Shown here: piece by piece, positions 1-64,000 of the stretch
Layout of the letters: the number at the start of each line of letters is the position of its first letter
How positions within the stretch are numbered: the stretch's first letter is position 1
Origin: Candidatus Iainarchaeum sp.
GTDB lineage: Archaea > Iainarchaeota > Iainarchaeia > Iainarchaeales > VGJJ01
Assembly (NCBI GenBank): GCA_030688545.1
Contig: JAUYHT010000008.1
Span: forward strand, 84,608-148,607
Direction: 5' to 3'
Length of the DNA: 64,000 nucleotides
Notes under the pieces: generated by a model
What the model was told of the DNA's origin: nothing
The model's database searches: none
The model's input: the letters and a program-made list of their open reading frames with translations, nothing else
Program-made: the position numbers and the translations under genes

Positions 1-234
1 CACATCCACCTTCTTCCGCTCATCGGAGATGATGCCCTTGAGTTCGCCCAGGCGCCCATGCACCTCGTTGAACTCCAATCCTTCTTTCTTGTAGCGGTCC
101 TTCATCCGCTCAACAATTTTCTCAATCTGCTTCTCCTGAATCACATCCTCATTGGCGGATTCGAGAAAGCCCTTTCGCTTCTTCTTTTTCTGCTCCTCAA
201 TCCGTTCACGGATACCGGAGATGTCGGCGGGCAT
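1..234 (-). CDS. hypothetical coiled-coil protein, partial (3' end beyond window start); translated MPADISGIRERIEEQKKKKRKGF...
   Basis: Reverse-strand ORF read manually. Its ATG (234..232) overlaps the TGA stop of the upstream ATPase gene (ATGA coupling). Charged helical composition; no recognisable family. Confidence 0.45.
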   Translation of the reverse strand, partial: MPADISGIRERIEEQKKKKRKGFLESANEDVIQEKQIEKIVERMKDRYKKEGLEFNEVHGRLGELKGIISDERKKVDV

Positions 235-2060
235 CAGAGTTCCCCCACGTACTGCTGGGCGGCATGCGACACATCCGCCATATCCCTTAACCCGCGATCC
301 ACCATACTTTGGAGGAAACGTTCCCGACGTTTTAATTCTGCCTCCAATTCCTCCACGGATTTGCCGGATAGGGAGGAAAGCCGGTCTAAATACTGAACGG
401 GAAGGCTGGAACGCTGGAGCTCATCCTTGATGGGATCCCAGGAGAACACCGCATGAGTTTTTGGTTTTCCCTCGATGACCCCCGTGACCTCTGAAATCTC
501 GGTGATGCGGCGATAGGAACCGCGATGGGCTGAATGAAAGAGGTTTTCAACAATCACAAAATTCAAGCCGGAGAGCATGGCCTGGGGAACATCCATGGGG
601 GGACTAGTCACGCGCACTAATGTTTCGGCCGCGGAGTTGGCGTGGATGGTTCCTAAACTACCATCATGTCCCGTATTCATGGCGGTGAACAAGGAGAAGG
701 CCTCGTTGTGCCGCACTTCCCCCACGATGATACGATCGGGACGCATGCGCAGGGAATTTTTAGTAAGGATGTCCAGGGTGATTTCCCCTTTCCCCTCCAA
801 CCCGGGAGGACGCCCTTCCAGGCGGATCCAGTGACGGAGGGGAAGGTTTAATTCAGACGTGTCCTCGATGGAAATGACGCGTTCGCTGGCGGGGATGAAG
901 GAACATAAGACGTTCAACAAGGTTGTCTTCCCTGAACTCGTGCCCCCGGATATCAGCATGTTGGCGGGTTGCGTGCGCATCCCATCGACGCACAACCAAA
1001 GGAAGGCAGCGGACTCCACGTTCAACGTTTTGTAGGAAATGAGGTCGATTAAAGAATAAGGGTCCTCCCTGAATTTTCGCACCGTCAATGTGGAACCTGA
1101 AACCGAGGCGGGAGGAATGGTGGCATTCACGCGCGACCCATCGAGGAGACGCGCATCCAAAAGAGGAGAGGAGATGTCCACGCGTCGTCCTATCTCCCGG
1201 GCGATACGGTTGATGATGTCTTCAATTTCCCCATCACTTGAGAACTGCACATTGGTCATCATCATGTCGTATTTACGATGAAAAACATACACGGGTTGAG
1301 TGGGACCGATGACCATTATTTCCTCGAGGAGATCATCCTTGATCAGGGCATCAATCAACCCATAACCCACCATCTCGGAGACTACTGCTTCCGCATAAAA
1401 GGAGAACTTATGGGAAGGAACCTTCAATTCGGGGGAAACGCGCAGGATGTCCTTGACCTGTTGGGCGTAGACATTGCGCTTCTGGATGGGATCACGAATA
1501 CGGTAGGGGGTGATGCTGATGAGACGGGTCGTGGCCTCTTTCAAGGTGTTGATGATGGCGCGCTCGCTGATGGTGGGACGGGCGACGGGCACCCAATAGT
1601 AGAGCAGAGGCTCATCCTGGACGCGGTAAATCTTGGTTTCCCCATATTCCTCCAATAATGTCTTGGGCTTCCCCTCCATGACCTGCTCGAAAGAGGTTTC
1701 GGATGCGGTTTGAGCATCCTTGAATGATTGCACCAACCCTTTTGTTGGGAGAGCGAGATCTTCCTTGAGGGGGGGCAAGGAAATGTTTTGGGGGGAATCT
1801 TGCGGGAGGGAGGCGGGAGCGGGAGCGTTTTCCGTGGGGGAAGCATTGGAGGGAATGGAAGAACGGAGCTGATTGATTTTCTGGAGGAGCGCATCCAGGT
1901 TTTCAGGCTGCGTAGGAGGGGGAATTTCATCCGCGACCCGGGAGACGAGGGGTTTGGAAGAGGAAGCGGAGGGCGGAGTGGAAGGGGGTTTGGCTCCCTT
2001 GCCGGTTACCAAGTCCTTAAGGTAATCTTTAGTAGATTTGCCAGCCATATATGCTCCCAC
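234..2060 (-). CDS. type II/IV secretion-system ATPase (archaeal FlaI/TadA-like, VirB11 superfamily) with Pro/Ser-rich N-terminal extension
   Basis: Walker A GGTSSGKTTLLN, Walker B-like region and conserved C-terminal ...GEVRHNEAFSLFTAMNTGHDGSLGTIHAN typical of GspE/FlaI ATPases. The first ~110 aa are a P/S/T-rich low-complexity segment. Confidence 0.85.
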   Translation of the reverse strand: MGAYMAGKSTKDYLKDLVTGKGAKPPSTPPSASSSKPLVSRVADEIPPPTQPENLDALLQKINQLRSSIPSNASPTENAPAPASLPQDSPQNISLPPLKEDLALPTKGLVQSFKDAQTASETSFEQVMEGKPKTLLEEYGETKIYRVQDEPLLYYWVPVARPTISERAIINTLKEATTRLISITPYRIRDPIQKRNVYAQQVKDILRVSPELKVPSHKFSFYAEAVVSEMVGYGLIDALIKDDLLEEIMVIGPTQPVYVFHRKYDMMMTNVQFSSDGEIEDIINRIAREIGRRVDISSPLLDARLLDGSRVNATIPPASVSGSTLTVRKFREDPYSLIDLISYKTLNVESAAFLWLCVDGMRTQPANMLISGGTSSGKTTLLNVLCSFIPASERVISIEDTSELNLPLRHWIRLEGRPPGLEGKGEITLDILTKNSLRMRPDRIIVGEVRHNEAFSLFTAMNTGHDGSLGTIHANSAAETLVRVTSPPMDVPQAMLSGLNFVIVENLFHSAHRGSYRRITEISEVTGVIEGKPKTHAVFSWDPIKDELQRSSLPVQYLDRLSSLSGKSVEELEAELKRRERFLQSMVDRGLRDMADVSHAAQQYVGEL

Positions 2061-2176
2061 GGGAAGGAAGAATTGGCCTATATAAAGGCGAGTTTTGGGG
2101 GGAAAAGAAGGAAAGGAGGGAAGGCCCCCGTTTAAATAGAAGAAGGGAATGGTGGGAGAAGCAGGAGCGTGGAACG

Positions 2177-2602
2177 ATGCGACGCATCATGGTTTTCCGG
2201 TTGGGTTCAAGGGATGTTCATTTACCGAAGCTCTTCGGAGCATTCATCATGCTCGCCGCCACGCTCATGCTTTTGCAATCCCTGACAAGTATGTTTGGGT
2301 CATGGGAAAACGTGAAGGAAATCCATGGGTGTATCGATGCCGCCAACGCGGGGGCCGCGAGCATCACCACGTGCCAGACCCAAGCGTATTATGCGTTCGG
2401 AATATTATTGCGCGCGGGACAATACAGATTAACGGATATGCAGATCGCATCTGGATTACTGACGCCCATTGCGATGGTGTTCTTCTGGGTCGCCATGCTG
2501 ATCATCGGGGTCGCGTTCTACCGCTCCTGGCGGATGACGTTGCCGGTGGAAGAAAATACTTTTCGAGTGAAATCATCAGCGACATGGAAGAAGAAGCGAT
2601 AA
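2177..2602 (+). CDS. small integral membrane protein (about 141 aa)
   Basis: Internal ATG of listed ORF 2051..2602. Several hydrophobic segments (FGAFIMLAATLMLLQ, IAMVFFWVAMLIIGVAF). Lies between two minus-strand genes. Confidence 0.35.
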   Translation: MRRIMVFRLGSRDVHLPKLFGAFIMLAATLMLLQSLTSMFGSWENVKEIHGCIDAANAGAASITTCQTQAYYAFGILLRAGQYRLTDMQIASGLLTPIAMVFFWVAMLIIGVAFYRSWRMTLPVEENTFRVKSSATWKKKR

Positions 2603-2674
2603 AAAAAGAATGGGGGGAAAATGGCCCCCCGGTTATTTTTTATTTGATATTGGTTGGATTAGATGACGGAATGC

Positions 2675-4147
2675 TCATTCCAAAACCAATGTTTTCACGG
2701 GCGAATCCGCGAATTTCCCACGCTTCACGCCCACAACTAGATCAACACCGGCCTTTCCCGCGGCATCGACGAGACGCTTGGTGATGATCCCATCGTACAC
2801 GATGACATGGACGTTTTTGGCATCCTTCAATTTGGCCACGAGGGTGCGCACGGGAACCTCTTCCAACACCTTATGTTTGGCATCCAAGAAAAGGGAAATC
2901 TTCTTCCCCTTTACCTTTTCGAGGAAAGGGAAATAGGCCCCCTTTTCTTCAGACGAGATGATGGGCGCCGATTCGGTGACGCTCGGTATGTCAAAGGTGG
3001 GGAGCTTTTCCCTGTTGGATGGTTGGAAGGAACGACGCTCGCTTTCATGGGTTGGTGGTTGAGGAACATCCCCAAACGTGCGGTGAATGCGCACCGGTCC
3101 GCGAGTGGAAGGAGGGTGGCGGCCGGCTTTCCGCGGATCCATCCCGGATGGGGGGCTGATATCGCGGAAATGAGTTTGAGTCCCCAATCCCGGGGTGGGG
3201 CGTCTGAACCCTACTGCGGGGGAAGGAGCAGGCCATTGGGAAAAAGTTGGTTGGGGGGTATCCGGGCGGCGCTCAGGAAAGGAACGCTGGCTCCTCCCTA
3301 ACTCGCGAGAGGAAACCCCTTGGTCCTGCAAGAACTCCTCAATTACCCGGCGGCGGCGGAGGGCCTGGATGATCTCCTTCTGCTGGAGCTCCTCCACTTC
3401 CTTCCCATCGGGGGCCTGCGCCACCGTTTCGACGCGGGCCAATTGGATGAGCTTGCGCGCATTCAATACTCCCCCACGATCGCCATCCACAAAGAGGACG
3501 AGGGGCTTACGCTTGGAGAGGGCAATGATATCGGATGCAATTTTTGATCCTCCCATTCCAATGACGTTTTTGAAGCCATGACGGAGTAAATTCAAAACGT
3601 CCGCACGACCTTCCACCACAATCACTTCCTCCGCCGTGTCAATATCGGGACCCGCGGGAAGTTTTTCCCGGCCGTACTCCACGAGGTTGCCCACGCGGAG
3701 CTGGGAACGAATTTCCTGAGTTAGAGTATCTATTTCGGGAGCGGAATCCAGCTTCATGCGCTGCAACAGCTCCTTGGCCCGCTTGGCGATGTCATCGCGC
3801 TTGCTCTTGCGCACATCATCAATGGTTTGAGTGACAAAGCTGGATTCGCAGGGACCCACTTTGTCCACGGTTTCGATGGCGGCCGCCAATACGGAGGTCT
3901 CCGCCATGTCCATGGAGGTGGGCACATGAATCTCTCCCGAGGTGTTACCCCCATCCTGGCGGACGGACACTTCAATCCGACCGACACGCCCCTTTTTCTG
4001 GAGCTCACGGAGATCCATTTCCTCACCTAAAAGGCCTTCGGATTGCCCAAAGACCGCGCCCACGATATCGGGCTTGTCGACGATGCCTTTGATTTGAAAT
4101 TTAATCTTGATGAGGTACTTGACCGCATCCACATATGTTTTTGCCAT
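2675..4147 (-). CDS. dnaG: archaeal DnaG-type primase (TOPRIM domain) with internal Pro-rich insertion
   Basis: N-terminal archaeal DnaG region, then TOPRIM segment (EVIVVEGRADVLNLLRHGFKNVIGMGG, LFVDGDRGG). An ~90-aa P/S/T-rich low-complexity insert (about 3050-3330) precedes a conserved C-terminal region. Confidence 0.85.
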   Translation of the reverse strand: MAKTYVDAVKYLIKIKFQIKGIVDKPDIVGAVFGQSEGLLGEEMDLRELQKKGRVGRIEVSVRQDGGNTSGEIHVPTSMDMAETSVLAAAIETVDKVGPCESSFVTQTIDDVRKSKRDDIAKRAKELLQRMKLDSAPEIDTLTQEIRSQLRVGNLVEYGREKLPAGPDIDTAEEVIVVEGRADVLNLLRHGFKNVIGMGGSKIASDIIALSKRKPLVLFVDGDRGGVLNARKLIQLARVETVAQAPDGKEVEELQQKEIIQALRRRRVIEEFLQDQGVSSRELGRSQRSFPERRPDTPQPTFSQWPAPSPAVGFRRPTPGLGTQTHFRDISPPSGMDPRKAGRHPPSTRGPVRIHRTFGDVPQPPTHESERRSFQPSNREKLPTFDIPSVTESAPIISSEEKGAYFPFLEKVKGKKISLFLDAKHKVLEEVPVRTLVAKLKDAKNVHVIVYDGIITKRLVDAAGKAGVDLVVGVKRGKFADSPVKTLVLE

Positions 4148-4171
4148 GTTGGTATCACTCGCAGTGTTTGT

Positions 4172-4492
4172 TCAGTTTTCTTTTGGAAGACGTCGGCGGG
4201 CGAGTACGCGAAACAGGTCGCGTTGAGAAAGGCCTATTTCAAGCACCTTGCGGTGGGAGGAATGGCCCCTCACGATGTTGGTGGGCGCGCCCAACAGGCG
4301 CGCGCATTCGTGTTCTATTTCACGATTAGCCAACCCGCCTTGAGGGGACGCATGGACGTGGAGAATCCATTCTCCGGTCCAGGCATCCGGTTCAACAAAA
4401 CCGAAGACAGGTTTCCGAGTTCGAACCCGGACCCGTAAAAGGGTTTTATTGGAAACAGGTTTGAGGCCACCTAGTGAATAAACGTGAATCAT
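4172..4492 (-). CDS. DUF167 (YggU/UPF0235) family protein
   Basis: Motif ILHVHASPQGGLANREIEHECARLLGA....IVRGHSSHRKVLEI matches DUF167 signature (PxGGxAN ... G..sr.K.v.I). The start is uncertain because the ORF extends to 4612. Confidence 0.6.
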   Translation of the reverse strand: MIHVYSLGGLKPVSNKTLLRVRVRTRKPVFGFVEPDAWTGEWILHVHASPQGGLANREIEHECARLLGAPTNIVRGHSSHRKVLEIGLSQRDLFRVLARRRLPKEN

Positions 4493-4605
4493 CAATTGCC
4501 CGCCCGAGCGGACTTCTATCAATAATGGCTGGAATGGGTTTTTTAAACAAAATGGCATTTGGGGGCGAAAAAGGCCCTTAAATAGGCCAAAAGGATAGGG
4601 GGGGT

Positions 4606-5025
4606 ATGACATTCTACACCAAGGGAGCTAATGCCGAAAGGGAATTATTGATGCTCCTTTATGCCGCGGGAATGGCCGTTTGTCGGGCCGCGGGATCGGG
4701 AAAAGGGAAGAATAACATCCCCACTCCCGATGCTATCGCTTTGCGGGGAGGGAAGATCTATGCATTCGAATGCAAGGCCTGGAAGAAAGGGAGCCTGCAC
4801 ATCTCCCACCAGCAGATGAATGATTTGGAGGCATGGTGCGGAATGGCGGGAGCGGAGTTGGTGATCGCGTGGAAGATCCCCCGGAAAGGGTGGTGGTTTT
4901 TCACCAAAAAGGATTTGCGGCCACTGGAGAAGAGCTATGGAATAACGCAAGGAGAAGCGTTTGCCAAGGGGAAGCGAATCGCGCACTTTACGCATGTTCC
5001 ACTAGTGGTGGGGGAACTGACGTAG
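4606..5025 (+). CDS. hjc: Holliday junction resolvase Hjc (PD-(D/E)xK nuclease)
   Basis: N-terminal KGANAERELLMLLYAAG...RAAGSG and catalytic PDAIALRGGKIYAFECKAWK (D...ExK) are typical of archaeal Hjc; about 139 aa. Confidence 0.85.
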   Translation: MTFYTKGANAERELLMLLYAAGMAVCRAAGSGKGKNNIPTPDAIALRGGKIYAFECKAWKKGSLHISHQQMNDLEAWCGMAGAELVIAWKIPRKGWWFFTKKDLRPLEKSYGITQGEAFAKGKRIAHFTHVPLVVGELT

Positions 5026-5055
5026 GCTTAAATGCCTGTAGGAGGGGAATAGGGT

Positions 5056-5214
5056 ATGGAACCCCTGGAAGTCATCATTGAGGAATTAGAACAACTGCGG
5101 AACAAACAACCCTCCTACCGGGCCCGCGTGTACCTGGAATGGGCTATTGAGAATCTGAACAAATTCGACACCCTTGAAAAAGAAGGGATTGTCAATCGAA
5201 GCAAGAAGCAGTGA
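5056..5214 (+). CDS. small ORF (52 aa) with strong upstream GGAGGGG ribosome-binding site
   Basis: Not in ORF track (<60 aa). ATG at 5056 is preceded by GGAGGGG at 5041-5047. Translation MEPLEVIIEELEQLRNKQPSYRARVYLEWAIENLNKFDTLEKEGIVNRSKKQ. Confidence 0.35.
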   Translation: MEPLEVIIEELEQLRNKQPSYRARVYLEWAIENLNKFDTLEKEGIVNRSKKQ

Positions 5215-5252
5215 TTATTCCATTGAAAAAAATATTACTCCATTGAAAAAAA
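5214..5252 (-). terminator. tandem 19-nt direct repeat (attattccattgaaaaaaa / attactccattgaaaaaaa) giving two oligo-T tracts on minus strand; putative archaeal oligo-T terminator(s) in convergent intergenic region
   Basis: Seen directly in sequence between the convergent 5056..5214(+) and 5286..5972(-) genes. Confidence 0.3.
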
Positions 5253-5285
5253 CCCTAATTGCAAATCTTCTTGGCCCGGCATGCC

Positions 5286-5972
5286 TCACACCAGCGTAGC
5301 GACGAACATTAGAGTGACCCCGATCATGCCCATGACGATGAAGATGAGCACGGAATCGATGGCGATGGTGGCGCCGAAGTTGACGATGAAGAGGTAGAGG
5401 TCGGCGAGGATGAAGAGCAATCCTACTCCCAGGAGGAGCATGCTGGTGAGCCTGTTCTGCGTGCCGATGCCGCGGAGTTTTATTTCATCCTGGTCAACCT
5501 TGACCTGCTGCATATCCTTCCCCAATTCATTCACGCGCATGCGGATGCGCTCGGAGAGATCAGTGAATTTCTGGACCACATCCACTGTCTGAGTTTCAAA
5601 GGTACGGCGCTGCTTGGAGACCTCATTCTCATAGGATTGGAGATCGGCTTTGATCTGCTCGAACATCTGGTGGCCCACGGCCTGCATGGAGGTTTGGGTT
5701 TCCTTCTGAATGAATTGCTTGAGGGCCTCTTTCTCCTTTTCGACGTCCAGCTTGACGAGCTTGTTAATTTCGTTCTGGAGGAGAGCGAAGGTATCGGCCT
5801 GGGCGAGGAGGAGGAGACGCTGGGCCTTCTTGGGTTCGACCCCCAATTGGTTGAGGGTTTGGATGATGGCATCCTCGGATTCGCCCTCGCGCACCATGTT
5901 CTGGATAATTTCAATGATGCTGGGAGGCGTTCCGGGTTTGGGGGTGGTTTGAGTAGGAGGAATCGAGGGCAT
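5286..5972 (-). CDS. coiled-coil protein with C-terminal double transmembrane anchor (hypothetical)
   Basis: Long heptad-like charged region, then two hydrophobic helices (LLLGVGLLFILADLYLFIV, IFIVMGMIGVTLMFVATLV). Confidence 0.55.
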   Translation of the reverse strand: MPSIPPTQTTPKPGTPPSIIEIIQNMVREGESEDAIIQTLNQLGVEPKKAQRLLLLAQADTFALLQNEINKLVKLDVEKEKEALKQFIQKETQTSMQAVGHQMFEQIKADLQSYENEVSKQRRTFETQTVDVVQKFTDLSERIRMRVNELGKDMQQVKVDQDEIKLRGIGTQNRLTSMLLLGVGLLFILADLYLFIVNFGATIAIDSVLIFIVMGMIGVTLMFVATLV

Positions 5973-5978
5973 GGAGGG

Positions 5979-6695
5979 TCACCCGGAGGGAGCATCGCCA
6001 TTCGCACCATTCTCGACGAGGAAGATGTCGAGCACGTGGGCCTGCTCCACGATCACGAGGGTCTGATTCAAAACGCGTATATTAAGGGATAGGTCTTTCG
6101 CCTCGGAGGAGGGGGTAAAGGGAAGAGTGACGGAGGCGCATGTCCCGGGCTGTATAGTCCAGGATTGGGGGGAGGGATTGGGAGCGATGGAGGAATCACT
6201 GAGACGCAACTCCACGCGAAGAGGAATGGGAAAATTTTCCTGATTGCATGCCCGAACAACGGGTTCCACGGGAACATCCACGAAACCAAAATCGGGATAT
6301 GAAAACGTGAGGAGCACATTGGGGGGCACTTGATTGGCCCGGGCGGCGATCACGAGCTGTTGGGATAAATGATAGGGGGCGGAGGCCTCGAGGACGATAA
6401 ACCCCTGGTCGGCATACTCGGGGAGGAGCAGCACGGGGATTTGGTCTTCGGGTTGCAAGGAGGGAATATGGTGGAGGGGGATCTTCTCCCCCGCTTTCAC
6501 GTATACGATTTGGATGTCTCGAATGAGGTGGACGGATTCATTGCGGATAGTTACAATGCCATCCTGGTTGGTGGGATCGGGATGCAAGGAGAGACCGGTG
6601 TTGAAGGAGAAGAAATAGAGGAGGGCGAGGCCGAAGACGAGGTAGAGGACAATCATCACGCGCACGACGCGCTTGCGCCGGTCTTCGGGGAGCAT
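5979..6695 (-). CDS. membrane-anchored hypothetical protein (N-terminal signal anchor)
   Basis: Internal start MLPEDRRKRVVRVMIVLYLVFGLALLYFF chosen to avoid overlap with the upstream GTPase gene. The larger ORF runs 5979..6791. Confidence 0.5.
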   Translation of the reverse strand: MLPEDRRKRVVRVMIVLYLVFGLALLYFFSFNTGLSLHPDPTNQDGIVTIRNESVHLIRDIQIVYVKAGEKIPLHHIPSLQPEDQIPVLLLPEYADQGFIVLEASAPYHLSQQLVIAARANQVPPNVLLTFSYPDFGFVDVPVEPVVRACNQENFPIPLRVELRLSDSSIAPNPSPQSWTIQPGTCASVTLPFTPSSEAKDLSLNIRVLNQTLVIVEQAHVLDIFLVENGANGDAPSG

Positions 6696-6717
6696 GCGAG
6701 AAAAAAGATTGGACGCT

Positions 6718-7491
6718 TTAATTGGCTTTCCCTGGAAAAATGGGTTTAGCGCCCTGCTGCCAATCCAGGAGGAGCTTGAGGGCCATGGCACGGGTATCAG
6801 GCAACCCCCCCTTCCGGAGACGATTGAGTTTTACCGCTAGATTTTCGAGGCACTCATATCCATCCGCCCCTTCGAGGTCTACACCGTATTGGCGTTGAAT
6901 CCACGTGCCCCAATGGGGATGGGTAGGCAACCATTCGAGCAATTGCTCAGCGGCCGTCTGAGGATTTTTTACCTGGTTGGGGGATTTAGCATTCACTAAT
7001 ACGAGACGGAATTCATCGCGTTCAGCCAGGGGAATAACCCCAGGTGTGTCAAGGAGGTAAGTATCCTCTTTCAGCTTGATCATGCTCCGCCCTCGCGTGA
7101 AACCGGCTTGTTTGGAGGTGGGGGCGGCATGGCGGCCGGCGAGAGCATTGATGACGCAGGACTTCCCGGCATTGGGATAGCCGACAACCGCTATTTTGCC
7201 CCCATGAGGGAGGAGGGAGAATAGGAGGGTGCGGAGGAGACGGATGTTTTTTTTGGGAGTGCAGGAGATAGAGACAATTTTCAGGTCGTCCGAAAAGGTG
7301 CGGGTGACGCGGGGAATATCCTTGGGAAGCAGATCCATCTTGTTGAGGATGAGCACCACTATTTTTCCGCGACGCACCAGCTCCTTCTCGAGCGGGCGGT
7401 TCTGCATGATGTCGGCGAAACGGGCGTCGACTACTTCCAGGACGACATCGGCCTCTTTGATGGCCGCGAAAGCGTGCTTGGCGAGACCCAT
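6718..7491 (-). CDS. circularly permuted GTPase (YlqF/RbgA/Nug1-like ribosome-biogenesis GTPase family)
   Basis: G4 (NKMD) precedes G1 (GYPNAGKS) and G3 (DTPG), the permuted order diagnostic of the YlqF/YawG family. Confidence 0.8.
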   Translation of the reverse strand: MGLAKHAFAAIKEADVVLEVVDARFADIMQNRPLEKELVRRGKIVVLILNKMDLLPKDIPRVTRTFSDDLKIVSISCTPKKNIRLLRTLLFSLLPHGGKIAVVGYPNAGKSCVINALAGRHAAPTSKQAGFTRGRSMIKLKEDTYLLDTPGVIPLAERDEFRLVLVNAKSPNQVKNPQTAAEQLLEWLPTHPHWGTWIQRQYGVDLEGADGYECLENLAVKLNRLRKGGLPDTRAMALKLLLDWQQGAKPIFPGKAN

Positions 7492-7503
7492 TAGGAAAAA
7501 AGG

Positions 7504-7857
7504 TTAAAGCAGCTTTAAATGACCCGTGTATTTGTCCACATCCGACTCCCGGGCGGGACCAATGCCAATACAGGTTTTAGTGCCAGGAGTTACTTGCGTG
7601 TGACCCGCGTCGGCGATAAGGGCGGAAGGGAAATGGTTCTTCACCTGCTCAAACAAATGAAGCAGCTCTTCCTCGGAAGACACTTTAACCACGATCTTCT
7701 GCGCCCCCTCATCCAACCATTCCTGCCAAGCCGAACCATACTTCCTTTCCTGGGACTTGAGAAAGGCCTGGAGGGACGCATGCGCGCACTGGGCGGCGAG
7801 CTTGCCCTTGCCCAATTTTAAGTCGGAACGAATGACGAGGACTTGAGTGTAAGCCAT
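7504..7857 (-). CDS. pth2: peptidyl-tRNA hydrolase, archaeal type (Pth2)
   Basis: KLGKGKLAAQCAHASL motif and about 117-aa length match the Pth2 family. Confidence 0.85.
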   Translation of the reverse strand: MAYTQVLVIRSDLKLGKGKLAAQCAHASLQAFLKSQERKYGSAWQEWLDEGAQKIVVKVSSEEELLHLFEQVKNHFPSALIADAGHTQVTPGTKTCIGIGPARESDVDKYTGHLKLL

Positions 7858-7900
7858 GATATGAGGAAGAAACTATGATTGGGTAAATAAACGAGGGGGG

Positions 7901-8890
7901 TTACTTTAGGCGGAGTTGAAGATAGTATTGGAATTTTTGGATTATTCTTTTCAATTCTTTGGACATGTTTCCTTTCGACATGCCTAATTCTCTCGCCAAA
8001 TCTTTCGCTAACTCCCCATGACCAAAAAGTCGGATCAACAATATGCGTTCCTCCGGAGGTAATCGACTCAGGGCATATCGAATAGGTTCCGCCCACTCCA
8101 TGCGATTGCTTTGAACTACCGCGGATGGGTCCTCAATGAATTGGCGGATGAGTTGTGAGCGTTCACTCCGCCTTTCGACGGGAACATCCATTGATACTAC
8201 CTTCTTTTTGCGTCGAAGTGTCCCTTGTTGCTCATTTAGAAATTTCCAGCTTTCAAATTTGGCAACCTTTTTCAGGTAGGGATCCAACTCCCCTTTCTCT
8301 GGGTCGTAGAGGAACAAGGCTTCGCACAATTCCATTAAAATGGATTGATAAACTTCCTCACGATGGGGTAAGCGCCACAATTCACGCATGATCAATTCTT
8401 TTTTGGACTCCACTATTTTTATCGCTTCTTCCATGGTCGCGACATTCTTTTTTTCACGGAAAGCCAAAGCGGGATTTTGAAGGATTCCCTCCCGCTCGAG
8501 TGTATTGAGGATGCTCCTGGCTAAATTGGAAGGAAGAGTGGTACGGAGTTCTTCCGCAAATGCCTGGTAAGCGTCTCGGTATTTTTTTCGGTTTTGAACA
8601 TCCAATTTGGGGGCATGTTTAAGGAAAATTTTATGGCCCGTTTCGAGCAAAGCCATTCGGTGGCTGACCTCTTTCTTATATTCTCTTAGGAATTCAGGGA
8701 TCTGTTCCTTGGGAAGAGTGGCCATGATTCCCCTTACCTGCGTGTCGTGGAGCTTTTTGACCAAAGGCGGCCGTTTTCTCTCCTCGCCTCTGCTCCAATG
8801 GGGTATTCTTACTCCTGCCGTCGACTCGAAACGCAACCGTGCCAAATTCTGAGCGGCCCTTTTAGCATTAGGAGTGCGCGAGGGAGGCAT
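7901..8890 (-). CDS. HTH protein with sigma-70 region-4-like C-terminal domain (and possible region-2-like segment)
   Basis: C-terminal ERILLIRLFGHGELAKDLARELGMSKGNMSKELKRIIQKF resembles the sigma-70 r4 / LuxR HTH. The mid-region YQSILMELCEALFLYDPEKGELDPYLKKVAKFESWKFL resembles sigma r2. Confidence 0.6.
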   Translation of the reverse strand: MPPSRTPNAKRAAQNLARLRFESTAGVRIPHWSRGEERKRPPLVKKLHDTQVRGIMATLPKEQIPEFLREYKKEVSHRMALLETGHKIFLKHAPKLDVQNRKKYRDAYQAFAEELRTTLPSNLARSILNTLEREGILQNPALAFREKKNVATMEEAIKIVESKKELIMRELWRLPHREEVYQSILMELCEALFLYDPEKGELDPYLKKVAKFESWKFLNEQQGTLRRKKKVVSMDVPVERRSERSQLIRQFIEDPSAVVQSNRMEWAEPIRYALSRLPPEERILLIRLFGHGELAKDLARELGMSKGNMSKELKRIIQKFQYYLQLRLK

Positions 8891-8910
8891 TATGGTAGAA
8901 CGAATTATCT

Positions 8911-8920
8911 CTATAAAAAT
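8911..8920 (-). promoter_or_regulatory. TATA box (TTTTTATAG on minus strand) about 26 nt upstream of the ATG at 8890; leaderless-type archaeal promoter
   Basis: Sequence and spacing seen directly. Confidence 0.45.
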
Positions 8921-9003
8921 GACATACCCCCGGCCTTGACCGTTTAGGATTAAGCTGTTTTGATGAAACTTTTTACTAAAAAATTTCGTATGAGGGAAAG
9001 GAG

Positions 9004-9516
9004 CTAGCGGGGGCGGTAGATTTCGGTGTCATTGGTGACGGTGGTGGAATACTTGGATTGGGCGATCTCCTCGCGGGCCTGCTGGCGGAGAACTTCAAAC
9101 GAGGGTCGGGGTTCTTCTTCCGCGGGAGGGGAAGCAGGGGTTTCGGGGTTTCCATCTGACGAAGGGGAAGTGGGTTGGGGCGTTTTGATGGTTTCTCCGG
9201 AACGGACTTCACGGAGGGTCACCGTTTTGGTGATGCCATTATCCTCCCATAAGGAAGCGAATGGAGTGGGGGAATGGATGTCGAGCCACACCTTGCGCTC
9301 GGAAGGATGCGCATACCCCTTTAATGTATACAACCGGTTGTAGGCGATCTGGACCTTGCTCTCTTGGATGGCATCCACGGTGAACAAGTAGGACCCATTT
9401 TTCAACACCTCGAACTGGTCCCCTTCCTTCACGGAATGGGAACGAAGTTCTCGCTTCTTGGCGAATGGCGGCTTCCAATCCTGGCGCAACTCTTCCACTT
9501 CGATGACCGCTTGCAT
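9004..9516 (-). CDS. hypothetical protein with Pro-rich C-terminus
   Basis: Coherent 170-aa ORF; no recognisable motif. Confidence 0.45.
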   Translation of the reverse strand: MQAVIEVEELRQDWKPPFAKKRELRSHSVKEGDQFEVLKNGSYLFTVDAIQESKVQIAYNRLYTLKGYAHPSERKVWLDIHSPTPFASLWEDNGITKTVTLREVRSGETIKTPQPTSPSSDGNPETPASPPAEEEPRPSFEVLRQQAREEIAQSKYSTTVTNDTEIYRPR

Positions 9517-9635
9517 ACAACTATCACTCCTAAATTGACGGATGACACGAGAACGGCCTCCATGTTTTTAATGGGAATAGATGACGGGAGTCAGGTTTCC
9601 ATGGACTTAAAAGCCTGGCACGCCCTAAAGGGAAT

Positions 9636-10712
9636 ATGGGTTTCCTGCAATGGCTGGATGAGGTTATTTCCCATATCCGACGGAAGCAAGCGGACCACGA
9701 GACCATAGGGAAAACCATTCGGGAACTCCCTCAAACGGTGGACCTGTCAGGGGAGGGGGCCCTCCGGAGACCCATGACCAAAGCGGGGGTGCAGGGGAAA
9801 GTAGGGGGAGTGGATTCAGGGTTTGTGTCCCAGTCATTCTATGCCATGGACCTGATGCTCGTGCGGGCAATGGGGGTGTGCTTCACCTATGAACAAGGGA
9901 AGATGGTGCGCGCGGAATATTGGCCGGAACACCCGGGGATGCCCCAGCCCATTGTGGATACGAAAGGATTGGAGCCGGATGAATTCAGGCGGTTTGTTTC
10001 ACTGACGCGAGTAAGGGCCGAAATGGACCAGGCGAGGGAACTCATCGCGAGGTGCCGACCAGATGTCATGTTTCTGGATGGGAGTTTGATCCTGCACCCC
10101 GCAGATAAGCCTGGGAATGAGAGCAAGCTGAAGGAGGAATATGAGATAGCCATCCGGAGTGGGGTGGCCTTGTATTCGGCGGCGGAGAAAGCCAATTGTT
10201 TGTTGATTGGGGCAGTGGAAGACTCGCGATCGACGAGGTTGAGTGAGATGCTGCGGAAGCAGTACCCTCACCACCCAATATTGGGAAAACAATTGGGAAA
10301 AGAACTCCAGGACGCGCCCCTCATGGATAAGGTGTTGCACGCCGGAGAAAGAAGCATCGCTTTCCGTGTGGCAGAGGATATCATGAAACACCCCATCCTG
10401 ATGGACTATCCATCCGAATGGGGGGCGCGGATGCACGCGAGCTACATCAAACCGTCCCCATGGGATTATCCCCTGCGGATTGAGTTCTTCAGCGGGAAAG
10501 AGGGGTTGACCGCGGCCGCGGACGCGGCAGCATCCCAGGCGTTTGCGCAAAGCAGCCTGCACAAGGAATACGCGTATCCCTCGGTGCTCATCGAAGCGGA
10601 CATGCGGGCGGGACTCAAGCCGGAGGAAGTGGATTTGGTGAGCGACAAAATCTTTTCTAAGATTGGACGGCACACCATTCACTTGAGGCGAAGGGACCGG
10701 CGGCCGTTCTGA
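9636..10712 (+). CDS. nurA: NurA 5'-3' nuclease
   Basis: GVDSGF...ANCLLIGAVEDSRS pattern of the NurA domain, and position immediately upstream of herA (operon-like). The start may lie further downstream. Confidence 0.75.
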   Translation: MGFLQWLDEVISHIRRKQADHETIGKTIRELPQTVDLSGEGALRRPMTKAGVQGKVGGVDSGFVSQSFYAMDLMLVRAMGVCFTYEQGKMVRAEYWPEHPGMPQPIVDTKGLEPDEFRRFVSLTRVRAEMDQARELIARCRPDVMFLDGSLILHPADKPGNESKLKEEYEIAIRSGVALYSAAEKANCLLIGAVEDSRSTRLSEMLRKQYPHHPILGKQLGKELQDAPLMDKVLHAGERSIAFRVAEDIMKHPILMDYPSEWGARMHASYIKPSPWDYPLRIEFFSGKEGLTAAADAAASQAFAQSSLHKEYAYPSVLIEADMRAGLKPEEVDLVSDKIFSKIGRHTIHLRRRDRRPF

Positions 10713-10753
10713 CAAAACAAACAGGATGGTTATAACGGAAGTCCGGCATCCAA

Positions 10754-12343
10754 ATGGTTAAAACAAGGAAGCGGGGTTTCTCTAGCATGGTTGACGAGAC
10801 AATTGAAGTGGGGACGGTAGTGTCCACGCCCGAAAGCCCTTCCCCCACGCGGGTGGATTTTGTGGTGACCAAGGGGAAGGTGCATCGGGGGCAATATGTG
10901 GAAATCCCATATGGAGAGGGCACCATCATCGGGTTGGTGGAAAATGTGCTGAAGACCAATAAGTATTTCGAGCGGGCCGATGCAGTGAAGGAATTCGAGG
11001 CCCAGGGAGCCAAGCTTTTTGAACAATTTCCGGTGCATGATTGGGAATATACTCTGGCGCAGACCAACCCATTAGGATTGTTCACGGCTGAAAATAGGAT
11101 CAAGCGCATGACCTATCCCCCTTCCCCGGGAAGCAAGGTGTTCATCGCCCACCCCACTAGTATCACGCGGTTCTTGGCCCTGGATATGGAGGCCGGGTTG
11201 GAATTGGGGGAAATGGAATTCCATCCGGTGAAAGTGAGGCTGAACCTATCCAAAATGTTCCAGAAACACGTAGCCATTTTGGCAGTTTCCGGCGCAGGAA
11301 AATCGTGGTCGGTGGCTTGCCTGCTTGAGGAATTGCTTAAACGGAAGAAAGAGCATGGGCGGATGGCCACGGTGGTGTTCGATGTGCACGGGGAATACAC
11401 TAATTTTGCCCAGCCGGTAACGGAAAAAAAATATACTGATTTCTCGGGGAAGACCAAAATTATCCGGGCACGGGACCTGCGGATTGGAGTGCCAAAGATT
11501 AGCGCGGGGATGTTCTTCGCGCTGCTGCCCCATGCTTCCCCCGCGCAGAAGCGGGAGTTGATGAAAATCCTTGGGCACTTGCGTCAAAAAATGGTAGAGG
11601 GGCATGGGCCCTATGATTTGCAATCTATCAAGGAGGAGCTGTTAGGGGAACTGCAAGAGAAAGAGGGAAAGGAAAGCACGATTCAAGCATTAATCGGGTG
11701 GATGCATGAGTTGGAGAGCCTGGACCTATTCGGGAAAGCGGATAACCCATCTTTGCTTGATTTGGTGCAGCCGGGGATATTGACTATTGTAGATTTGAGT
11801 GATGTCATCCACCAGAGGAAGAAGCAGGTGATTGTGCATTATCTGGCGTCCCGGCTGTTTAATGAGAGGAGAAACAAAAATATCCCCCCCACCCTTATTG
11901 TATTGGAGGAAGCGCATAATTTCATCCCCAACCAAGTCAAGCGGGAGGAGAGTATTACTAAGAGTATTATGCGCACGATCGCCCGGGAGGGAAGGAAGTT
12001 TGGGGTGAGTTTGTGCCTTATATCCCAACGACCCATTCAATTGGATACGACGACGCTATCGCAATGCAATACGCAATTACTCCTGCGCATCACTAATCCT
12101 TACGACTTGAAACATATTGGGGAGAGTGCGGAGGGGTTGACCTCGCAGAGCATGGGAATGCTATCATCTTTACGCGTGGGGGAAGCCCTTTTGATTGGGG
12201 AAGCGGTGAACGCCCCCACTTTCTTCAAAGTAAGGAATAGGGAATCCCAGCCCTCGCGGCATGAAGGGACGCTGGAGCAAGCGGGGATTGCTTTTGAAAA
12301 AGGGTTAGAAAAAAATAGGAAAGAGACGGAAGATTTATTGTGA
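10754..12343 (+). CDS. herA: HerA DNA helicase/translocase (FtsK-HerA superfamily ATPase)
   Basis: Walker A AILAVSGAGKSWSVA, Walker B IVLEEAHNFIP, and HerA-type N-terminal barrel region. Confidence 0.85.
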   Translation: MVKTRKRGFSSMVDETIEVGTVVSTPESPSPTRVDFVVTKGKVHRGQYVEIPYGEGTIIGLVENVLKTNKYFERADAVKEFEAQGAKLFEQFPVHDWEYTLAQTNPLGLFTAENRIKRMTYPPSPGSKVFIAHPTSITRFLALDMEAGLELGEMEFHPVKVRLNLSKMFQKHVAILAVSGAGKSWSVACLLEELLKRKKEHGRMATVVFDVHGEYTNFAQPVTEKKYTDFSGKTKIIRARDLRIGVPKISAGMFFALLPHASPAQKRELMKILGHLRQKMVEGHGPYDLQSIKEELLGELQEKEGKESTIQALIGWMHELESLDLFGKADNPSLLDLVQPGILTIVDLSDVIHQRKKQVIVHYLASRLFNERRNKNIPPTLIVLEEAHNFIPNQVKREESITKSIMRTIAREGRKFGVSLCLISQRPIQLDTTTLSQCNTQLLLRITNPYDLKHIGESAEGLTSQSMGMLSSLRVGEALLIGEAVNAPTFFKVRNRESQPSRHEGTLEQAGIAFEKGLEKNRKETEDLL

Positions 12344-12537
12344 AGGAGAGGGGGAATTCCCAAACGAAATTTCTTATTATGTAGCATCAATATACATAAC
12401 ATAATTTCTTTTTTGTCCAAAATAGTATTTTTCTTTTATGTCGCAACAGAGGAGGAATTGAAGTAGATACTCCTGAATTCACAAAAACCTGTAACTCGCT
12501 CCACGGAACCAATGGCGGTTCACCCTTCCGTAGCGAC

Positions 12538-12544
12538 TATATAA
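12538..12544 (+). promoter_or_regulatory. TATATAA box centred about 26 nt upstream of the ATG at 12567
   Basis: Seen directly; AT-rich 217-nt intergenic region also contains a TTATGTA-N9-TACATAA inverted repeat. Confidence 0.45.
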
Positions 12545-12566
12545 GCCGCCACCCAGGACCTTGAGA

Positions 12567-13856
12567 ATGACTCCCCCTACGTATAGTCTGGTATCAGTGT
12601 CCACCCGCTCCGAGAAAAAAGGAGTGGAGGTCATCTTCGCTTCCCCCCAGAAGCGCCTATCCAAATTCTATCCTTTCTTCCCCAGCCTCTTCCTCCCGCA
12701 CCACCTTCAAAATACATTCGATGAGCTCCTTCCCCAGCTCGACCTTCCCAAATATCAAACCATTACTCACCCTCATTCCCTCCAGGTGACGGCCACTCAT
12801 TTTGAGGACCTCAAGCGCATCGCGCACGCGGTGTTCCAGCACACCGCCTATTATCCCTCCCTCCTCGAACCCGAGCGCCAATTCCTACTGCTTCAGGGAT
12901 GGCGTTATTTCCAAGGATTCGATGACCACGGCAACCCCCTTCCTCACCTATTTGGGGACACCCGCCTGGACGAGATGACGGACAGCCTGCACCCCACCCT
13001 GAATGCGCTTCGCACGCACAACCCGCATGTGTGGAAAGACATTATGGAACGCCTCGCCCTCTCGCATGAATTGTTCATCCCCTATACGGCCGTGCCCCCC
13101 TCTCCCGAAGAGCGGTTGAACACTCTCCTCGAAAATCATTTCTTCACCCACACGCATGCCCAACCTATCACTCCCGGACAACGACTCACCACTTCCACTT
13201 GGAGCATGGGCGAAAGGGAATTGGCCAAGAGACGCGTATTTCAAACGCCCCTCGAAGGGGAAGGACAATGCGCCTGCTGCCGCCCCCAAATGGCCATCGA
13301 ATCGCACGTGCATCCCGGGACGCTCGTGGAGGCTATCGCCACCCAGGATGGGGTGTACATCCACACCCACCAGGAAGCAATGAGCACTGCCTATGATACT
13401 ACTCATGATCATTCCACTCGACGCATTTCTCATGCCCGGGAATGGGGATTACGCATCCTCCCCATTGGTCCCTTGCACCGGGAGGAAAAAATCCTTATTC
13501 CCCTCACCGATGCTCTCGCGGCCCACCACCAAGGATTAATCACCATTCATTTGCCCGAGAATGCCGCGTGGCATTGCCACCGCACTCCTTTTCTTCTCGC
13601 CCGGTTGAAGAACGCATTGGATGAGCGCCTCAGTTCCCACCAGACGCAGGAAACCATGCTCCTCCAGCCCTACCTCCAACAATACCAATTGGCCTTCACC
13701 CAGTATTCCCAAACCAACCCCACTGTCCAATTCCACCATGCCGCTTCCACTATCATCCAAAATCTTTATGGGGGCCTCGCCTGGCACCTGGTACAAGGAC
13801 CCACCCCCTGGAGGGATGCCACCATGGCTCGCCTCCTCTCCCAATCCCTTCCCTGA
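12567..13856 (+). CDS. His-rich hypothetical protein between herA and rpoK
   Basis: Long ORF; the first ATG at 12567 follows a TTG-initiated track ORF. Multiple His clusters (HTHAQP, HVHPGT, HTHQEAM..THDHS). No calcineurin-like phosphoesterase motifs identified. Confidence 0.5.
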   Translation: MTPPTYSLVSVSTRSEKKGVEVIFASPQKRLSKFYPFFPSLFLPHHLQNTFDELLPQLDLPKYQTITHPHSLQVTATHFEDLKRIAHAVFQHTAYYPSLLEPERQFLLLQGWRYFQGFDDHGNPLPHLFGDTRLDEMTDSLHPTLNALRTHNPHVWKDIMERLALSHELFIPYTAVPPSPEERLNTLLENHFFTHTHAQPITPGQRLTTSTWSMGERELAKRRVFQTPLEGEGQCACCRPQMAIESHVHPGTLVEAIATQDGVYIHTHQEAMSTAYDTTHDHSTRRISHAREWGLRILPIGPLHREEKILIPLTDALAAHHQGLITIHLPENAAWHCHRTPFLLARLKNALDERLSSHQTQETMLLQPYLQQYQLAFTQYSQTNPTVQFHHAASTIIQNLYGGLAWHLVQGPTPWRDATMARLLSQSLP

Positions 13857-13905
13857 TCGCACGAAAGGGGTTATTTAAATACGTTTCTCCGGGGTCTTCT
13901 CGTAT

Positions 13906-14127
13906 ATGGAAGGCAAAACCATCCCCACACTCACCCGGTTTGAAAAAACGCGCCTCATCGGGGCGCGCGCCCTCCAACTCGCTTTCGGTGCCCCCACCCT
14001 GCTCGACACCAAAAAGATCACCTCCCCCTATGACCTGGCCAAAATGGAGTTTGACGAGAAAACCATTCCCCTATCCGTGGTACGTATGCTCCCCAATGGC
14101 CAGCAGATTAGGATTGAGGTGATCTGA
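13906..14127 (+). CDS. rpoK: DNA-directed RNA polymerase subunit K (Rpb6/omega homologue)
   Basis: TRFEKTRLIGARALQLAFGAP motif is diagnostic of RpoK. Confidence 0.85.
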   Translation: MEGKTIPTLTRFEKTRLIGARALQLAFGAPTLLDTKKITSPYDLAKMEFDEKTIPLSVVRMLPNGQQIRIEVI

Positions 14128-14128
14128 T

Positions 14129-14404
14129 ATGGGAAAAGCCGTTCCAAAAGGGATCAAGAGCCGCGCCCATTTAGTCATGAAAGAATTTCCAGAGAACGTA
14201 GGGGTTGTATTCGAACACAACAAGACATTCCTCAATGAACTGAAACTCCCCATCTCCAAATGGACGCGCAATGTGATGACAGGTTTCGTCACCCGCACCA
14301 AGAAAAAAGAGGCCAAGGCCGCCCAACAAAAAGAAGATGCCCGCATCAAACGCGAAGCCAAAGCCCAACCCAAGACCGAAGAGCCAACACCCCCCGCTCA
14401 GTGA
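14129..14404 (+). CDS. rps17e: ribosomal protein eS17 (S17e)
   Basis: Pattern MGK...K..A......E......F..NK.....L..P.SK..RN...G.VTR matches eS17; start is 1 nt after the rpoK stop. Confidence 0.8.
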   Translation: MGKAVPKGIKSRAHLVMKEFPENVGVVFEHNKTFLNELKLPISKWTRNVMTGFVTRTKKKEAKAAQQKEDARIKREAKAQPKTEEPTPPAQ

Positions 14405-16761
14405 ACGGGGGTCCCGCCCCCTAATGGTTTGAGCAGGGGGATGGTAATCCCATCCTCATCCTTCTCCCTCTGCAACACATACAAAGATCCGGTCGCCGCC
14501 TTCTCTATTTCCGGAGCATGGGTGATGACAAATACCTGATCCACCAGTAATGGGAGTCGCTCCCGCAGCATCATGGCCAGCATGTTCACGGATTTAGAAT
14601 CCAGATTGTGCGTGGGCTCGTCTAAAATAACCCAACTCAATTGCCGCGTGAGCACGAAAGCCAAGGCCATGCGTAATGCCAGCGCGGCCGCGCTCCGCTC
14701 GCCCCCCGACAAAGCGGATTCTGCCGCCACCCAATTCCCCGACCGCTCCTGGAGCATGAGCACATAATCACTGTCCTCGATCTTCAATCGCGCGGTACGG
14801 AAATCCTGATAGGGGTACACTGAGGGCCACATCTCATCCAAAGCCGCATTAATGGCCTCCACCACGGACGTACGCAACTGTTCCTGCGTCACCTGCAACG
14901 CATGAGAGAAAATCCCCAACTGTTCCGTGATTTCCCCCGCGCGGGCGATACGAACCCTCACTTTTTCCTGTTCGCCCATCACCTTTTCCGCATCCCTCAC
15001 ACGCCCTTCTAACTCTTCCACCATCCTGAAAATCCAATCCTTTTCCTTTCGGGCGTTCCCCCATTCATTCTGGATTATGGATAATGCTTTATGCGCCTCC
15101 ACCACCTCATCCTGTTCCACGGCGATAGCTTCCGCCTGTTTCTTTAGGTCATCCATCTCCACACCCAATTTTCCCAACTCGACCACGGATGTATGATTTT
15201 GCACGGCTTTCTCTAACTCCAGGACCTGCGTCCGCCATCCCTCCAATGCCTCATTTGAAATGGGGGGACCCATTGCCTCCACTTGCTTCTGAGCGGCTTC
15301 CCATTCAATAGTGGCCCGCCCCATTTCTTCTTCCGTTTTGATCAGATCGGCTTCTTTGCTGAGAAGAATATCCAACCGCCCCACATGGGATTGCAAACCC
15401 TTCATCACGGCATCCACCCCCGACATGTCCTTCCGAAGGTGTTCCTGCTCTTTCTCACTCGCCTCCAGTTCCTGCGCCAGTCCCGCCCGCCTTCCCACGA
15501 TGTCCGCCAATAGCTGTTTCTTGTGCCCCTCCTCCATTTCCCGCTTGCACGTAGGGCATTGGGCATGAAGAGCTGCTAAACCTTTCTCTTCGTCCTCCAG
15601 GAAATGCATCCGCTCCTGGAGCACCTTGATCTTTGAATGGGCATTCTGGAGGGCTTGTTGAGCATGTTGCTGGCGCATCTCCAGATCATGCCTCTGTCCC
15701 ATAATTTGGGTATGCTCCCCCCGCCATTCGGAAAATGTTTTCCCACTCAAAAATGAATGTGCCTCTCTAATCCTATTCTGCAGAAAATCGACCTTCTGCG
15801 CGGCCTTCACCATAACCTGTTCGCGCTGCCGATACAATTCTTGGGCGGCCAAGGCCGCGGTGGCTTGTTTGGATAAACCTTCTTTCGACTCCAGCAACAA
15901 TGGCAATGCCTTCCCCGCCCACTGGGGATACGCGGACTCGAACGCGGCCACCTGCTCGCGTAGCATCTCCTGACGCGCTCGCTTCTTTTGGAGGATGTGA
16001 TTCAAGGCTTGCGTCCGCTCCCATTTTATTTCCAATTCCTTTACCCGTTTTTCCTCACTCGCCACTTTCTCCCTGAAACCTGATTCCTTTTCCTCCCATT
16101 CCCGCATGGAGGACTGGTGCGCGCTGATCTTGAGACGCAGCGCATTCACATCCACCTCCTCCAGCATTCTGGAAAACTGCTCCAGGGAACGCTGATGACC
16201 CTCCATGCCCTTCCTGAAATGAGATACCACCGCATGGGCATTCATCCTCACCGTTTCATATTTCTGGAGGTCCAACAGCTCATCGAACTTCCTCTTCCTA
16301 TCCCCCGGGTTCATCTTGAGGAAATAGTCCAGTTGGTTCTGCTCCGAATACACCGCGCGGGTAAACAATTCATACGAAACATCCAACTCCTTCTCGATAC
16401 GCTCAGTGACTTGCGTGGGCTTGGGACCCGCGATCAAAGTCTCATTGGCCCACAACCTCGCCTCATTCGAGCCCGTGCGCTTAAGGAGACGCTCCACCTT
16501 GTAGGCTTTTCCATTAACCGAAAAACAGACTTCCACCCGCGCCTCGTCCATGGGAACAGGCTTACGCATCAGCACATCCTCCCCATTCAGGCGATTGGAT
16601 TTTAAGGCAGGAAATGTGCCGAACAACCCATAACACAACCCATCCGTCACACTGGTCTTCCCCGACCCGATGACTCCCACCAGGACATTGGTGCCCTTCC
16701 TAAACTTTAATGTAGACTCCTTGTGGGTGCGCCAGTTCTCTAAGGTAATGGAATCAATCAT
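14398..16761 (-). CDS. rad50: Rad50 SMC-like ATPase with CxxC zinc hook
   Basis: N-terminal Walker A GVIGSGKTS, long coiled coil, central CPTC hook, C-terminal signature LSGGERSAAALALRMALAFVL and Walker B ILDEP. Confidence 0.9.
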   Translation of the reverse strand: MIDSITLENWRTHKESTLKFRKGTNVLVGVIGSGKTSVTDGLCYGLFGTFPALKSNRLNGEDVLMRKPVPMDEARVEVCFSVNGKAYKVERLLKRTGSNEARLWANETLIAGPKPTQVTERIEKELDVSYELFTRAVYSEQNQLDYFLKMNPGDRKRKFDELLDLQKYETVRMNAHAVVSHFRKGMEGHQRSLEQFSRMLEEVDVNALRLKISAHQSSMREWEEKESGFREKVASEEKRVKELEIKWERTQALNHILQKKRARQEMLREQVAAFESAYPQWAGKALPLLLESKEGLSKQATAALAAQELYRQREQVMVKAAQKVDFLQNRIREAHSFLSGKTFSEWRGEHTQIMGQRHDLEMRQQHAQQALQNAHSKIKVLQERMHFLEDEEKGLAALHAQCPTCKREMEEGHKKQLLADIVGRRAGLAQELEASEKEQEHLRKDMSGVDAVMKGLQSHVGRLDILLSKEADLIKTEEEMGRATIEWEAAQKQVEAMGPPISNEALEGWRTQVLELEKAVQNHTSVVELGKLGVEMDDLKKQAEAIAVEQDEVVEAHKALSIIQNEWGNARKEKDWIFRMVEELEGRVRDAEKVMGEQEKVRVRIARAGEITEQLGIFSHALQVTQEQLRTSVVEAINAALDEMWPSVYPYQDFRTARLKIEDSDYVLMLQERSGNWVAAESALSGGERSAAALALRMALAFVLTRQLSWVILDEPTHNLDSKSVNMLAMMLRERLPLLVDQVFVITHAPEIEKAATGSLYVLQREKDEDGITIPLLKPLGGGTPVH

Positions 16762-16878
16762 GCATTAGCACTACGGCCCTTCAGGATTAATAGGTACCGG
16801 AACCTATGGCGTTTTCCCAAAAATAGCTTTAAAAGGCCAATGAATCTTATATTATCATTAAACAATTTTAATTAATGA

Positions 16879-18039
16879 TTGTATATGACCAACCCTTACG
16901 ACCCACAAAACCCAGCCAAACCCGATTATTTTGGTGGACGCAAGCACATCCTTGAAATGGCCATCCAACGCATCGAAAAAGCATTGATGCAACGCCAATC
17001 GGGAGGAATCATGGTGTATGGTCACCGGGGAGTTGGGAAAACATCGCTCGTCCATAAAATAATGAACCTAACCGATAAACAAACTAATAATGAAGCCATC
17101 ACTATATACCGTCGCCTTGGAAAAACGATTTCGGACACGGAGCTATATCAGATTCTAACCGAAGAACTCATCGAAAAAATTGATTATAGAAAAAATCTCA
17201 TCGACAGGACAAAGGATGCCGCAAAGAAACTAAAATCGATAAAAGCCTATGACATCGAGTTTGCAATTACAAAGGAATTCAAACAGAAAAGTCCCTTTCA
17301 CCAGTGGCGCGCGCTAATCCGCGACATCAAGAATGTCCCTTTTATTCTCATCGCAATTGACGATGCCGATCAGCTATCGCATGAAGCATTAGGAGAATTG
17401 AAAACGATCATAGAAGATCAGAAGAACACTCCGGTTTTATTGCTTATCTCTGGAGGGATTGAATTCGAAAATAAATTAGTGGACGATTATTCCCCTATCG
17501 CGAGAGCCTTTTCCGGCGCTGCTTTCAATCTAAGCGAATTCATTCTAGAAGAAACAAAGGAGGCACTTGAAAAACCAGTGCTTGGAACCACCACAAAATG
17601 GGACGTTGAAGCCATCCACGAGGTACAAGAATTATCTCGCGGTTACCCTTATCTTGTCCAATGCATTGCCAGTGCGAGCCATTTGGATAGCGGGATTATC
17701 ACCCGAAAGCGCGTGATCGAAAAAATCGATGCCGCATTGAAACTAGGAAGCCCGTGGTTGAATCACGAACTTCAAAAAGCTTCAGATCATGACATAAATT
17801 GTTTTCTGCGAATAGTTGATTTAGATAAGGACATTTTCAAAAGTAATGAGATGACAAAAGTAGGAATTCAACCAGTATATATCAGCCGACTCATCAATCT
17901 AGGAGTAATCGAACAGATAAACCGCGGGAGATACCGCTTATTGAAGCCACCCATCGTTGCCTTCTACCATAGTCTCAAACGAGGATTAATCCCATCTATA
18001 AATAGAAAAGGAATGCAGGGGAAACTACCGACCAGTTAA
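16879..18039 (+). CDS. AAA+ ATPase of the archaeal-ATPase (PF01637-like) type with C-terminal winged-helix region
   Basis: Walker A GHRGVGKTS, Walker B FILIAIDDADQL. Lower GC than the flanking core genes. Confidence 0.6.
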   Translation: MYMTNPYDPQNPAKPDYFGGRKHILEMAIQRIEKALMQRQSGGIMVYGHRGVGKTSLVHKIMNLTDKQTNNEAITIYRRLGKTISDTELYQILTEELIEKIDYRKNLIDRTKDAAKKLKSIKAYDIEFAITKEFKQKSPFHQWRALIRDIKNVPFILIAIDDADQLSHEALGELKTIIEDQKNTPVLLLISGGIEFENKLVDDYSPIARAFSGAAFNLSEFILEETKEALEKPVLGTTTKWDVEAIHEVQELSRGYPYLVQCIASASHLDSGIITRKRVIEKIDAALKLGSPWLNHELQKASDHDINCFLRIVDLDKDIFKSNEMTKVGIQPVYISRLINLGVIEQINRGRYRLLKPPIVAFYHSLKRGLIPSINRKGMQGKLPTS

Positions 18040-18296
18040 ACCAGGGTCATGCCTTCCACTTCAGCGTTCTCCACCGAGGGAAGGGATTCGATTTCTTTAG
18101 TGAGGGCTTCCAAGGCCCCATCCTGCTTCTCGGGAATCAGGTACCCGACTTTCAACACGATGATTCCAAAGCCCACTTCCACCCGTTGAACGTCCTTGAA
18201 ATCCCCATTGGCCACGGCCTTCAATTCCTTCTCCGTGACCTCTAATTGTTCCAAATCCTTAGGATTCACCTTGTAAATGACAAACGTCTTACCCAT
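18036..18296 (-). CDS. ef1b: translation elongation factor aEF-1 beta
   Basis: About 86 aa; the pattern VEVGFGIIVLKV...ENAEVEGMTLV matches the archaeal EF-1beta family. The usual small zinc-ribbon gene lies immediately upstream. Confidence 0.8.
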   Translation of the reverse strand: MGKTFVIYKVNPKDLEQLEVTEKELKAVANGDFKDVQRVEVGFGIIVLKVGYLIPEKQDGALEALTKEIESLPSVENAEVEGMTLV

Positions 18297-18308
18297 ATGG
18301 AAATCTCC

Positions 18309-18473
18309 CTACGGACCCACGAATTCGCCCTCTTTGCAGGCGAAAGAACGCACGGTTTCCCGACACCGCTGACAGCGAACAATCTTTTCCTTTTCATGCA
18401 CGGGGCACCGGAATTCGATATAATTCCCCATCACCTGGGTGTTGCAGGACGAACAGATCTTCATAGAACTCAT
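18309..18473 (-). CDS. small zinc-ribbon protein (54 aa; COG2888-like) commonly found adjacent to aEF-1beta
   Basis: Manually translated: MSSMKICSSCNTQVMGNYIEFRCPVHEKEKIVRCQRCRETVRSFACKEGEFVGP; two CxxC pairs. Confidence 0.7.
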   Translation of the reverse strand: MSSMKICSSCNTQVMGNYIEFRCPVHEKEKIVRCQRCRETVRSFACKEGEFVGP

Positions 18474-18577
18474 GCCCTCCCCAACGTTTAAAAACGGAAC
18501 TCAGCCCCTGGGCCTCCACTTGGGGGCGGGGTTGGTTTAATACCCCTTCTCCTTCTGGATACTGAAAGGAAACGGCT

Positions 18578-18652
18578 GGCCCCGTAGCTTAGTCTGGATA
18601 GAGTGTCGGGCTTCGGACCCGAAGGTCGGGGGTTCAAATCCCTCCGGGGTCG
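18578..18652 (+). tRNA. tRNA-Arg (anticodon TCG)
   Basis: Folded by hand: acceptor GGCCCCG/CGGGGTC, D-arm GCTT..GAGT, anticodon stem TCGGG/CCCGA with loop CTTCGGA, 5-nt variable loop, T-arm GGGGG-TTCAAAT-CCCTC, discriminator G; no encoded CCA. Confidence 0.85.
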
Positions 18653-18717
18653 CTAAATCGTAAAGTCAACGTGCGCTAAAAGTCTTTTTAGGGAGCAACC
18701 GCACGCAGATGATATGA

Positions 18718-20097
18718 ATGCCCCCAAAACCAACCGACAATAGCATACACGGATACCACGAAAAATATCACAGAGTCCTCTATCAACTCTTTCCCGACAA
18801 ATTCCCAAGACCTATTCCAAAGAGAGAAGGCGTATCCAAACAGATAGAACCCTTTCAGATCAATTTGATCAACAAGAAAGTTCTATATGATCTATACTTG
18901 TTTCAAGAAGCATCCGACCAAACAGGGGTTGCTCGACGATGGACACTCTTACGGCTCCTATCCAAAATCAGTCTCCTGCTAGAAGAGACTGACGGGTTTT
19001 CAGGGGACTTACCTGAAAGGACATTCCAAAACATGCTCTCGCATGAAAAAGGAAAAGAAATTGTCCTGCAACTCGCCAACAAAGTACGAAGACAAACACA
19101 ATGGAACCGAACAACCGAAAACTTTCATCTTCGTGCACTCAAACAGCTCCTTCGACACATGAATGGAGGCGATTCCACTCCACACTGCATCTCATGGCTT
19201 AAGTTCAAACGAAAAAAGAATGATTCGGGAGAAGATCCAAGCAAGGCACCCAAATTGATTAAACGAGAAGACATTATCACCGAACCAGAAATGGCAAAAC
19301 TCTATGAGAATGCTTCGCACACCATGATTAAATGTGCACTCGCCTGCTTATGGGAAGGATTACGTGCCTCCGAATTATTGAATTTGAGAAAAAAGAGCGT
19401 TACCTTCGAAGAAAATACGGTCAACCTTTCAGTCCAAGGAAAGACGGGCTCTCGAATCGTAAAATCAGCGACAGGTGCACGATACATTCGTGATTGGTTA
19501 AGCCAACATCCAGATCCTTCCCCCGATTCGTGGCTCTTTGTGATCGTTTCAAACAAAAATAAGGGTCAACGTTACGGATATTTTCCATTGGGAAAAGAAA
19601 TTCACAACACGCTTCGTCGAGCTGGCATCATCAAGCGCGGAAATTTGCACGTGTTCAGGCATTCACGTGTCGTTGACATGCTTCTCAAAGGATATTCCCC
19701 CGCTATTATCCAAAAAGTGATGGGATGGTCAAGCTTAGATATGCTCCAAACCTATGGCCATCTTGTCGATGTGGACGCTCACAATGAAGTTTTACGAATT
19801 GAATTAGGAGGAAAACCAAGAGAAGCAAAGCCTTCCATTTTATCCGCCAGAGTTTGCCTCATTTGCTCAAAAGAAAACGATTTGAGTGCAGATAGCTGCG
19901 TGAGATGTTCCAATGCTCTAACCGACAAGGGCCTTGTCGAAAAGAACCGAGAATACCACGAGCTAAAAGACAAAGTTCAGGAACTCCAAGAAAGCATGAG
20001 TCTTCTAACTGCTTGGATGAAACGATTTGGCAAAAGTGAGCCATCTCCAAGAGAAGCCAAGGAATTTCACGACGAATGGATAAAAACTATTGAATAA
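18718..20097 (+). CDS. int: tyrosine recombinase / integrase (intact, tRNA-adjacent) with C-terminal CxxC...CxxC zinc ribbon
   Basis: Catalytic-domain motifs FRHSRV (HxxR) and LQTYGHL (Tyr); located 65 nt downstream of the tRNA-Arg 3' end. Confidence 0.85.
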   Translation: MPPKPTDNSIHGYHEKYHRVLYQLFPDKFPRPIPKREGVSKQIEPFQINLINKKVLYDLYLFQEASDQTGVARRWTLLRLLSKISLLLEETDGFSGDLPERTFQNMLSHEKGKEIVLQLANKVRRQTQWNRTTENFHLRALKQLLRHMNGGDSTPHCISWLKFKRKKNDSGEDPSKAPKLIKREDIITEPEMAKLYENASHTMIKCALACLWEGLRASELLNLRKKSVTFEENTVNLSVQGKTGSRIVKSATGARYIRDWLSQHPDPSPDSWLFVIVSNKNKGQRYGYFPLGKEIHNTLRRAGIIKRGNLHVFRHSRVVDMLLKGYSPAIIQKVMGWSSLDMLQTYGHLVDVDAHNEVLRIELGGKPREAKPSILSARVCLICSKENDLSADSCVRCSNALTDKGLVEKNREYHELKDKVQELQESMSLLTAWMKRFGKSEPSPREAKEFHDEWIKTIE

Positions 20098-20179
20098 AAA
20101 TATTCAACAGAGCCGGACCTGTTGAAAAATAAGGCCTTTTAGAATCGAGATTAAAACAGGTTTGTGAACTATAGATAGT

Positions 20180-20629
20180 ATGGTTAATGCTCCTCCGCTT
20201 CGACATGTAGTGAGACAACACTTAGATTCAAGGGTTTTGTTACGACTGCGTCTTTTTTTGTTGATTATAGTGGTTATGGCTGGCATTGTTGTGTATGATA
20301 TTTACTTGGGTGTTTCCGAACTTGTTTTTTTCATCCCCATACTTATCATTGGATTTGGGGTGGGACTGTTTAGCAGTCGCATGACCAAATTAAGCTGGAA
20401 CAAAGAAAAGGGAAAAGTCGTGGGGCAGATGGACGCAATAGGAATTGTCGTATTGGTGGTTTATATTGGGATAGAGGCAAGTCGGGAATGGATTCTTAGT
20501 CAATGGGTTGAGGGTCTTCTTTTGAGCGCATTGGGATTTGCCTTTATTGGCGCGGCCATGGCCGGACGCTTTTATCAAATGCGGATAAACATTTTGAAGA
20601 TTCTCACAGGGGAACAGAAACTAAATTAG
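20180..20629 (+). CDS. integral membrane protein (hypothetical)
   Basis: Four hydrophobic helices. Confidence 0.45.
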   Translation: MVNAPPLRHVVRQHLDSRVLLRLRLFLLIIVVMAGIVVYDIYLGVSELVFFIPILIIGFGVGLFSSRMTKLSWNKEKGKVVGQMDAIGIVVLVVYIGIEASREWILSQWVEGLLLSALGFAFIGAAMAGRFYQMRINILKILTGEQKLN

Positions 20630-20695
20630 CATATTCAGTGCCCTGAGACATCGGCATTAAAAATATTAGATGCCCGATATTTGCGAGGTGGTAGC

Positions 20696-21331
20696 ATGAG
20701 AATTGCATTATTTGGCGCAACAGGGAAAACAGGAATGAACATTGTTCGGCAGGCGCTCGAAATGGGCCATGAAGTAAAAGCCTTTGTCTGAAATCCCGCG
20801 AAGATGACTATTCAAGATGACAAACTTTCATTGGTTGAAGGTAACGTTGTAGATTCGAAAGCAGTAGAGCAAGCGGTTGAAGGGAGTGATTTGGTTATTT
20901 CTGCTCTCGGTCCGACCCCTGATGCGAATGAGATGATTCTGGCAAAAGGAACGGAGAATATCATAAACGCGATGAAAAAAAACGATGTAAAAAGGTTGAT
21001 TGTAGAGAGTTCGTGCCCTCTGTCTGGATCACCTGAAGGGATGGCTTTTCTGAAAGGATTTGGTATGACCGATGATAAGATAGCATCAGTCAGACCCATG
21101 ATTGACGACAAAATTAGACAAGAGACCATTGTTAGGAAAAGCGGATTAGACTGGACAATCGTTCGACCATTAGCTCTAACAGACGGACCAAAAACCGGTA
21201 CGTATCGTGCAGGAGAAACACTAAATATCAAGCAAACGGATAACATCTCGCGAGCAGACGTCGCGGACTTCATGCTAAAAAGTGCAAAAGACAATAAGTG
21301 GGTAGGTAAGATAGTTGTGGTTGCATATTGA
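20696..21331 (+). pseudogene. NAD(P)H-binding NmrA-like/atypical SDR protein interrupted by in-frame TGA at 20789-20791
   Basis: Upstream in-frame segment MRIALFGATGKTGMNIVRQALEMGHEVKAFV-(TGA)-NPAKM... carries the GxxGxxG Rossmann motif and continues into ORF 20804..21331. The TGA sits where these proteins usually have Arg. Confidence 0.55.
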
Positions 21332-21351
21332 TACGAAAAAATAATATTTCC

Positions 21352-22626
21352 TTATTCGTATCGCAGCGCTTCAATGGGTCTTAACCGTGATGCATTCATT
21401 GCGGGAACGAGACCTGCAATGATTCCGATGATCGTTGATAGAGTGATTGCAATAATAATTAATTCGGGTGAAACAAATATAGTGGATCCCTGTCCCCCCG
21501 GTACTGATAAGAGGCCGGTACTCGATACGCCCACCGAAGCGAGTGTGCCTAAAATGACTCCAATAATTCCCCCTACTAATCCAAATAATCCCGATTCCAT
21601 TACAAAAAGAGTTAGTATTTCATTGTTGGTCGAACCCAATGCTTTTAGGATCCCAATTTCTTTCGTTTTTTCCAGGACGGAAGTAAACATACTATTGGCC
21701 ACACCCAACGCTCCCACGATCAATGAGATGGCGGCAATGGCGCCTAGGAATAGGGTGAGTGTTCCAGTGATAGCACTTACTTGCTCCTGAAGTGCTTGCG
21801 AAGAGGTAACCGTAAAATCTTGATTTCGTTCCGTCACTCTTCGAGATATTTGTAAGGAGGCAGTAAGGTCATTTACCGTTTGATCAACCTGTTCGGAGTC
21901 CGAAACTTTTGCTTGAATGCTCGTATACGTATCGCGATTAACATCATCCGACAATACATTCCATGCTCCATTCAAGGTGGTATAAACAGTTGAATCGCCC
22001 TGTCCAAATCCACTTCCGGACGGCGAAAGAATTCCCACCACCGTGAAGGGCTTTCCTTCTAACGTGATAGTCCTCCCCAATGTAATGGGTTGCTTGAACA
22101 CAGTAGTAGCAACGTTCGTTCCAATCACTACCCCGACAGAATCACTCGGCGTAAGAAAACGGCCAGCGGACAAAGTTAGATTGGACGTCTGAGTCCACGT
22201 GACAGGATTAACACCCTGAAGACTCACATTAGTCGTTTCACCCAGAAAAATAATTTCGGCTCGTCCAGAAACGATTTCAGTGACAGCCGTAACATAGGGA
22301 TGAGTGTCAATAATGATGGCATCTTTCTTGGTAAGCGTGGGCGCCTCGTCCGTGGAAGCAGTAGTTGTCATACTGACTCCCCCGCCTCCTCCCCGAAAAC
22401 CACCACCAAATCCTTGTGCACGGCTGAAGCCCGGAGTAACCGTAATAATATCGGCTCCAAAACTGGAAAGTTGTTGGGTTACACTCGCTTGCGCCCCTTC
22501 TCCGATGGAGATGATTGCCACTACTGCCGCCACTCCAATAATGATTCCCAACAAGGTAAGCCAGGATCGAAGCCGACGATGGACAATACTGTTTAGCGAG
22601 AGCGCAAAGGAATCCGCAACTTTCAT
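21352..22626 (-). CDS. ABC transporter permease, MacB/FtsX-like
   Basis: N-terminal transmembrane helix, large extracytoplasmic domain, C-terminal FtsX-type 3-TM bundle. Confidence 0.85.
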   Translation of the reverse strand: MKVADSFALSLNSIVHRRLRSWLTLLGIIIGVAAVVAIISIGEGAQASVTQQLSSFGADIITVTPGFSRAQGFGGGFRGGGGGVSMTTTASTDEAPTLTKKDAIIIDTHPYVTAVTEIVSGRAEIIFLGETTNVSLQGVNPVTWTQTSNLTLSAGRFLTPSDSVGVVIGTNVATTVFKQPITLGRTITLEGKPFTVVGILSPSGSGFGQGDSTVYTTLNGAWNVLSDDVNRDTYTSIQAKVSDSEQVDQTVNDLTASLQISRRVTERNQDFTVTSSQALQEQVSAITGTLTLFLGAIAAISLIVGALGVANSMFTSVLEKTKEIGILKALGSTNNEILTLFVMESGLFGLVGGIIGVILGTLASVGVSSTGLLSVPGGQGSTIFVSPELIIIAITLSTIIGIIAGLVPAMNASRLRPIEALRYE

Positions 22627-22629
22627 ACC

Positions 22630-24138
22630 TTACCTCCGTTCCGGTTTTCGCGAATCGGATGATGTACGACCTTTTTCAAGTTCCCCTGATTGAAAGAAAT
22701 GGATAAACAAACCAGCCGATACAACAGCTGCCCCCAGGACTGCAAGTTCATTTCGACCGAGTAGGAAAATGGCTACCAGAAATAAGATTATCACTCCTAT
22801 TATTCGCACGGCAAGCGCTTTCCAATCCTTTTTGGCACGCCATTGATTGTAACCAATTCCCCCTCCCACGAGAAGAATCAATAACCCCCATGCAATCAAA
22901 GGGGATGCGCCGGTAGGGACGGGAGTAGTATTCGACCCATTTCCAACCGAGGTTGCAGGTAACGAAATTGTTTTTTGTACGCTTTGTCGTTCTCCCGTGG
23001 TATCCGTGTAGGATATCTCCATCTCCAGCGTGCGTGGGATCAATTCACTTGTTGGAGTGGGGCTGCGCGAAACACTTCCGGATGAAGTAACGCTATTCGG
23101 AGAAGATGATGGAGTGCTTTTGCTGGCTAAGGGAAACGTCGCAATCGTGAAATCCCCTTTATTGAGATTACCCAGGATCGAGACATTGCTTCCTCCGCTT
23201 GAACTTCCAAGAGGAGTTAAAAGTTTGGCTACGACTGCCCCTGCATTGTTGGAACCAATATTGGCAATGCTCACGGATAATTGTGTCGCCGTCATTTCGG
23301 CACTCACTTCAAAATCAGTAGTGCCTCCTACAATGACTCCTATTTCCGAGCTTTGTTCCTGTGTTCCATTGCTATCAATGAAGGATAAATCAATCGTCAA
23401 AGGGTAAATTCCTGTGGCAATGTTAGGATCGGCTGCTACCGTGTACTGGATATTGACTTTTTCTCCCGGCTGGATAATGGAAATGTATCGTTTGTTGTCC
23501 GATCCAACGGGTAAAATCAGTGAGCTTTCTTCAGCCCATGAAAAAGAAATATTTGAGATGGGAGACCCACTTACGTTAGTTAAAGTAAAGATAACATTCG
23601 TTTGGTTTCCAGGATTCACGACGCGCGGTTCCAAGACAACGTCAATATTTTTCTGCACGCCGGTAACGGGAACAATGATTTCATGCAGTTCGGTTACGGG
23701 AAGTCCATTTCGCAAATAGGAAAGGGAAAGGATTACGGGATAATGCCCAGGTATGGTATCTTCTTTGACGCGAAATGAAAAAATGAGTGTTTTGGTTGCA
23801 CCAGGTGCAATAGCGGATTCGACATCTGTTAGACTTACTGGTTCAAATTGATCTCCCACATCCAAAAAGGCATTCAAATCTTGAATGGTAATACTGGACC
23901 CTTTGTTATGGATGTCCACTGCAAGACTGACGGTGTCTCCTGCGTGGATAGTGCTTGGAAGAAAGTTGGTCTTTTGAATTTCGGCCAGGAAAGCAAACTC
24001 GCCCGGAAAATCTCCAAGTTGCGCATGGACGGAGGATCCTGCACTCAACAAAAATAATCCTAAAATAAAATAGAACACAGGATTCCTACTCCATTGGCGT
24101 GTCGTTGTTTTTCCATCTGCATCATTCATTTGTTTCAT
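22630..24138 (-). CDS. secreted surface protein with repeated CARDB/S-layer-like beta domains and C-terminal TM anchor
   Basis: Signal peptide, repetitive beta-rich domains, Ser/Thr-rich linker and C-terminal hydrophobic anchor. Located between the ABC ATPase and permease genes with 4-nt overlaps. Confidence 0.65.
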   Translation of the reverse strand: MKQMNDADGKTTTRQWSRNPVFYFILGLFLLSAGSSVHAQLGDFPGEFAFLAEIQKTNFLPSTIHAGDTVSLAVDIHNKGSSITIQDLNAFLDVGDQFEPVSLTDVESAIAPGATKTLIFSFRVKEDTIPGHYPVILSLSYLRNGLPVTELHEIIVPVTGVQKNIDVVLEPRVVNPGNQTNVIFTLTNVSGSPISNISFSWAEESSLILPVGSDNKRYISIIQPGEKVNIQYTVAADPNIATGIYPLTIDLSFIDSNGTQEQSSEIGVIVGGTTDFEVSAEMTATQLSVSIANIGSNNAGAVVAKLLTPLGSSSGGSNVSILGNLNKGDFTIATFPLASKSTPSSSPNSVTSSGSVSRSPTPTSELIPRTLEMEISYTDTTGERQSVQKTISLPATSVGNGSNTTPVPTGASPLIAWGLLILLVGGGIGYNQWRAKKDWKALAVRIIGVIILFLVAIFLLGRNELAVLGAAVVSAGLFIHFFQSGELEKGRTSSDSRKPERR

Positions 24139-24857
24139 CTCCCTGTCCTATTTTTTCCATCATAATGAATTTGACCATCTTTCAATTCAATGACACGATC
24201 CGCATACTTGGCAATATCCGATTCATGCGTAACCAACACGATGGTTTTTCCTTGCTTGGCATGAAGGTCCTCGAAAATATCCATGATCTCATAACTCGTT
24301 TTCGAATCCAAATTTCCGGTGGGCTCATCTGCCAAAATCATGGATGGATCGGCCGACAAGGCGCGCGCTACTGCCACGCGCTGGCGTTCTCCTCCAGAAA
24401 GCTGGGAAGGATAGTGTTGAATTCGATGGGATAGGCCGACTTGATCCAGAAGCTTGGTAACGGTCGTATTGATTTCATTTTTCTCAAACTCATGAATGCG
24501 CATGGGCAAAGCAACATTCTCAAAAACATTAAGGGTAGGATAAAGATTGAAAGTCTGGAATACGAAACCAATGGCTTTCCCCCGAATGCGTGAGACTTCC
24601 GATTCGGAAAGAGCGGAAATGGACGTTCCTTCCAGGAGGATTTCACCTTTTGTCGGAATATCCAATGCCCCTACCATATTCAATACGGTGGACTTTCCAG
24701 AGCCGGATGCTCCCATAATAGCTACAAATTCTCCTTTTCGGATCGTAAGACTGATTCCTTTTACGGCTGGAACCTGCACCTGGTCCATCTGGTAGATTTT
24801 CCAGGCATCTTTAATCTCCAAAATAGGGATATCCGTAGAAAATCGTTTAATCGCCAT
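24135..24857 (-). CDS. ABC transporter ATP-binding protein (MacB/LolD-like)
   Basis: Walker [10 protein letters not shown], signature [15 protein letters not shown], Walker [13 protein letters not shown]-loop. Confidence 0.9.
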
Positions 24858-24941
24858 ACTTTATATGGGAGTGCAACCATTAATAGATTGACCTGTAACG
24901 AGATGTAACGAGTAATCTCTTCAATTGAAATAGGGTGAAAC

Positions 24942-25532
24942 ATGAAACAAGCTGAAACGATTTATAAAACCAAAAAAAGATACCTTGCACTAATGATTCT
25001 CTGTTTCTTCTACGGAGGATTCACCCTTATTATGGCGCTGATTGTGGGATATTCTACTTTCTGGAGAAGCCAAATCGCCGATCCGAGTCTATTCCAGCGT
25101 AGTATCTTTGATCGTGGACCTGCTGATGCCAATCGCTTTTTACCCCCGGATTTTAATCGCGCATTTGTCGAGCGCCTTCCCCTCGATCCTTTTTCAATTC
25201 TCACATCGCCCCCTATTTTGCTTTTCATATTAGGTGGGGTTCTCTCTATTCTTGCAGGGCTAGCTATTTGGAATTTGATGAGAGAAAAGGAAATTAAGAA
25301 AATCAGAGAGGAAACGGCAAATCACTTGTTGCTTCCAGAAGAACTCCAAGTGTTGGAAGCCTTGAAGAAATCCAACATGGAATCCACACAATCTCGAATA
25401 ACAGCAGAAACAGGATTGAGCCGTGTCCAGGTGCATCGCGTGATCAACCGATTGGAGGCCAAGGGAATCCTCGAAAAGCACAAGTATGGACTGACAAACA
25501 AAATTATTTTGAAAAAAGAAATATTCGAATAA
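24942..25532 (+). CDS. membrane-anchored winged-helix (MarR/ArsR-like) transcriptional regulator
   Basis: Two N-terminal TM helices plus C-terminal LQVLEALKKSNMESTQSRITAETGLSRVQVHRVINRLEAKGIL wHTH. Confidence 0.55.
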   Translation: MKQAETIYKTKKRYLALMILCFFYGGFTLIMALIVGYSTFWRSQIADPSLFQRSIFDRGPADANRFLPPDFNRAFVERLPLDPFSILTSPPILLFILGGVLSILAGLAIWNLMREKEIKKIREETANHLLLPEELQVLEALKKSNMESTQSRITAETGLSRVQVHRVINRLEAKGILEKHKYGLTNKIILKKEIFE

Positions 25533-25679
25533 ACTCAGAGTGCAAGCGCTGCTGTTTTTTTGCCTGATTGCATAGGCATATGCCCTTCCCTCCGTTGAAA
25601 AGGGAAAGGGATACACCATTTGCACTTTCTTTACCCGCCATTAAAAGACAACCCCGGAGCACCTTTTCACCCTTGCTAC

Positions 25680-26627
25680 CTAATTATTCCCAAAGTCTGA
25701 ATTCTCCAAGAGGTCTTTGGATTCTTTTATTTTGATTTCCTGATCAAAGTGGTTCAATCTGTGGAGAACTCTTTCGAGCATTATTTGGTCTCTTTTCTCA
25801 CTGTATATTACGTGGAGTATGTTATTGATTGTTTGGATGGTTTTTTCGTCGAAGTTGGCTTCTCTTCTATTTTGGATGTCGGAATATGCAGACAGGAGGG
25901 TGTTGAGCAGTATGTTTTGTAATTCGGTTGAGATGTAGTTTACATAATTGAAGTCGTAGTCTCTTCGTCTCAGTCTTTCCATTTCTGTTTTTTGCATTCT
26001 TTCCTTAGCTTTTATTTCCATTTGTTTCAGTTGGTTAATTCCTTCGACTTGCTCTTGAAAATAGGCGGCCTCTTCGTGGTTGTTCTTTTTCTTCATTTTC
26101 TTAGCAAGAATGCGCATTCCTTTGGCGGCGTGTCGTTCTTGCCGCTTGAGGTGCGTAATAAAATATTTTCTACTGAATTCGACTTGTCTTAATCGGTTGT
26201 TCCACGTTTCCATCATTAACTGTTTTATTTTTTCAATCTCAATCTCTTGTAAAGGGCCAAGAGTAATGAGAATGTTGTTGAAGAACGTTTCAATAGGGCT
26301 TTCTGTGATGAAATATTTTTTTCTTTTTGCGTCCGAACCAATTCTAATTCCCTGAAATCCTTTTCCATCTACATTAACGTGAATATTTTTCCCAATTCTT
26401 ATCTCATTTTGAATAAGGTTTGTTCCTTCCAACTCTTTAAGCGCCAGTTGTATACCAGTGTCTTTTTTGGCGTCTAACAACTCGAATATATCTCGTTGGA
26501 AAAGTCCGTCTGGGAACAGTTCGAGCAGGTATAGCACGCGACTGATTCGCGGAGTTTTCAGGCAGGTAACCCACTTGGTAGTAGGTTTGGATTTTTCCCC
26601 TACTTTATTTCCGTCTTTGGACATCAT
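25680..26627 (-). CDS. hypothetical protein (N-terminal wH-like segment, coiled-coil rest); AT-rich
   Basis: Coherent 315-aa ORF in low-GC island. Confidence 0.45.
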   Translation of the reverse strand: MMSKDGNKVGEKSKPTTKWVTCLKTPRISRVLYLLELFPDGLFQRDIFELLDAKKDTGIQLALKELEGTNLIQNEIRIGKNIHVNVDGKGFQGIRIGSDAKRKKYFITESPIETFFNNILITLGPLQEIEIEKIKQLMMETWNNRLRQVEFSRKYFITHLKRQERHAAKGMRILAKKMKKKNNHEEAAYFQEQVEGINQLKQMEIKAKERMQKTEMERLRRRDYDFNYVNYISTELQNILLNTLLSAYSDIQNRREANFDEKTIQTINNILHVIYSEKRDQIMLERVLHRLNHFDQEIKIKESKDLLENSDFGNN

Positions 26628-26702
26628 CTATGTTCATTAGTGGCTTAACCCCTATAAATCTCCGTAGAAAATCAACAGTTTTTCTACGTGGAGGTGAGAA
26701 CG

Positions 26703-26831
26703 GTGAAGACCTTTCAAATAACGGTTCCTGAAGCCTTAGATTCACGGCTCCAGGAACAAAAGAAGAGCTTTACCACCCGAAACGCCCTGATTCTCCACTT
26801 GTTGAATCGGGGATTGGAGGCCCAAAAATGA
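26703..26831 (+). CDS. ribbon-helix-helix (CopG/Arc-like) small DNA-binding protein, about 42 aa
   Basis: Below ORF-track size cutoff; translation VKTFQITVPEALDSRLQEQKKSFTTRNALILHLLNRGLEAQK has the RHH beta-strand plus helix pattern. GTG start at 26703 (or 26694). Confidence 0.45.
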   Translation: MKTFQITVPEALDSRLQEQKKSFTTRNALILHLLNRGLEAQK

Positions 26832-26963
26832 GTCAAAATCAGACGATTTTGAGGATCGTCAGGTTGGCCAAGGAAGGAGGGGCTGAAAAGTTCCGTTCGT
26901 GGGAGCTCAAACTCATCGAAAAATGAAAAATCCACTCCGACTAGGGAATGGAAAAATTAGGTT

Positions 26964-27179
26964 TTGGATATGGATAAGCAGCAAAAGCTCACTTTAATCT
27001 TTTCGGAAACGACTTTCCCAATTCGCGCGCGCTATTGTACGCAACGCACGGCTAAGTTGTATGGCGCGAAGAAGCTTTTCCAGCTTCTTTATTCTCAAAA
27101 TCGACTTTTTCATGGAAGCATCGCAGTTTCAGAAGATGGCAAGCGCTACTTTATTTTTGAAACAGGGGTACTTGAATGA
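26964..27179 (+). CDS. small hypothetical protein (71 aa)
   Basis: Its stop overlaps the next ATG (ATGA). Confidence 0.3.
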   Translation: MDMDKQQKLTLIFSETTFPIRARYCTQRTAKLYGAKKLFQLLYSQNRLFHGSIAVSEDGKRYFIFETGVLE

Positions 27180-27316
27180 ATCCACATCCTGTTTGTACGT
27201 TTTGTAATCAAGAAAAACCTCCATTCATCGGACTCGGATTCGAAATTTTCTGCCCGAAACATGCTGAAGATGTTGGAAAAGCACTTTTAGAATTCTCTAA
27301 GAAGGCGAATCCATGA
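27176..27316 (+). CDS. small zinc-ribbon-like protein (46 aa; C..C...C..H)
   Basis: Manually translated MNPHPVCTFCNQEKPPFIGLGFEIFCPKHAEDVGKALLEFSKKANP; overlaps the flanking genes by ATGA at both ends. Confidence 0.4.
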   Translation: MNPHPVCTFCNQEKPPFIGLGFEIFCPKHAEDVGKALLEFSKKANP

Positions 27317-28929
27317 ATAGAAAAGAAAAGTCTTTGCGCATTCGCGGAGAATGGACTTGCAAACAATGCAATGAAAAGTTTTATGAAACGACCCAACCAA
27401 CAGTTTGTAAATGTAGACGCGGAGATTTTTATTTTTCAGGATCGCGCGAAGAAGAAGTCGTCAAAATAACGGTGGAAGGAGTTCACTACGAGACTATTTG
27501 CGACGAAAACAATAATGTCTCCTTTGCATTTCTAACAGAGAGTGGATCGCCCAACATTACTGCATTTGTTGATGATGAGGACAAAAATATACGATTTGTT
27601 CCAATTTTTAAGAAAAAAATAATGAAAAAAGATGCAACAGTAGTGATTTTCCCTGAAATACCAGTCGAATATGGAAGCGACTCCGAACTAGTCCATGAAA
27701 TCAAGAGCTTTATCCACCGATATTTGGATATTTCATCTGAACATGAGATGTTCGCGACGCAATATATTTTGCTTTCGTGGGTATACGAAGCGCTAACCAC
27801 TATCCCTTATTTATCGGCCCGAGGAGACTTTTCGACAGGGAAAAGTCGATATCTAGATACCATTGGAGATCTATGTTACTTACCTATTCATGCGAATGGA
27901 GCAACAACCGATAGTCCAATCTTTCGTTTGATAGGAACTTTTGGAGGAACTTTGGTCGCAGAAGAAATTGACAAAGAAAAAAGCGACACAACCCAAATGC
28001 TAACAAAAATAATCAATCTCGGCTACGAAAAGAAAAATTCCATCCTCCGCTCAGACAAAGAAGATCCAAATGAAATTGAGTCATTTAATGTTTTTGGACC
28101 AAAAGTTTTCTCAAGGCGATTTGAATTTCAAGACAAAGCGACTGAGAGTCGATGCATTACAGAATTAATGTGCGACACAACAAGAGAGGATATTCCAATC
28201 CAACTCCCACAAAAGTTCTTTGAAGAACAAAAAGTTCTACGAAATAAATTATTGATGTTTCGATTACGAAATTTACAAAAAGTTGACCCAAATGCGATTG
28301 AAAAAATTCGCTTACCCAAACAACTAGACTCTCGAATAAGACAAGGGCTCGCAAGCTTTGCCATCTTGTTTCATAATAATGAAGAAATCTTCACACAATT
28401 TTTAGACTTCGCCAAAAAACACCAACTAAAAATTAAAGAAGAGTTATCCACGAGCATCGAAGGACAAATAGCCCAATTTCTTTTCGACTACAAAGAAGCA
28501 CCAAAAGAACAGCAGGAAAAAATTCAACCCCAACTAATCGCTAAATGCTTAAGTGAAAAATCAAACAAACCATTAACCCCTAATTTTATCGGTGTTCGAC
28601 TAAAGAGTTTGGGAGTAAAGACGGTTCAAGGACATGAAGAAGAAGGCGGAAAACGTAAAACCATTCGCCACATCGTTTGGGATGAACCACTTTTTGAACG
28701 AATATTTCTGAAATACTTGCCGGAATATTGGATTGAAAAGAATAAGGATTATTTTGATACTGAGGCCCAGAGTCTCGTGCCTGCTGTGCCAAACGTGCCA
28801 GTCGTGCCAAGCTCTATCCACCTGGCACAAGCGGCACAAGTGGCGCAACCAGCACAACGTTCACCCATTACCCATGAAACAGACCCTGAACCCAATTCAG
28901 AGGAGATTGTTCCTCGGGAGCTGATTTGA
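27313..28929 (+). CDS. zinc-ribbon plus P-loop NTPase protein; putative replication-associated (SF3-helicase-like) protein of the element
   Basis: N-terminal CKQC...CKC; Walker A GDFSTGKS; Walker-B-like TLVAEEID; C-terminal low-complexity VPAVPNVPVVP. Family assignment is inference. Confidence 0.45.
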   Translation: MNRKEKSLRIRGEWTCKQCNEKFYETTQPTVCKCRRGDFYFSGSREEEVVKITVEGVHYETICDENNNVSFAFLTESGSPNITAFVDDEDKNIRFVPIFKKKIMKKDATVVIFPEIPVEYGSDSELVHEIKSFIHRYLDISSEHEMFATQYILLSWVYEALTTIPYLSARGDFSTGKSRYLDTIGDLCYLPIHANGATTDSPIFRLIGTFGGTLVAEEIDKEKSDTTQMLTKIINLGYEKKNSILRSDKEDPNEIESFNVFGPKVFSRRFEFQDKATESRCITELMCDTTREDIPIQLPQKFFEEQKVLRNKLLMFRLRNLQKVDPNAIEKIRLPKQLDSRIRQGLASFAILFHNNEEIFTQFLDFAKKHQLKIKEELSTSIEGQIAQFLFDYKEAPKEQQEKIQPQLIAKCLSEKSNKPLTPNFIGVRLKSLGVKTVQGHEEEGGKRKTIRHIVWDEPLFERIFLKYLPEYWIEKNKDYFDTEAQSLVPAVPNVPVVPSSIHLAQAAQVAQPAQRSPITHETDPEPNSEEIVPRELI

Positions 28930-29211
28930 TTGAAAAAACCTATTCGAGTTCACCGCGCTTGGCGGATATCTCCCGAAACCGATCAAGCCATCAAGAAATG
29001 GTCAAAGATCTTAGGAGTCTCCGAGACCCAATTTGTCGAATCCACTATACTAACTGTATCTGAGGGCTTAGCGGAGAGTGCGACACGCGTGAAATCGCGT
29101 GTATCTGCCTCAATAGCTTCAAAATCCACTCAAAAAGAAGAGAAAAATACGCCCACCCCATCATCAAAGATAATAGAAAAGACTATACAAAAAGACACGG
29201 AGGAACCGTGA
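28930..29211 (+). CDS. small hypothetical protein
   Basis: Start 1 nt after the previous stop. Confidence 0.4.
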   Translation: MKKPIRVHRAWRISPETDQAIKKWSKILGVSETQFVESTILTVSEGLAESATRVKSRVSASIASKSTQKEEKNTPTPSSKIIEKTIQKDTEEP

Positions 29212-29212
29212 C

Positions 29213-29770
29213 ATGGAAACGAAAGCCGTTTTTAAAACACATGGAGAACCCGATCAGGTGCTATATCAGCTTATTCAACGAAATCACTTCCTCCCCTGGT
29301 ATCGATTCTCGCCTGAGCATTGGGTAGCGATCCAATTAGGCAGACATCGAATTGCGGAGTATAATGAAGGAAAAATAGTGTCGCGATGTTACACCACGAT
29401 GAAAGAATTTCAAGATAGTGTTTCCCTCCAAATATTATTCCTTGGAACCCCCTTAGTTGGAGTTAACCCCGAACTGTATGAACGATTCCGAAACGATGAC
29501 GTTTTACAAACTAAAGCTATCGAAGCCGTTAGTTCTTGGCATCGTGACGGAACTCCCAATGCCAAAAGACGATTAGCACAAATCAGAATGTTTTGTCTAT
29601 TACTCGCGATTGCAAAAGAAGAAGGGCGTTCAATCGAAGAAATTTCCATGGAAGGACATGAGGCAGACAAAAATCTTTCCCAAGAAACAAAAGCAGAAAT
29701 CAAAGCAAAAGGCTCGTGCTTGGCCACTCCAATACTTATTGAAGAAATGATTAAAACCACTCAACAATAA
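29213..29770 (+). CDS. hypothetical protein
   Basis: Start 2 nt after the previous stop; last gene of the co-directional module. Confidence 0.45.
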   Translation: METKAVFKTHGEPDQVLYQLIQRNHFLPWYRFSPEHWVAIQLGRHRIAEYNEGKIVSRCYTTMKEFQDSVSLQILFLGTPLVGVNPELYERFRNDDVLQTKAIEAVSSWHRDGTPNAKRRLAQIRMFCLLLAIAKEEGRSIEEISMEGHEADKNLSQETKAEIKAKGSCLATPILIEEMIKTTQQ

Positions 29771-29782
29771 CACATAATTTAG

Positions 29783-29819
29783 CCAGAAAAAATAAAGTTG
29801 TGTGTTTTTTATTTTCTGG
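29783..29819 (+). terminator. hairpin (CCAGAAAAAATAAA-N8-TTTTTTATTTTCTGG) with T-runs after the module
   Basis: Seen directly. Confidence 0.4.
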
Positions 29820-29961
29820 AACATTCATGCAGGCAAAAATATCTCTTGTTTTCCCGCAAAAACAGCTCTTTTTTCACAATTCAAATCAAAAGACAATGAT
29901 TTCTGCATTGCCTGAAAAACATTTTTTCCAAAAATTTCAAAATTATGAAGACAACATGGAC

Positions 29962-30222
29962 CTAAAGCGCTTCAATTTCATGAAGCAGTTTTCCCAAACT
30001 CTGACCCTTAGAAGTCAGACTATAGGCGAAGAACTTTCTTCTTTTTTCACGAATCACGGTCGACTCAATCAAATTCAGTTCTTCGAGCTCCTTGATACGA
30101 CTCGACAATGTGGCTTCCCGGTCTACCGTCTTTTTGAGGTCCTTGAACCGCAAGCCCTTGCTCTTATAGAGCGATAAAAGCACTTTTACGATATATTTCC
30201 TTTCGAGAATCGTTGTATCCAT
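29962..30222 (-). CDS. small winged-helix transcriptional regulator
   Basis: 86 aa; KVLLSLYKSKGLRFKDLKKTVDREATLSSRIKELEELNLIES wHTH pattern. Confidence 0.55.
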   Translation of the reverse strand: MDTTILERKYIVKVLLSLYKSKGLRFKDLKKTVDREATLSSRIKELEELNLIESTVIREKRRKFFAYSLTSKGQSLGKLLHEIEAL

Positions 30223-30301
30223 ACCTACCGAAATCGTAGGTATTTTACCTCAAATAGCTTTTACGCACATTAAATAGTGTTACTTACGCTGGCAGTAAGT
30301 A
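30221..30301. promoter_or_regulatory. two related hairpins, ATACCTAC-N7-GTAGGTAT (30221-30243) and TACTTAC-N7-GTAAGTA (30281-30301), each followed by TATTTTA, in a divergent promoter region
   Basis: Seen directly; the first overlaps the regulator start codon. Confidence 0.4.
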
Positions 30302-30338
30302 TTTTAATGGGGGTTTTGTTCCTACTTTATGGTAAAGT

Positions 30339-31421
30339 ATGCCCCGAATCGCCCTTTTTGGAACCTTTTGGCTTTTGGCTATTATCGGGCTGAGCGCGTG
30401 CATAAGTGCCCCTGAAAATCAACAGCAGGAGATTAACCCTATTGACATCCCCGAAGTTACTCCGAATCTAAAAATTGCTGGGATAGTTGAGACTGATGTT
30501 TTCCGACTCTTTCCAGCAATTCGACAAGTGAATTCCAACACTATATCCTATGAGGTAAGACGTTGTGCATTTGGCGAAGAAGCAGTTCCAGGTGCCAATT
30601 TTGGACGACCCGTAGTGAGTATTCATTCATTAGATGAAACAACATCTAAGCGCAATGACATTATCATGTCAGTGGTTGAAGATTCACGCGACTATGTGCA
30701 AACGCTCTCCGCACCGCTCCTTACATTTCTCATTTCAAATGAAAGTGACGTGAATTCAGGCGAAATAATTCTTTCCTATGATGAATCGGATAATGGTGAC
30801 CAATATTGGGTTCCGCGACCATTCAGTTTTTCTCCTTCATTTTCAAAATTTACTGAATTAACCTTGGTCGGAGCTTCCGAAAATAGCGATTATGCGTATT
30901 TTTTCAATCCCGCATTGACTTCAAGGACCTATTTCTACGATCAAAATGAAAACTTGATTTTCACAGACGCGGGAAAACTGGGAGATAAGAATGCAACCTA
31001 CGAATTCAATGAAATCCCTCCCGAAAAAATTTTGGATGCAAATATCTTGGGCTTGTGCGACAGCGAATTTGACTATGTCGAAATTGAACAGAATACTTTC
31101 CCTGTTTCAACTAGGAAAATTCCATGCAAACAAAATTTCGACCAGATCAGAATTGATAACCTCCAACCGAACGAATCAGCACTTGTTTCCCTTCACTATT
31201 ATCCTATGCGACGAATAAATTTGAACATGGAGCATACACCCGATCCTCCATTTCAATGGCCTGTAAAGGAACAAAAAGAAGCCGCGATCAACATTCAAAT
31301 AAACGCACAGTATTCTGCCAAGAAAGAGAAGTTATTCCAGATTGAATTAAAGTTTACCAATCGGGAATATGAGTATGATATCTATGATAATGTGTGCAAA
31401 CCAATTAGTGAGAGTTCTTGA
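30339..31421 (+). CDS. secreted/lipoprotein-like hypothetical protein
   Basis: N-terminal signal peptide ending LSAC (lipobox-like). Confidence 0.5.
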   Translation: MPRIALFGTFWLLAIIGLSACISAPENQQQEINPIDIPEVTPNLKIAGIVETDVFRLFPAIRQVNSNTISYEVRRCAFGEEAVPGANFGRPVVSIHSLDETTSKRNDIIMSVVEDSRDYVQTLSAPLLTFLISNESDVNSGEIILSYDESDNGDQYWVPRPFSFSPSFSKFTELTLVGASENSDYAYFFNPALTSRTYFYDQNENLIFTDAGKLGDKNATYEFNEIPPEKILDANILGLCDSEFDYVEIEQNTFPVSTRKIPCKQNFDQIRIDNLQPNESALVSLHYYPMRRINLNMEHTPDPPFQWPVKEQKEAAINIQINAQYSAKKEKLFQIELKFTNREYEYDIYDNVCKPISESS

Positions 31422-31647
31422 AATTGTTAATCATTGATTTCTCAGCTCTGTTCCTCATAAGAAAAGCTGTGAGGAACATGCATACTCTCTCTTCGCCAAA
31501 GAACCCTATTTTTTCGGAAATGTGAACAAAAACATAAAAAATACGGAAAAGAAGAATCCTTTTCCGAAACGGAACATCAAAAATCATGACCTTGGTGATT
31601 TGCTCGTTCTTTTTAAGAAAAAACAAAATGGAAAATTTCTATTTGTC

Positions 31648-32376
31648 TTACTCCTTTGATACCCCGTCTTCACAAACCATTGTAAAATCTTCTGTGACAC
31701 TGAGTTCCATTTTTCTAACGTTTTTCCTCAATCGATTGATAACTGCAGGTTCTCCCTTTTCTTTAATATTTTCTTTCAATTGCCAATGTGTGAAGTTGGC
31801 AACAATATCCGCTATTCGAATAAGCGGATAATCCCAATCACCATCTTGCAAATCGCAAGACCCTAACCAATTTTCTGCATGCTCTCGTACTTTTTGCTTT
31901 GATGTTTCCCAACCATATCCTTTCAAGTCTTTGTCCCATCGCATGACGGTTTCACCTTTGAATCCCTGGATTTTTAGAACCTCAACCACTAACCATTCAT
32001 GTTTAGCATAGATATCATTCATTGTGGTATATGCTGATGTTCCATCGTCTTTGAAAGTGATTCGCCAAAAGGGAATCCTGTCATAGTTTTTCTTATCAAT
32101 TTTTCCACGAAAAATTTCTTTGTCAACATACAGAATAAAGAATTGAAAATCAGTCTTGGCAAGCCGATCCACAATTTCTTCCCATGAGCTATGTAAATTT
32201 ACTCCTTTTTTTCCTGGCCAGCTTGTTTCAAGCCAATCACAAATTTTTTCAGCGGCTTTGAAATCCCGGGTTGTGATCGTGACAAGAGCGAGATATCGAT
32301 TAGAGTAATTATCATATTCGATCTCACGATTTCCCGAGGCATCAAAACCAGCATAAATTTCCTTCAAAGAGTCCAT
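31648..32376 (-). CDS. DUF3800-like protein
   Basis: N-terminal GFDASGN and C-terminal LIRIADIVANF resemble the DUF3800 terminal motifs (D.SG ... LQ.AD..A). Confidence 0.45.
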   Translation of the reverse strand: MDSLKEIYAGFDASGNREIEYDNYSNRYLALVTITTRDFKAAEKICDWLETSWPGKKGVNLHSSWEEIVDRLAKTDFQFFILYVDKEIFRGKIDKKNYDRIPFWRITFKDDGTSAYTTMNDIYAKHEWLVVEVLKIQGFKGETVMRWDKDLKGYGWETSKQKVREHAENWLGSCDLQDGDWDYPLIRIADIVANFTHWQLKENIKEKGEPAVINRLRKNVRKMELSVTEDFTMVCEDGVSKE

Positions 32377-32445
32377 AATTAGGTCTTTTCCAAATTAAGG
32401 TTAAAAAATGAATCAAACCACCCGTGCTAATCATGCTAATGAGAT

Positions 32446-32952
32446 GTGAATACCATGATTGATCCAGCCGTCCCCAATGAGACACGCGAGCAAAACCGAA
32501 TTGCAATTGTGATTGGTGTTTTTGCCATCTTGTTTGTTTTGTATCCTCACGTTAACCAATCTACTGATGAAATCAAACTTCTTTTTTACCTCACGGCCTT
32601 AGTAGCTATGTTTTACGGTTTGTATCTCTTTTTCATTGCCCTTGCGTATACCCCTGAAAGCGTTGGTCGAATGCATTCAAAATATTTTAACAAATTCAAA
32701 GAACTGGCATATTTCAATTATTTCATCGGCTCGTATGCAGCGTTTCTATTTATGGCCGTAATTGTTGTTTCGCTTATTTTTGGCGGAGTCGCAAAGGCAA
32801 TTTTGGGTTTTGAAATCCCTCTAATAATTCAACAAATTCTTCTTATACTTTTGATTGCTGTTGAAGCGATTAAAATTTTTGGAGTGAATACAGAGGAAAA
32901 AACTGAAGAGCCGATTTGGTCTAGAAGAAGGCGGTACCATGAGCAAAAATAG
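32446..32952 (+). CDS. 4-TM membrane protein
   Basis: Hydrophobic helices; overlaps the next gene by 14 nt (operon). Confidence 0.5.
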   Translation: MNTMIDPAVPNETREQNRIAIVIGVFAILFVLYPHVNQSTDEIKLLFYLTALVAMFYGLYLFFIALAYTPESVGRMHSKYFNKFKELAYFNYFIGSYAAFLFMAVIVVSLIFGGVAKAILGFEIPLIIQQILLILLIAVEAIKIFGVNTEEKTEEPIWSRRRRYHEQK

Positions 32953-34129
32953 TGCCGACTTTGTTAAGGCAAAGAAACTCTACTATGTTGAAAAATGGGC
33001 CGTTACTGAAGTTAACATAAAATTTGAGAATGTTGATGGAAACCAAAGTATTTCTGCTACGATGATTTTTGAAAAGGGCGGGAAAACTGAAACGATTGTA
33101 TCAGGTGAACCAGATTTTGTTGACATGGCATTTAATTTCAAAACATTATATCGAGACGGTGAAACTAAGATTATAGATTTATCATCTACTCCAATTAAGA
33201 ATGTCGCTAATCTTTACAAGAATGTCGAGTTTTTCAAAGACCTTTCCAAAGATAAGGTTAGAGAACTTATTGGAGAAATACAAAGTGGTAAATTTTTATT
33301 TCCTTCTGGATTTAACTTGCGTTCGACGATATTAGATGTCTTAGCTAAGAGATTTGATAATGAACATGTAAAATTCCTGCTCGCAAACTACAATGCATCT
33401 TTAGCGTTGCAACTAGCTGGGATGCCGTTATGGTATTCATCTTACCAGAAAATGAAGAATGCTGCAAATGACAAAGGGAGATTCGAAAATTTTGAGAGAA
33501 TATTTAGCAGAGTTTTTAGGGAGACACTTGGTGAAATGCCTGTTATAAAGGCGTTTTTAGCGAAGGAAACAAAATACAAAGCCGATAGAAATTTATTGTT
33601 AAAAAATCTTGGAACCGAATTTTCGCGCCATAAAGAACGGTGGGATACTTACTACAAAACTACCGGCGGACAGATGGATGGAAATGCTGCAGTATTGCAT
33701 TTTCTTGATGATTACGCAAATTTGTTTGAGATTATCAAACCTTCTCTTCAAGATATGGTCTCTATCGTGAAGGAGAAAAACAATGAAAATAATATCTCTT
33801 TAGAAAGTGATAATCAAATAGCAGCGTATCTCAAACAAAAGGGATTTTCTGATTTAGTTGACCCGATTGACCCAATACTGAGGAATGGCAGGAGTCATTA
33901 CGCGCTTGAGCAGATAGAAAAAGGGAAGCTTCATATTTATAATACAAAATTCAAAGATAGAAAGCTGCTTAAAATTTATGATATACAAGATGTCATTGAT
34001 AAGTACATGGAATTTTGTGACTTTGCTCGCGCGTTAGTAATTACTGATGTCCTTAACGACGAACTTCTTTTGCTAAAGGCCCTTGATTCGCCCGATTTTA
34101 AATTCTTTGTCATTGAAAATAAGACTTAG
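32939..34129 (+). CDS. hypothetical protein (396 aa)
   Basis: Coherent AT-rich ORF; no recognised motif. Confidence 0.5.
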   Translation: MSKNSADFVKAKKLYYVEKWAVTEVNIKFENVDGNQSISATMIFEKGGKTETIVSGEPDFVDMAFNFKTLYRDGETKIIDLSSTPIKNVANLYKNVEFFKDLSKDKVRELIGEIQSGKFLFPSGFNLRSTILDVLAKRFDNEHVKFLLANYNASLALQLAGMPLWYSSYQKMKNAANDKGRFENFERIFSRVFRETLGEMPVIKAFLAKETKYKADRNLLLKNLGTEFSRHKERWDTYYKTTGGQMDGNAAVLHFLDDYANLFEIIKPSLQDMVSIVKEKNNENNISLESDNQIAAYLKQKGFSDLVDPIDPILRNGRSHYALEQIEKGKLHIYNTKFKDRKLLKIYDIQDVIDKYMEFCDFARALVITDVLNDELLLLKALDSPDFKFFVIENKT

Positions 34130-34872
34130 TTTATTGCTGTAACAATTTGTTCAACTTTTTTGATATTTTCCAAGAGTGTTTTAGTTTTATTATTCTCGAA
34201 TTCTTCAAGCGAATAAATAATCTCACTATTATTAAGGTAGTTATAGTATTCCGCAAAGGATCGCGCTAGAATTTTGATATTAAATTCTAAAACTTTTCTA
34301 GTAACTTTTGGATCATAGTTTCGAGTTGTCTTTTTCAGATTTGCTAAACCTTTTCTGTGATAGGTTTGGAAAGGCAACATCAGCTTTTCCGTATTACTAT
34401 GTGCTATTTTTGAAAAACTGCTGTACAAATTTAGGCGCAAGTGTCTTTCCATTTGACTATAATTTGGTTTGTGACCATATTCTATCATCTCTTGGATAAG
34501 GTCAAAATTATTTGTATCTAAGCAATATACGACTCGCAGCATTCTTTCGTAATTTGCTCTCAATATTGTGACGGATTCGCCCAAACTTCCTTTTAATGCT
34601 AAATCTTCTATTATTCGGGATGCGTCTAAATTTTCCACAAGAAAATATTCATAAATTACGGATGATTTCCAACTAATTTTTCCATTTTTGTAAAAAAGGC
34701 CTTGTATTGATTCAAAAAGAAGTTGTCGAACTTTTTCACATTTTTCTAATAGCTTCTTCAATTCTTTTTCATTATTACTATGGATACTTTTTTCTTCATT
34801 TTTAGATTTTTCTTCGAATGTTTCTTCGCTAGTCGCAAAGGAATGAATAATTTTTTGTAATGTTGATTTCAT
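34126..34872 (-). CDS. hypothetical protein (248 aa)
   Basis: Coherent ORF; overlaps the previous gene by 4 nt (convergent). Confidence 0.45.
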   Translation of the reverse strand: MKSTLQKIIHSFATSEETFEEKSKNEEKSIHSNNEKELKKLLEKCEKVRQLLFESIQGLFYKNGKISWKSSVIYEYFLVENLDASRIIEDLALKGSLGESVTILRANYERMLRVVYCLDTNNFDLIQEMIEYGHKPNYSQMERHLRLNLYSSFSKIAHSNTEKLMLPFQTYHRKGLANLKKTTRNYDPKVTRKVLEFNIKILARSFAEYYNYLNNSEIIYSLEEFENNKTKTLLENIKKVEQIVTAIN

Positions 34873-34968
34873 CCGTTGATTCCTTCATGGTTACAAATTC
34901 TTAGATTATTATCTAGACAACGAACATAATGAGAAAGGCCGTAAAAAGCATTTGGTCTAATACTCGCT

Positions 34969-35817
34969 ATGGATAAAAAAACCGTACTTGAGCTTGAGGA
35001 TGCCGTAAAGACCCTGAAAGTTTGGATGAATCAATCTGCGGCTATGGTGACTCCAGAAATAAGAGATGCCGCTCTAGAATTATTTCAGTTAGGTAAATGC
35101 GATCTGGCAGTATCAAAACTTGCTTTTGATGGTGGTCACTATCCACAAGCCCTATCACTGTTACAACAGTCAGTAGAAAAACTGGGAAAAAGTGGGTTTT
35201 TAGTGACCGGTCAGGAGAAGCCTGAAAAGCTGGCCACTCATTATTTTTATGAGCCGGTAAGTAAAAAAATATTGGATACCAACGCGACCGCATTTGACTA
35301 TTTTACTGAAGTTTCTAAAATTGACCTGCCATTTAGTTCTGATTTTTCCGAAATCAGAAGAAATGAAGTGAAACTAAGAGAGATGTCCAAAGAAAAAATC
35401 AATGAATTTTTTAATTCTTTTGATGAAGGTGTGGCGCAAGTAATGGATGATGGTTTTATCGCTACAGAATTGAATAGACAGTTTGGCTTTTATGAGGGAA
35501 AAATTGATGTTCATCATCTCAATGTCGCACGTAAAAGTGCTAAAGAACAAACTCCACGCGTTAGAAATATGTTGCTAAGTGTTCTAAACTGGGCAAAACT
35601 AACAAGCTTGGTCGTCTTACTTACATCGCATTATCAGTCCTCCAGATACCCCTATGACAATAAGGGTGCGTCCTACTCTGATGATTATCACATAAAGTAT
35701 GTTCAGAATCTTGGGGTTATTCAAGCATATCCATTAGTGTATATTCAAATTCAGAATCTATTCACGTTTTTTGGAGATAGTTATGGATTAGAACTGAAAC
35801 AAGTCACGGATGATTAA
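34969..35817 (+). CDS. hypothetical protein; HEPN-like N-terminal helical segment
   Basis: AALELFQLGKCDLAVSKLAFDGGHYPQALSLLQQSVEKLGKS resembles the HEPN N-terminal helix pair; the Rx4-6H motif is not secure. Confidence 0.4.
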   Translation: MDKKTVLELEDAVKTLKVWMNQSAAMVTPEIRDAALELFQLGKCDLAVSKLAFDGGHYPQALSLLQQSVEKLGKSGFLVTGQEKPEKLATHYFYEPVSKKILDTNATAFDYFTEVSKIDLPFSSDFSEIRRNEVKLREMSKEKINEFFNSFDEGVAQVMDDGFIATELNRQFGFYEGKIDVHHLNVARKSAKEQTPRVRNMLLSVLNWAKLTSLVVLLTSHYQSSRYPYDNKGASYSDDYHIKYVQNLGVIQAYPLVYIQIQNLFTFFGDSYGLELKQVTDD

Positions 35818-35825
35818 GAATTATG

Positions 35826-36101
35826 TCAGGGTTTCAACCACGTCACAATTACAATTAAGAATGTGGCAATTGTCATCAAGATTGTTGCGATTGCCATCCA
35901 TTTTTGCATCTTTGTTGATGCCCTCATTTCATTGATTAGTTCCCGGCCGCTTCGCCGTTCCATTTCAAACTTTACCATCGTTAAATAATTTTTGTTGATG
36001 GTGTGGGATGTAATTAGTCTCAAATCTTCATCAGATAGATCGCTGACCATTCCATTATCCAAAGAACGGTATAACTGATCCAAGTGTTCAGCCTTATTCA
36101 T
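35826..36101 (-). CDS. small protein with C-terminal TM helix
   Basis: Start codon is 1 nt after the AbrB-like gene stop. Confidence 0.35.
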   Translation of the reverse strand: MNKAEHLDQLYRSLDNGMVSDLSDEDLRLITSHTINKNYLTMVKFEMERRSGRELINEMRASTKMQKWMAIATILMTIATFLIVIVTWLKP

Positions 36102-36102
36102 G

Positions 36103-36279
36103 TCAGTTCTCCATTTTTGGTAGTTCACGTATCAGGAGTGTATTCCTTCCTTGTCGTTCCCACAGTAGCTTTGTGCCTTTTTCCCATAGCATCAAGTGCA
36201 TGAGTTCGACGGGTATGGTGGCATGGTAGCGGAATGAGCCGTCTTTGTTGGCGCTTTTCTGGATTTTGGAAGTTGCCAT
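36103..36279 (-). CDS. AbrB/SpoVT/MazE-like swapped-hairpin DNA-binding protein (58 aa)
   Basis: MATSKIQKSANKDGSFRYHATIPVELMHLMLWEKGTKLLWERQ fits the SpoVT_AbrB fold pattern; internal start of track ORF 36103..36408. Confidence 0.45.
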   Translation of the reverse strand: MATSKIQKSANKDGSFRYHATIPVELMHLMLWEKGTKLLWERQGRNTLLIRELPKMEN

Positions 36280-36545
36280 AGGGAAAACATTACCATTATA
36301 TGGATTGCTTCCTATAAGGTTTGTTACCTCTAAAAGGCTAAAAAAAGAGCATCTTGATTTTACGAATAAGCGTCCTCCGGGGCCGTTTAATTTTTTGTAA
36401 GGTAGCAAACAGGGTAGCCTCTTTTCTTTTTTGGAGATGGAATGGCATATGTCGGTGGAATCAGACCGATTTTATCACTACGAACTTTTTTACGAACTAC
36501 TGAAAGGCCGAATCTGGCCCGAAAAATTTTCTCGCAAATTTTGCT

Positions 36546-37001
36546 TTATGGTTTTTTCACCGCACTTATTGATTTCCATTCATTTAATAGTGCTATGGCT
36601 TCCTTTTTTTCTACGCCGCCTTTTACTATTATTTTACCAATTTTATTTTTTTTAAGAATGTAAAATGTTCTTGTTTTCCCATATTCTCCATGTGGACATC
36701 CATAGATTACTTTGGATATTCCAGCATAAACCATTGCTTTTGCACACATTAAACAAGGTTCCACTGTGGTATAGAGAATAGATCCTTTCAACGAGTCTTT
36801 TTTCCGAGATGCTTTTCGAATAGCAGAAATTTCAGCATGAGCTGTAGGATCGTGCTTCCCGCCCTCTTGACTTCGAGATTTAGCGACGATTTTATCACTT
36901 TTTACAATGATACAACCGCATGGATAATCGCCGCGATTTAATCCTCTTTCGGCTTCTATGAGAGCAATTTTCATTATCCGTTGATCTGAGTTGCTTTTCA
37001 T
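36546..37001 (-). CDS. CMP/dCMP (CDA-fold) zinc deaminase
   Basis: HAEISAIRKA ... TVEPCLMCAKAMVYAGISKVIYG (H(A)E ... PCxxC zinc-binding motifs). Confidence 0.8.
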   Translation of the reverse strand: MKSNSDQRIMKIALIEAERGLNRGDYPCGCIIVKSDKIVAKSRSQEGGKHDPTAHAEISAIRKASRKKDSLKGSILYTTVEPCLMCAKAMVYAGISKVIYGCPHGEYGKTRTFYILKKNKIGKIIVKGGVEKKEAIALLNEWKSISAVKKP

Positions 37002-37003
37002 AG

Positions 37004-37642
37004 TTAAATCCACTTTTTCTTGTTTAGGGCAGCCCACACAATTTTTTCAATGAGTTGATGACCTTTATTATTCGGGTGAATTCCATCATTCAATGTAGAA
37101 ATGAACGTTTTATTATTTAATATAGCAAATGCGTTGACAAAATAGACTTTTTCCTCCATACAAATTTTCTTCAAGGCTTCGTTGTACTTTTCAAATTGCT
37201 TTAAACGATACGACCCTTTTGGGTACCATGGAATTGGATCTACTTTGCTTTCATCGCATGGCTTTATTCCCAAGAAAACCATTTTATCTGAATACCTTCG
37301 CGTCATCTTTATTAGACGACGAATATTGCGCTTGAATATAGGTAGAGCAACCTTATTTTGTTTCTTTTTAGGTAACCAGATAGCATCGTTCCCCCCTCCG
37401 GAAAAAATGAAAATGTTTTGCTCAGTTGGATCATCATCTAAGCGAATCTTAGCCTCACTTTCAAATCTTTTAACTAATCCAGTTGTTGTGCCACCTGAGA
37501 TCCCAAGATTATAGATCAGTAGATATTTGTTATTTGGAATATTTTTCTGATCTAATTTCTCTCGAATTCGTGAAACCCATCCGCCTTTTTTATCCCAAGC
37601 ACCATAGGTAGTTGAATCACCAAAAACCAAAATATGTGTCAT
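37004..37642 (-). CDS. SGNH/GDSL-family hydrolase
   Basis: ILVFGDSTTYG (GDS block I), GGND (block III), DGIHPN (block V). Confidence 0.7.
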   Translation of the reverse strand: MTHILVFGDSTTYGAWDKKGGWVSRIREKLDQKNIPNNKYLLIYNLGISGGTTTGLVKRFESEAKIRLDDDPTEQNIFIFSGGGNDAIWLPKKKQNKVALPIFKRNIRRLIKMTRRYSDKMVFLGIKPCDESKVDPIPWYPKGSYRLKQFEKYNEALKKICMEEKVYFVNAFAILNNKTFISTLNDGIHPNNKGHQLIEKIVWAALNKKKWI

Positions 37643-37644
37643 AG

Positions 37645-37959
37645 TCAAACTCCAAGAGATTCTTTTACCCACTTTTCAAGTTTGCTTTCATTTTTTGCGA
37701 CTCGAACAAATTCTATTGCTGGCAAATCGTATGAGTGTACTTTCTTTGTCTCTACAATAATTTGCTCTATTTTTTCTTTGGTCGTTTTGACAAGGAGCAT
37801 TGTTTCATTAGAAGATTCCATTTTTCCCTTCCACCAATAATATGACTCAATACTGGGAATAATATTCCCACATGCCACCAGCTTTTTCAGCAGGAGATTT
37901 TGAACAATTTTCTTGGCTTCGGAACGATCTTTACAAGTAATAAATCCGATATAAATCAT
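37645..37959 (-). CDS. cutA: CutA1 divalent-cation tolerance protein
   Basis: Length and pattern IYIGFITCKDRSEAKKIV...VACGNIIP...YWWKGK match CutA. Confidence 0.8.
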   Translation of the reverse strand: MIYIGFITCKDRSEAKKIVQNLLLKKLVACGNIIPSIESYYWWKGKMESSNETMLLVKTTKEKIEQIIVETKKVHSYDLPAIEFVRVAKNESKLEKWVKESLGV

Positions 37960-38008
37960 TCTAGACTTTTTGTTTTTTCCTTTATATTACTCACTCGTAA
38001 TTAGATTA

Positions 38009-38392
38009 TTAGGGGCTTCTACAGAGGTGTTCATGGACAATCTTCATCCCGTTAAGACCCTTCACAATGAGCATAGTTCCTCGACCACTTCCCTCTGCCA
38101 TTTTCCCGATGACAATCCCTTTCCAATGAAAATTAAAAGTGCACACTGCGCACTCGTCTCCAATATACAACCACTTCACTTTTGAAATTTGGTATTTTTC
38201 GTCTTTTATTTTGTTAAACGTCTTTTCAAAAGCTATCCTTATCTCGTCTATTCCTTTGAATGAACCATCCGTAAACTCATATATTGCATTGACATCGATG
38301 AATGGTTCTACATTTTTGAAATCGTGAGAATTAGAGGCCTTTTCATACTCCATCAAAAAATTATCCAGTACTTTTTCTTCCATAACCCCCAA
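38009..38392 (-). CDS. SnoaL/NTF2-like small protein
   Basis: 127 aa; alpha+beta cone-like pattern; weak. Confidence 0.4.
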   Translation of the reverse strand: MGVMEEKVLDNFLMEYEKASNSHDFKNVEPFIDVNAIYEFTDGSFKGIDEIRIAFEKTFNKIKDEKYQISKVKWLYIGDECAVCTFNFHWKGIVIGKMAEGSGRGTMLIVKGLNGMKIVHEHLCRSP

Positions 38393-38435
38393 TAGTGCCC
38401 TTAATCTTAAAATAACTCCTTGCTCTATCTAGCAT

Positions 38436-39068
38436 ATGCAAGTTACAAAGTATTGTCACTGTTGTCTATTTATTGAGGAAAATGAAGCGCGGATTCTTAT
38501 CGATCCAGGAAGCTATTCAAATCCCCCCTTCGATTTGAAGCTGAATGCTATTTTCATTACGCACCAACACTCGGATCATATCGATGTGAGTTTGCTGAAG
38601 AATATTTTAGCCGAAAATACTGGTTGTCCAATTTATACATGTCAAGACGTGTCCGAAATATTATCCAAAGAAGGAATTTCATCAACTGCTCTCAAAGAAG
38701 GACAAGTTATCACAGTCAAAAATACTCCAATAAAGACTGTGGGAAAAGAACATGCTATTCTCTATCAGAAAAGTCCATGTATGAATCACGGATTTCTAGT
38801 TTCAAATCGATTTTTCTTTCCCGGAGACGCACTAACAATTCCTAATGAATCTGTCGAAATTCTCGCCCTGCCCGTAGCCGGCCCCTGGTTGAAACTCTCA
38901 GATGCAATTGAATATGCTATAAAAGTAAAACCAAAAATAGCATTTCCAGTACATGACGGAATTCTCAAAAAACCTGGAACAACAAACACCATTCCTCAAA
39001 TCAGCTTACCGCAACAAGGAATTCAATGGATTATCCCTGAAGACGGGAAAAAAATGGGGTTTGGCTAG
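38436..39068 (+). CDS. metallo-beta-lactamase fold hydrolase
   Basis: HQHSDH motif and further conserved His/Asp. Confidence 0.75.
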   Translation: MQVTKYCHCCLFIEENEARILIDPGSYSNPPFDLKLNAIFITHQHSDHIDVSLLKNILAENTGCPIYTCQDVSEILSKEGISSTALKEGQVITVKNTPIKTVGKEHAILYQKSPCMNHGFLVSNRFFFPGDALTIPNESVEILALPVAGPWLKLSDAIEYAIKVKPKIAFPVHDGILKKPGTTNTIPQISLPQQGIQWIIPEDGKKMGFG

Positions 39069-39150
39069 TTTCAGAAATTAGTCTACTGGAATCTTTTTTG
39101 TTTAAATTAAGAGTAAAAAGAACGCCCCACCTCCACGGTGGCGATTCGTT

Positions 39151-39564
39151 TCACGCCAGCTGGATCACAATCTCTTTCGCATTGAGTTTTGGATAGACAT
39201 ATTTTCCCTTTTTGGATTTGACAATAAGGTGGCTTTTTTCGAGCGCATTAAGGTCGCGGGATATGGATTCCTGCTTTCTTTTTGTTTTTTTGGCTAGCTG
39301 TGAAACACCCAATGGTTTTTCATCATCATATTCAATAAGTTGCTGAAGCAAATGAAGCTTCTGTGGAGACAACGCCTCCAACATACTTTTCCAATCCTTG
39401 AAATAAATCACATGACTAGTCACTTTAATGAGTTTTGGGTTTTGGAAAACGGCCTTAAGGTCTTCCCGCGGGTTCCCCCCGATTCTGAAAACGATCCTTC
39501 GCCCCATCATACGTATAGCACACTCCGTTATATATAATTGTTTTGGTATTGAGCCAAATACCAT
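39151..39564 (-). CDS. ArsR-like winged-helix transcriptional regulator
   Basis: LSPQKLHLLQQLIEYDDEKPLGVSQLAKKTKRKQESISRDLNALEKSHLI. Confidence 0.55.
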   Translation of the reverse strand: MVFGSIPKQLYITECAIRMMGRRIVFRIGGNPREDLKAVFQNPKLIKVTSHVIYFKDWKSMLEALSPQKLHLLQQLIEYDDEKPLGVSQLAKKTKRKQESISRDLNALEKSHLIVKSKKGKYVYPKLNAKEIVIQLA

Positions 39565-39878
39565 CTCCAGTTTCCCATGACCTTCTCATAGTAATATATC
39601 ACCGCCTCATACGAAACAGGACGATTATGATACTCCTTTTCTCCTGGACCTATGAAAAAATTATGCATGTGAATGGACTCCTTTTTGTTCCCGTCAATTT
39701 TGACAATTTCAATTGGATGACTATCTTTCCAATGAAGCTGAATGATAGCGAATGATTCAATAATCGAAAAATCTTCATCAGCCCGAATCCGGACGACCAT
39801 TTTATTCTGTTCGGTTTCATCGAGTGAAACTATCATTTTATAATTTTTCAAATCGCTCATTTTAGCAACCGCCAGCAT
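39528..39878 (-). CDS. hypothetical protein
   Basis: Coherent 116-aa ORF at the island edge. Confidence 0.4.
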   Translation of the reverse strand: MLAVAKMSDLKNYKMIVSLDETEQNKMVVRIRADEDFSIIESFAIIQLHWKDSHPIEIVKIDGNKKESIHMHNFFIGPGEKEYHNRPVSYEAVIYYYEKVMGNWRWYLAQYQNNYI

Positions 39879-39955
39879 TCAATTTATATTGTTAGGGAAA
39901 ATTTTTGCGCGAATTCATACCTTTATTTTTATACTGTTGACTACAAAATAGCAAT

Positions 39956-40345
39956 ATGCCCCCTATTCTCAATGTCAACGCCATCGACCACATCAACATG
40001 TCCGTGAAGGACCTGGAGAAGAGCGTGCGGTTCTACCGAGAGGTGTTCGGCTTCGAGATCAAGGAGGACCAATCCAAGGACGCTTCCTACATCATCGGCA
40101 ATGCGCACGTGAAACTCTGTTTATATGAGGACAAGAATTTACATGTCAAGGAAGGGCTGAACCATTTCGGCTTCCACATCGAAAATTTTGATGAGATAAT
40201 TTCAAGATGCAAGGAAATGGGAGTGCCGGTTTCCTATGATGGAGCAATTGAGTGGAAAAACCCCGCGCGATCCAAATCCATCTACATCACCGACCCCTCC
40301 GGATATGTCATTGAATTAAGCAACCTTCCCGGGGGCGGGTTGTGA
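39956..40345 (+). CDS. glyoxalase/bleomycin-resistance/dioxygenase (VOC) family protein
   Basis: IDHINMSVKDLEKSVRFYREVFGFE ... GLNHFGFHI typical VOC pattern. Confidence 0.8.
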   Translation: MPPILNVNAIDHINMSVKDLEKSVRFYREVFGFEIKEDQSKDASYIIGNAHVKLCLYEDKNLHVKEGLNHFGFHIENFDEIISRCKEMGVPVSYDGAIEWKNPARSKSIYITDPSGYVIELSNLPGGGL

Positions 40346-40346
40346 A

Positions 40347-40790
40347 TCACGCAATCGGGTTTATGGCAGTGATCCCCGGAATATTATTGAAATCCTTTAC
40401 GTTTTCAGTGTAAATGACATGGGTTTTATTTCGTAGTGCCGTTTGGGCTAAAACAACATCGTAATAGTCAAGACGCTGCTGGCCGCAAATCGCAACCGCT
40501 TCGCGAATGCTTATCGGGTCATCCACCAATACTATGGGAAACATCTCGCAAAAAAAGGAGATGAAATCGCCGACTTCTTGAGAATGGGTGCCTTTCTTTT
40601 GAATCATCACGCTACCAAATTCGCGCAAATTCTGCATTGCAATAAGAAAATGATCCTTATTCTCTTCCACTTCTCGCATAAACCGTTGGGCTTTGGCGTG
40701 CTTTTCCTTCTCGTTCGCATCCGCAAAATAAACGAGGATGTTGGTGTCAATTAGGGCTGTCCCGCTCATTCGAACACCTTTCAAAATCAT
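40347..40790 (-). CDS. vapC: PIN-domain ribonuclease toxin VapC
   Basis: LIDTNIL (first Asp) and downstream conserved acidic residues. Upstream antitoxin gene with 4-nt overlap. Confidence 0.8.
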   Translation of the reverse strand: MILKGVRMSGTALIDTNILVYFADANEKEKHAKAQRFMREVEENKDHFLIAMQNLREFGSVMIQKKGTHSQEVGDFISFFCEMFPIVLVDDPISIREAVAICGQQRLDYYDVVLAQTALRNKTHVIYTENVKDFNNIPGITAINPIA

Positions 40791-41083
40791 TCTCCGTCTG
40801 AATCGCCCACGATTTTATGCAAGTGCTCAAACCGTTTTCCTTTGTAAAGGTCGGCGCGCTTAAACGTTCCCACGCCTAAATCAATATCACGATTGGATAA
40901 TTCCCAGGCTTTTTTCCAGGCCCGTTTCCGTCTGTTTTCTTTATCTAATAATTCGAGGGCCTCTTCTACGGTCGCCGAGATGGCCCCTTTTTTACCGCCT
41001 TTTTCCATGGCCAATTTTGTCAATAGCTTATCCTTTTCATCACTAATGGAGATTAAACGCTGTTTCATAGTAGATATGGGCAT
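40787..41083 (-). CDS. vapB: VapB-type antitoxin (putative RHH/AbrB-like)
   Basis: Small 98-aa basic/acidic protein overlapping vapC. Confidence 0.55.
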   Translation of the reverse strand: MPISTMKQRLISISDEKDKLLTKLAMEKGGKKGAISATVEEALELLDKENRRKRAWKKAWELSNRDIDLGVGTFKRADLYKGKRFEHLHKIVGDSDGE

Positions 41084-41193
41084 TCCAACTATATATGGAT
41101 TACCATATATATCCTTTTCGAGGGCGGAGCGCCGAGAAAAAAGGGCCGCTGAAACCTACAGACGGGGAATTCCTTTCTTGGGATAAAACTGCT

Positions 41194-42564
41194 TCACCGG
41201 GTACGGCGCGATGGGGGCTTTTCGAAAAACCCTCCTTGCTTCAAAATTCGTTTCAAATCCATTTTCCCTTTTTCCTTCAACGCGTAATTCACCTGCACGA
41301 TGGGCTTGTTGAGCTTAACAATGTTCCCCAAATCAATAGGAGTGCCGGAAACCACATAGTCACAATCCGCCTTATTCAACGTCTTCTCCAGTTCGCTGAT
41401 CTGGATTTTGGAATAACCCAGCGCAGGAATCACTTCTTTCAGATTGGGATATTTGTCGAACGCTTTCCGAATATCCCCCACCAGGAAGGGTTTGGGGTCT
41501 AGGATGATGGCGCCCTTCTCTTTAGCGAAAACGGTTCCCGCTCCAAATGGCATACCCCCATGCGTCACGGTGGGACCATCTTCCACCACCACCACTTTTT
41601 TCCCACGCAACCGAATCTTAGAATCGGTATGGAGTACAGAATCCGCATGGATGATTTTAGCCTTTGGATTATAATGCTGAATGTTCCGCTGGGTCACCTT
41701 GATTTGGGACGGGTGCGCGGCATTCTCCTTGTTGATCACAATAACGTCGGCCATGCGCAGGTTGGTTTCGCCGGGATGATAATGCATCTCGTCCCCCGCC
41801 CGCAGGGGGTCCACAATTACGAAAAGGAGATCCGGCTTGATGAACGAAAAATCATTGTTCCCCCCATCCCAGATGATGACATCGGCTTCCTTCTCGGCGC
41901 GGCGGAGAATTTTTTCATAGTTCACCCCCGCGTACACAATTAATCCCTCCCGGATGTGTTTCTCGTATTCCTCCCGCTCCTCAATGGTGGCGCGGTGGTG
42001 CTTGAGGTCCTTGAGCGTGGCGTATCGCTGCACTTCCTGCCGGGTGAGATTACCATATGGCATGGGGTGCCGGATGACCACGCCCCGACGCTTAGCCAGC
42101 TTGAGCAACCCCCCAATTTTCCTCGTGGTCTGGGATTTCCCCGAACCGGTGCGCACCGCGCAGATGGCGATAACAGGTTTGCTCGATCGCAACATCGTGG
42201 CATCCGGCCCCAATAGCCTGAAATTGGTTCCCGCCGCCAGGCATTGAGAGGCGCGATGCATCACATACTCATGCGACACATCCGAATACGCGAACACCAC
42301 TTCATTCACCTTGTATTCCTGAATGAGTTGAGTCAGCTTGTCCTCCGGGAAGATGGGAATCCCTTTAGGATAGAGCTTCCCGGCGAGCTTGGCGGGAAAC
42401 TTCCTCCCCGCTATCCCTGGTATCTGGGTGGCCGTGAAACATACTACATCATAGAAAGGATTGTCCTTGTACACCTGATAGAAATCGAAGAAATCTCGTC
42501 CAGCTGCACCCATGATGATGATGCGGCGTTTTACGAATTGAAGGGGAGTTGTGGGCCCGGCCAT
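41194..42564 (-). CDS. P-loop NTPase, possibly COG2403 / cyclic 2,3-diphosphoglycerate synthetase-like family
   Basis: Rossmann-like N-terminus IIIMGAAGRD, internal Walker A AVRTGSGKSQTT, DGGNN and INK-type motifs. The family call rests on memory only. Confidence 0.4.
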   Translation of the reverse strand: MAGPTTPLQFVKRRIIIMGAAGRDFFDFYQVYKDNPFYDVVCFTATQIPGIAGRKFPAKLAGKLYPKGIPIFPEDKLTQLIQEYKVNEVVFAYSDVSHEYVMHRASQCLAAGTNFRLLGPDATMLRSSKPVIAICAVRTGSGKSQTTRKIGGLLKLAKRRGVVIRHPMPYGNLTRQEVQRYATLKDLKHHRATIEEREEYEKHIREGLIVYAGVNYEKILRRAEKEADVIIWDGGNNDFSFIKPDLLFVIVDPLRAGDEMHYHPGETNLRMADVIVINKENAAHPSQIKVTQRNIQHYNPKAKIIHADSVLHTDSKIRLRGKKVVVVEDGPTVTHGGMPFGAGTVFAKEKGAIILDPKPFLVGDIRKAFDKYPNLKEVIPALGYSKIQISELEKTLNKADCDYVVSGTPIDLGNIVKLNKPIVQVNYALKEKGKMDLKRILKQGGFFEKPPSRRTR

Positions 42565-42577
42565 TCTGGTTCACCAT

Positions 42578-43972
42578 TCACAGGAAAAATTCCTTGCCTT
42601 TTAAGAATGCGCTCAGGGCACGGGCGAATTCATCATCTTTGCGCGCGAGCCCAGTCAAATGCGTTTCCTGCAGAATCTTAAAATCACTCATCGCTGAGGC
42701 CAATTCGTCTTTTTCATTAGCAATCATCTTACCTTTCCATATCTCTTCCAGTGCGCCCTCGGCCTTAACAAAACGCCTTGTTTCTTCCACCACCAACCGC
42801 CCCTCCTCGATGCGGGGCCCCGACAAAGGATGAGAGTGGGCTTTAAGGAACGCCTCCGCATGCCCTGCTTCCACCACTTTCGGTCCAATCCTGGTTTTGG
42901 ATTTCTGCAGGATAGGATTGGCGACATCGAAGAAGAGGTAACAATCCTCCCCCCCACTCGTATGGGTGAAAGTGCGTCGCACGATGAAATCATTCTGCTG
43001 CAATCCGGTGGAGGCACGCCGGGACAATCGAGCGAGCTGCCCCCACACCACATCCTCGACGATTCCTTTTGGATAAGAAAAATGCAGGCCGATGAGCTCT
43101 TCCGTCTGGAACCTTTTTTTCAATTCCTTTTCTGGCAAAGCCTTTTCCTGGTGACCGAAAAAGAATGTCATTCGGGGGCGGTTGAGAAAGCTCCGGGCCG
43201 CCATGATAAGACGGGCGAACTGGTTATAGGACAAGGCCGCGGCCACATTACGAATTTTATCGGTGGGATCCACGACCACCAAGAACGCGCCTGGAAAAAG
43301 CGATAGGGCCTCGGACTCGGAACCGTATTCGTTTTCCCTATCAATCACCGTGCCCTCTTTCCAAAAAGCCATGGCGCGCAGCGCTTTCTCGAATGTCCCA
43401 TATTCCAGAATAAGCAATTCCACCAGATACCCTGGCACCCCCTGGTACCGGGTGTCCGCTCCATACACTTGGATGCCCTTGAAGAATTGTTTGAGCAGAC
43501 GAACCTGATTCCGTTGATAGATTTTCAATCGACGTTTGACATAGGAGGTATGAAACGGGGTGCGATCCACGGCAGAAATCTTCTCAGTAGCTTTTCCCAC
43601 CTTAAACACCGGGACAATTTCCACATCGAACCCATCGATATTTCCCCGGACGTAGGGGTGTTCGCTGTAGGCTTCCTCATGGGGATTTTTACCAAAAATG
43701 AAATGGCCCAGTTTCAATCCGTGCTTCTCGAAGGATTCCCGTTTGAGGGAAGGGGAATAATACACGAAAATATCCAAATCCTTGTCCCCCGCGAGATGCG
43801 TGTCGCGCGCGATGGAACCGGCGAGCACGGCACCTTTATGGGGGCCGCGGGTCTTCCGAATGGTGCGCATGATCCTCCGGCACAATGCCTGTTCCGCGGT
43901 CCGTTCTTTCTTGGAAGGAACGATATAGGTCAACACTTTCCGTGAGAGCGCTGCTAAGGAAACCATATGCAC
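42578..43972 (-). CDS. cca: tRNA CCA-adding enzyme, archaeal class I nucleotidyltransferase
   Basis: GSIARDTHLAGDKDLDIFV (GS...D.D nucleotidyltransferase motif) and about 460-aa archaeal CCA architecture. Confidence 0.85.
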   Translation of the reverse strand: MHMVSLAALSRKVLTYIVPSKKERTAEQALCRRIMRTIRKTRGPHKGAVLAGSIARDTHLAGDKDLDIFVYYSPSLKRESFEKHGLKLGHFIFGKNPHEEAYSEHPYVRGNIDGFDVEIVPVFKVGKATEKISAVDRTPFHTSYVKRRLKIYQRNQVRLLKQFFKGIQVYGADTRYQGVPGYLVELLILEYGTFEKALRAMAFWKEGTVIDRENEYGSESEALSLFPGAFLVVVDPTDKIRNVAAALSYNQFARLIMAARSFLNRPRMTFFFGHQEKALPEKELKKRFQTEELIGLHFSYPKGIVEDVVWGQLARLSRRASTGLQQNDFIVRRTFTHTSGGEDCYLFFDVANPILQKSKTRIGPKVVEAGHAEAFLKAHSHPLSGPRIEEGRLVVEETRRFVKAEGALEEIWKGKMIANEKDELASAMSDFKILQETHLTGLARKDDEFARALSAFLKGKEFFL

Positions 43973-45616
43973 GGGAAAACCCCCTGCTTAATATATTCCA
44001 CCGTGGTTCTCCCCTCCATGGACAAACGCATCACGTCCATCCGGGGCGAATTATTGGAAGACACTCCCCACGCCCGCATCTACGAGGGGTTTCCCTACAA
44101 CGAGTACGAGGCCAAGAAGCCTGTTTTCACCCCCCCTGAACAGGAATTCGCTGACGCATTGGCATCTGCCCTGAACGCGCGCACCCGCAGTGAAGAATGG
44201 TCGCACCGACTCCCAACAAACGTCGCCAAATCATTCGTCACGCCCTTCAAGATGCGCATGATTACCCTCGTTGAAAGTAATGAGCTCGTGGACAAACTCC
44301 CCTCGGAAGAGGATTGGGAGACCCTCCACGCGGTGTTGACGGGATTGCTCCGCGAGCACGGGGATATCGTGAAAGACATGGATGCTTTCGCTACCTATGT
44401 ATTGGATTATGGGGTGGGGTATGCGCAGATAGGGTCGCTCCTCCGCGACCCCCACTTGGAGGAAGTAATGGTGAATGGGCAGAAACGAAATGTCTTCGTC
44501 TACCACCATCGCCATGGTACTTGCAAGACTAATATCTTCGTGGAAGCGCACGACCCCCACATCCTGCGCATCATCACCAAGGCATCCAAATATGCCGGGA
44601 GAAAATTTCATGAGCACGAACCCCTATTAGACGCCCGCCTCCCCGATGGATCACGCCTCAATGCGACATTCGAAACCGTCACCCCATTTGGTCATTCCAT
44701 CACCATCCGCAAGTTCACCCGCAACATGCTGTCGGTAACCCAACTCATCGCCAACAATACCCTCACCTTTGAGACAGCCGCCTTCGTGTGGGTGATGACC
44801 GAAGGGATGGGAGTGAAACCCATGAATATGATCATCACCGGGGGCTCAGGATGCGGAAAAACGACCTTCCTCAACTGTGTGGGGAGCTTCATCCCATTTG
44901 GGGATAGGGTCATCACCATTGAAGACACGGCCGAACTCAAATTCTTCGATCGGGAGAATTGGATTTCCATGGAAGCCCAACCCCACACCCGAACCAATCC
45001 CGGGACGGACATGAATGATTTGCTCACCAATGCCATGCGGATGCGGCCCGATAGATTAATCGTGGGGGAAGTGCGGGGAAAGGAAGCCGAAACCCTGTTC
45101 ATAGCTATGGACACCGGTCACCAGGGGTGCATGGGAACCCTCCACTCCAATTCCGCGCGCGAAATGCTCGTGCGCTTGACAAATGATCCCATGAACGTGC
45201 CCCAATCCCTATTGCCGGTGTTGGATATGGTGGTGGTGCTCCAGAAAGTGAATGATGTGAAACACGGCCTCCAACGCCGAGTATCTCAAATTGCGGAAGT
45301 GTCCCACATGAACCAGAGCATCCTCCTCTCCAACCTCTTCGAACGCCACCCGGAAACCGATCTGCTGATGCGCACCGACACCCCCTCCCACCTGATGCAG
45401 GTGCTATCCGATGCTGCTGGAAAGAACAAGCGGAGCATCCTCCAAGAAATTCTTGTTCGCCAGCGCGTGCTGGAATGGATGATCCGCCACCGCATATTCG
45501 ACCCGGCGGACGTGGAAAAGGTGGTGCAGCAATACTACTTCGACCCGGCCGGGATCGTGGACCAAGTGACAAAGGAACTGGAAGACATCAACCCCCCTCC
45601 CCCGCGGAAGAAATGA
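43967..45616 (+). CDS. second type II/IV secretion-system ATPase (FlaI/TadA-like)
   Basis: Walker A GGSGCGKTTFLN, conserved GEVRGKEAETLFIAMDTGHQGCMGTLHSNSA. The real start may be at 44018 (MDKRITS). Confidence 0.8.
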   Translation: MHGKTPCLIYSTVVLPSMDKRITSIRGELLEDTPHARIYEGFPYNEYEAKKPVFTPPEQEFADALASALNARTRSEEWSHRLPTNVAKSFVTPFKMRMITLVESNELVDKLPSEEDWETLHAVLTGLLREHGDIVKDMDAFATYVLDYGVGYAQIGSLLRDPHLEEVMVNGQKRNVFVYHHRHGTCKTNIFVEAHDPHILRIITKASKYAGRKFHEHEPLLDARLPDGSRLNATFETVTPFGHSITIRKFTRNMLSVTQLIANNTLTFETAAFVWVMTEGMGVKPMNMIITGGSGCGKTTFLNCVGSFIPFGDRVITIEDTAELKFFDRENWISMEAQPHTRTNPGTDMNDLLTNAMRMRPDRLIVGEVRGKEAETLFIAMDTGHQGCMGTLHSNSAREMLVRLTNDPMNVPQSLLPVLDMVVVLQKVNDVKHGLQRRVSQIAEVSHMNQSILLSNLFERHPETDLLMRTDTPSHLMQVLSDAAGKNKRSILQEILVRQRVLEWMIRHRIFDPADVEKVVQQYYFDPAGIVDQVTKELEDINPPPPRKK

Positions 45617-45670
45617 ATGGGATTTACTCTCTGGCGAATCACCCGATTGTTTATATTCCAGTAAGCCCTA

Positions 45671-46474
45671 ATGGGAAGCATGCGTTTATTGGGAATAGGA
45701 TTGGCCTTTTTGCTCGTTCTCTCATTCGCCTCGGCCGATGCCCTCCTCGTGGACCCGGTGGTGGAGAAAGGGAAACCCGGCGCCACGTTTGACTTGGGAA
45801 AGATCGAACCCGGCCAGGGGATTGAGGTCATCCTCTCCAAGGACACCGGGTATGGGGCGTCCGCATTCTGGACCCAATTTGAATGGACCTCTCTTTCGGA
45901 TGACAGCCTTCGGGCGCAGGATTCCCAGATTGGCCAAGAAAGCCTTGTCGGCCGAATACAAGCCACCGGATTCACTGAGGAAGGAACGTACCACGCCACC
46001 CTCGTCCTGAAAGGCGACCCCACCCTATTACAAGAGGAAACCTACCACGTGATATTTACTGTTCAACCCACCCTCGTGAAAGGTAGCTTGGCCGTGAGGG
46101 GGGTAGAAGGAAGGGTCAACCAGGAAATGACCTTTGATGTCCTCCTGGTGAATGATTCCTCTTCCCCCGTGCGCATCCGCGTACAACCCGAGCTACCGGG
46201 AACATGGAGCTCGCCGCGCGAGATCCACTTGGCTCCCCGCTCATTCCAGAATGTGGAGGTTGGCATTACCCCCCGATTCGCGGGAGAGAAGACTTTCCCC
46301 CTGCACCTGGTGAATACTGAAACCAATCACATTTATTCCACGCTCCAGGGCAACCTCACGGCCCGACCCGAACTCAAAGACCGGTACGCGGCGGGGTTAT
46401 ACGGATTTCCATTTTTTACCATCTCATTAGTGGCGAACACCCTGGCGAATGCCTTTTTTAGCCTTCTCCTGTGA
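45671..46474 (+). CDS. secreted protein with signal peptide and C-terminal hydrophobic anchor
   Basis: Signal-peptide-like N-terminus; beta-rich; C-terminal FPFFTISLVANTLANAFFSLLL. Confidence 0.5.
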   Translation: MGSMRLLGIGLAFLLVLSFASADALLVDPVVEKGKPGATFDLGKIEPGQGIEVILSKDTGYGASAFWTQFEWTSLSDDSLRAQDSQIGQESLVGRIQATGFTEEGTYHATLVLKGDPTLLQEETYHVIFTVQPTLVKGSLAVRGVEGRVNQEMTFDVLLVNDSSSPVRIRVQPELPGTWSSPREIHLAPRSFQNVEVGITPRFAGEKTFPLHLVNTETNHIYSTLQGNLTARPELKDRYAAGLYGFPFFTISLVANTLANAFFSLLL

Positions 46475-48087
46475 TGCATCATTTCATGTCGCCCAATGAT
46501 AATCCCATGAAGCCTAATGAACGCCTGGCCCACCGGCTCTACACCGAGATTCAGGCCAATACGATTACGGACATTCCCCGCTTCAACACGCGCAAACGCG
46601 AGCTCGCAGAAGGTTTGGGAATCGCCCACTTACCCCCCAACCCGGATTTATTGCCCCTCATGCCAGGGGCATTGAGGAAGGAACAGCGCGCGCTTTTCGC
46701 CATCAAACCTGTTCGCAACATTTCAGGGGTTGCCGTCCTCGCGGCCATGGTGAAACCCCACCTCTGCCCGCATGGGACGTGCATCTACTGCCCTAAAGGA
46801 TTACACCACCCCGCACCCCCCGCTTACACGGGGGATGAACCCGCGGCCCAACGCGGATACCGGAATGATTTTGACCCCTATCGCCAAGTCAATGGCCGCA
46901 TTCAGCAGCTACAAGCGGTGGGCCGGGACACTGACAAGTGCGAGCTCATCATCATGGGAGGCACCTTCCTCTCGATGCCCCTGGATTACCAATATTCCTT
47001 CATGCAAGGATGCTTAGAAGGGCTCGCCGGGAAACGATTTCCATCCATGGGGGAGACCATAGCGGCGTGCGAAACGAGCGCGAACCGAGTCATTGGCATC
47101 ACCATGGAAACCCGCCCGGACGTGGCCAAAAAGGAAGACATCGCCCGCATGCTTTCATGGGGGAGCACCCGCGTCGAATTGGGGGTACAAACCATTTACG
47201 ATGACGTACTTGAAAAACTGAACCGCCAACACACGGTGAAGCAGACTATTGATGCCACGCGCCGATTGAAAGAAAGCAGTTTGAAGGTAGGCTATCATAT
47301 GATGGCCAAACTTCCCCATTCCGAATTGAAACGGGACATGGCCGCGCATTTAAACATATTTTCAAACCCAGATTTCAAGCCAGACATGGTGAAACTCTAC
47401 CCCGTCGCCGTGGTGGCCAACACCGCGCTCTATGGGATGTGGAAACGCGGCGAATATGAGGAGATGACTCAAGAGGAAGCGGTGGCATTCTACGCGGCAC
47501 TGAAACCCCGCATTCCGGAATGGGTGCGAGTGATGCGGGTGCAACGCGATATCCCCACTCCCAATATTTCCGCCGGGGTGAAGAAAACCAACCTCCGCCA
47601 GCTGGTGGAAAAACGAATGAAAGAAGAGGGAACACGCTGCCGCTGTATCCGGTGCCGCGAAATGGGATTCAAAAAGGTCAAGGAAGGGGTTTCCCCTCAA
47701 AAAATAGAATTGGTGACCCGCTCGTATGAAGCCTCCGGAGGAATGGAGTATTTTATTTCCGCCGAGGACGTGGAACAGGACATCCTGGTGGGGTTTATCC
47801 GCCTCCGGATCCCCCACCTCCCATTGTTCTCCGAACTGGCCGACTCCGGATTCGTGCGCGAAGTGCATGTATATGGCCAATCTGTTCCCCTGGGGGAGCA
47901 AAATGTCACAAGCGGCCAGCACAAAGGATGGGGCCAACGCCTGCTCCAGGAAGCCGAGCGCGTGACTAAAGAGAAGCACGGTTTATCCCACGTCAACGTC
48001 ATCGCCGGAATTGGAGTGAGGGAATACTACAAGAACTTGGGGTATGTGCAGAACGGGGCGTGGGTGCGGAAAAATCTGAAAGGATGA
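46471..48087 (+). CDS. elp3: Elp3 homologue (radical-SAM plus GNAT; tRNA carboxymethyluridine synthase)
   Basis: Radical SAM CxxxCxxC (CPHGTCIYCP), Elp3-specific conserved blocks, C-terminal GNAT (GWGQRLLQEAE). Confidence 0.85.
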   Translation: MMHHFMSPNDNPMKPNERLAHRLYTEIQANTITDIPRFNTRKRELAEGLGIAHLPPNPDLLPLMPGALRKEQRALFAIKPVRNISGVAVLAAMVKPHLCPHGTCIYCPKGLHHPAPPAYTGDEPAAQRGYRNDFDPYRQVNGRIQQLQAVGRDTDKCELIIMGGTFLSMPLDYQYSFMQGCLEGLAGKRFPSMGETIAACETSANRVIGITMETRPDVAKKEDIARMLSWGSTRVELGVQTIYDDVLEKLNRQHTVKQTIDATRRLKESSLKVGYHMMAKLPHSELKRDMAAHLNIFSNPDFKPDMVKLYPVAVVANTALYGMWKRGEYEEMTQEEAVAFYAALKPRIPEWVRVMRVQRDIPTPNISAGVKKTNLRQLVEKRMKEEGTRCRCIRCREMGFKKVKEGVSPQKIELVTRSYEASGGMEYFISAEDVEQDILVGFIRLRIPHLPLFSELADSGFVREVHVYGQSVPLGEQNVTSGQHKGWGQRLLQEAERVTKEKHGLSHVNVIAGIGVREYYKNLGYVQNGAWVRKNLKG

Positions 48088-48088
48088 A

Positions 48089-48778
48089 TCATTTCCTCAA
48101 TAATCTTTCCAATTTTTTCTTTTGTGTTTGCAGCAATCTTAGTTTTTCCCGCAGTAATTCGGGTGGCTCATTCCGGACCATCAAGTTGAATTCCTCCGCG
48201 AGATACAATTGGTTGGTATAAATATTGATATCAATAATGGTCTTCATCAAATTCTGAGAAATGTAATACTTTTTCAATCTGGAATAATATAATTTTTGAT
48301 TCGACTTACGAGCTATTGCCATCTGTCTAGAAATCACTTCTAATTCACTTTTCGCTTGTGCGGAATCATAGAGGTTATTCTCAATTTCGGTTGCCTTATG
48401 GATAGCGATAGATGGGTTTCCTCGGAAGGCATATGTCCATTTCAAATCCTTCATCTGTTGCATTTGAACGCCCATTTGCAATACCATATTATCCTGGAGC
48501 GATCCCGGATGCCTTTTCAACCAGGAAATAATCTTTGATATCCGCCGAATACGCAAGTCCGCATATTCCGACACCGCATTGGAGAAAGTAATTACGTTAA
48601 GGAGATTTAACACTATCCCATCAATGGAACGGAAATTTTGTAATGGCACATGACTCATTTTGCCTAATGTTTGCTTTAACCCCCGTATGTCCTCAGATAA
48701 AGGTTTAAGCTGTTTCCTTAGCTCGATCCACTTGTCCCGGGGATTTCGATCTCTCCTCCTATTGGGCTTTTTAGGCAT
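48089..48778 (-). CDS. basic hypothetical protein
   Basis: Coherent ORF; AT-richer than surroundings. Confidence 0.45.
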   Translation of the reverse strand: MPKKPNRRRDRNPRDKWIELRKQLKPLSEDIRGLKQTLGKMSHVPLQNFRSIDGIVLNLLNVITFSNAVSEYADLRIRRISKIISWLKRHPGSLQDNMVLQMGVQMQQMKDLKWTYAFRGNPSIAIHKATEIENNLYDSAQAKSELEVISRQMAIARKSNQKLYYSRLKKYYISQNLMKTIIDINIYTNQLYLAEEFNLMVRNEPPELLREKLRLLQTQKKKLERLLRK

Positions 48779-48821
48779 TAATGGGTTGGGAGATTGGAAT
48801 TTTTAACCTAATTGGTAAAAT

Positions 48822-49784
48822 TCAATTACCCATTTCCCGCTGGAAACGTCTAAGTGCCTTTTTGGAATATTCCAAGTCTTTCCGAATAATATCCCGCGTG
48901 CGTCCTTTGAACCGCAGTCCGGTCAGACGGAGGATTTTCAGCTCATATGTGAGGCGTTGAATATCACGGGAGTAATAATTGATTCCAGAGGTAAAAAATC
49001 GGTCGATCAATTGGGGGGAAGGGGATAGGTTTTTCTGTAATCTGTCTTGATGCGCGTCCATAGCTTCTACGAATTTCCTTTTCCAATCAATACCTTCAAG
49101 TGAATATCCTTCAAAAGCTTTAATCTCCGGTCCGATATTGAGCAATTGCTCAACTTTTCTCTTCTCTTTTCGCCATTCACTTTTCCAGGTCTCCAGATTC
49201 CGGATATATCGCTCTCGATATTTTGATGTCGCCCCGGTGAGGGAGGATGCGGATGTCAACCAATCCAATTCAATATCCAGCCGATTAATCTCAGCCTCAA
49301 TATATTTCACGTAAGCCGAATGAAACCCCAAAAGAACGGGAACGGCTCCCTTCAATTCACTAATCGTTTGGATCCTGATTTTTCCCATTCTATTGCGAGT
49401 CGTCCGGTATTCTCGGCGTTTTTCTTTTAGATCCGCTTCTCCCTCCGCCACTTTCCTTTGGTGCAATCGCCGAAGCGCCGCTAAACGATAGGTAATCGAA
49501 CGATACCGCCGATTCCTTCCAAATAGATTGACCATCAACTGGGAAGATCCTCGGTAATGAGAGGATAATGCTTGTTTCACCATATCGGGGTATACGCGCT
49601 CAACTGCCGATGTCCCGAAATAGATTGGTCTACGCGGCTCGGTCACCATATCCGGACGCATGACTATTCCGCGACGCCACACATTTGCACGCTTGGCTTC
49701 CCGCTCTAAAAAAGCCAAATCCCGCTTGGCTGTCTTCTTGGGATACGATCGTCTTTCTCTAGACCCCATGTTCCCCAATACCAT
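48822..49784 (-). CDS. basic/Arg-rich hypothetical protein
   Basis: Coherent ORF. Confidence 0.45.
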   Translation of the reverse strand: MVLGNMGSRERRSYPKKTAKRDLAFLEREAKRANVWRRGIVMRPDMVTEPRRPIYFGTSAVERVYPDMVKQALSSHYRGSSQLMVNLFGRNRRYRSITYRLAALRRLHQRKVAEGEADLKEKRREYRTTRNRMGKIRIQTISELKGAVPVLLGFHSAYVKYIEAEINRLDIELDWLTSASSLTGATSKYRERYIRNLETWKSEWRKEKRKVEQLLNIGPEIKAFEGYSLEGIDWKRKFVEAMDAHQDRLQKNLSPSPQLIDRFFTSGINYYSRDIQRLTYELKILRLTGLRFKGRTRDIIRKDLEYSKKALRRFQREMGN

Positions 49785-49800
49785 CGCGCGACTTTAAAGG

Positions 49801-50187
49801 GTGTCACTCCCACCAATATACATGATCCTCATCGCCACCATTGGTTCGGGAAAAGGGACGTGGGGACATGTCCAGCGGGTGATGAAAGAGGGGGATTGGG
49901 AGAAAACGCTGCTCATCGGGAACGATTGGAGTAAGGAGCATTTCTCTTTCCCGGAGGGGATGGATGTAGAATGGATCGTGCTCCATGCGCAGGAACCATT
50001 TGAGCAGATCAAGGAGCAGATCGCCGCCCGGTTGGATAAAAAATCGTATGGGGTGTGCCTGTCCTCGGGCAGCGGGAAGGAACATTCAGCCCTCCTCGCA
50101 GCGCTGCTGGAAAAAAGGGTGAAATGGTCCATCGCCTACCTTTCAAAAAGCCAGCTGGCCATCTACGGAGGGGAGAAGGATGCTTGA
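49801..50187 (+). CDS. hypothetical protein
   Basis: Overlaps the next gene by 8 nt (operon). Alternative start at MILIATIGSGKG. Confidence 0.45.
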   Translation: MSLPPIYMILIATIGSGKGTWGHVQRVMKEGDWEKTLLIGNDWSKEHFSFPEGMDVEWIVLHAQEPFEQIKEQIAARLDKKSYGVCLSSGSGKEHSALLAALLEKRVKWSIAYLSKSQLAIYGGEKDA

Positions 50188-50548
50188 ATGGGTGCTCGCC
50201 CTCCTGGTTCTCGTGCTCGCGGGAATCAGTTTCTTCCTCTACAAACGCGTGGAGGCGCTCAGCGCCTTTGCCAATGACCTGCAATTCGCCAAACAGAGTC
50301 AATCCGTGAAATATGGGAAAATGAGCGAGCACTGGATTCCTCTGTCAGAAAAATTTCCTTACGAGAAAGAACGCTTCCGCTTCCTCGGAAACCCCATCGA
50401 CGGCCTCGCATTCCTGGATGACAAAATCGTATTCTGCGAATTCAAAGCCAACACCAGCCGATTATCTTCCGTGCAGGACAATATCAAACGATTGGTGCAG
50501 GAGAAAAAGGTGGAGTGGTTGGAAATCCAGACGAAGGAAGGAGATTAG
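50180..50548 (+). CDS. membrane-anchored Hjc-like PD-(D/E)xK nuclease-fold protein
   Basis: N-terminal TM helix; IDGLAFLDDKIVFCEFKANTSRLSSVQDNIKRLVQE parallels the Hjc catalytic block PDAIALRGGKIYAFECKAWKKGSLHISHQQMNDLEAW in this window. Confidence 0.5.
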   Translation: MLEWVLALLVLVLAGISFFLYKRVEALSAFANDLQFAKQSQSVKYGKMSEHWIPLSEKFPYEKERFRFLGNPIDGLAFLDDKIVFCEFKANTSRLSSVQDNIKRLVQEKKVEWLEIQTKEGD

Positions 50549-50834
50549 CCTCTCCTACGTATCCTTCGAAGAAGTCCGGCCCCCCATTTTCGCAATCCAT
50601 ATTCTTTTCTTTCCTTTTCGATATGTGAATGCACCAAAATAGAAGGGTCTTGAGGGATGCTTTCCCCTTTTTCTCTCAACCTAAACCTTTTCATCAATTC
50701 GTATGCTTCCCCCCTCTCCAAGGGTGTCACCTTCAATTTTACATCGGGCCTCAGGTCTCCCTTTTTTTTTGGTTTTTTTTCATCCGGCATGGGAAAGGAA
50801 AAGGATATTTCCTATTTAACGATTTGTTTTTTCG

Positions 50835-51887
50835 CTATGAGTGCTCCACCCGGTACCGCAAAATAGCCGCGATGCCCCCTAAACCATCCAATTGCTTGCC
50901 CGGGTCGGAGTCCGAATCCAGGATGGGGGAAGGGATTCCCATGCGCTTGGCGAGCGCGAGAATAATGTCTACTCGTTCCCGATTGGAATCGTATAGGTTT
51001 TGGGAAACCAACACCCGGGAGGCCGCCCCCACCTCCACGGCGTATTCCACCTGCTTGAATCCATAGGTGGCCAACCCATCCTCTTTCCCCAAGTGGCGCA
51101 TCACCTCATCCACCGCCTGGGCGTGCCGGGACATCGCGTATTCTCCCACGGCCTTGGCGATGGCCTCCGAGGCAATGGCTTCCTTCACCCCCGACATCCC
51201 CGTGTCATGAGTGGGAATAGAGAGGAATTGTTTGTCGCCCTTAGGAAAGCGCTCTTGAAGGTACGCGAGCAAGGATTGTCGGGTGAAACCGGGCCCGGCA
51301 ATGACCATTTGACCAACAGGGGAATGCTGCAGGATGTCCGCGATGGATGAAAAATAGTCATCCGGTTTGGACTGGGAAGCATATTGCTTTCCCGATCGGT
51401 AGGCTTTCACCCGCGCGGACTCTTTCACTCCTACCCCCGAAACCTCCACGATCACGGCTTCCTCGTCATCCAACACGACACAAACCAATTTGGCTTTCTT
51501 GCTATCCGCTTCTATCTGACGTAGGCGCTCGATTTCATGAGCGGGCAAACGTGTTTTTTTCACCGCGATGGGTTGACGCACCCCGAATACCAGGGAATGC
51601 ATGGCATGCAATTCAACAAATTCTCCGGGTGAGCCGGATTCGATCGAGCCGGTGACACGGAGCTGGGACGAATGAGCATCCACCTCCACCTTATTGGTTT
51701 TGAGGGAGAGGAACATCTTCAACCGGAAGGGTTTCTGCCCCACCTCCTTGGGCTTGATGAGGCGATCCGTCTCCCCACTCACTAAATCTCCCGGATGAAT
51801 GAGCTGGGATACCAAACGTAATTCGTCCGAGGAATGGCACTCGACCTTGAAAGAAAACTCATCTGGCCGCAATGAAAGGATACGCAT
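50835..51887 (-). CDS. pelA: Pelota (Dom34) mRNA-surveillance / ribosome-rescue factor
   Basis: N-terminal MRILSLRPDEF...DELRLVSQLIHPGDLV and eRF1-like central and C-terminal domains. The track ORF extends upstream to 52025. Confidence 0.8.
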   Translation of the reverse strand: MRILSLRPDEFSFKVECHSSDELRLVSQLIHPGDLVSGETDRLIKPKEVGQKPFRLKMFLSLKTNKVEVDAHSSQLRVTGSIESGSPGEFVELHAMHSLVFGVRQPIAVKKTRLPAHEIERLRQIEADSKKAKLVCVVLDDEEAVIVEVSGVGVKESARVKAYRSGKQYASQSKPDDYFSSIADILQHSPVGQMVIAGPGFTRQSLLAYLQERFPKGDKQFLSIPTHDTGMSGVKEAIASEAIAKAVGEYAMSRHAQAVDEVMRHLGKEDGLATYGFKQVEYAVEVGAASRVLVSQNLYDSNRERVDIILALAKRMGIPSPILDSDSDPGKQLDGLGGIAAILRYRVEHS

Positions 51888-51947
51888 ACATAGGTCGAAA
51901 GGGCGCAGGGGGCTTAAAAAACGAGGGGAGGGTAGAATAAATACGAT

Positions 51948-52145
51948 ATGCGTCCCCTCACCAAGATAGGATGGTTCACCCTGGCAGTAGGATGGGTTAT
52001 CCTGGGGATCGTTTTCATCGCGCACAATGGGATGAATGACCCTATGGCCGCCCTCTTATGGATGTTAGGTCACCTCGTCTGGGGAGGCATTATCCTGGGA
52101 GGGTTGCTGTTCATCCTCATGGCGGTCCTCTTCCTTTCCGCTTAA
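51948..52145 (+). CDS. small 2-TM membrane protein
   Basis: 65 aa, two hydrophobic helices; immediately upstream of ABCE1. Confidence 0.4.
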   Translation: MRPLTKIGWFTLAVGWVILGIVFIAHNGMNDPMAALLWMLGHLVWGGIILGGLLFILMAVLFLSA

Positions 52146-52163
52146 CCATAAGGAAAACCCATC

Positions 52164-53936
52164 ATGAGCCTCAAACGAATCGCCGTCATCGATCACGCGA
52201 AGTGCTTTCCCGACAAGTGCAACTGGCTCTGCCAGCGCAAATGCCCGGTGAACCGAGTGGGAAAGGACTGCATTACTCAAAATACCTCATTGTTCAAGGC
52301 CCAGATATCGGAAGAATTATGCACGGGCTGCGGCATCTGCCCAAAAGTATGCCCCTTCGGGGCCATCACCATCATCAACCTGGACGTGGATTTTGGAAAC
52401 CCCATCCACTCCTATGGGGTTAATTTCTTCCGGTTGCATAAACTCCCCATCCCCCGCGCCCAAAACGTGGTGGGCATCGTGGGACGGAATGGAACGGGCA
52501 AAACCACCGCCCTCCGCATCCTATCAGGACAGATGCCTCCCAACCTGGGAGACTATGATCAAAAACCCACATATGGGGGAGCAGTGGAGGCCTTCCGCGG
52601 AAAAGAATTGCAGCATGTCTTCTCCCGCCTGCGGGATGGGACGCATACCCTTTCCATTAAACCCCAGGACGTAGAAAGGATCCCGCGACATTTCCAAGGG
52701 AGCGTGCGGGAATTGTTACACACCATTTCCCCAGAAAAAACGGATGCCACGGTGCACGCCCTTGGGTTAGAAAATATCCTCGACCGGGGTATTGAACAAT
52801 TATCGGGAGGGGAACTCCAGAAAGTGGCCCTCGCCGTGTGCGGAATGAAGGACGCCACCACCTATTACATCGACGAACCATCCTCCTTCCTGGATATCCG
52901 GGAACGCTTACGCATCGCCGGCTATATCCGGGGCCTCCTTGGAAATGATAGGGGGGTTATGGTCATCGAGCACGACCTAATCCTATTGGATTACCTCTCG
53001 GATTCGATTCACCTCATGTTCGGTGAACCCGCTGTATTCGGGGTCGTTTCGAGCGTCCATCCCACGCGGGAGGGTATCAATATGTATCTCGATGGTTATG
53101 CTAAAGACGAAAATTTCAGGTTCCGAAACCATTCCATCACCTTCATGGAACGCGGAGCGCGCGACTTTACCAAAACAACCCCTCTCATCCACTGGCCATC
53201 CTTCAAAGTCAAGCAGGGCCCGTTCACATTGGACGCGGAACCAGGGCACCTGGGAAAGAACGAAGTGATTGGGATATTAGGACCGAATGGAATAGGAAAA
53301 ACCACCTTCATCAAGGCCCTCGCGGGACTGCTCACTCCGGAAGAAGGAGTGTTGCCCCTGCACATGCCGGTGGCCTATAAACCCCAGTATGTGGAACCCA
53401 TTCCTGGAATGACGGTGGAATCCTATTTACGAACCCGCTTAACGGGAGCGGCCCGGGAGGCCCGTCATTTACTCGTGGAACCCCTCCACCTTCCCTCATT
53501 GTATGAGAAGGAGATGCAAACCCTCTCCGGAGGAGAATTGCAGCGCGTGGCCATCGCCGGGGCATTGGGAAGCGATGCCCCGCTCATTCTATTGGATGAA
53601 CCCAGCGCCAACCTTGATGTGGAACAGCGCCTCCAAGCCGCCCACGCCATCCGGAGCATCGTGGATGCGTTTGATAAAACCGCGTTGGTGGTGGACCATG
53701 ATCTCCTCTTCATGGATTTCGTATCGGATAGATTACTCCTATTCGATGGCGAACCCTCCACCCATGGAAACGTTCGCGGACCCATGGGGATGGAGGAAGG
53801 GATGAATGGACTATTATCCCAATTAGGTATCACTCTGCGCCGCGACCAGCACTCCAAACGCCCCCGCATCAACAAACCGGGAAGCGTTAAGGATACCGAG
53901 CAAAAAAAGACGGGGCAATATTACTACACCAAATGA
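52164..53936 (+). CDS. abcE1: ABCE1 / RNase L inhibitor (ribosome-recycling ABC ATPase with N-terminal 4Fe-4S domain)
   Basis: Two ferredoxin-like Cys clusters (CFPDKCNWLCQRKCP, CTGCGICPKVCP) followed by twin ABC cassettes (GRNGTGKTT / GPNGIGKTT, LSGGELQ signatures). Confidence 0.9.
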   Translation: MSLKRIAVIDHAKCFPDKCNWLCQRKCPVNRVGKDCITQNTSLFKAQISEELCTGCGICPKVCPFGAITIINLDVDFGNPIHSYGVNFFRLHKLPIPRAQNVVGIVGRNGTGKTTALRILSGQMPPNLGDYDQKPTYGGAVEAFRGKELQHVFSRLRDGTHTLSIKPQDVERIPRHFQGSVRELLHTISPEKTDATVHALGLENILDRGIEQLSGGELQKVALAVCGMKDATTYYIDEPSSFLDIRERLRIAGYIRGLLGNDRGVMVIEHDLILLDYLSDSIHLMFGEPAVFGVVSSVHPTREGINMYLDGYAKDENFRFRNHSITFMERGARDFTKTTPLIHWPSFKVKQGPFTLDAEPGHLGKNEVIGILGPNGIGKTTFIKALAGLLTPEEGVLPLHMPVAYKPQYVEPIPGMTVESYLRTRLTGAAREARHLLVEPLHLPSLYEKEMQTLSGGELQRVAIAGALGSDAPLILLDEPSANLDVEQRLQAAHAIRSIVDAFDKTALVVDHDLLFMDFVSDRLLLFDGEPSTHGNVRGPMGMEEGMNGLLSQLGITLRRDQHSKRPRINKPGSVKDTEQKKTGQYYYTK

Positions 53937-54023
53937 TTTTCCGTCCCAATGGATTATCAAAAAATCCATACTACACCAAAATATCTTGATAGAAACGGGG
54001 ATATTGGCGTGCGTGACGCGTAT

Positions 54024-54827
54024 CTAATCCGAATGTTCTATCTTCGTCATCAGATGCCCGCGCAACCCCGCGTGGTGGCGGGACGCGTACTCATGCCCCC
54101 GCACCAATTCAAAACGGCGCATATAGAGAATCGTCTTGAGAATCTCAATGAAAGGAATGACCAAAACAAACATGAGAACAAGAGTGATGTACCGCCCCAC
54201 GAAAAGAATGGAATCGATTCCCGCCTCAACCAAAGGAAGTAACCCCACGAGCAGGGTGGACACCACCAGGATCAACAGGAAATCCTTGGGATACTTGAAG
54301 ATCACATACCAATTGGTCTTGATGGCCTCGATGATGGGCTTCTCATCCACCACCAAAGACTGGGGGACGAAAATGAATGATAATGAGACCAGGAACAACG
54401 CGAGGTTGATCCAAACGATATCCAAACCCAGGAACAGCCCGGCGCTCACCACCAGAACAAAGAGGAGGCTGAGTAGAACAAAATAGATGAACATGGTGAG
54501 GAAGAAATGCTCCATCATGTCCCGCAGATACCGCTTCACGGGGACATGGGAAAGGTCATTGCGCACCGCGAGCAACAACAAGGAGAGGAGGATGGCATAC
54601 ATCGCCAGGAAAACCAATGAGCCCCCGACTAGGGCCGCCACCACTTCCACGGACAAAAGACTAAATGAATAATCAAAGAAAATCGTGCCATCCAGGAGAG
54701 CGGTGTTGTTGAACTGCTGGAAGAAGAACACGAACACCAGTAATATGGCGAAAGAGAGGCTAATCCTCAGGTTATTTCGATAAAGCTCCCAAACCTGCCC
54801 CCACCACTCGGATTCAGTCCGCGCCAT
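54024..54827 (-). CDS. polytopic membrane protein (hypothetical)
   Basis: 6-7 hydrophobic helices. Confidence 0.55.
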   Translation of the reverse strand: MARTESEWWGQVWELYRNNLRISLSFAILLVFVFFFQQFNNTALLDGTIFFDYSFSLLSVEVVAALVGGSLVFLAMYAILLSLLLLAVRNDLSHVPVKRYLRDMMEHFFLTMFIYFVLLSLLFVLVVSAGLFLGLDIVWINLALFLVSLSFIFVPQSLVVDEKPIIEAIKTNWYVIFKYPKDFLLILVVSTLLVGLLPLVEAGIDSILFVGRYITLVLMFVLVIPFIEILKTILYMRRFELVRGHEYASRHHAGLRGHLMTKIEHSD

Positions 54828-55015
54828 GCTTACACCAAGGCATTATCGGGTTAAAAGCCTGCCATTCAACCGCAGGGAATCCTGTTCCTCCCCTCGGAAA
54901 AAATAGGCCCTTACAACATAAAACAGGAGGAGTTCCCTTCCTCAAAAAATTCAGGAAGAAGCGGGGACCGCATAGACTGTTATCAGCAACCACTCGCAAA
55001 CAAATTTTAATGGTG

Positions 55016-55876
55016 TTAATCCTCATCATAGTGGCGCCTCATTTCGATGTTTAGCCTTTGTCCAGCCAATAGGCCTTTTGCCATCCCGCGGATATGTTGA
55101 TAAAAATAATCGTCTCTCTTTCCTAATCCTTTGAAATACGCATTTAATGCCAGTTCAAAGTCTTCTGGCGTCCTGAAGAGATAGTAATTACCAATGACGT
55201 GCCATGCCTCATGCAAAAAGTGATAGAATTCAGATAGTTTTGCTTTTTCGTACCCCTCTTGGTAAGCGGGAACAAATAGTTTCTTGCTTTTTCTTTTTTC
55301 TACCTCCTCTTTAGTTAACATCTGTTTGGTGTCGAGGACGGTGACTCGTGACCCATCAATGATAAAGTTGCCCATATGTGGATGTCCATGCCATATCCCG
55401 ACACGGTGCATCTTTCCGATGGTTTCAGCAATTTTTAATCCGATTTCTCTTTTTTGGTCAGCCGACATTTTTTGGTTGTTGAACGCTTCCTGTCCGCTTG
55501 TTCCCTTCACAAAACGGAATACGTGAAAACGTCTCTTTTTAGCGTCAACATATGATGCCAAAGGGGATTCCACGCGTACTCTTCGGCCTATTGCCATAAC
55601 AGCAGATACAAGAGCGCCTCGCTCACCTTTGAGTTCCCGATCAAGCATGTAGGAGTTTCTCCACCTCTTTAACGCTTCTGCATTTTTTATCACTAATTTC
55701 ATGCCGCTGGGAGTTTCCACTTGCATGGGATATTCATACGGGAATTCTTTTCCTAATGCTTTTTTCACTATTCTCCATTTTGACGGGTCGCGCAACTCAG
55801 GTCTATTTTCACGATAAATGATGGCGCGAATCGAGGAATGCGGTCTGCGCGCACGGGCAAAAGATTTTCCTTGCAT
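55016..55876 (-). CDS. protein-kinase-like fold protein (Kdo/LPS-kinase or RIO/Bud32-like)
   Basis: HRVGIWHGHPHMGNFIIDGSRVTVLD resembles the catalytic-loop/DFG-equivalent region of Kdo-type kinases. Confidence 0.5.
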   Translation of the reverse strand: MQGKSFARARRPHSSIRAIIYRENRPELRDPSKWRIVKKALGKEFPYEYPMQVETPSGMKLVIKNAEALKRWRNSYMLDRELKGERGALVSAVMAIGRRVRVESPLASYVDAKKRRFHVFRFVKGTSGQEAFNNQKMSADQKREIGLKIAETIGKMHRVGIWHGHPHMGNFIIDGSRVTVLDTKQMLTKEEVEKRKSKKLFVPAYQEGYEKAKLSEFYHFLHEAWHVIGNYYLFRTPEDFELALNAYFKGLGKRDDYFYQHIRGMAKGLLAGQRLNIEMRRHYDED

Positions 55877-55924
55877 AGGCTAGTTGGCTTTTTTGATTAT
55901 ATAAAATTTTGCAAGTAGTCCTTT

Positions 55925-56491
55925 CTACGTAGAAGCAGGGGCCGTGTGCGCGGCTTCCTTGGTATGGTGGGGCAGGGGCTCATCCCAATACCGATGAATG
56001 ATGACGAAAGAAACCCACCCCAGCAACCCCGCGAGCACGAATAGGAAGAAGGGTGACTTGAGGAGGAAATCAAGAAAGTTCTGCATCACGAAATCAATCG
56101 TAGGACTCAACGAGACGATGCCGGGGTATGCGTCTCCCTTATTGAGGGCCACTAGAAACGCATTGTTCCAATAATAACCCACCATGGAAAAGAACCAGGC
56201 CACATACCCTAACACCACCCACATCAAAGCAAACGGAATGGATAGAACAAAATCGTCCTTGAAATGAAGGGCATACCATTCCATCCCCAGCCAAACAAAA
56301 ATGAACCCAATCAAAGGAATCCCCCAGAACAAGGGGTCCACGAACAAGTATCCCTGGAGGGGCACTCCTTGGAATAGGGAATGACCATAGGCATCCCACT
56401 TGGGAAGGAAATCAAACACAAGATAAACAAGATACAAAATGACATACGTCAAAACAAGGAAAATGCCTATCTTCATGGGACGCGCGACCAT
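55925..56491 (-). CDS. membrane protein (hypothetical)
   Basis: Multiple hydrophobic helices, Trp/Tyr-rich. Confidence 0.5.
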   Translation of the reverse strand: MVARPMKIGIFLVLTYVILYLVYLVFDFLPKWDAYGHSLFQGVPLQGYLFVDPLFWGIPLIGFIFVWLGMEWYALHFKDDFVLSIPFALMWVVLGYVAWFFSMVGYYWNNAFLVALNKGDAYPGIVSLSPTIDFVMQNFLDFLLKSPFFLFVLAGLLGWVSFVIIHRYWDEPLPHHTKEAAHTAPAST

Positions 56492-56619
56492 ATGCTTCCA
56501 TTACAAGCCCAATGCCATAAAAACCCCATCTCCACTCCCCTCCAACACCCATCCTTCACTCACAATGGCTCTGCCCCCGGCGTACCCTAAAAAACCCAAT
56601 AGGGGATTAAGCATCTTGC

Positions 56620-59496
56620 ATGGAAGCCAAACTCCCCCCCAAAATGCCCTGGGTGGAAAAATACCGCCCTCACGCTCTCAAGGATGTAATCGGGCAACCT
56701 GAAATCGTTCCCCGACTTGAACGGTATGTGGCCACCCGGGATCTGCCGCACCTCATGTTCGCGGGGCACGCGGGAATAGGGAAGACATCAGCGGCCGTGG
56801 CATTGGCCAAAGAACTATTTGGTGAAGAGTGGGGGCAGAACTTCATGGAGCTCAACAGCTCGGACGACCGGGGCATTGATGTCGTAAGGGGCACCATCAA
56901 GGATTTCGCGCGCACGCTAGCGTTCAATGCGGATTTCAAGATCATATTTTTAGATGAGTGCGACGCACTCACCGCGGATGCCCAACAGGCTTTGCGTCGA
57001 ACGATGGAAAAATATTCCAGGACGGTTCGCTTTATTCTTTCGTGCGTAACACCCGAAACACGTATCGCAACACCTGAAGAAACTGAAATGACAATAGGCG
57101 AATACTTTGAGCGATTTGAAGAAAAAAAAATAAAACATGTTTTCAATGTCCACGAAAAAAGGAGCAAAGCAAAAACTGATTTGGTCTTGGCAGCCTTAAA
57201 ACAGAATCCAAAAATGAATGGAAAAAAAGTTATGGAAATACAAACGAATACTGGACGCACCCTCCACGTAACGGACGACCACCCCCTCTTCACGAGTGAA
57301 GGATGGAAAAAAGTCAAGGACCTCCAAATGAAAGAAAAGATCGTTATATTTCCGGCACTGGAAACTACTTCTTATCCAACTGATATTCGACCATTATTTG
57401 ATATTGAAGAATTTGAGCGATTCCTCGAGAACCTGGAGGTGCGTCCACGTCTAAATCTCACCAACGCTACCCAATTCAGACAGTTAACCGCCATGGACAA
57501 ACGGAAAATGGTTGATAAAATACACGAATATTACTCCTTCATTTCATCGGGAAAAGGAGTTACGCCACGAGAGTTAAAACTTTTGTCATTTATTCCAACC
57601 GATAAAAATATTTCCCGTGCCTCGTTAGCACAACATATGCAGCTATCGCGCATTCGTACCGTGCAACTACTACAAGTATTAGAATCCAAGGGGTTTGTCC
57701 GACGCACAATAGAAGGAAAAATCCATTCATTTTGCCGCACAAATGAAATCCCACGCAAAATAAGGAACTTTAGGGATATCCAAAATGAAATCAAAAAACA
57801 ATTTGGAATTAGTGTTTCTTATACCGAAGTCCAAAAGCTGGCACGACGGGAAGTAGTGTTTGAAGGAAAAACAGCCGGAACCCTGAACGAATTAACAAAA
57901 AAAGAACTGTTAACCCTCCGTTGTGATGATGAAAAAACGTTTGCTCTCATCCGAGTCCTTGGATTTGTATTTGGTGACGGCCACATCATCCATAACCACC
58001 AACGCATTTGGTTCAGTGGAAATACGGATGCGCTAGACGAAGTCCGCAACGATCTCAAAAAGCTGGGTTTCACTCCCAGCCCCACCCAGACCAAACAGAT
58101 TCGCGGGAACATTGGAGGAAGACAATTCGATGGCGAAACGACATTTATGTTTCTTGATTCGCGTCCCCTGGGATACTTGCTTGCCTTTTTGGGGGCATCA
58201 ACGGGAGATAAAGTAATCACGCCGTATTCCCTACCCTCTATAGTTAAAACAGGAAACCGTCTAATCAAGCGCGAATTCCTTCGTGCATTATTCGGATGCG
58301 AAGGTTATTCGCCGCGAATAACATACAAGAGTTTGGAAGCCATCACGTTGCGCATGCACAAGGATTTTATTCTCCGATCAAATATGCTCGCATTTTTTGG
58401 CGATCTCCAAACCTTATTGAAGGAATTCGACGTTGACTCCTACTTAGGGATAAACTCAACATCCTACACACGAAAAGATGGACAAAAATCTGAAATCCAC
58501 GAACTTATCATTACTCCCAATGAAGAAAACACCTATCGCTTCTTGAGTCGAGTTGGATACGCATTCGAAATAGCTAAAATGAACAAAGCACGATTGGTGG
58601 GAGAATATTTACGCTATAAAAGTGCTAACCTAATGCGCCAAAAAAAGAAAGCGGAAGAAATCGTTGTATTATTAAAGGATGGATATACCAAAAGCGCCAT
58701 CGCACGTATCGTTGATTGTTCAAGAGACTTCGTTGTTGGCCAATCTTTAGGAAAGCAAGTTCATTCACCGCACGACTTCTTATCTTATGAAAAATGGAAA
58801 GATAAATACGGTTTCAAAGAAGGCCTTGTATTCAATGAAATCACATCCATGCACGAAATTGAGGTTCCGTTTGTCATGGATATCACATGCCATAACGATC
58901 ACAATTTTATCGCGAATGGTATTATGGCCCATAATTGCAATTTTTCATCTCGGATAATCGAACCCATCCAAAGCCGGTGTGTCGTGTTCCGATTCCGCCC
59001 GCTGCGAAAGGTGGACCTGGAAAAGCAATTGCGATTAATCGCTGAAAAAGAGGGGGTGGTGCTGGAACCCAAAGCCATCGACGCCATAGAATATGTGAGC
59101 GAGGGGGATATGCGCAAGGCCATCAACGTGCTGCAGGCGGCCGCGACGCTTGAAAAAAAGGTCACTGAAACCATCGTGTACAACGTGGCCAACAAAGCGC
59201 AACCAAAAGAAGTGAAGGAAATGATCCATGCCGCCCTGAAGGGGAAATTCATGGACGCCCGGGAAAAACTGGATTACCTCATGCTAGAGAACGGGTTATC
59301 CGGGGAAGATATCATCAAACAGATCCACAAGGAAGTCCTGGATTGGGACGAAAACGAATTGGACTCCCAGACCAAAATTCGCCTTGTCGACCGAATTGGA
59401 GAATACGACTTCCGCCTCGTGGAAGGGGCCAATGAACGCATCCAGCTCGAAGCCTTGCTCGCCCAGATGGGCTTGGTTGCGAGTGAGAAGAAATAA
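56620..59496 (+). CDS. rfcS: replication factor C small subunit with one intein (mature exteins 141 + 186 = 327 aa)
   Basis: PWVEKYRP, Walker [14 protein letters not shown]-like FLDECD, intein inserted after RFILS and before [15 protein letters not shown]. Likely true start at MPWVEKYRP (56644). Confidence 0.9.
57043..58935 (+). mobile_element. intein (631 aa) with LAGLIDADG homing-endonuclease domain
   Basis: Starts with Cys (CVTPE...), ends ...MAHN followed by Cys+1. Two LAGLIDADG-like motifs ([25 protein letters not shown]). Confidence 0.8.
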
Positions 59497-59623
59497 GAAC
59501 CTCGACGCGCCATCTGAAAATGGCCAAAGATCGACCGGTCGCGCGAAAACACCAACCGAATCACCTATAAAGAAACAAAAAACCGTGCATTTGGACAAGA
59601 TTTAAATTAAGCCAAACAATGCC

Positions 59624-60931
59624 ATGTTCATGCCCCAAAAAAACCGATTGGCGTCGAGACAAGAAAGGGTATTGCGGAAAATAGGATTGATGCCATTAAC
59701 CTCTACTAAAGAAATTTCCACGCGTTTTGGAATATCAATTAATAACCTCAAAATTATTGAGAGATTACATGCGGGAAGGTTAGAAACCAAAAGAGGATTA
59801 ATCGAAAAGTTTTCAAGGGACCCCAACAAAAATCGTCTTTTAACGCACCCAAAATTATGGGCATTGCATCGAACCATGGAACTGGCACCCCTTTTAACCG
59901 CTAGGGAAATACATGAACAACTGGAAAGAGAAAAAAAACACCACCCTCACCTTTCCTCGCTAAAAATTCCGTCCGAAAATATGATAAATTTGACAATTAA
60001 AAATTTAAAACTCCGCACCGAAGAACAGGAAAAGATATTGCTTCGAAAAAGATATGATAAAAGAAGAAGGCCCATCAACGAATTGACTCCGGAGCAACGA
60101 CAGATGCTAGCCGATGCCGCAAAACCCCTTATTGAAAGATATTGGAGTAAGATACGAAGAAATTATGGAGACGAATTGGCTGACATCATCCGTGACCATA
60201 TTCAGGACGAAACCAAGTATGTTCGAATTCCCGCCCATTTATCAAAAGAAGAGATGGAACACGCATGGTTGGCCTACCTGAAAAAAGGACAACGCTACTT
60301 TTTTCTGCGAGGGGTAGCCATTCTCCGATCGCGCACAAAAGGAAAGCGCCGCATTCAGTTTCCCGAAGGAGAAATTCCTAATATTGAAATCGAAGCACTC
60401 CAACCGATAGAAAGAGAAATGGAATTCCCTCCCGACATAACGTTTCCTACCCGCTTAAGTCGACGAGAAGGGCAAGTATTGCAGTTATTGAAAGAAGGAA
60501 AAACGCGAAAGCAGATTGCTGTAATACAAGGGGTAGGAACCGCTGCTATCGGTGCTACTGTAAGTAGGATTCGAAAAAAAATAAAAATAGGAGGTGGCGA
60601 AGAAACACCCCGCCCATCAGAAAAAACCTCACTCCCAATAAAAAAAGCTATTCGCAGACCACTTGATCCTCCAAAACAACAAAAATATCCAGAAACACAT
60701 ATTGGTGACCCTATTCGACGAGCCATCATTACCTACCTTTCAAAGAGAGCAGGAACCTATTATTCACGAGGGAGATTAAAGCAAAGAATACGTGAGGAGT
60801 TTCCAAGTCCACATCCATCTACATTTTGGAAAAAACGTGTCATGCCCCAAATCCAATACTTATTAGAAAATGGCTGGATTGAGGAAGAAATCATCCAAGG
60901 GAAAGTACCTTGGTACCGGTTGAAAACCTAA
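59624..60931 (+). CDS. multi-HTH protein (N-terminal sigma-r4-like HTH, central LuxR/GerE-type HTH, C-terminal winged helix)
   Basis: LSRREGQVLQLLKEGKTRKQIAVIQGVGTAAIGATVSRIRKKI (LuxR-type); N-terminal RLASRQERVLRKIGLMPLTSTKEISTRFGISINNLKIIERL. Confidence 0.55.
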   Translation: MFMPQKNRLASRQERVLRKIGLMPLTSTKEISTRFGISINNLKIIERLHAGRLETKRGLIEKFSRDPNKNRLLTHPKLWALHRTMELAPLLTAREIHEQLEREKKHHPHLSSLKIPSENMINLTIKNLKLRTEEQEKILLRKRYDKRRRPINELTPEQRQMLADAAKPLIERYWSKIRRNYGDELADIIRDHIQDETKYVRIPAHLSKEEMEHAWLAYLKKGQRYFFLRGVAILRSRTKGKRRIQFPEGEIPNIEIEALQPIEREMEFPPDITFPTRLSRREGQVLQLLKEGKTRKQIAVIQGVGTAAIGATVSRIRKKIKIGGGEETPRPSEKTSLPIKKAIRRPLDPPKQQKYPETHIGDPIRRAIITYLSKRAGTYYSRGRLKQRIREEFPSPHPSTFWKKRVMPQIQYLLENGWIEEEIIQGKVPWYRLKT

Positions 60932-61009
60932 AAAACCAAATCCGCTGCTGAATGTTGGCACAATTCAACCGTTTTGAAACCTACGGCGGTTTGGTCCCGA
61001 TAAAATTAA

Positions 61010-61327
61010 ATGGATAAAAATGAAGGTCACCATATGTCTGATATTGAGCACGAAAATGAAGCCTATGAGGAGCTCAAGGATTTCCTTGAGAATCGGTTCA
61101 ATAATTTTCATTATACCATCATTGTCGGCCTCGGCCGAATTGAAAATGACAAAGAGATATATGCCATGGGATTCACATTATCGAATACGGATGCGCATAC
61201 ACCCTTTGGTATTATTAAGGGAATAATTGCTAATATAATAGCTGAATATCAGCAATTGATCGACCAGTATGAGCCAAACCCCGCCCCCTCGCTTTTCAAA
61301 ACAAAAGGAGAAAAACCAAATGCCTAA
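61010..61327 (+). CDS. hypothetical protein (105 aa)
   Basis: Coherent ORF; its stop overlaps the ATG of a further 44-aa ORF (61322..61456). Confidence 0.35.
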   Translation: MDKNEGHHMSDIEHENEAYEELKDFLENRFNNFHYTIIVGLGRIENDKEIYAMGFTLSNTDAHTPFGIIKGIIANIIAEYQQLIDQYEPNPAPSLFKTKGEKPNA

Positions 61328-61419
61328 CATTACCCGCATTCGTGTTCCGATTGACCGTCTCGATTTACTCCGAGTTCCTTTTCCAAAAGAAATACTCGTG
61401 GATGCTAAAAAGGAAATGG

Positions 61420-62697
61420 CTAAAAAAAATCAAGCAAACGACGCTGATGCATAATCCGATCCAGCAATTTTGAATTTTTCTTCCATTCCTTCAAAGGAAT
61501 GGTCAATTTTGATCCGAGTGCCTGTAACGCCGGTTCCAACGAATCGAATAAATATGAAGACTGTTCCATGGCGTTTCGCACATTCTGGCGACACTGCCAA
61601 ACACCCATAGGTTGTTGATACCCGGGCCCAATCTCCCGGAAGATTATGGCCGCGGCTTGCCGGCGGTTCTCTTTCATCCACTCAAGCACCGCGAGGCGCG
61701 TAGCATAATATCCTCCTGCCACATTCTCGGCATAATTTTTCCGCCCATCAAAGAATTCATGATCGCAACTCATGTGCACATTCGTCATCTCCTGCGCCCA
61801 AAAGGAACCCGGGCGATATGCTTCCATGATGTCGAATCCCCATTCCCGAGGAAGGAGGAGAACATAGAAATGATTATCCAAAAAATGGGATTCAAAAAGA
61901 CGGAACTCATCAATCTGAGAAAAATCCTTGATTTGGTCGATGAGATATTTGCCGATGGTGTCGTCGGATACGGTGATGCTCCAGCGCGTGGGAGTCAATT
62001 TTCGGTTCGCCATCACCCCCAACGTACCCGCGCTCAACAGTTTGTACAAATGATGCACAGGAATATCTTTCTCGTATAATTCCTGCATCGCGGTGGCGGC
62101 CTTGACCTGGTGATCACTGACCAAATACTCCACCTTATCGGGAATGTGGGGGTTTTCCTGCAACGAAAAATGTTTCATGGGCGCCTGTGGACCCATGGGG
62201 GGTGTGTCATGGGAGAATTCCAGTTTGGACATCGGGCTTTTTGTCAATTCCACTTCCACCTCCACCTTTTGGGAAGCCATGGCAATCTCCTGGATCTTCT
62301 GCAACTCATTGGAAGGATTGCGCGCGGCATGAATCGACATAGGAAGGTTGGACCGAATTAATTGGGAGCGGAATCCCACCAGTTCATCCAATGGCCTCCC
62401 GAACCAGCGCTCCGGGTTGTCCAACAGGTCCGCGGCGTCCGCATCCAAGGAGAACGTGGGGGCCATGGGGGCAATTTTAACCTTGGGATAACCATGATGG
62501 GAGACGAATAACGAGGGAGGGGAACTCCCTGAAAATACCTTTCCTTTCATCCGCGAAATGGTGCGCTGTTGCCCCTCATGCTTCTCCAAAACCCAGCATA
62601 TGGGCCCACACCACAAGCGCCCACGGCACTTGACACACGTTTCGGGGGAGGGCTTGAGGGGCTGCATACCTAGGTAAAGACAAAACGGGCTTTTCAA
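61420..62697 (-). CDS. Nre-family-like DNA repair protein with N-terminal Cys cluster and C-terminal PIP box
   Basis: CVKCRGRLWCGPICW zinc-binding-like motif near the N-terminus; extreme C-terminus QRRLLDFF matches the canonical PCNA-interacting motif Qxx[LIM]xx[FY][FY]. Confidence 0.5.
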   Translation of the reverse strand: MKSPFCLYLGMQPLKPSPETCVKCRGRLWCGPICWVLEKHEGQQRTISRMKGKVFSGSSPPSLFVSHHGYPKVKIAPMAPTFSLDADAADLLDNPERWFGRPLDELVGFRSQLIRSNLPMSIHAARNPSNELQKIQEIAMASQKVEVEVELTKSPMSKLEFSHDTPPMGPQAPMKHFSLQENPHIPDKVEYLVSDHQVKAATAMQELYEKDIPVHHLYKLLSAGTLGVMANRKLTPTRWSITVSDDTIGKYLIDQIKDFSQIDEFRLFESHFLDNHFYVLLLPREWGFDIMEAYRPGSFWAQEMTNVHMSCDHEFFDGRKNYAENVAGGYYATRLAVLEWMKENRRQAAAIIFREIGPGYQQPMGVWQCRQNVRNAMEQSSYLFDSLEPALQALGSKLTIPLKEWKKNSKLLDRIMHQRRLLDFF

Positions 62698-62731
62698 GGT
62701 TTGGACGGTCTATCGCCGAGGAAAACGTTAA

Positions 62732-63790
62732 ATGGGTGGATTGGGTCAATCCCCCATGACCCGATCCTCCCGGTTGCCCAGCGAGCGATTCCATCGCCGG
62801 CCATCAACGCGAGAAAGGACACGTGCCGCTCTACTAGCACGAACGAAAAAGGGATGGCTGGAACGCCTTCACGAACCGCCCCCCTGGTGGGAGAAAGGAA
62901 AACTGTTGGATTATAGAACTAAAAGATGGAATGAGGTGGAAGAAGGCATTCGTTCTACCAGTCCCGAAAAATACGCAGAAGCCGAGCGTCAGTTAAAAAA
63001 CCATTTTGATTATCAAGCTGAATACGCGATTAGAAAATATTTTGAATTGAGACCAAACACCCCCTATTCATTTGAAGAAATATATACGCGCATGCTCGAA
63101 AGACATTATTTCAACTTTTTGACAGCAGCCAAAGAAAATTTATCTGGTTCCTCTTATATTCTTGCAAGAATGAGCCTTGCCATCGGGCCGGAAAAAAGGG
63201 TTCTTGAAAGTTTTGAACAACAAAATCTACCAAAAGCAAGTCGCTTTACGAGCCACCCACGTTTTGGCAAAGCGAGTTCCAGAAAAATATCTTTACTTGG
63301 AATACTTCCCCCCCACATCCCGACAACGCCTAGCCGACCGGACATCGTGCATTACCTATCTGGGATACCTGAACCCAACCGGACCATTGTGATGCGCTAT
63401 TTCGGAGTAGGGACAGCACCCGAAACACTAGCTTCCATTGCAAAAGATTATGGCGTAACTGGGGTAAGAATTCGCCAACGGATTCGACGCTCGCTCGAAA
63501 TCATCCGCACCAGAACGCGGCCACCAAAATCAAAAAAAAAGATTATCCGACGGAGGCGGAATGAACTCATTCGGGAAACCCTTGAAATATTCATGAAAAA
63601 GGGGGAAGGTTCTATAAAAATGATCAAATCCAGAGACCTATTTTCCCTATTGCGATTAACATATCCGGCAATTAACTATTCCACTTTTATTCGGCTGCTA
63701 ACTCAACTGGAAAGAGAGGATCGAATCGACCATATCGCTTATGGGGTATACACCCTCCGCCCGAAAGGGCGGCCGAGGAAAGACCATTAA
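62732..63790 (+). CDS. HTH protein with sigma-70 region-4-like domain plus C-terminal winged helix
   Basis: NRTIVMRYFGVGTAPETLASIAKDYGVTGVRIRQRIRRSLEIIR closely follows the sigma70_r4 consensus. Confidence 0.55.
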   Translation: MGGLGQSPMTRSSRLPSERFHRRPSTRERTRAALLARTKKGWLERLHEPPPWWEKGKLLDYRTKRWNEVEEGIRSTSPEKYAEAERQLKNHFDYQAEYAIRKYFELRPNTPYSFEEIYTRMLERHYFNFLTAAKENLSGSSYILARMSLAIGPEKRVLESFEQQNLPKASRFTSHPRFGKASSRKISLLGILPPHIPTTPSRPDIVHYLSGIPEPNRTIVMRYFGVGTAPETLASIAKDYGVTGVRIRQRIRRSLEIIRTRTRPPKSKKKIIRRRRNELIRETLEIFMKKGEGSIKMIKSRDLFSLLRLTYPAINYSTFIRLLTQLEREDRIDHIAYGVYTLRPKGRPRKDH

Positions 63791-63815
63791 AACCCATCCT
63801 CCCGGAAGATAGGCT

Positions 63816-64000
63816 ATGGGCGAAACCGTTTCCCTGACCCTTCCTGACGGAAAAAAAATAGAGATGGAGAGAGGAACGACCGTGCGCCAAGCGGTGGAAA
63901 AAATTGGGCCGCGCCTGGCGAAAGACGCGCTCGCCGCATCCCTGAATGGGAAGCTCGTGGACCTATTCAGCGAAGTCATTACGGAGGCCGAATTAAAGGT
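63816..64000 (+). CDS. thrS: threonyl-tRNA synthetase, N-terminal TGS domain (partial; continues beyond window)
   Basis: MGETVSLTLPDGKKIEMERGTTVRQAVEKIGPRLAKDALAASLNGKLVDL matches the ThrRS N-terminal TGS consensus. Confidence 0.7.
   Translation, partial: MGETVSLTLPDGKKIEMERGTTVRQAVEKIGPRLAKDALAASLNGKLVDLFSEVITEAELK

Follow-up and report, generated by a model that had tools for sequence, protein, structure and literature searches.

Five uncharacterised genes lie side by side in an archaeal genomic island, and the question they raise is whether they constitute a single undescribed defence or addiction module, as an earlier note on this DNA proposed, or separate pieces of mobile-element cargo. 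Immunity in archaea is poorly charted, above all in DPANN archaea, in which an enrichment of compact defence systems consisting of a single gene has been reported (PMC12988326).

Layout of the island and its five-gene cluster

The window (the whole stretch of 64,000 nucleotides that was analysed, from a Candidatus Diapherotrites MAG) contains a low-GC block whose left edge is marked by a tRNA-Arg(TCG) gene (18578-18653, + strand), followed directly by a gene for a tyrosine integrase (18718-20097, + strand). GC content between 26 and 40 kb is 0.32-0.42, versus approximately 0.53 in the flanks. A search for an att repeat at the island borders found none. The block is probably a horizontally acquired element that has integrated at the tRNA-Arg gene of a Diapherotrites (DPANN) archaeon.

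The five ORFs, here called genes A to E, are located where the earlier note had placed them, in the lowest-GC part of the block (32-37%), which includes the minimum for the window (0.317 at 34-35 kb) and the next lowest value (0.345 at 33-34 kb). Because the ORFs extend for 168-396 codons in DNA of this composition, where stop codons are frequent, they are not expected to have arisen by chance, and genes A and C are further supported as real genes by homologues found elsewhere. The annotation lists the products of genes A, C and D as hypothetical proteins (Q8P05_06090, Q8P05_06100 and Q8P05_06105, respectively), and none of the five has a housekeeping assignment, as had been suspected.

Gene C and a family of predicted archaeal HEPN RNases

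The strongest signal in the cluster was absent from the earlier note: the 396-aa product of gene C (32939-34129, + strand), described there as a soluble protein encoded beside a membrane protein, is itself a predicted HEPN protein with an invariant Rx4H motif. The AF2 model of this protein (pLDDT 94.7) divides into three domains: alpha-beta at the N terminus (residues ~1-80), helical in the middle (~89-212) and HEPN at the C terminus (~217-394, encoded by 33587-34120, + strand). In the HEPN domain, helix 1 (217-242) is followed by helix 2 (248-280), which bears E264, then by an insert (281-311) and a short helix 3 that ends in the Rx4H motif. A three-stranded beta insert (321-348) separates the motif from helix 4 (349-383). 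The predicted RNase active-site motif reads R315-N-G-R-S-H320 and maps to 33881-33898 on the + strand, as checked by translation.

Members of the C family (n=61) are only 16-37% identical in sequence, and the putative active-site residues are nonetheless retained almost without exception: R315 in 60 of 61 members, H or N at position 316 in 59, and both H320 and E264 in all 61. A lysine or arginine occurs at +3 from E264 in 36 of the 61, which corresponds to a spacing of Ex2[KR] rather than Ex3[KR]. HEPN domains have been defined by an Rx4-6H motif that ends helix 3, a polar residue (N, D or H) after the arginine and an acidic residue in helix 2, typically within Ex3[KR] (PMC3710099). Gene C fits this definition in the position of its motif, the polar residue after the arginine, the acidic residue of helix 2 and the presence of an insert between helices 2 and 3. 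The C-terminal domain of the family is confidently modelled as a HEPN fold whose active-site residues are all in place and almost unvarying.

This family of approximately 400-aa proteins is new to Pfam, NCBIfam and PADLOC, and at-threshold matches were likewise absent from PHROGs. Gene C itself matches nothing in Pfam at E <= 1. Among the 61 members, the sole recurring Pfam families were the HEPN families pEK499_p136 (two members, best E 0.0013) and AbiU2 (one member, E 0.002), all below threshold, and no PADLOC family recurred. The N-terminal alpha-beta and helical domains gave no significant match, and the alpha-beta-beta-beta-alpha unit at the N terminus repeatedly produced non-significant Foldseek matches to dsRNA-binding domains. 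We predict that the C family represents previously unannotated archaeal HEPN RNases.

Among known proteins, the closest parallels are the single-protein abortive infection HEPN families AbiD/AbiF, AbiJ and AbiU2, together with the pEK499_p136-like family (Anantharaman et al. 2013, PMC3710099), which, like C, combine N-terminal domains that vary with a C-terminal HEPN domain containing a conserved Rx4H motif. As with these families, the C gene is a stand-alone gene carried by mobile elements or defence islands. However, no C-family member reaches any Pfam threshold, the N-terminal domains are unmatched, the three-stranded insert between motif and helix 4 is distinctive, and the family is apparently archaeal only. 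The HEPN-MNT toxins (SO_3166, 5yep; 7ae2 and 8xdj; HI0074, 1jog) are another point of comparison. Those are single-domain proteins of ~130 aa that are paired with a nucleotidyltransferase antitoxin, whereas C is 396 aa long, carries two extra domains, is only 7-10% identical to them in sequence and has no MNT gene nearby: a nucleotidyltransferase domain is absent from all ORFs between 18.7 and 39.6 kb.

C would act as a metal-independent RNase, dimeric like other single-HEPN proteins. Its N-terminal alpha-beta and helical domains might hold the enzyme inactive or confer specificity for a target or sensed signal. Infection, or the loss of a labile partner, could then unleash C to cut cellular or invader RNA and halt growth, an outcome that would amount either to abortive infection or to addiction to the element.

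Genes A, B, D and E

Gene A (31648-32376, - strand) encodes a 242-aa protein that the earlier note called DUF3800-like. Both peptides on which this call was based are present: GFDASGN comprises residues 10-16 (32329-32349), and the C-terminal LIRIADIVANF includes R-I-A-D at residues 187-190 (31807-31818). Gene A matches nothing in Pfam at E <= 10. Its sole homologue, a protein of 249 aa (P0004) with 56% identity, scores 21.3 bits against PF12686, where the gathering score is 21, and its match covers positions 5-144 of the 149 in the profile, so that any membership of A would be by transitivity. Proteins of this family are characterized by an N-terminal DE motif and a C-terminal QxxD motif (PMC7736814). 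Gene A agrees with the family in length and in the layout of an N-terminal D-x-S-G and a C-terminal x-x-A-D, but differs from DUF3800 proteins in lacking an HMM match of its own and in carrying D12-A13 for D-E and R187-I-A-D190 for Q-x-x-D, such that only the two aspartates are kept. The homologue shows the same changes. Since A is without the glutamate of 'DE' and the glutamine of 'QxxD', its catalysis may be absent. We regard it as a divergent, DUF3800-type protein with an RNase H-like fold. An association of DUF3800 proteins with mobile elements and with defence systems has been reported (PMC13594972, PMC7736814, PMC10910872), including retron type VII and Cas12a2/Cas12a3 loci. In contrast to those loci, retron RT, Cas12 and TPR neighbours are all absent here, and an Rfam search found no DUF3800-associated RNA motif.

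Gene E (34969-35817, + strand) encodes a 282-aa protein that had been judged HEPN-like, and this call is borne out by Pfam. Residues 38-95 (35080-35253) score 24.3 bits against PF05168, above the gathering score of 22, and removal of residues ~105-196 raises the score to 28.5 bits over profile positions 4-95 of 117. The domain is split by an insert of ~100 aa (~35266-35583) that matches no family, and E accordingly aligns with PDB 1wol in two pieces (residues 42-98 and 216-236). An Rx4-6H motif is absent from E. In the sequence alignment, H91 (in ATHYF; 35239-35241) and R226 (in SRYP, with R226-Y-P at 35644-35652) correspond to GHSISH and SRYP of 1wol, a pattern that appears to match the alternative site of AF0298/AbiV-type proteins, where an upstream histidine and the motif arginine replace Rx4-6H (PMC3710099). 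Weak AbiV matches were also obtained. Gene E resembles the PF05168 (HEPN-T) proteins of the AF0298 (2hsb)/ST 1wol type and AbiV, but it differs from them in the insert between helices 2 and 3, in its length of 282 aa compared with ~120-130 aa in typical members, and in having no MNT partner. Judged from their sequences, A and E look like further stand-alone nuclease-like cargo.

The two remaining genes are orphans. Gene D (248 aa; 34126-34872, - strand) is convergent with C, as reported earlier, and overlaps it by 4 nt. A search of 5.8 billion clusters returned only D itself, PDB sequences gave no match, and no kinship to C or E was detected. Its score against DUF5677 (PF18928; 17.9 bits, E 0.0035) falls under the gathering score of 27.1. 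Gene B (168 aa; 32446-32952, + strand) encodes a protein with four hydrophobic segments (Kyte-Doolittle mean >= 2.2), which agrees with its earlier description as a protein with four transmembrane (TM) helices, and its final 14 nt are shared with the start of C. Searches of Pfam, PADLOC, NCBIfam and PHROGs with B gave nothing significant. Its sole PADLOC hit is to the CARF_TM model, at an E value of only 0.055, and B shows no detectable similarity to the defence-associated membrane proteins represented there. With the models of PADLOC-DB 2.0, which cover known and candidate anti-phage systems, A, C, D and E gave no hit of any kind, and none of the five proteins counts as a match.

Genomic contexts of the C family and alternative explanations

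The C family appears restricted to archaea, where it occurs in DPANN MAGs and on a haloarchaeal plasmid and provirus. Its loci include an element with Rep_1 and an integrase, a pleolipovirus-like provirus, the 15.4-kb MCM-bearing contig with a MazE_antitoxin gene that is described below, a locus adjoined by a Kiwa-like pair and another with a transposase remnant upstream. One homologue (WP_338756372.1) is borne by a Halobacterium salinarum megaplasmid, 2.7 kb from an integrase gene, and some members (L013) reside among housekeeping genes. The upstream neighbours are diverse, comprising 4-TM and 7-TM proteins, a MazE-like gene, a histone-fold-like ORF, a transposase and a divergent RNase_T gene. 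Searches by tblastn with A, B, D and E came up empty at all 13 other independent C-homologue loci, and pairwise tests likewise found no B homologue beside other C-family genes. The alternating strands of the five genes, together with the failure of A, B, D and E to accompany C homologues in any of these loci, indicate that the genes are independent. We consider it reasonably likely that the region is accessory cargo made up of several independent single-gene nucleic-acid-targeting modules, with C as the centrepiece, rather than one multi-gene system. In this reading B would be a lineage-specific partner of C, such as a membrane tether or inhibitor, and not a family-wide component. The earlier proposal of a defence or addiction module is tempered accordingly. 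Its defence flavour is supported by the domains found and by the integrase-bearing low-GC island, but the five genes look like a mixture of independent cargo and not one conserved module, and the pairing of the TM gene with the 396-aa gene does not recur.

One rather improbable alternative, in line with the earlier note, is that B and C nonetheless form a two-component membrane-coupled effector, in which C detects or cuts RNA and passes a signal to B, or B holds C, such that membrane damage and RNA cleavage are combined in a manner functionally like Cas13b-Csx28 or other pairs of HEPN and TM proteins. As in such pairs, the HEPN gene adjoins a gene for a small polytopic membrane protein. Genes B and C overlap by 14 nt and are probably co-translated. 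Non-homologous polytopic proteins are also encoded on the same strand beside other C homologues: a 7-TM protein across a 26-nt gap (L021), overlapping 2-TM and 4-TM genes downstream (L019) and a 6-TM protein (L010). In addition, 17 nt upstream of another homologue (L001) there is a truncated gene whose product ends in a TM helix. Proteins with at least two TM helices are encoded by 7 of 24 immediate neighbours and, in the background, by 22 of 155 ORFs (one-sided p = 0.044), a marginal enrichment that depends on ORFs called crudely in genomes where small membrane proteins abound. However, a CRISPR context is absent, B is undetected in every other locus, many loci (L009, L011, L015, L016 and L022) have no membrane neighbour, and where a TM gene occurs, its position and topology differ. 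A related and equally doubtful proposal is that C is an archaea-specific single-protein immune sensor-effector, whose N-terminal domain would recognise viral or plasmid RNA and free the HEPN RNase. In certain lineages, the one studied here among them, a second effector arm would be supplied by unrelated membrane proteins coupled to it. If true, it would constitute a new archaeal abortive-infection system exchanged among the mobile elements of DPANN archaea and haloarchaea.

It is somewhat less improbable, although still unlikely, that the C family comprises the toxin halves of type II-like toxin-antitoxin modules in which the upstream antitoxin can be exchanged, and which would serve element stabilisation rather than antiviral defence, the antidote here being B or another neighbour. 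HEPN proteins are established toxins of this kind, for example in HEPN-MNT modules (PDB 5yep, 7ae2, 8xdj; PMC3710099), and the occurrence of the family on plasmids, proviruses and islands would suit such a role. On a 15.4-kb MCM-bearing, plasmid- or virus-like contig (L019/L020), a 47-aa MazE/AbrB-type gene (MazE_antitoxin, 26.1 bits versus a gathering score of 24.7) stops 2 nt before the C homologue, and in L015 a small ORF runs into the beginning of the homologue. Most loci, however, lack a small soluble upstream gene, and the 4-TM protein encoded at this position in the window is unlike known antitoxins. With 396 aa and two extra domains, C is far above typical toxin size and resembles single-protein Abi architectures, and addiction and defence roles are in any case compatible. 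A role outside biological conflict, with C serving as a non-catalytic nucleotide- or RNA-binding protein in replication or regulation of the element and the other genes encoding unrelated hypothetical proteins, is highly improbable. Certain HEPN domains are indeed binding modules that have lost the active-site signature (PMC3710099), defence models match none of the proteins, and the L013 context is a housekeeping one. Yet the arginine, the polar residue after it, the histidine and the helix-2 glutamate are kept near-perfectly in such divergent sequences, which is a catalytic signature (PMC3710099), and the distribution of the family is patchy and tied to mobile elements.

The accessory-cargo reading leaves C as the gene of greatest consequence. 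Because its family has a confidently modelled HEPN domain with the RNase motif intact, is carried by archaeal plasmids, proviruses and islands and is absent from the databases searched, it is a tangible candidate for a family of toxins or Abi proteins, and the member on the plasmid of the cultivable Halobacterium salinarum renders the prediction genetically testable.

The 396-aa protein and its archaeal relatives

The five ORFs at 31648-35817 of the window, which an earlier note had put forward as a candidate defence or addiction module, were recovered by ORF calling at exactly the coordinates proposed there. Gene A (31648-32376, minus strand) encodes 242 aa and is followed by genes B (32446-32952, plus strand, 168 aa) and C (32939-34129, plus strand, 396 aa), which overlap by 14 nt. 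Gene D (34126-34872, minus strand, 248 aa) converges on C with an overlap of 4 nt, and gene E (34969-35817, plus strand) encodes 282 aa. Their placement in the lowest-GC part of the island was also borne out, as the GC fractions of 0.345 and 0.317 at 33-35 kb are the minimum of the window and compare with ~0.53 in the flanks. Public annotation lists A, C and D as hypothetical proteins Q8P05_06090, Q8P05_06100 and Q8P05_06105 of Candidatus Diapherotrites (DPANN, MAG).

Gene C belongs to a family that is visible only by exhaustive profile search. A word-index search returned the protein itself and a single homologue, and a locus scan with a six-sequence alignment found two genome loci and two metagenome loci. 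The exhaustive search recovered 75 representatives at E <= 1e-3, of which 45 reach E <= 1e-10; almost all are full length (365-427 aa). Scans of viral contigs with C, E, D and A produced no relative of any of the four; one match to D was short and rich in K and E, and was treated as spurious. AlphaFold2 modelling from two sequences was unusable (pLDDT 53), and the model kept is a rerun with a 61-sequence alignment (pLDDT 94.7, pTM 0.89). It comprises an N-terminal alpha-beta domain (~1-80), a helical domain (~89-212) and a C-terminal helical bundle.

Four columns stand out among the 61 aligned members: R315 (60/61), H or N at 316 (59/61), H320 and the helix-2 residue E264 (both 61/61). These are the columns that define catalytic HEPN domains. 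The motif closes a short helix ahead of helix 4, and both this position and an insert between helices 2 and 3 agree with the description of the HEPN superfamily. No Pfam, NCBIfam or PADLOC model is matched at threshold by any of the 61 members, and the only Pfam families that recur below threshold are the HEPN families pEK499_p136 and AbiU2. The whole chain has no significant Foldseek match in PDB or BFVD, and PDB sequence and profile searches with C gave nothing relevant. Repeated weak Foldseek matches of the modelled N-terminal alpha-beta-beta-beta-alpha unit to dsRNA-binding domains are only a hint of what that unit might do.

In its predicted mode of working, C would resemble single-protein HEPN Abi proteins and HEPN toxin-antitoxin (TA) toxins, but it could be placed in none of the named HEPN families tested. 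The most fitting description of C is a new family of a known kind, the HEPN RNase toxin or Abi protein carried on mobile elements, and nothing in the cluster is categorically new. The family is nevertheless new to annotation resources, and is relevant to the defence repertoire of DPANN and haloarchaeal lineages, which is thinly charted (PMC12988326).

Genomic settings of the C family

Thirteen further independent loci were examined for the context of C homologues. Overall, the family is patchy, largely located on mobile elements and frequently found beside conflict genes. One member resides on an element with Rep_1 and integrase genes (L009). Another, P0020, lies within a pleolipovirus-like provirus of 56% GC (L016 1-11254, also L017) that carries Viral_env_HRPV, DUF8125/8126, DUF7845 and an integrase, and thus the family is also carried by haloarchaeal viruses. 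Two MCM-bearing contigs of ~15.4 kb (L019 and L020), which are near-identical in length and recur in several JGI samples, are probably the entire genome of a small archaeal plasmid or virus. There, an apparent operon (L019 215-2740) begins with a MazE_antitoxin-type gene of 47 aa that stops 2 nt before the C-family HEPN gene (394 aa), followed by two overlapping membrane-protein genes, one for a winged-HTH protein with two TM helices (182 aa) and one for a 4-TM protein (221 aa).

A Kiwa-like pair sits immediately upstream of family member P0005 in L002 and its copies (L003, L004, L006 and L008). The pair, at L002 3891-5479, comprises a membrane protein of 197 aa and, overlapping it, a protein of 334 aa that matches Pfam KwaB weakly; the archaeal MAG has 30% GC and is labelled Methanosarcinales in one record. 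An Aenigmarchaeota MAG contig (L011 1-196 and 1921-2271) has, upstream of homologue P0010, a C-terminal remnant that resembles a transposase or integrase-core protein, as judged by eye from its translation. Other members occur in a Nanoarchaeota MAG (L005), on a plasmid-like 7-kb contig (L001) and between housekeeping flanks (L013). The Halobacterium salinarum KBTZ03 megaplasmid pKBTZ03_355 encodes a further member (NZ_CP146626.1 225127-226383; L022 6857-8113), with an integrase 2.7 kb downstream. This protein, WP_338756372.1, is annotated as hypothetical and keeps the sequence LRHGDSH, and its cultivable host makes the predictions for the family testable.

Neighbouring genes and the case for separate cargo

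Protein A carries the motifs GFDASGN and LIRIADIVANF, as the earlier note had stated. No library searched gave a direct match to A. Among 5.8 billion clusters, a word-index search gave A one homologue, P0004 (56% identity), which scores 21.3 bits against Pfam DUF3800, for which the gathering score is 21, over nearly the whole profile. DUF3800 proteins are described as RNase H-like in fold, with a DE motif towards the N-terminus and a QxxD motif towards the C-terminus, and have been reported alongside Cas12a2/a3 loci and type VII retrons (PMC7736814, PMC10910872, PMC13594972). Both A and P0004 have D-A in place of DE and R-I-A-D in place of QxxD; A therefore appears to be a divergent, borderline DUF3800 relative whose active site may be altered. 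No DUF3800-associated or other Rfam motif was detected within 31.3-36.5 kb at E <= 1.

The HEPN-like N-terminus reported for protein E was upheld, since residues 38-95 exceed the PF05168 (HEPN) threshold. A comparison with PDB 1wol added a second collinear piece at 216-236 that includes SRYP, and in silico removal of residues ~105-196 raised the HEPN score to 28.5 bits (profile positions 4-95 of 117). E is thus a HEPN domain of the PF05168 family with an unusual insert of ~100 aa, which falls between helices 2 and 3, where HEPN domains classically take insertions (PMC3710099). The Rx4-6H motif was not found in E, and the arrangement predicted from its sequence resembles the AF0298/AbiV-type alternative site, with an upstream histidine (H91) and a motif arginine (R226). 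No nucleotidyltransferase partner was found near E.

Protein D is an orphan that matched only itself in the word-index search. It resembles DUF5677 below threshold; a DUF5677 ORF was assayed for anti-phage activity in one preprint and is absent from the listed positives, which gives no support for a role of D. Relationships of D or E to C were rejected (hhalign probabilities <1%), as was one between D and E (no match). PDB sequence and profile searches with A, D, A2 and A3 returned nothing relevant. Protein B, called a 4-TM protein in the earlier note, has four strongly hydrophobic 19-residue segments and is likewise an orphan, with no homologue elsewhere. Neither the truncated gene upstream of the L001 homologue nor any TM neighbour matched B above shuffled controls or in composition-adjusted BLAST.

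The proposal that the five genes form one undescribed module is not supported. Their strands alternate, and the upstream neighbour of C homologues varies by locus. When every fetched locus was searched by tblastn with A, B, D, E and a further ten proteins of the island, there was no match, so the membrane and 396-aa pair is not a conserved module in these loci either. We favour, with moderate confidence, the reading that these are nuclease-type cargo genes, independent of one another, on an element acquired horizontally. C would be a dimeric, metal-independent HEPN RNase, regulated or targeted by its N-terminal domains, with a toxic action that serves abortive infection or addiction. We would then take B for a partner restricted to its lineage, and A and E for additional nuclease-like proteins that each stand alone. 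The analysis shows fold, motifs and genomic contexts, from which activity, dimerisation and a biological role are predicted.

A role in TA or addiction in which the antitoxins are exchangeable, which overlaps this explanation, is rather unlikely; the MazE-type gene of L019/L020 is in keeping with it. Somewhat more doubtful is a genuine membrane-coupled two-component effector formed by B and C. Non-homologous polytopic membrane proteins do recur as direct neighbours of C homologues, in the window, L021, L019, L010 and probably L001. A crude test found at least two TM helices in 7/24 immediate C neighbours vs 22/155 background ORFs (p = 0.044), an enrichment that is marginal because gene calling was rough and DPANN genomes are membrane-rich. 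For a family with these conserved columns and a patchy distribution linked to mobile elements, a non-conflict, non-catalytic role seems highly improbable, even with the housekeeping flanks at L013.

Borders and further genes of the island

Within 17000-40500, the low-GC block starts directly after tRNA-Arg(TCG) (18578-18653) and a tyrosine integrase gene (18718-20097), which mark its left edge. A search for an att site found no direct repeat of the 3' end of tRNA-Arg, so this may be a composite island, with an undefined right border. The block contains an ABC transporter at 21.3-24.9 kb and, at 36.5-40.3 kb, runs on through genes that look like housekeeping ones (cytidine deaminase, GDSL hydrolase, CutA, SnoaL-like and metallo-beta-lactamase).

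A 538-aa ORF (27313-28929, plus strand) with a Cys-rich, zinc-ribbon-like motif at its N-terminus has no match in Pfam, NCBIfam or PHROGs; together with the overlapping 93-aa and 185-aa ORFs that follow, it may be the replication module of the element. Just past E, two overlapping small ORFs on the minus strand (35826-36408), neither with a family match, encode 101 aa (36103-36408) and 100 aa (35826-36128), the latter ending in a TM helix, and could be another small two-gene module.

Follow-up and report, generated by a model that had tools for sequence, protein, structure and literature searches.

A predicted stand-alone CARF protein encoded directly upstream of a membrane-anchored PD-(D/E)xK nuclease in an Iainarchaeota genome

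Two short genes that overlap on the plus strand of a 64-kb stretch of archaeal DNA (referred to below as the window) raise the question of what a small membrane nuclease and the protein encoded directly before it are, and whether the two act together. The initial annotation of this locus described an operon of an unknown protein and a membrane-anchored, Hjc-like PD-(D/E)xK nuclease, in which the first protein was regarded as a dedicated partner of the second. Both open reading frames were found at the places given, and their 8-nt overlap (50180-50187) was confirmed. Because homologues of the upstream protein begin at the residue that corresponds to ATG 49822 in the homologue alignment, the start of the upstream gene was moved there from the mechanically called GTG at 49801, and its true product is most likely a protein of 121 aa. 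The TTTAAA sequence that precedes this ATG would, if it serves as a TATA box, yield a leaderless transcript. The proposed co-transcription of the two genes also finds support, as the overlap together with a GGAGG motif 8 nt before the ATG of the nuclease gene makes a common transcript probable, and this motif may allow the nuclease to be translated by internal initiation on a bicistronic mRNA. The coordinates of these features and of their neighbours are collected in Table 1.

Table 1. Features of the locus and of the surrounding window, in order of position.
Feature	Position	Strand	Details
Bona fide Hjc of the window	4606..5025		Pfam PF01870, 82.4 bits
Elp3	46471-48087		Window neighbour, upstream side
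Gene with no detectable domain	48089-48778	-	Low GC (0.39-0.43 for the pair with the next gene)
Gene with no detectable domain	48822-49784	-	Low GC (0.39-0.43 for the pair with the preceding gene)
TTTAAA, candidate archaeal TATA box	49793..49798	+	Read from sequence; ~26 nt 5' of ATG 49822
Upstream ORF, mechanical call	49801..50187	+	128 aa, GTG start
CARF-fold protein gene, likely true extent	49822..50187	+	121 aa, ATG start, from homologue starts
GKGT, predicted CARF motif 1 (G10-K11-G12-T13)	49849..49860	+	Loop after strand 1, N-terminus of helix 1
Predicted CARF motif 2 (S82-G83-S84-G85-K86-E87-H88)	50065..50085	+	Directly after strand 4; [ST]xxx[KR]
GGAGG, Shine-Dalgarno-like	50167..50171	+	8 nt before the nuclease ATG, within the upstream gene
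Nuclease gene, PF10107 / COG4741	50180..50548	+	122 aa, ATG start
Predicted N-terminal transmembrane anchor, residues ~2-21	50183..50242	+	From hydropathy and flanking charge; K22-R23 next
Catalytic block	50327..50446	+	E50 50327-50329, D74 50399-50401, E87 50438-50440, K89 50444-50446
Pelota	50835-52025		Window neighbour, downstream side
ABCE1	52164-53936		Window neighbour, after Pelota

The downstream protein is almost certainly a minimal PD-(D/E)xK nuclease of the PF10107/COG4741 family, its catalytic domain being joined through a predicted helical stalk to a predicted single-pass anchor in the membrane. It matches the Pfam model PF10107 (Endonuc_Holl) with 52.6 bits (E 6e-14; cutoff 23.8), and all 86 homologues that were aligned match this model too. 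A homologue search with the nuclease returned 299 proteins, and each of the 120 listed carries PF10107 and is 111-135 aa long. One NCBI protein, named 'MAG: Holliday junction resolvase-like protein [Candidatus Diapherotrites archaeon]', is 100% identical, and among the matches listed the named relatives belong to Diapherotrites/Iainarchaeum, with a single entry from Micrarchaeota; the window is therefore taken to be part of an Iainarchaeota (DPANN) genome. COG4741 was described by Feder and Bujnicki in 2005 as a mostly archaeal family with an N-terminal transmembrane helix, a predicted cytosolic orientation and a minimal core, built from four strands and two helices, that carries the motif E-(V/I)D-E(V/I)K (PMC1189080), and it was listed as PF10107 by Steczkiewicz et al. 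(2012). The window protein shares with this family the transmembrane helix and the minimal core with its E...D...ExK residues, and nothing essential differs, the 122 aa of the protein comparing with a profile of 159 positions. The nuclease is thus not new but an annotated member of a family predicted computationally in 2005, although a literature search for PF10107/COG4741 found no experimental study of the family.

The metal-binding site of the nuclease (E50, D74, E87 and K89) is intact as read from the alignment. D74, E87 and K89 are invariant in the 86 sequences, E50 is present in 85 of them, and the isoleucine that precedes D74 is kept in all 86. The loss of D...ExK in homologues, which the initial annotation had named as the finding that would count against it, was therefore seen in none of them. 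Since these residues are conserved to this degree and the PF10107 threshold is passed, the catalytic motif is more than a chance resemblance. The last part of the motif reads E-F-K in the window protein against E-(V/I)-K in the family, and an almost invariant KxSQSVKYG block leads into the helix that bears E50. At the N-terminus, the best hydrophobic segment of 19 residues has a mean Kyte-Doolittle hydropathy of 2.49. In the AF2 model of the nuclease (pLDDT 83.6), residues 2-58 form one long helix that is followed by three short strands and a helix, and the fourth core strand was not called by DSSP. Lysine and arginine are more frequent in the C-terminal than in the N-terminal flank of the transmembrane helix in 84 of the 86 members, the N-terminal side being essentially without them. 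Because of this enrichment and of K22-R23, the protein is predicted to lie N-out/C-in with its nuclease domain facing the cytoplasm, and this orientation agrees with the one predicted for COG4741 in 2005 (PMC1189080). The description of the protein as a PD-(D/E)xK nuclease with an N-terminal membrane anchor was thus borne out by the family match, the hydropathy and the conserved catalytic residues.

The likeness to Hjc was also part of the initial annotation, which saw an almost residue-for-residue parallel between the nuclease and the catalytic block of the bona fide Hjc encoded elsewhere in the window. The two blocks are real and have identical motif spacing (G7-x3-E11...D42-x12-E55-x-K57 in Hjc and G46-x3-E50...D74-x12-E87-x-K89 in the nuclease). 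However, no significant pairwise or profile similarity accompanies them. BLASTP of the nuclease against the window Hjc gave no alignment at E<=100, and hhalign of the nuclease family profile against the single Hjc sequence aligned only 18 catalytic columns (E 0.037, probability 1.4%), exactly those on which the parallel had been based. None of the 86 family members matched PF01870 at E<=1, and VRR_NUC was matched by 6. By these searches the nuclease is not recognised as an Hjc, and the term Hjc-like holds for it only at the level of the PD-(D/E)xK superfamily, the resemblance as judged from sequence being limited to the catalytic motif. Hjc is also a soluble protein, whereas the window nuclease is predicted to be anchored in the membrane by its long helix. 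The best Foldseek match of the nuclease model was VRR_NUC, which was not significant, and the nearest solved folds are VRR-NUC and FAN1. Comparison of the family with the PADLOC defence models gave weak matches to Can1 (19 of 86 members), to CARF4-PDDEXK (8 of 86) and to Cas4-like nucleases, and the window nuclease itself matches CARF4-PDDEXK at E 0.006. The nearest folds and profiles are accordingly VRR-NUC, Can1 and Cas4-like nucleases rather than Hjc.

The upstream protein was called unknown in the initial annotation, and this is accurate in so far as it lacks a Pfam or NCBIfam model. However, it can be identified as a stand-alone CARF fold, and it is very probably a bare CARF domain. The AF2 model (pLDDT 93.1, pTM 0.86) has the topology b1-a1-b2-a2-b3-a3-b4-a4 followed by a b5-b6 hairpin, with strands at residues 2-6, 28-33, 49-53, 76-79, 102-108 and 111-115 and helix 4 at residues 85-98, and the protein ends right after the hairpin. 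Its best structural match is Can2, the other matches being further Can2 structures, TtCsm6, Card1, Can1, Sso1393, Cam1, Sso2081 and Cad1, and the model resembles solved CARF domains more than it does other Rossmann folds. The CARF definition of Makarova et al. includes a serine or threonine at the end of strand 1 and an [ST]xxx[RK] motif after strand 4 (PMC4012209), and the model and motifs of the upstream protein agree with all three of the criteria set out there. In the model the two motifs sit at the b1-a1 and b4-a4 junctions. The GKGT residues of the first are invariant in 93 of 93 sequences, where S9 is nearly so, and S82, G83, G85, K86, E87 and H88 are invariant in the second, which the E-H pair extends. 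The GKGT loop was also considered as a Walker A loop, and this was rejected. Profile searches of the nuclease and CARF families against PDB sequences gave chance matches only (prefoldin, SRP54, RNase III).

In sequence searches the upstream protein itself has no match in Pfam, NCBIfam or PADLOC, including the CARF models of the latter (this 2023 library has models named for numbered CARF classes). When 93 members of the family were compared with PADLOC, a comparison independent of the structure, the matches were weak and overwhelmingly to CARF models, the most frequent being CARF_m11 (27 of 93, best E 5.7e-4), with further weak matches to CARF1, CARF3, CARF4, CARF8, Csm6 and Csx1; in Pfam/NCBIfam, HFX_2341_N was weakly matched by 5 of the 93 (E ~0.09). 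The homologues are 'hypothetical proteins' of 115-125 aa. A profile search of 1.84 billion representative proteins retrieved only 331 clusters at 50% identity, nearly all of them stand-alone proteins in this same size range. Where a homologue bears an organism name, it is mostly that of a member of Woesearchaeota or Nanoarchaeota; Iainarchaeota genomes have the family as well. The proteins thus form a DPANN-restricted CARF family that neither Pfam nor NCBIfam models and that matches no PADLOC CARF model significantly.

In Crn1 ring nucleases and in Card1, serine and lysine residues equivalent to those of the two motifs line the cA4 pocket, and the lysine is essential in the ring nucleases (PMC9638899). 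The model suggests that the GKGT and SGxGKEH loops likewise form the canonical CARF ligand pocket, so that the protein most likely binds a nucleotide-derived small molecule, presumably as a homodimer. The Crn1 proteins (Sso2081/Sis0455 and Sso1393/Sis0811) share with it the stand-alone occurrence of the CARF fold, the Ser/Thr that follows strand 1 and the lysine that follows strand 4. By analogy with them the window protein could itself be an enzyme, namely a minimal ring nuclease or phosphodiesterase acting on a cyclic or 2',3'-cyclic-phosphate nucleotide, with the invariant K86-E87-H88 and T13 as putative catalytic residues. The invariance of E87-H88 beside K86 is in favor of such an activity, but it is distinctly unlikely on the remaining evidence. 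The small Crn1 group is marked by an R105-K106 pair after strand 4, of which Arg105 is essential, and by a C-terminal lid insertion (PMC9638899); in the window protein the equivalent of Arg105 is the invariant Gly85 that precedes K86, and the lid is absent. Additionally, Card1 has the same serine and lysine residues, yet does not cleave cA4 (PMC9638899), and no source of cyclic oligoadenylate (cOA) was found in the window. The protein further differs from Crn1 in being smaller (121 aa), in having no HTH domain and in not being associated with CRISPR.

A source of the known CARF ligands was sought in the surroundings of the gene pair. The 64-kb window contains no CRISPR array, and neither a cOA synthase nor a cas gene was found in it, so that no known source of a CARF ligand is at hand there. 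No Cas, Cas10 or CD-NTase protein was seen among the 25 PADLOC families listed, out of 41, for the 56 other proteins of the window, the matches of which include HerA and SMC/Rad50-like ATPases. Also, no type III CRISPR-Cas system or other cOA synthase was found near the gene pair in the window, and the neighbours that recur in 160 loci are Elp3, Pelota, Orc1/Cdc6 and wHTH genes.

The position of the nuclease gene is strongly conserved. A scan of one genome per GTDB species gave 141 confirmed nuclease loci, of which 80 were kept, nearly all under the label Iainarchaeum or unclassified archaeon. Of these 80, 73 have an Elp3 homologue upstream of the nuclease and 75 have Pelota downstream of it in the opposite orientation, and the window keeps the order Elp3, nuclease, Pelota. 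The GC content of the locus (0.52) is that of its surroundings. This synteny, the native GC and the lack of CRISPR/Cas neighbours indicate that Iainarchaeota inherit the nuclease vertically, as a core gene with a fixed place between Elp3 and Pelota, and that it is not a mobile defence module. The initial annotation had suggested that the pair could be a restriction or defence module, or that the nuclease serves in DNA uptake or degradation at the membrane, and action on DNA outside the cell was considered together with these roles. A role in uptake would suit DPANN archaea, which rely on nucleotides from outside, and more distant PF10107 relatives that share the transmembrane-plus-nuclease layout are encoded by Flavobacterium phages and by 8 IMG/VR viral contigs. 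The 2005 study also speculated that COG4741 proteins guard against foreign DNA or scavenge nucleotides (PMC1189080). However, the nuclease domain is predicted to be cytoplasmic, the gene is syntenic in ~90% of Iainarchaeota loci, no methyltransferase, cas or other defence gene is adjacent, neither protein has a strong PADLOC match, and the CARF family was not found in the phage genomes and IMG/VR contigs searched. The genomic context thus does not support these roles, and they are very improbable.

Whether the CARF gene belongs with the nuclease was judged from their co-occurrence. Of the 80 nuclease loci, 38 have the CARF gene as the immediate upstream neighbour in the same orientation (39 of 81 when the window is included). 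Among CARF-centred metagenome loci long enough to contain the nuclease, it comes next after the CARF gene in 18 of 74. All 57 pairs keep one order and one strand, CARF first and nuclease second, with a median gap of ~23 nt and an overlap in seven, even though the nucleases of these pairs are only ~45-65% identical. On the other hand, the CARF gene is absent within 4 kb in 42 of the 80 nuclease loci, and the nuclease is absent from 56 of the 74 CARF-centred loci. None of the 15 loci that best match the window nuclease has a CARF gene within 4 kb. In the nuclease tree the window alone, out of the 16 taxa of its clade, keeps one, and the adjacency changed at least 8 times on this tree. The pairing is therefore facultative in both directions, and of the dedicated partnership that had been proposed the linkage and its constant order stand while the exclusiveness does not.

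One explanation of these data is that the two genes are neighbours by synteny only, with independent housekeeping functions in a compact DPANN genome. On its own, the nuclease would then process DNA (or RNA) at the inner face of the membrane, and the CARF protein would sense or process an unrelated metabolite. Besides the many loci in which one gene occurs without the other and the repeated gain or loss of adjacency, this explanation is favored by a control with loci that lack the CARF gene, in which the nuclease follows Elp3 just as closely (29 of 39 gaps <=141 nt). Since these gaps are equally short, tight spacing is a property of the compact genome and not of the partnership, and it was rejected as operon evidence specific to the pair. 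The synteny of Elp3, nuclease and Pelota is itself conserved without an obvious functional link. Also, in other DPANN lineages the CARF gene adjoins Orc1/Cdc6, LarA and other genes; Orc1/Cdc6 is its commonest downstream neighbour in the CARF-centred set and lies immediately downstream on the same strand in 15 loci. However, synteny alone does not readily account for the identical order and strand in 57 of 57 pairs with such divergent nucleases, for the overlap of start and stop codons in several loci, or for the resemblance of the two proteins to the two halves of Can1/Can2. In one lineage (L109), moreover, a different and unrelated PD-(D/E)xK nuclease (PDDEXK_1, PF12705) begins 2 nt after the CARF gene, although a search for this arrangement found no instance beyond L109. 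Neighbourhood by synteny only is the main rival to functional coupling, a serious possibility if a doubtful one.

A third gene is associated with the pair in relatives. In 35 loci the CARF gene is immediately preceded, on its own strand, by a gene of ~101 aa whose alignment has a winged-helix pattern; 18 of 32 members match HTH_45, and others match HxlR, TrmB or MarR. In the genome set this wHTH gene is present in 23 of 39 CARF-positive loci versus 2 of 42 CARF-negative loci, and many Iainarchaeota carry a wHTH-CARF-nuclease cassette between Elp3 and Pelota. The window has no wHTH gene, and two minus-strand genes (48089-48778 and 48822-49784) are found there instead. Unrelated wHTH genes flank the CARF gene elsewhere (HTH_24 in L082/L085 and ArsR in the L124 group). 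The arrangement in relatives recalls Csa3, a transcription factor in which a CARF domain is fused to a wHTH domain; unlike in Csa3, the two are separate genes here, in the order wHTH then CARF.

The reading proposed in this study, which is plausible but tentative, is that a ligand-sensing CARF protein regulates a membrane nuclease outside CRISPR. The two genes would be co-transcribed, and a CARF dimer would bind a nucleotide-derived ligand and act as a sensor that gates the nuclease, either directly at the protein level or at the level of expression by way of the small wHTH protein, which is absent here. The pair would then be a split, membrane-tethered analogue of Can1, Can2 and Card1 outside a CRISPR locus. 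In those proteins (CARF4 family) of type III CRISPR systems, which cA4 activates, the CARF domain switches on the PD-(D/E)xK nuclease fused to it, whereas here the two domains are two polypeptides, the nuclease is predicted to be membrane-anchored, the association is facultative, and no cOA source is found nearby in the window. A CARF domain outside CRISPR has a precedent in RtcR. Ligand binding, the identity of the ligand, the physical or regulatory coupling and the substrate of the nuclease are points that we infer.

Functional coupling of the two proteins, taken by itself, is held with somewhat more reserve. It is suggested by analogy, as the CARF protein finds its best structural match in Can2 and the nuclease family weakly matches Can1 and CARF4 nuclease models. 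The constant strand and order in 57 loci, the 8-nt overlap and the GGAGG motif at this locus, and the wHTH gene that tracks CARF-positive loci are consistent with it, as is the single case of L109. The facultative association and the lack of a cOA synthase in the window argue against it. Proteins that join the two domains were looked for and not found, either in the 120 of 299 nuclease matches that were listed or in the top 150 of the 331 CARF clusters. Additionally, the matches of the families to CARF and Can1 profiles are weak (E ~1e-3), and the CARF protein of the window matches none.

The nuclease alone is ordinary, since it is already annotated and its family was predicted twenty years ago. 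The interest of the locus lies in its partner, a DPANN-restricted and near-minimal stand-alone CARF family that is found in housekeeping neighbourhoods and not in CRISPR loci. If the CARF protein controls the nuclease, the pair would be a split, membrane-tethered counterpart of Can2/Card1 without an obvious cOA source. Such coupling would point to a new ligand, would extend CARF signalling beyond defence, and would give a first functional handle on PF10107, a widespread family of membrane nucleases that is also present in phages. Being tiny, both proteins should express easily, which puts assays of binding, cleavage and activation within direct reach. A broader and unlikely, though not far-fetched, idea is that DPANN archaea carry a CRISPR-independent housekeeping CARF pathway in which a bare CARF protein of 115-125 aa senses an endogenous nucleotide-derived signal. 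In such a pathway the CARF and wHTH proteins may control DNA transactions, by way of the membrane nuclease in Iainarchaeota and possibly of Orc1/Cdc6 in Woesearchaeota and Nanoarchaeota. If this is true, antiviral defence would not be the only use of CARF sensing, and the proteins described here would possibly represent a minimal or ancestral form of it.

In 35 of the related loci, a gene for a winged-helix (wHTH) protein of ~101 aa adjoins the CARF gene on its 5' side and the same strand. When the genome set was divided by the presence of the CARF gene, the wHTH gene was found in 23 of the 39 CARF-positive loci but in only 2 of the 42 CARF-negative loci. Because the wHTH gene tracks the CARF-positive loci, many Iainarchaeota have a wHTH-CARF-nuclease cassette. 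This arrangement recalls a split Csa3, a protein in which the CARF domain is fused to a wHTH domain.

The wHTH gene is absent from the window, and two genes for basic proteins are inserted there between the Elp3 and CARF genes. At 0.39-0.43, the GC content of the two falls clearly below that of the DNA nearby (~0.52-0.55), and neither protein yielded a domain with Pfam or PADLOC. Homologues of the 320-aa basic protein occupy the same slot in loci L003, L005-L008 and L012. Downstream of the nuclease gene, a basic ORF of 81 aa on the opposite strand runs into the nuclease stop codon; it had no Pfam match, none of the 80 related loci contains a homologue, and the ORF may be spurious.

CARF-fold genes also have other downstream neighbours. 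In metagenome loci from other DPANN lineages, Orc1/Cdc6 lies directly 3' of the CARF-fold gene in 15 cases, a number that rises to 19 if pairs up to two genes apart are counted. In locus L109, a single case among 160 loci, the CARF-fold gene is followed by a 321-aa nuclease of PF12705 (PDDEXK_1, RecB/Cas4-like), a second PD-(D/E)xK neighbour that is unrelated to the PF10107 nuclease.

Elsewhere in the window, a secretion-family ATPase gene ~4 kb upstream of the CARF-nuclease locus probably encodes a pilus or archaellum assembly ATPase. Among the 56 ORFs outside 46471-53936, one protein gave strong matches to HerA models (best E 3.6e-61), and the SMC/Rad50-like models LmuB and PtuA were also matched. 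Going by ORF sizes alone, our guess is that a HerA/Rad50-type repair cluster lies at ~9.6-16.8 kb.

Positions of the genes and relatives discussed in the window, related loci and phage genomes
Feature	Location	Strand	Remark
wHTH gene (examples)	L017:3177-3485; also L021, L031, L048 and others	same as CARF gene	
Two basic-protein genes	window 48089-48778 and 48822-49784	both (-)	
81-aa basic ORF	window 50545-50790	(-)	4-nt overlap with nuclease gene
CARF-fold gene + Orc1/Cdc6	L107:1268-2741; also L151, L154, L156, L158 and others	same strand	
CARF-fold gene, then PF12705 nuclease	L109:3579-4897		2-nt gap
Type II/IV secretion-family ATPase	window 43967-45616	(+)	PF00437 T2SSE, E 3e-36
Phage PF10107 relatives	H1-H4, ~9654-9905		Flavobacterium phages vB_FspM_immuto
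Viral PF10107 relatives	L161-L168		IMG/VR contigs

PF10107 relatives with 30-44% identity were found in phage genomes and viral contigs, and these keep the nuclease's architecture of an N-terminal TM helix, a coiled coil and an E-D-ExK site. The PF10107 family therefore reaches beyond archaeal chromosomes.
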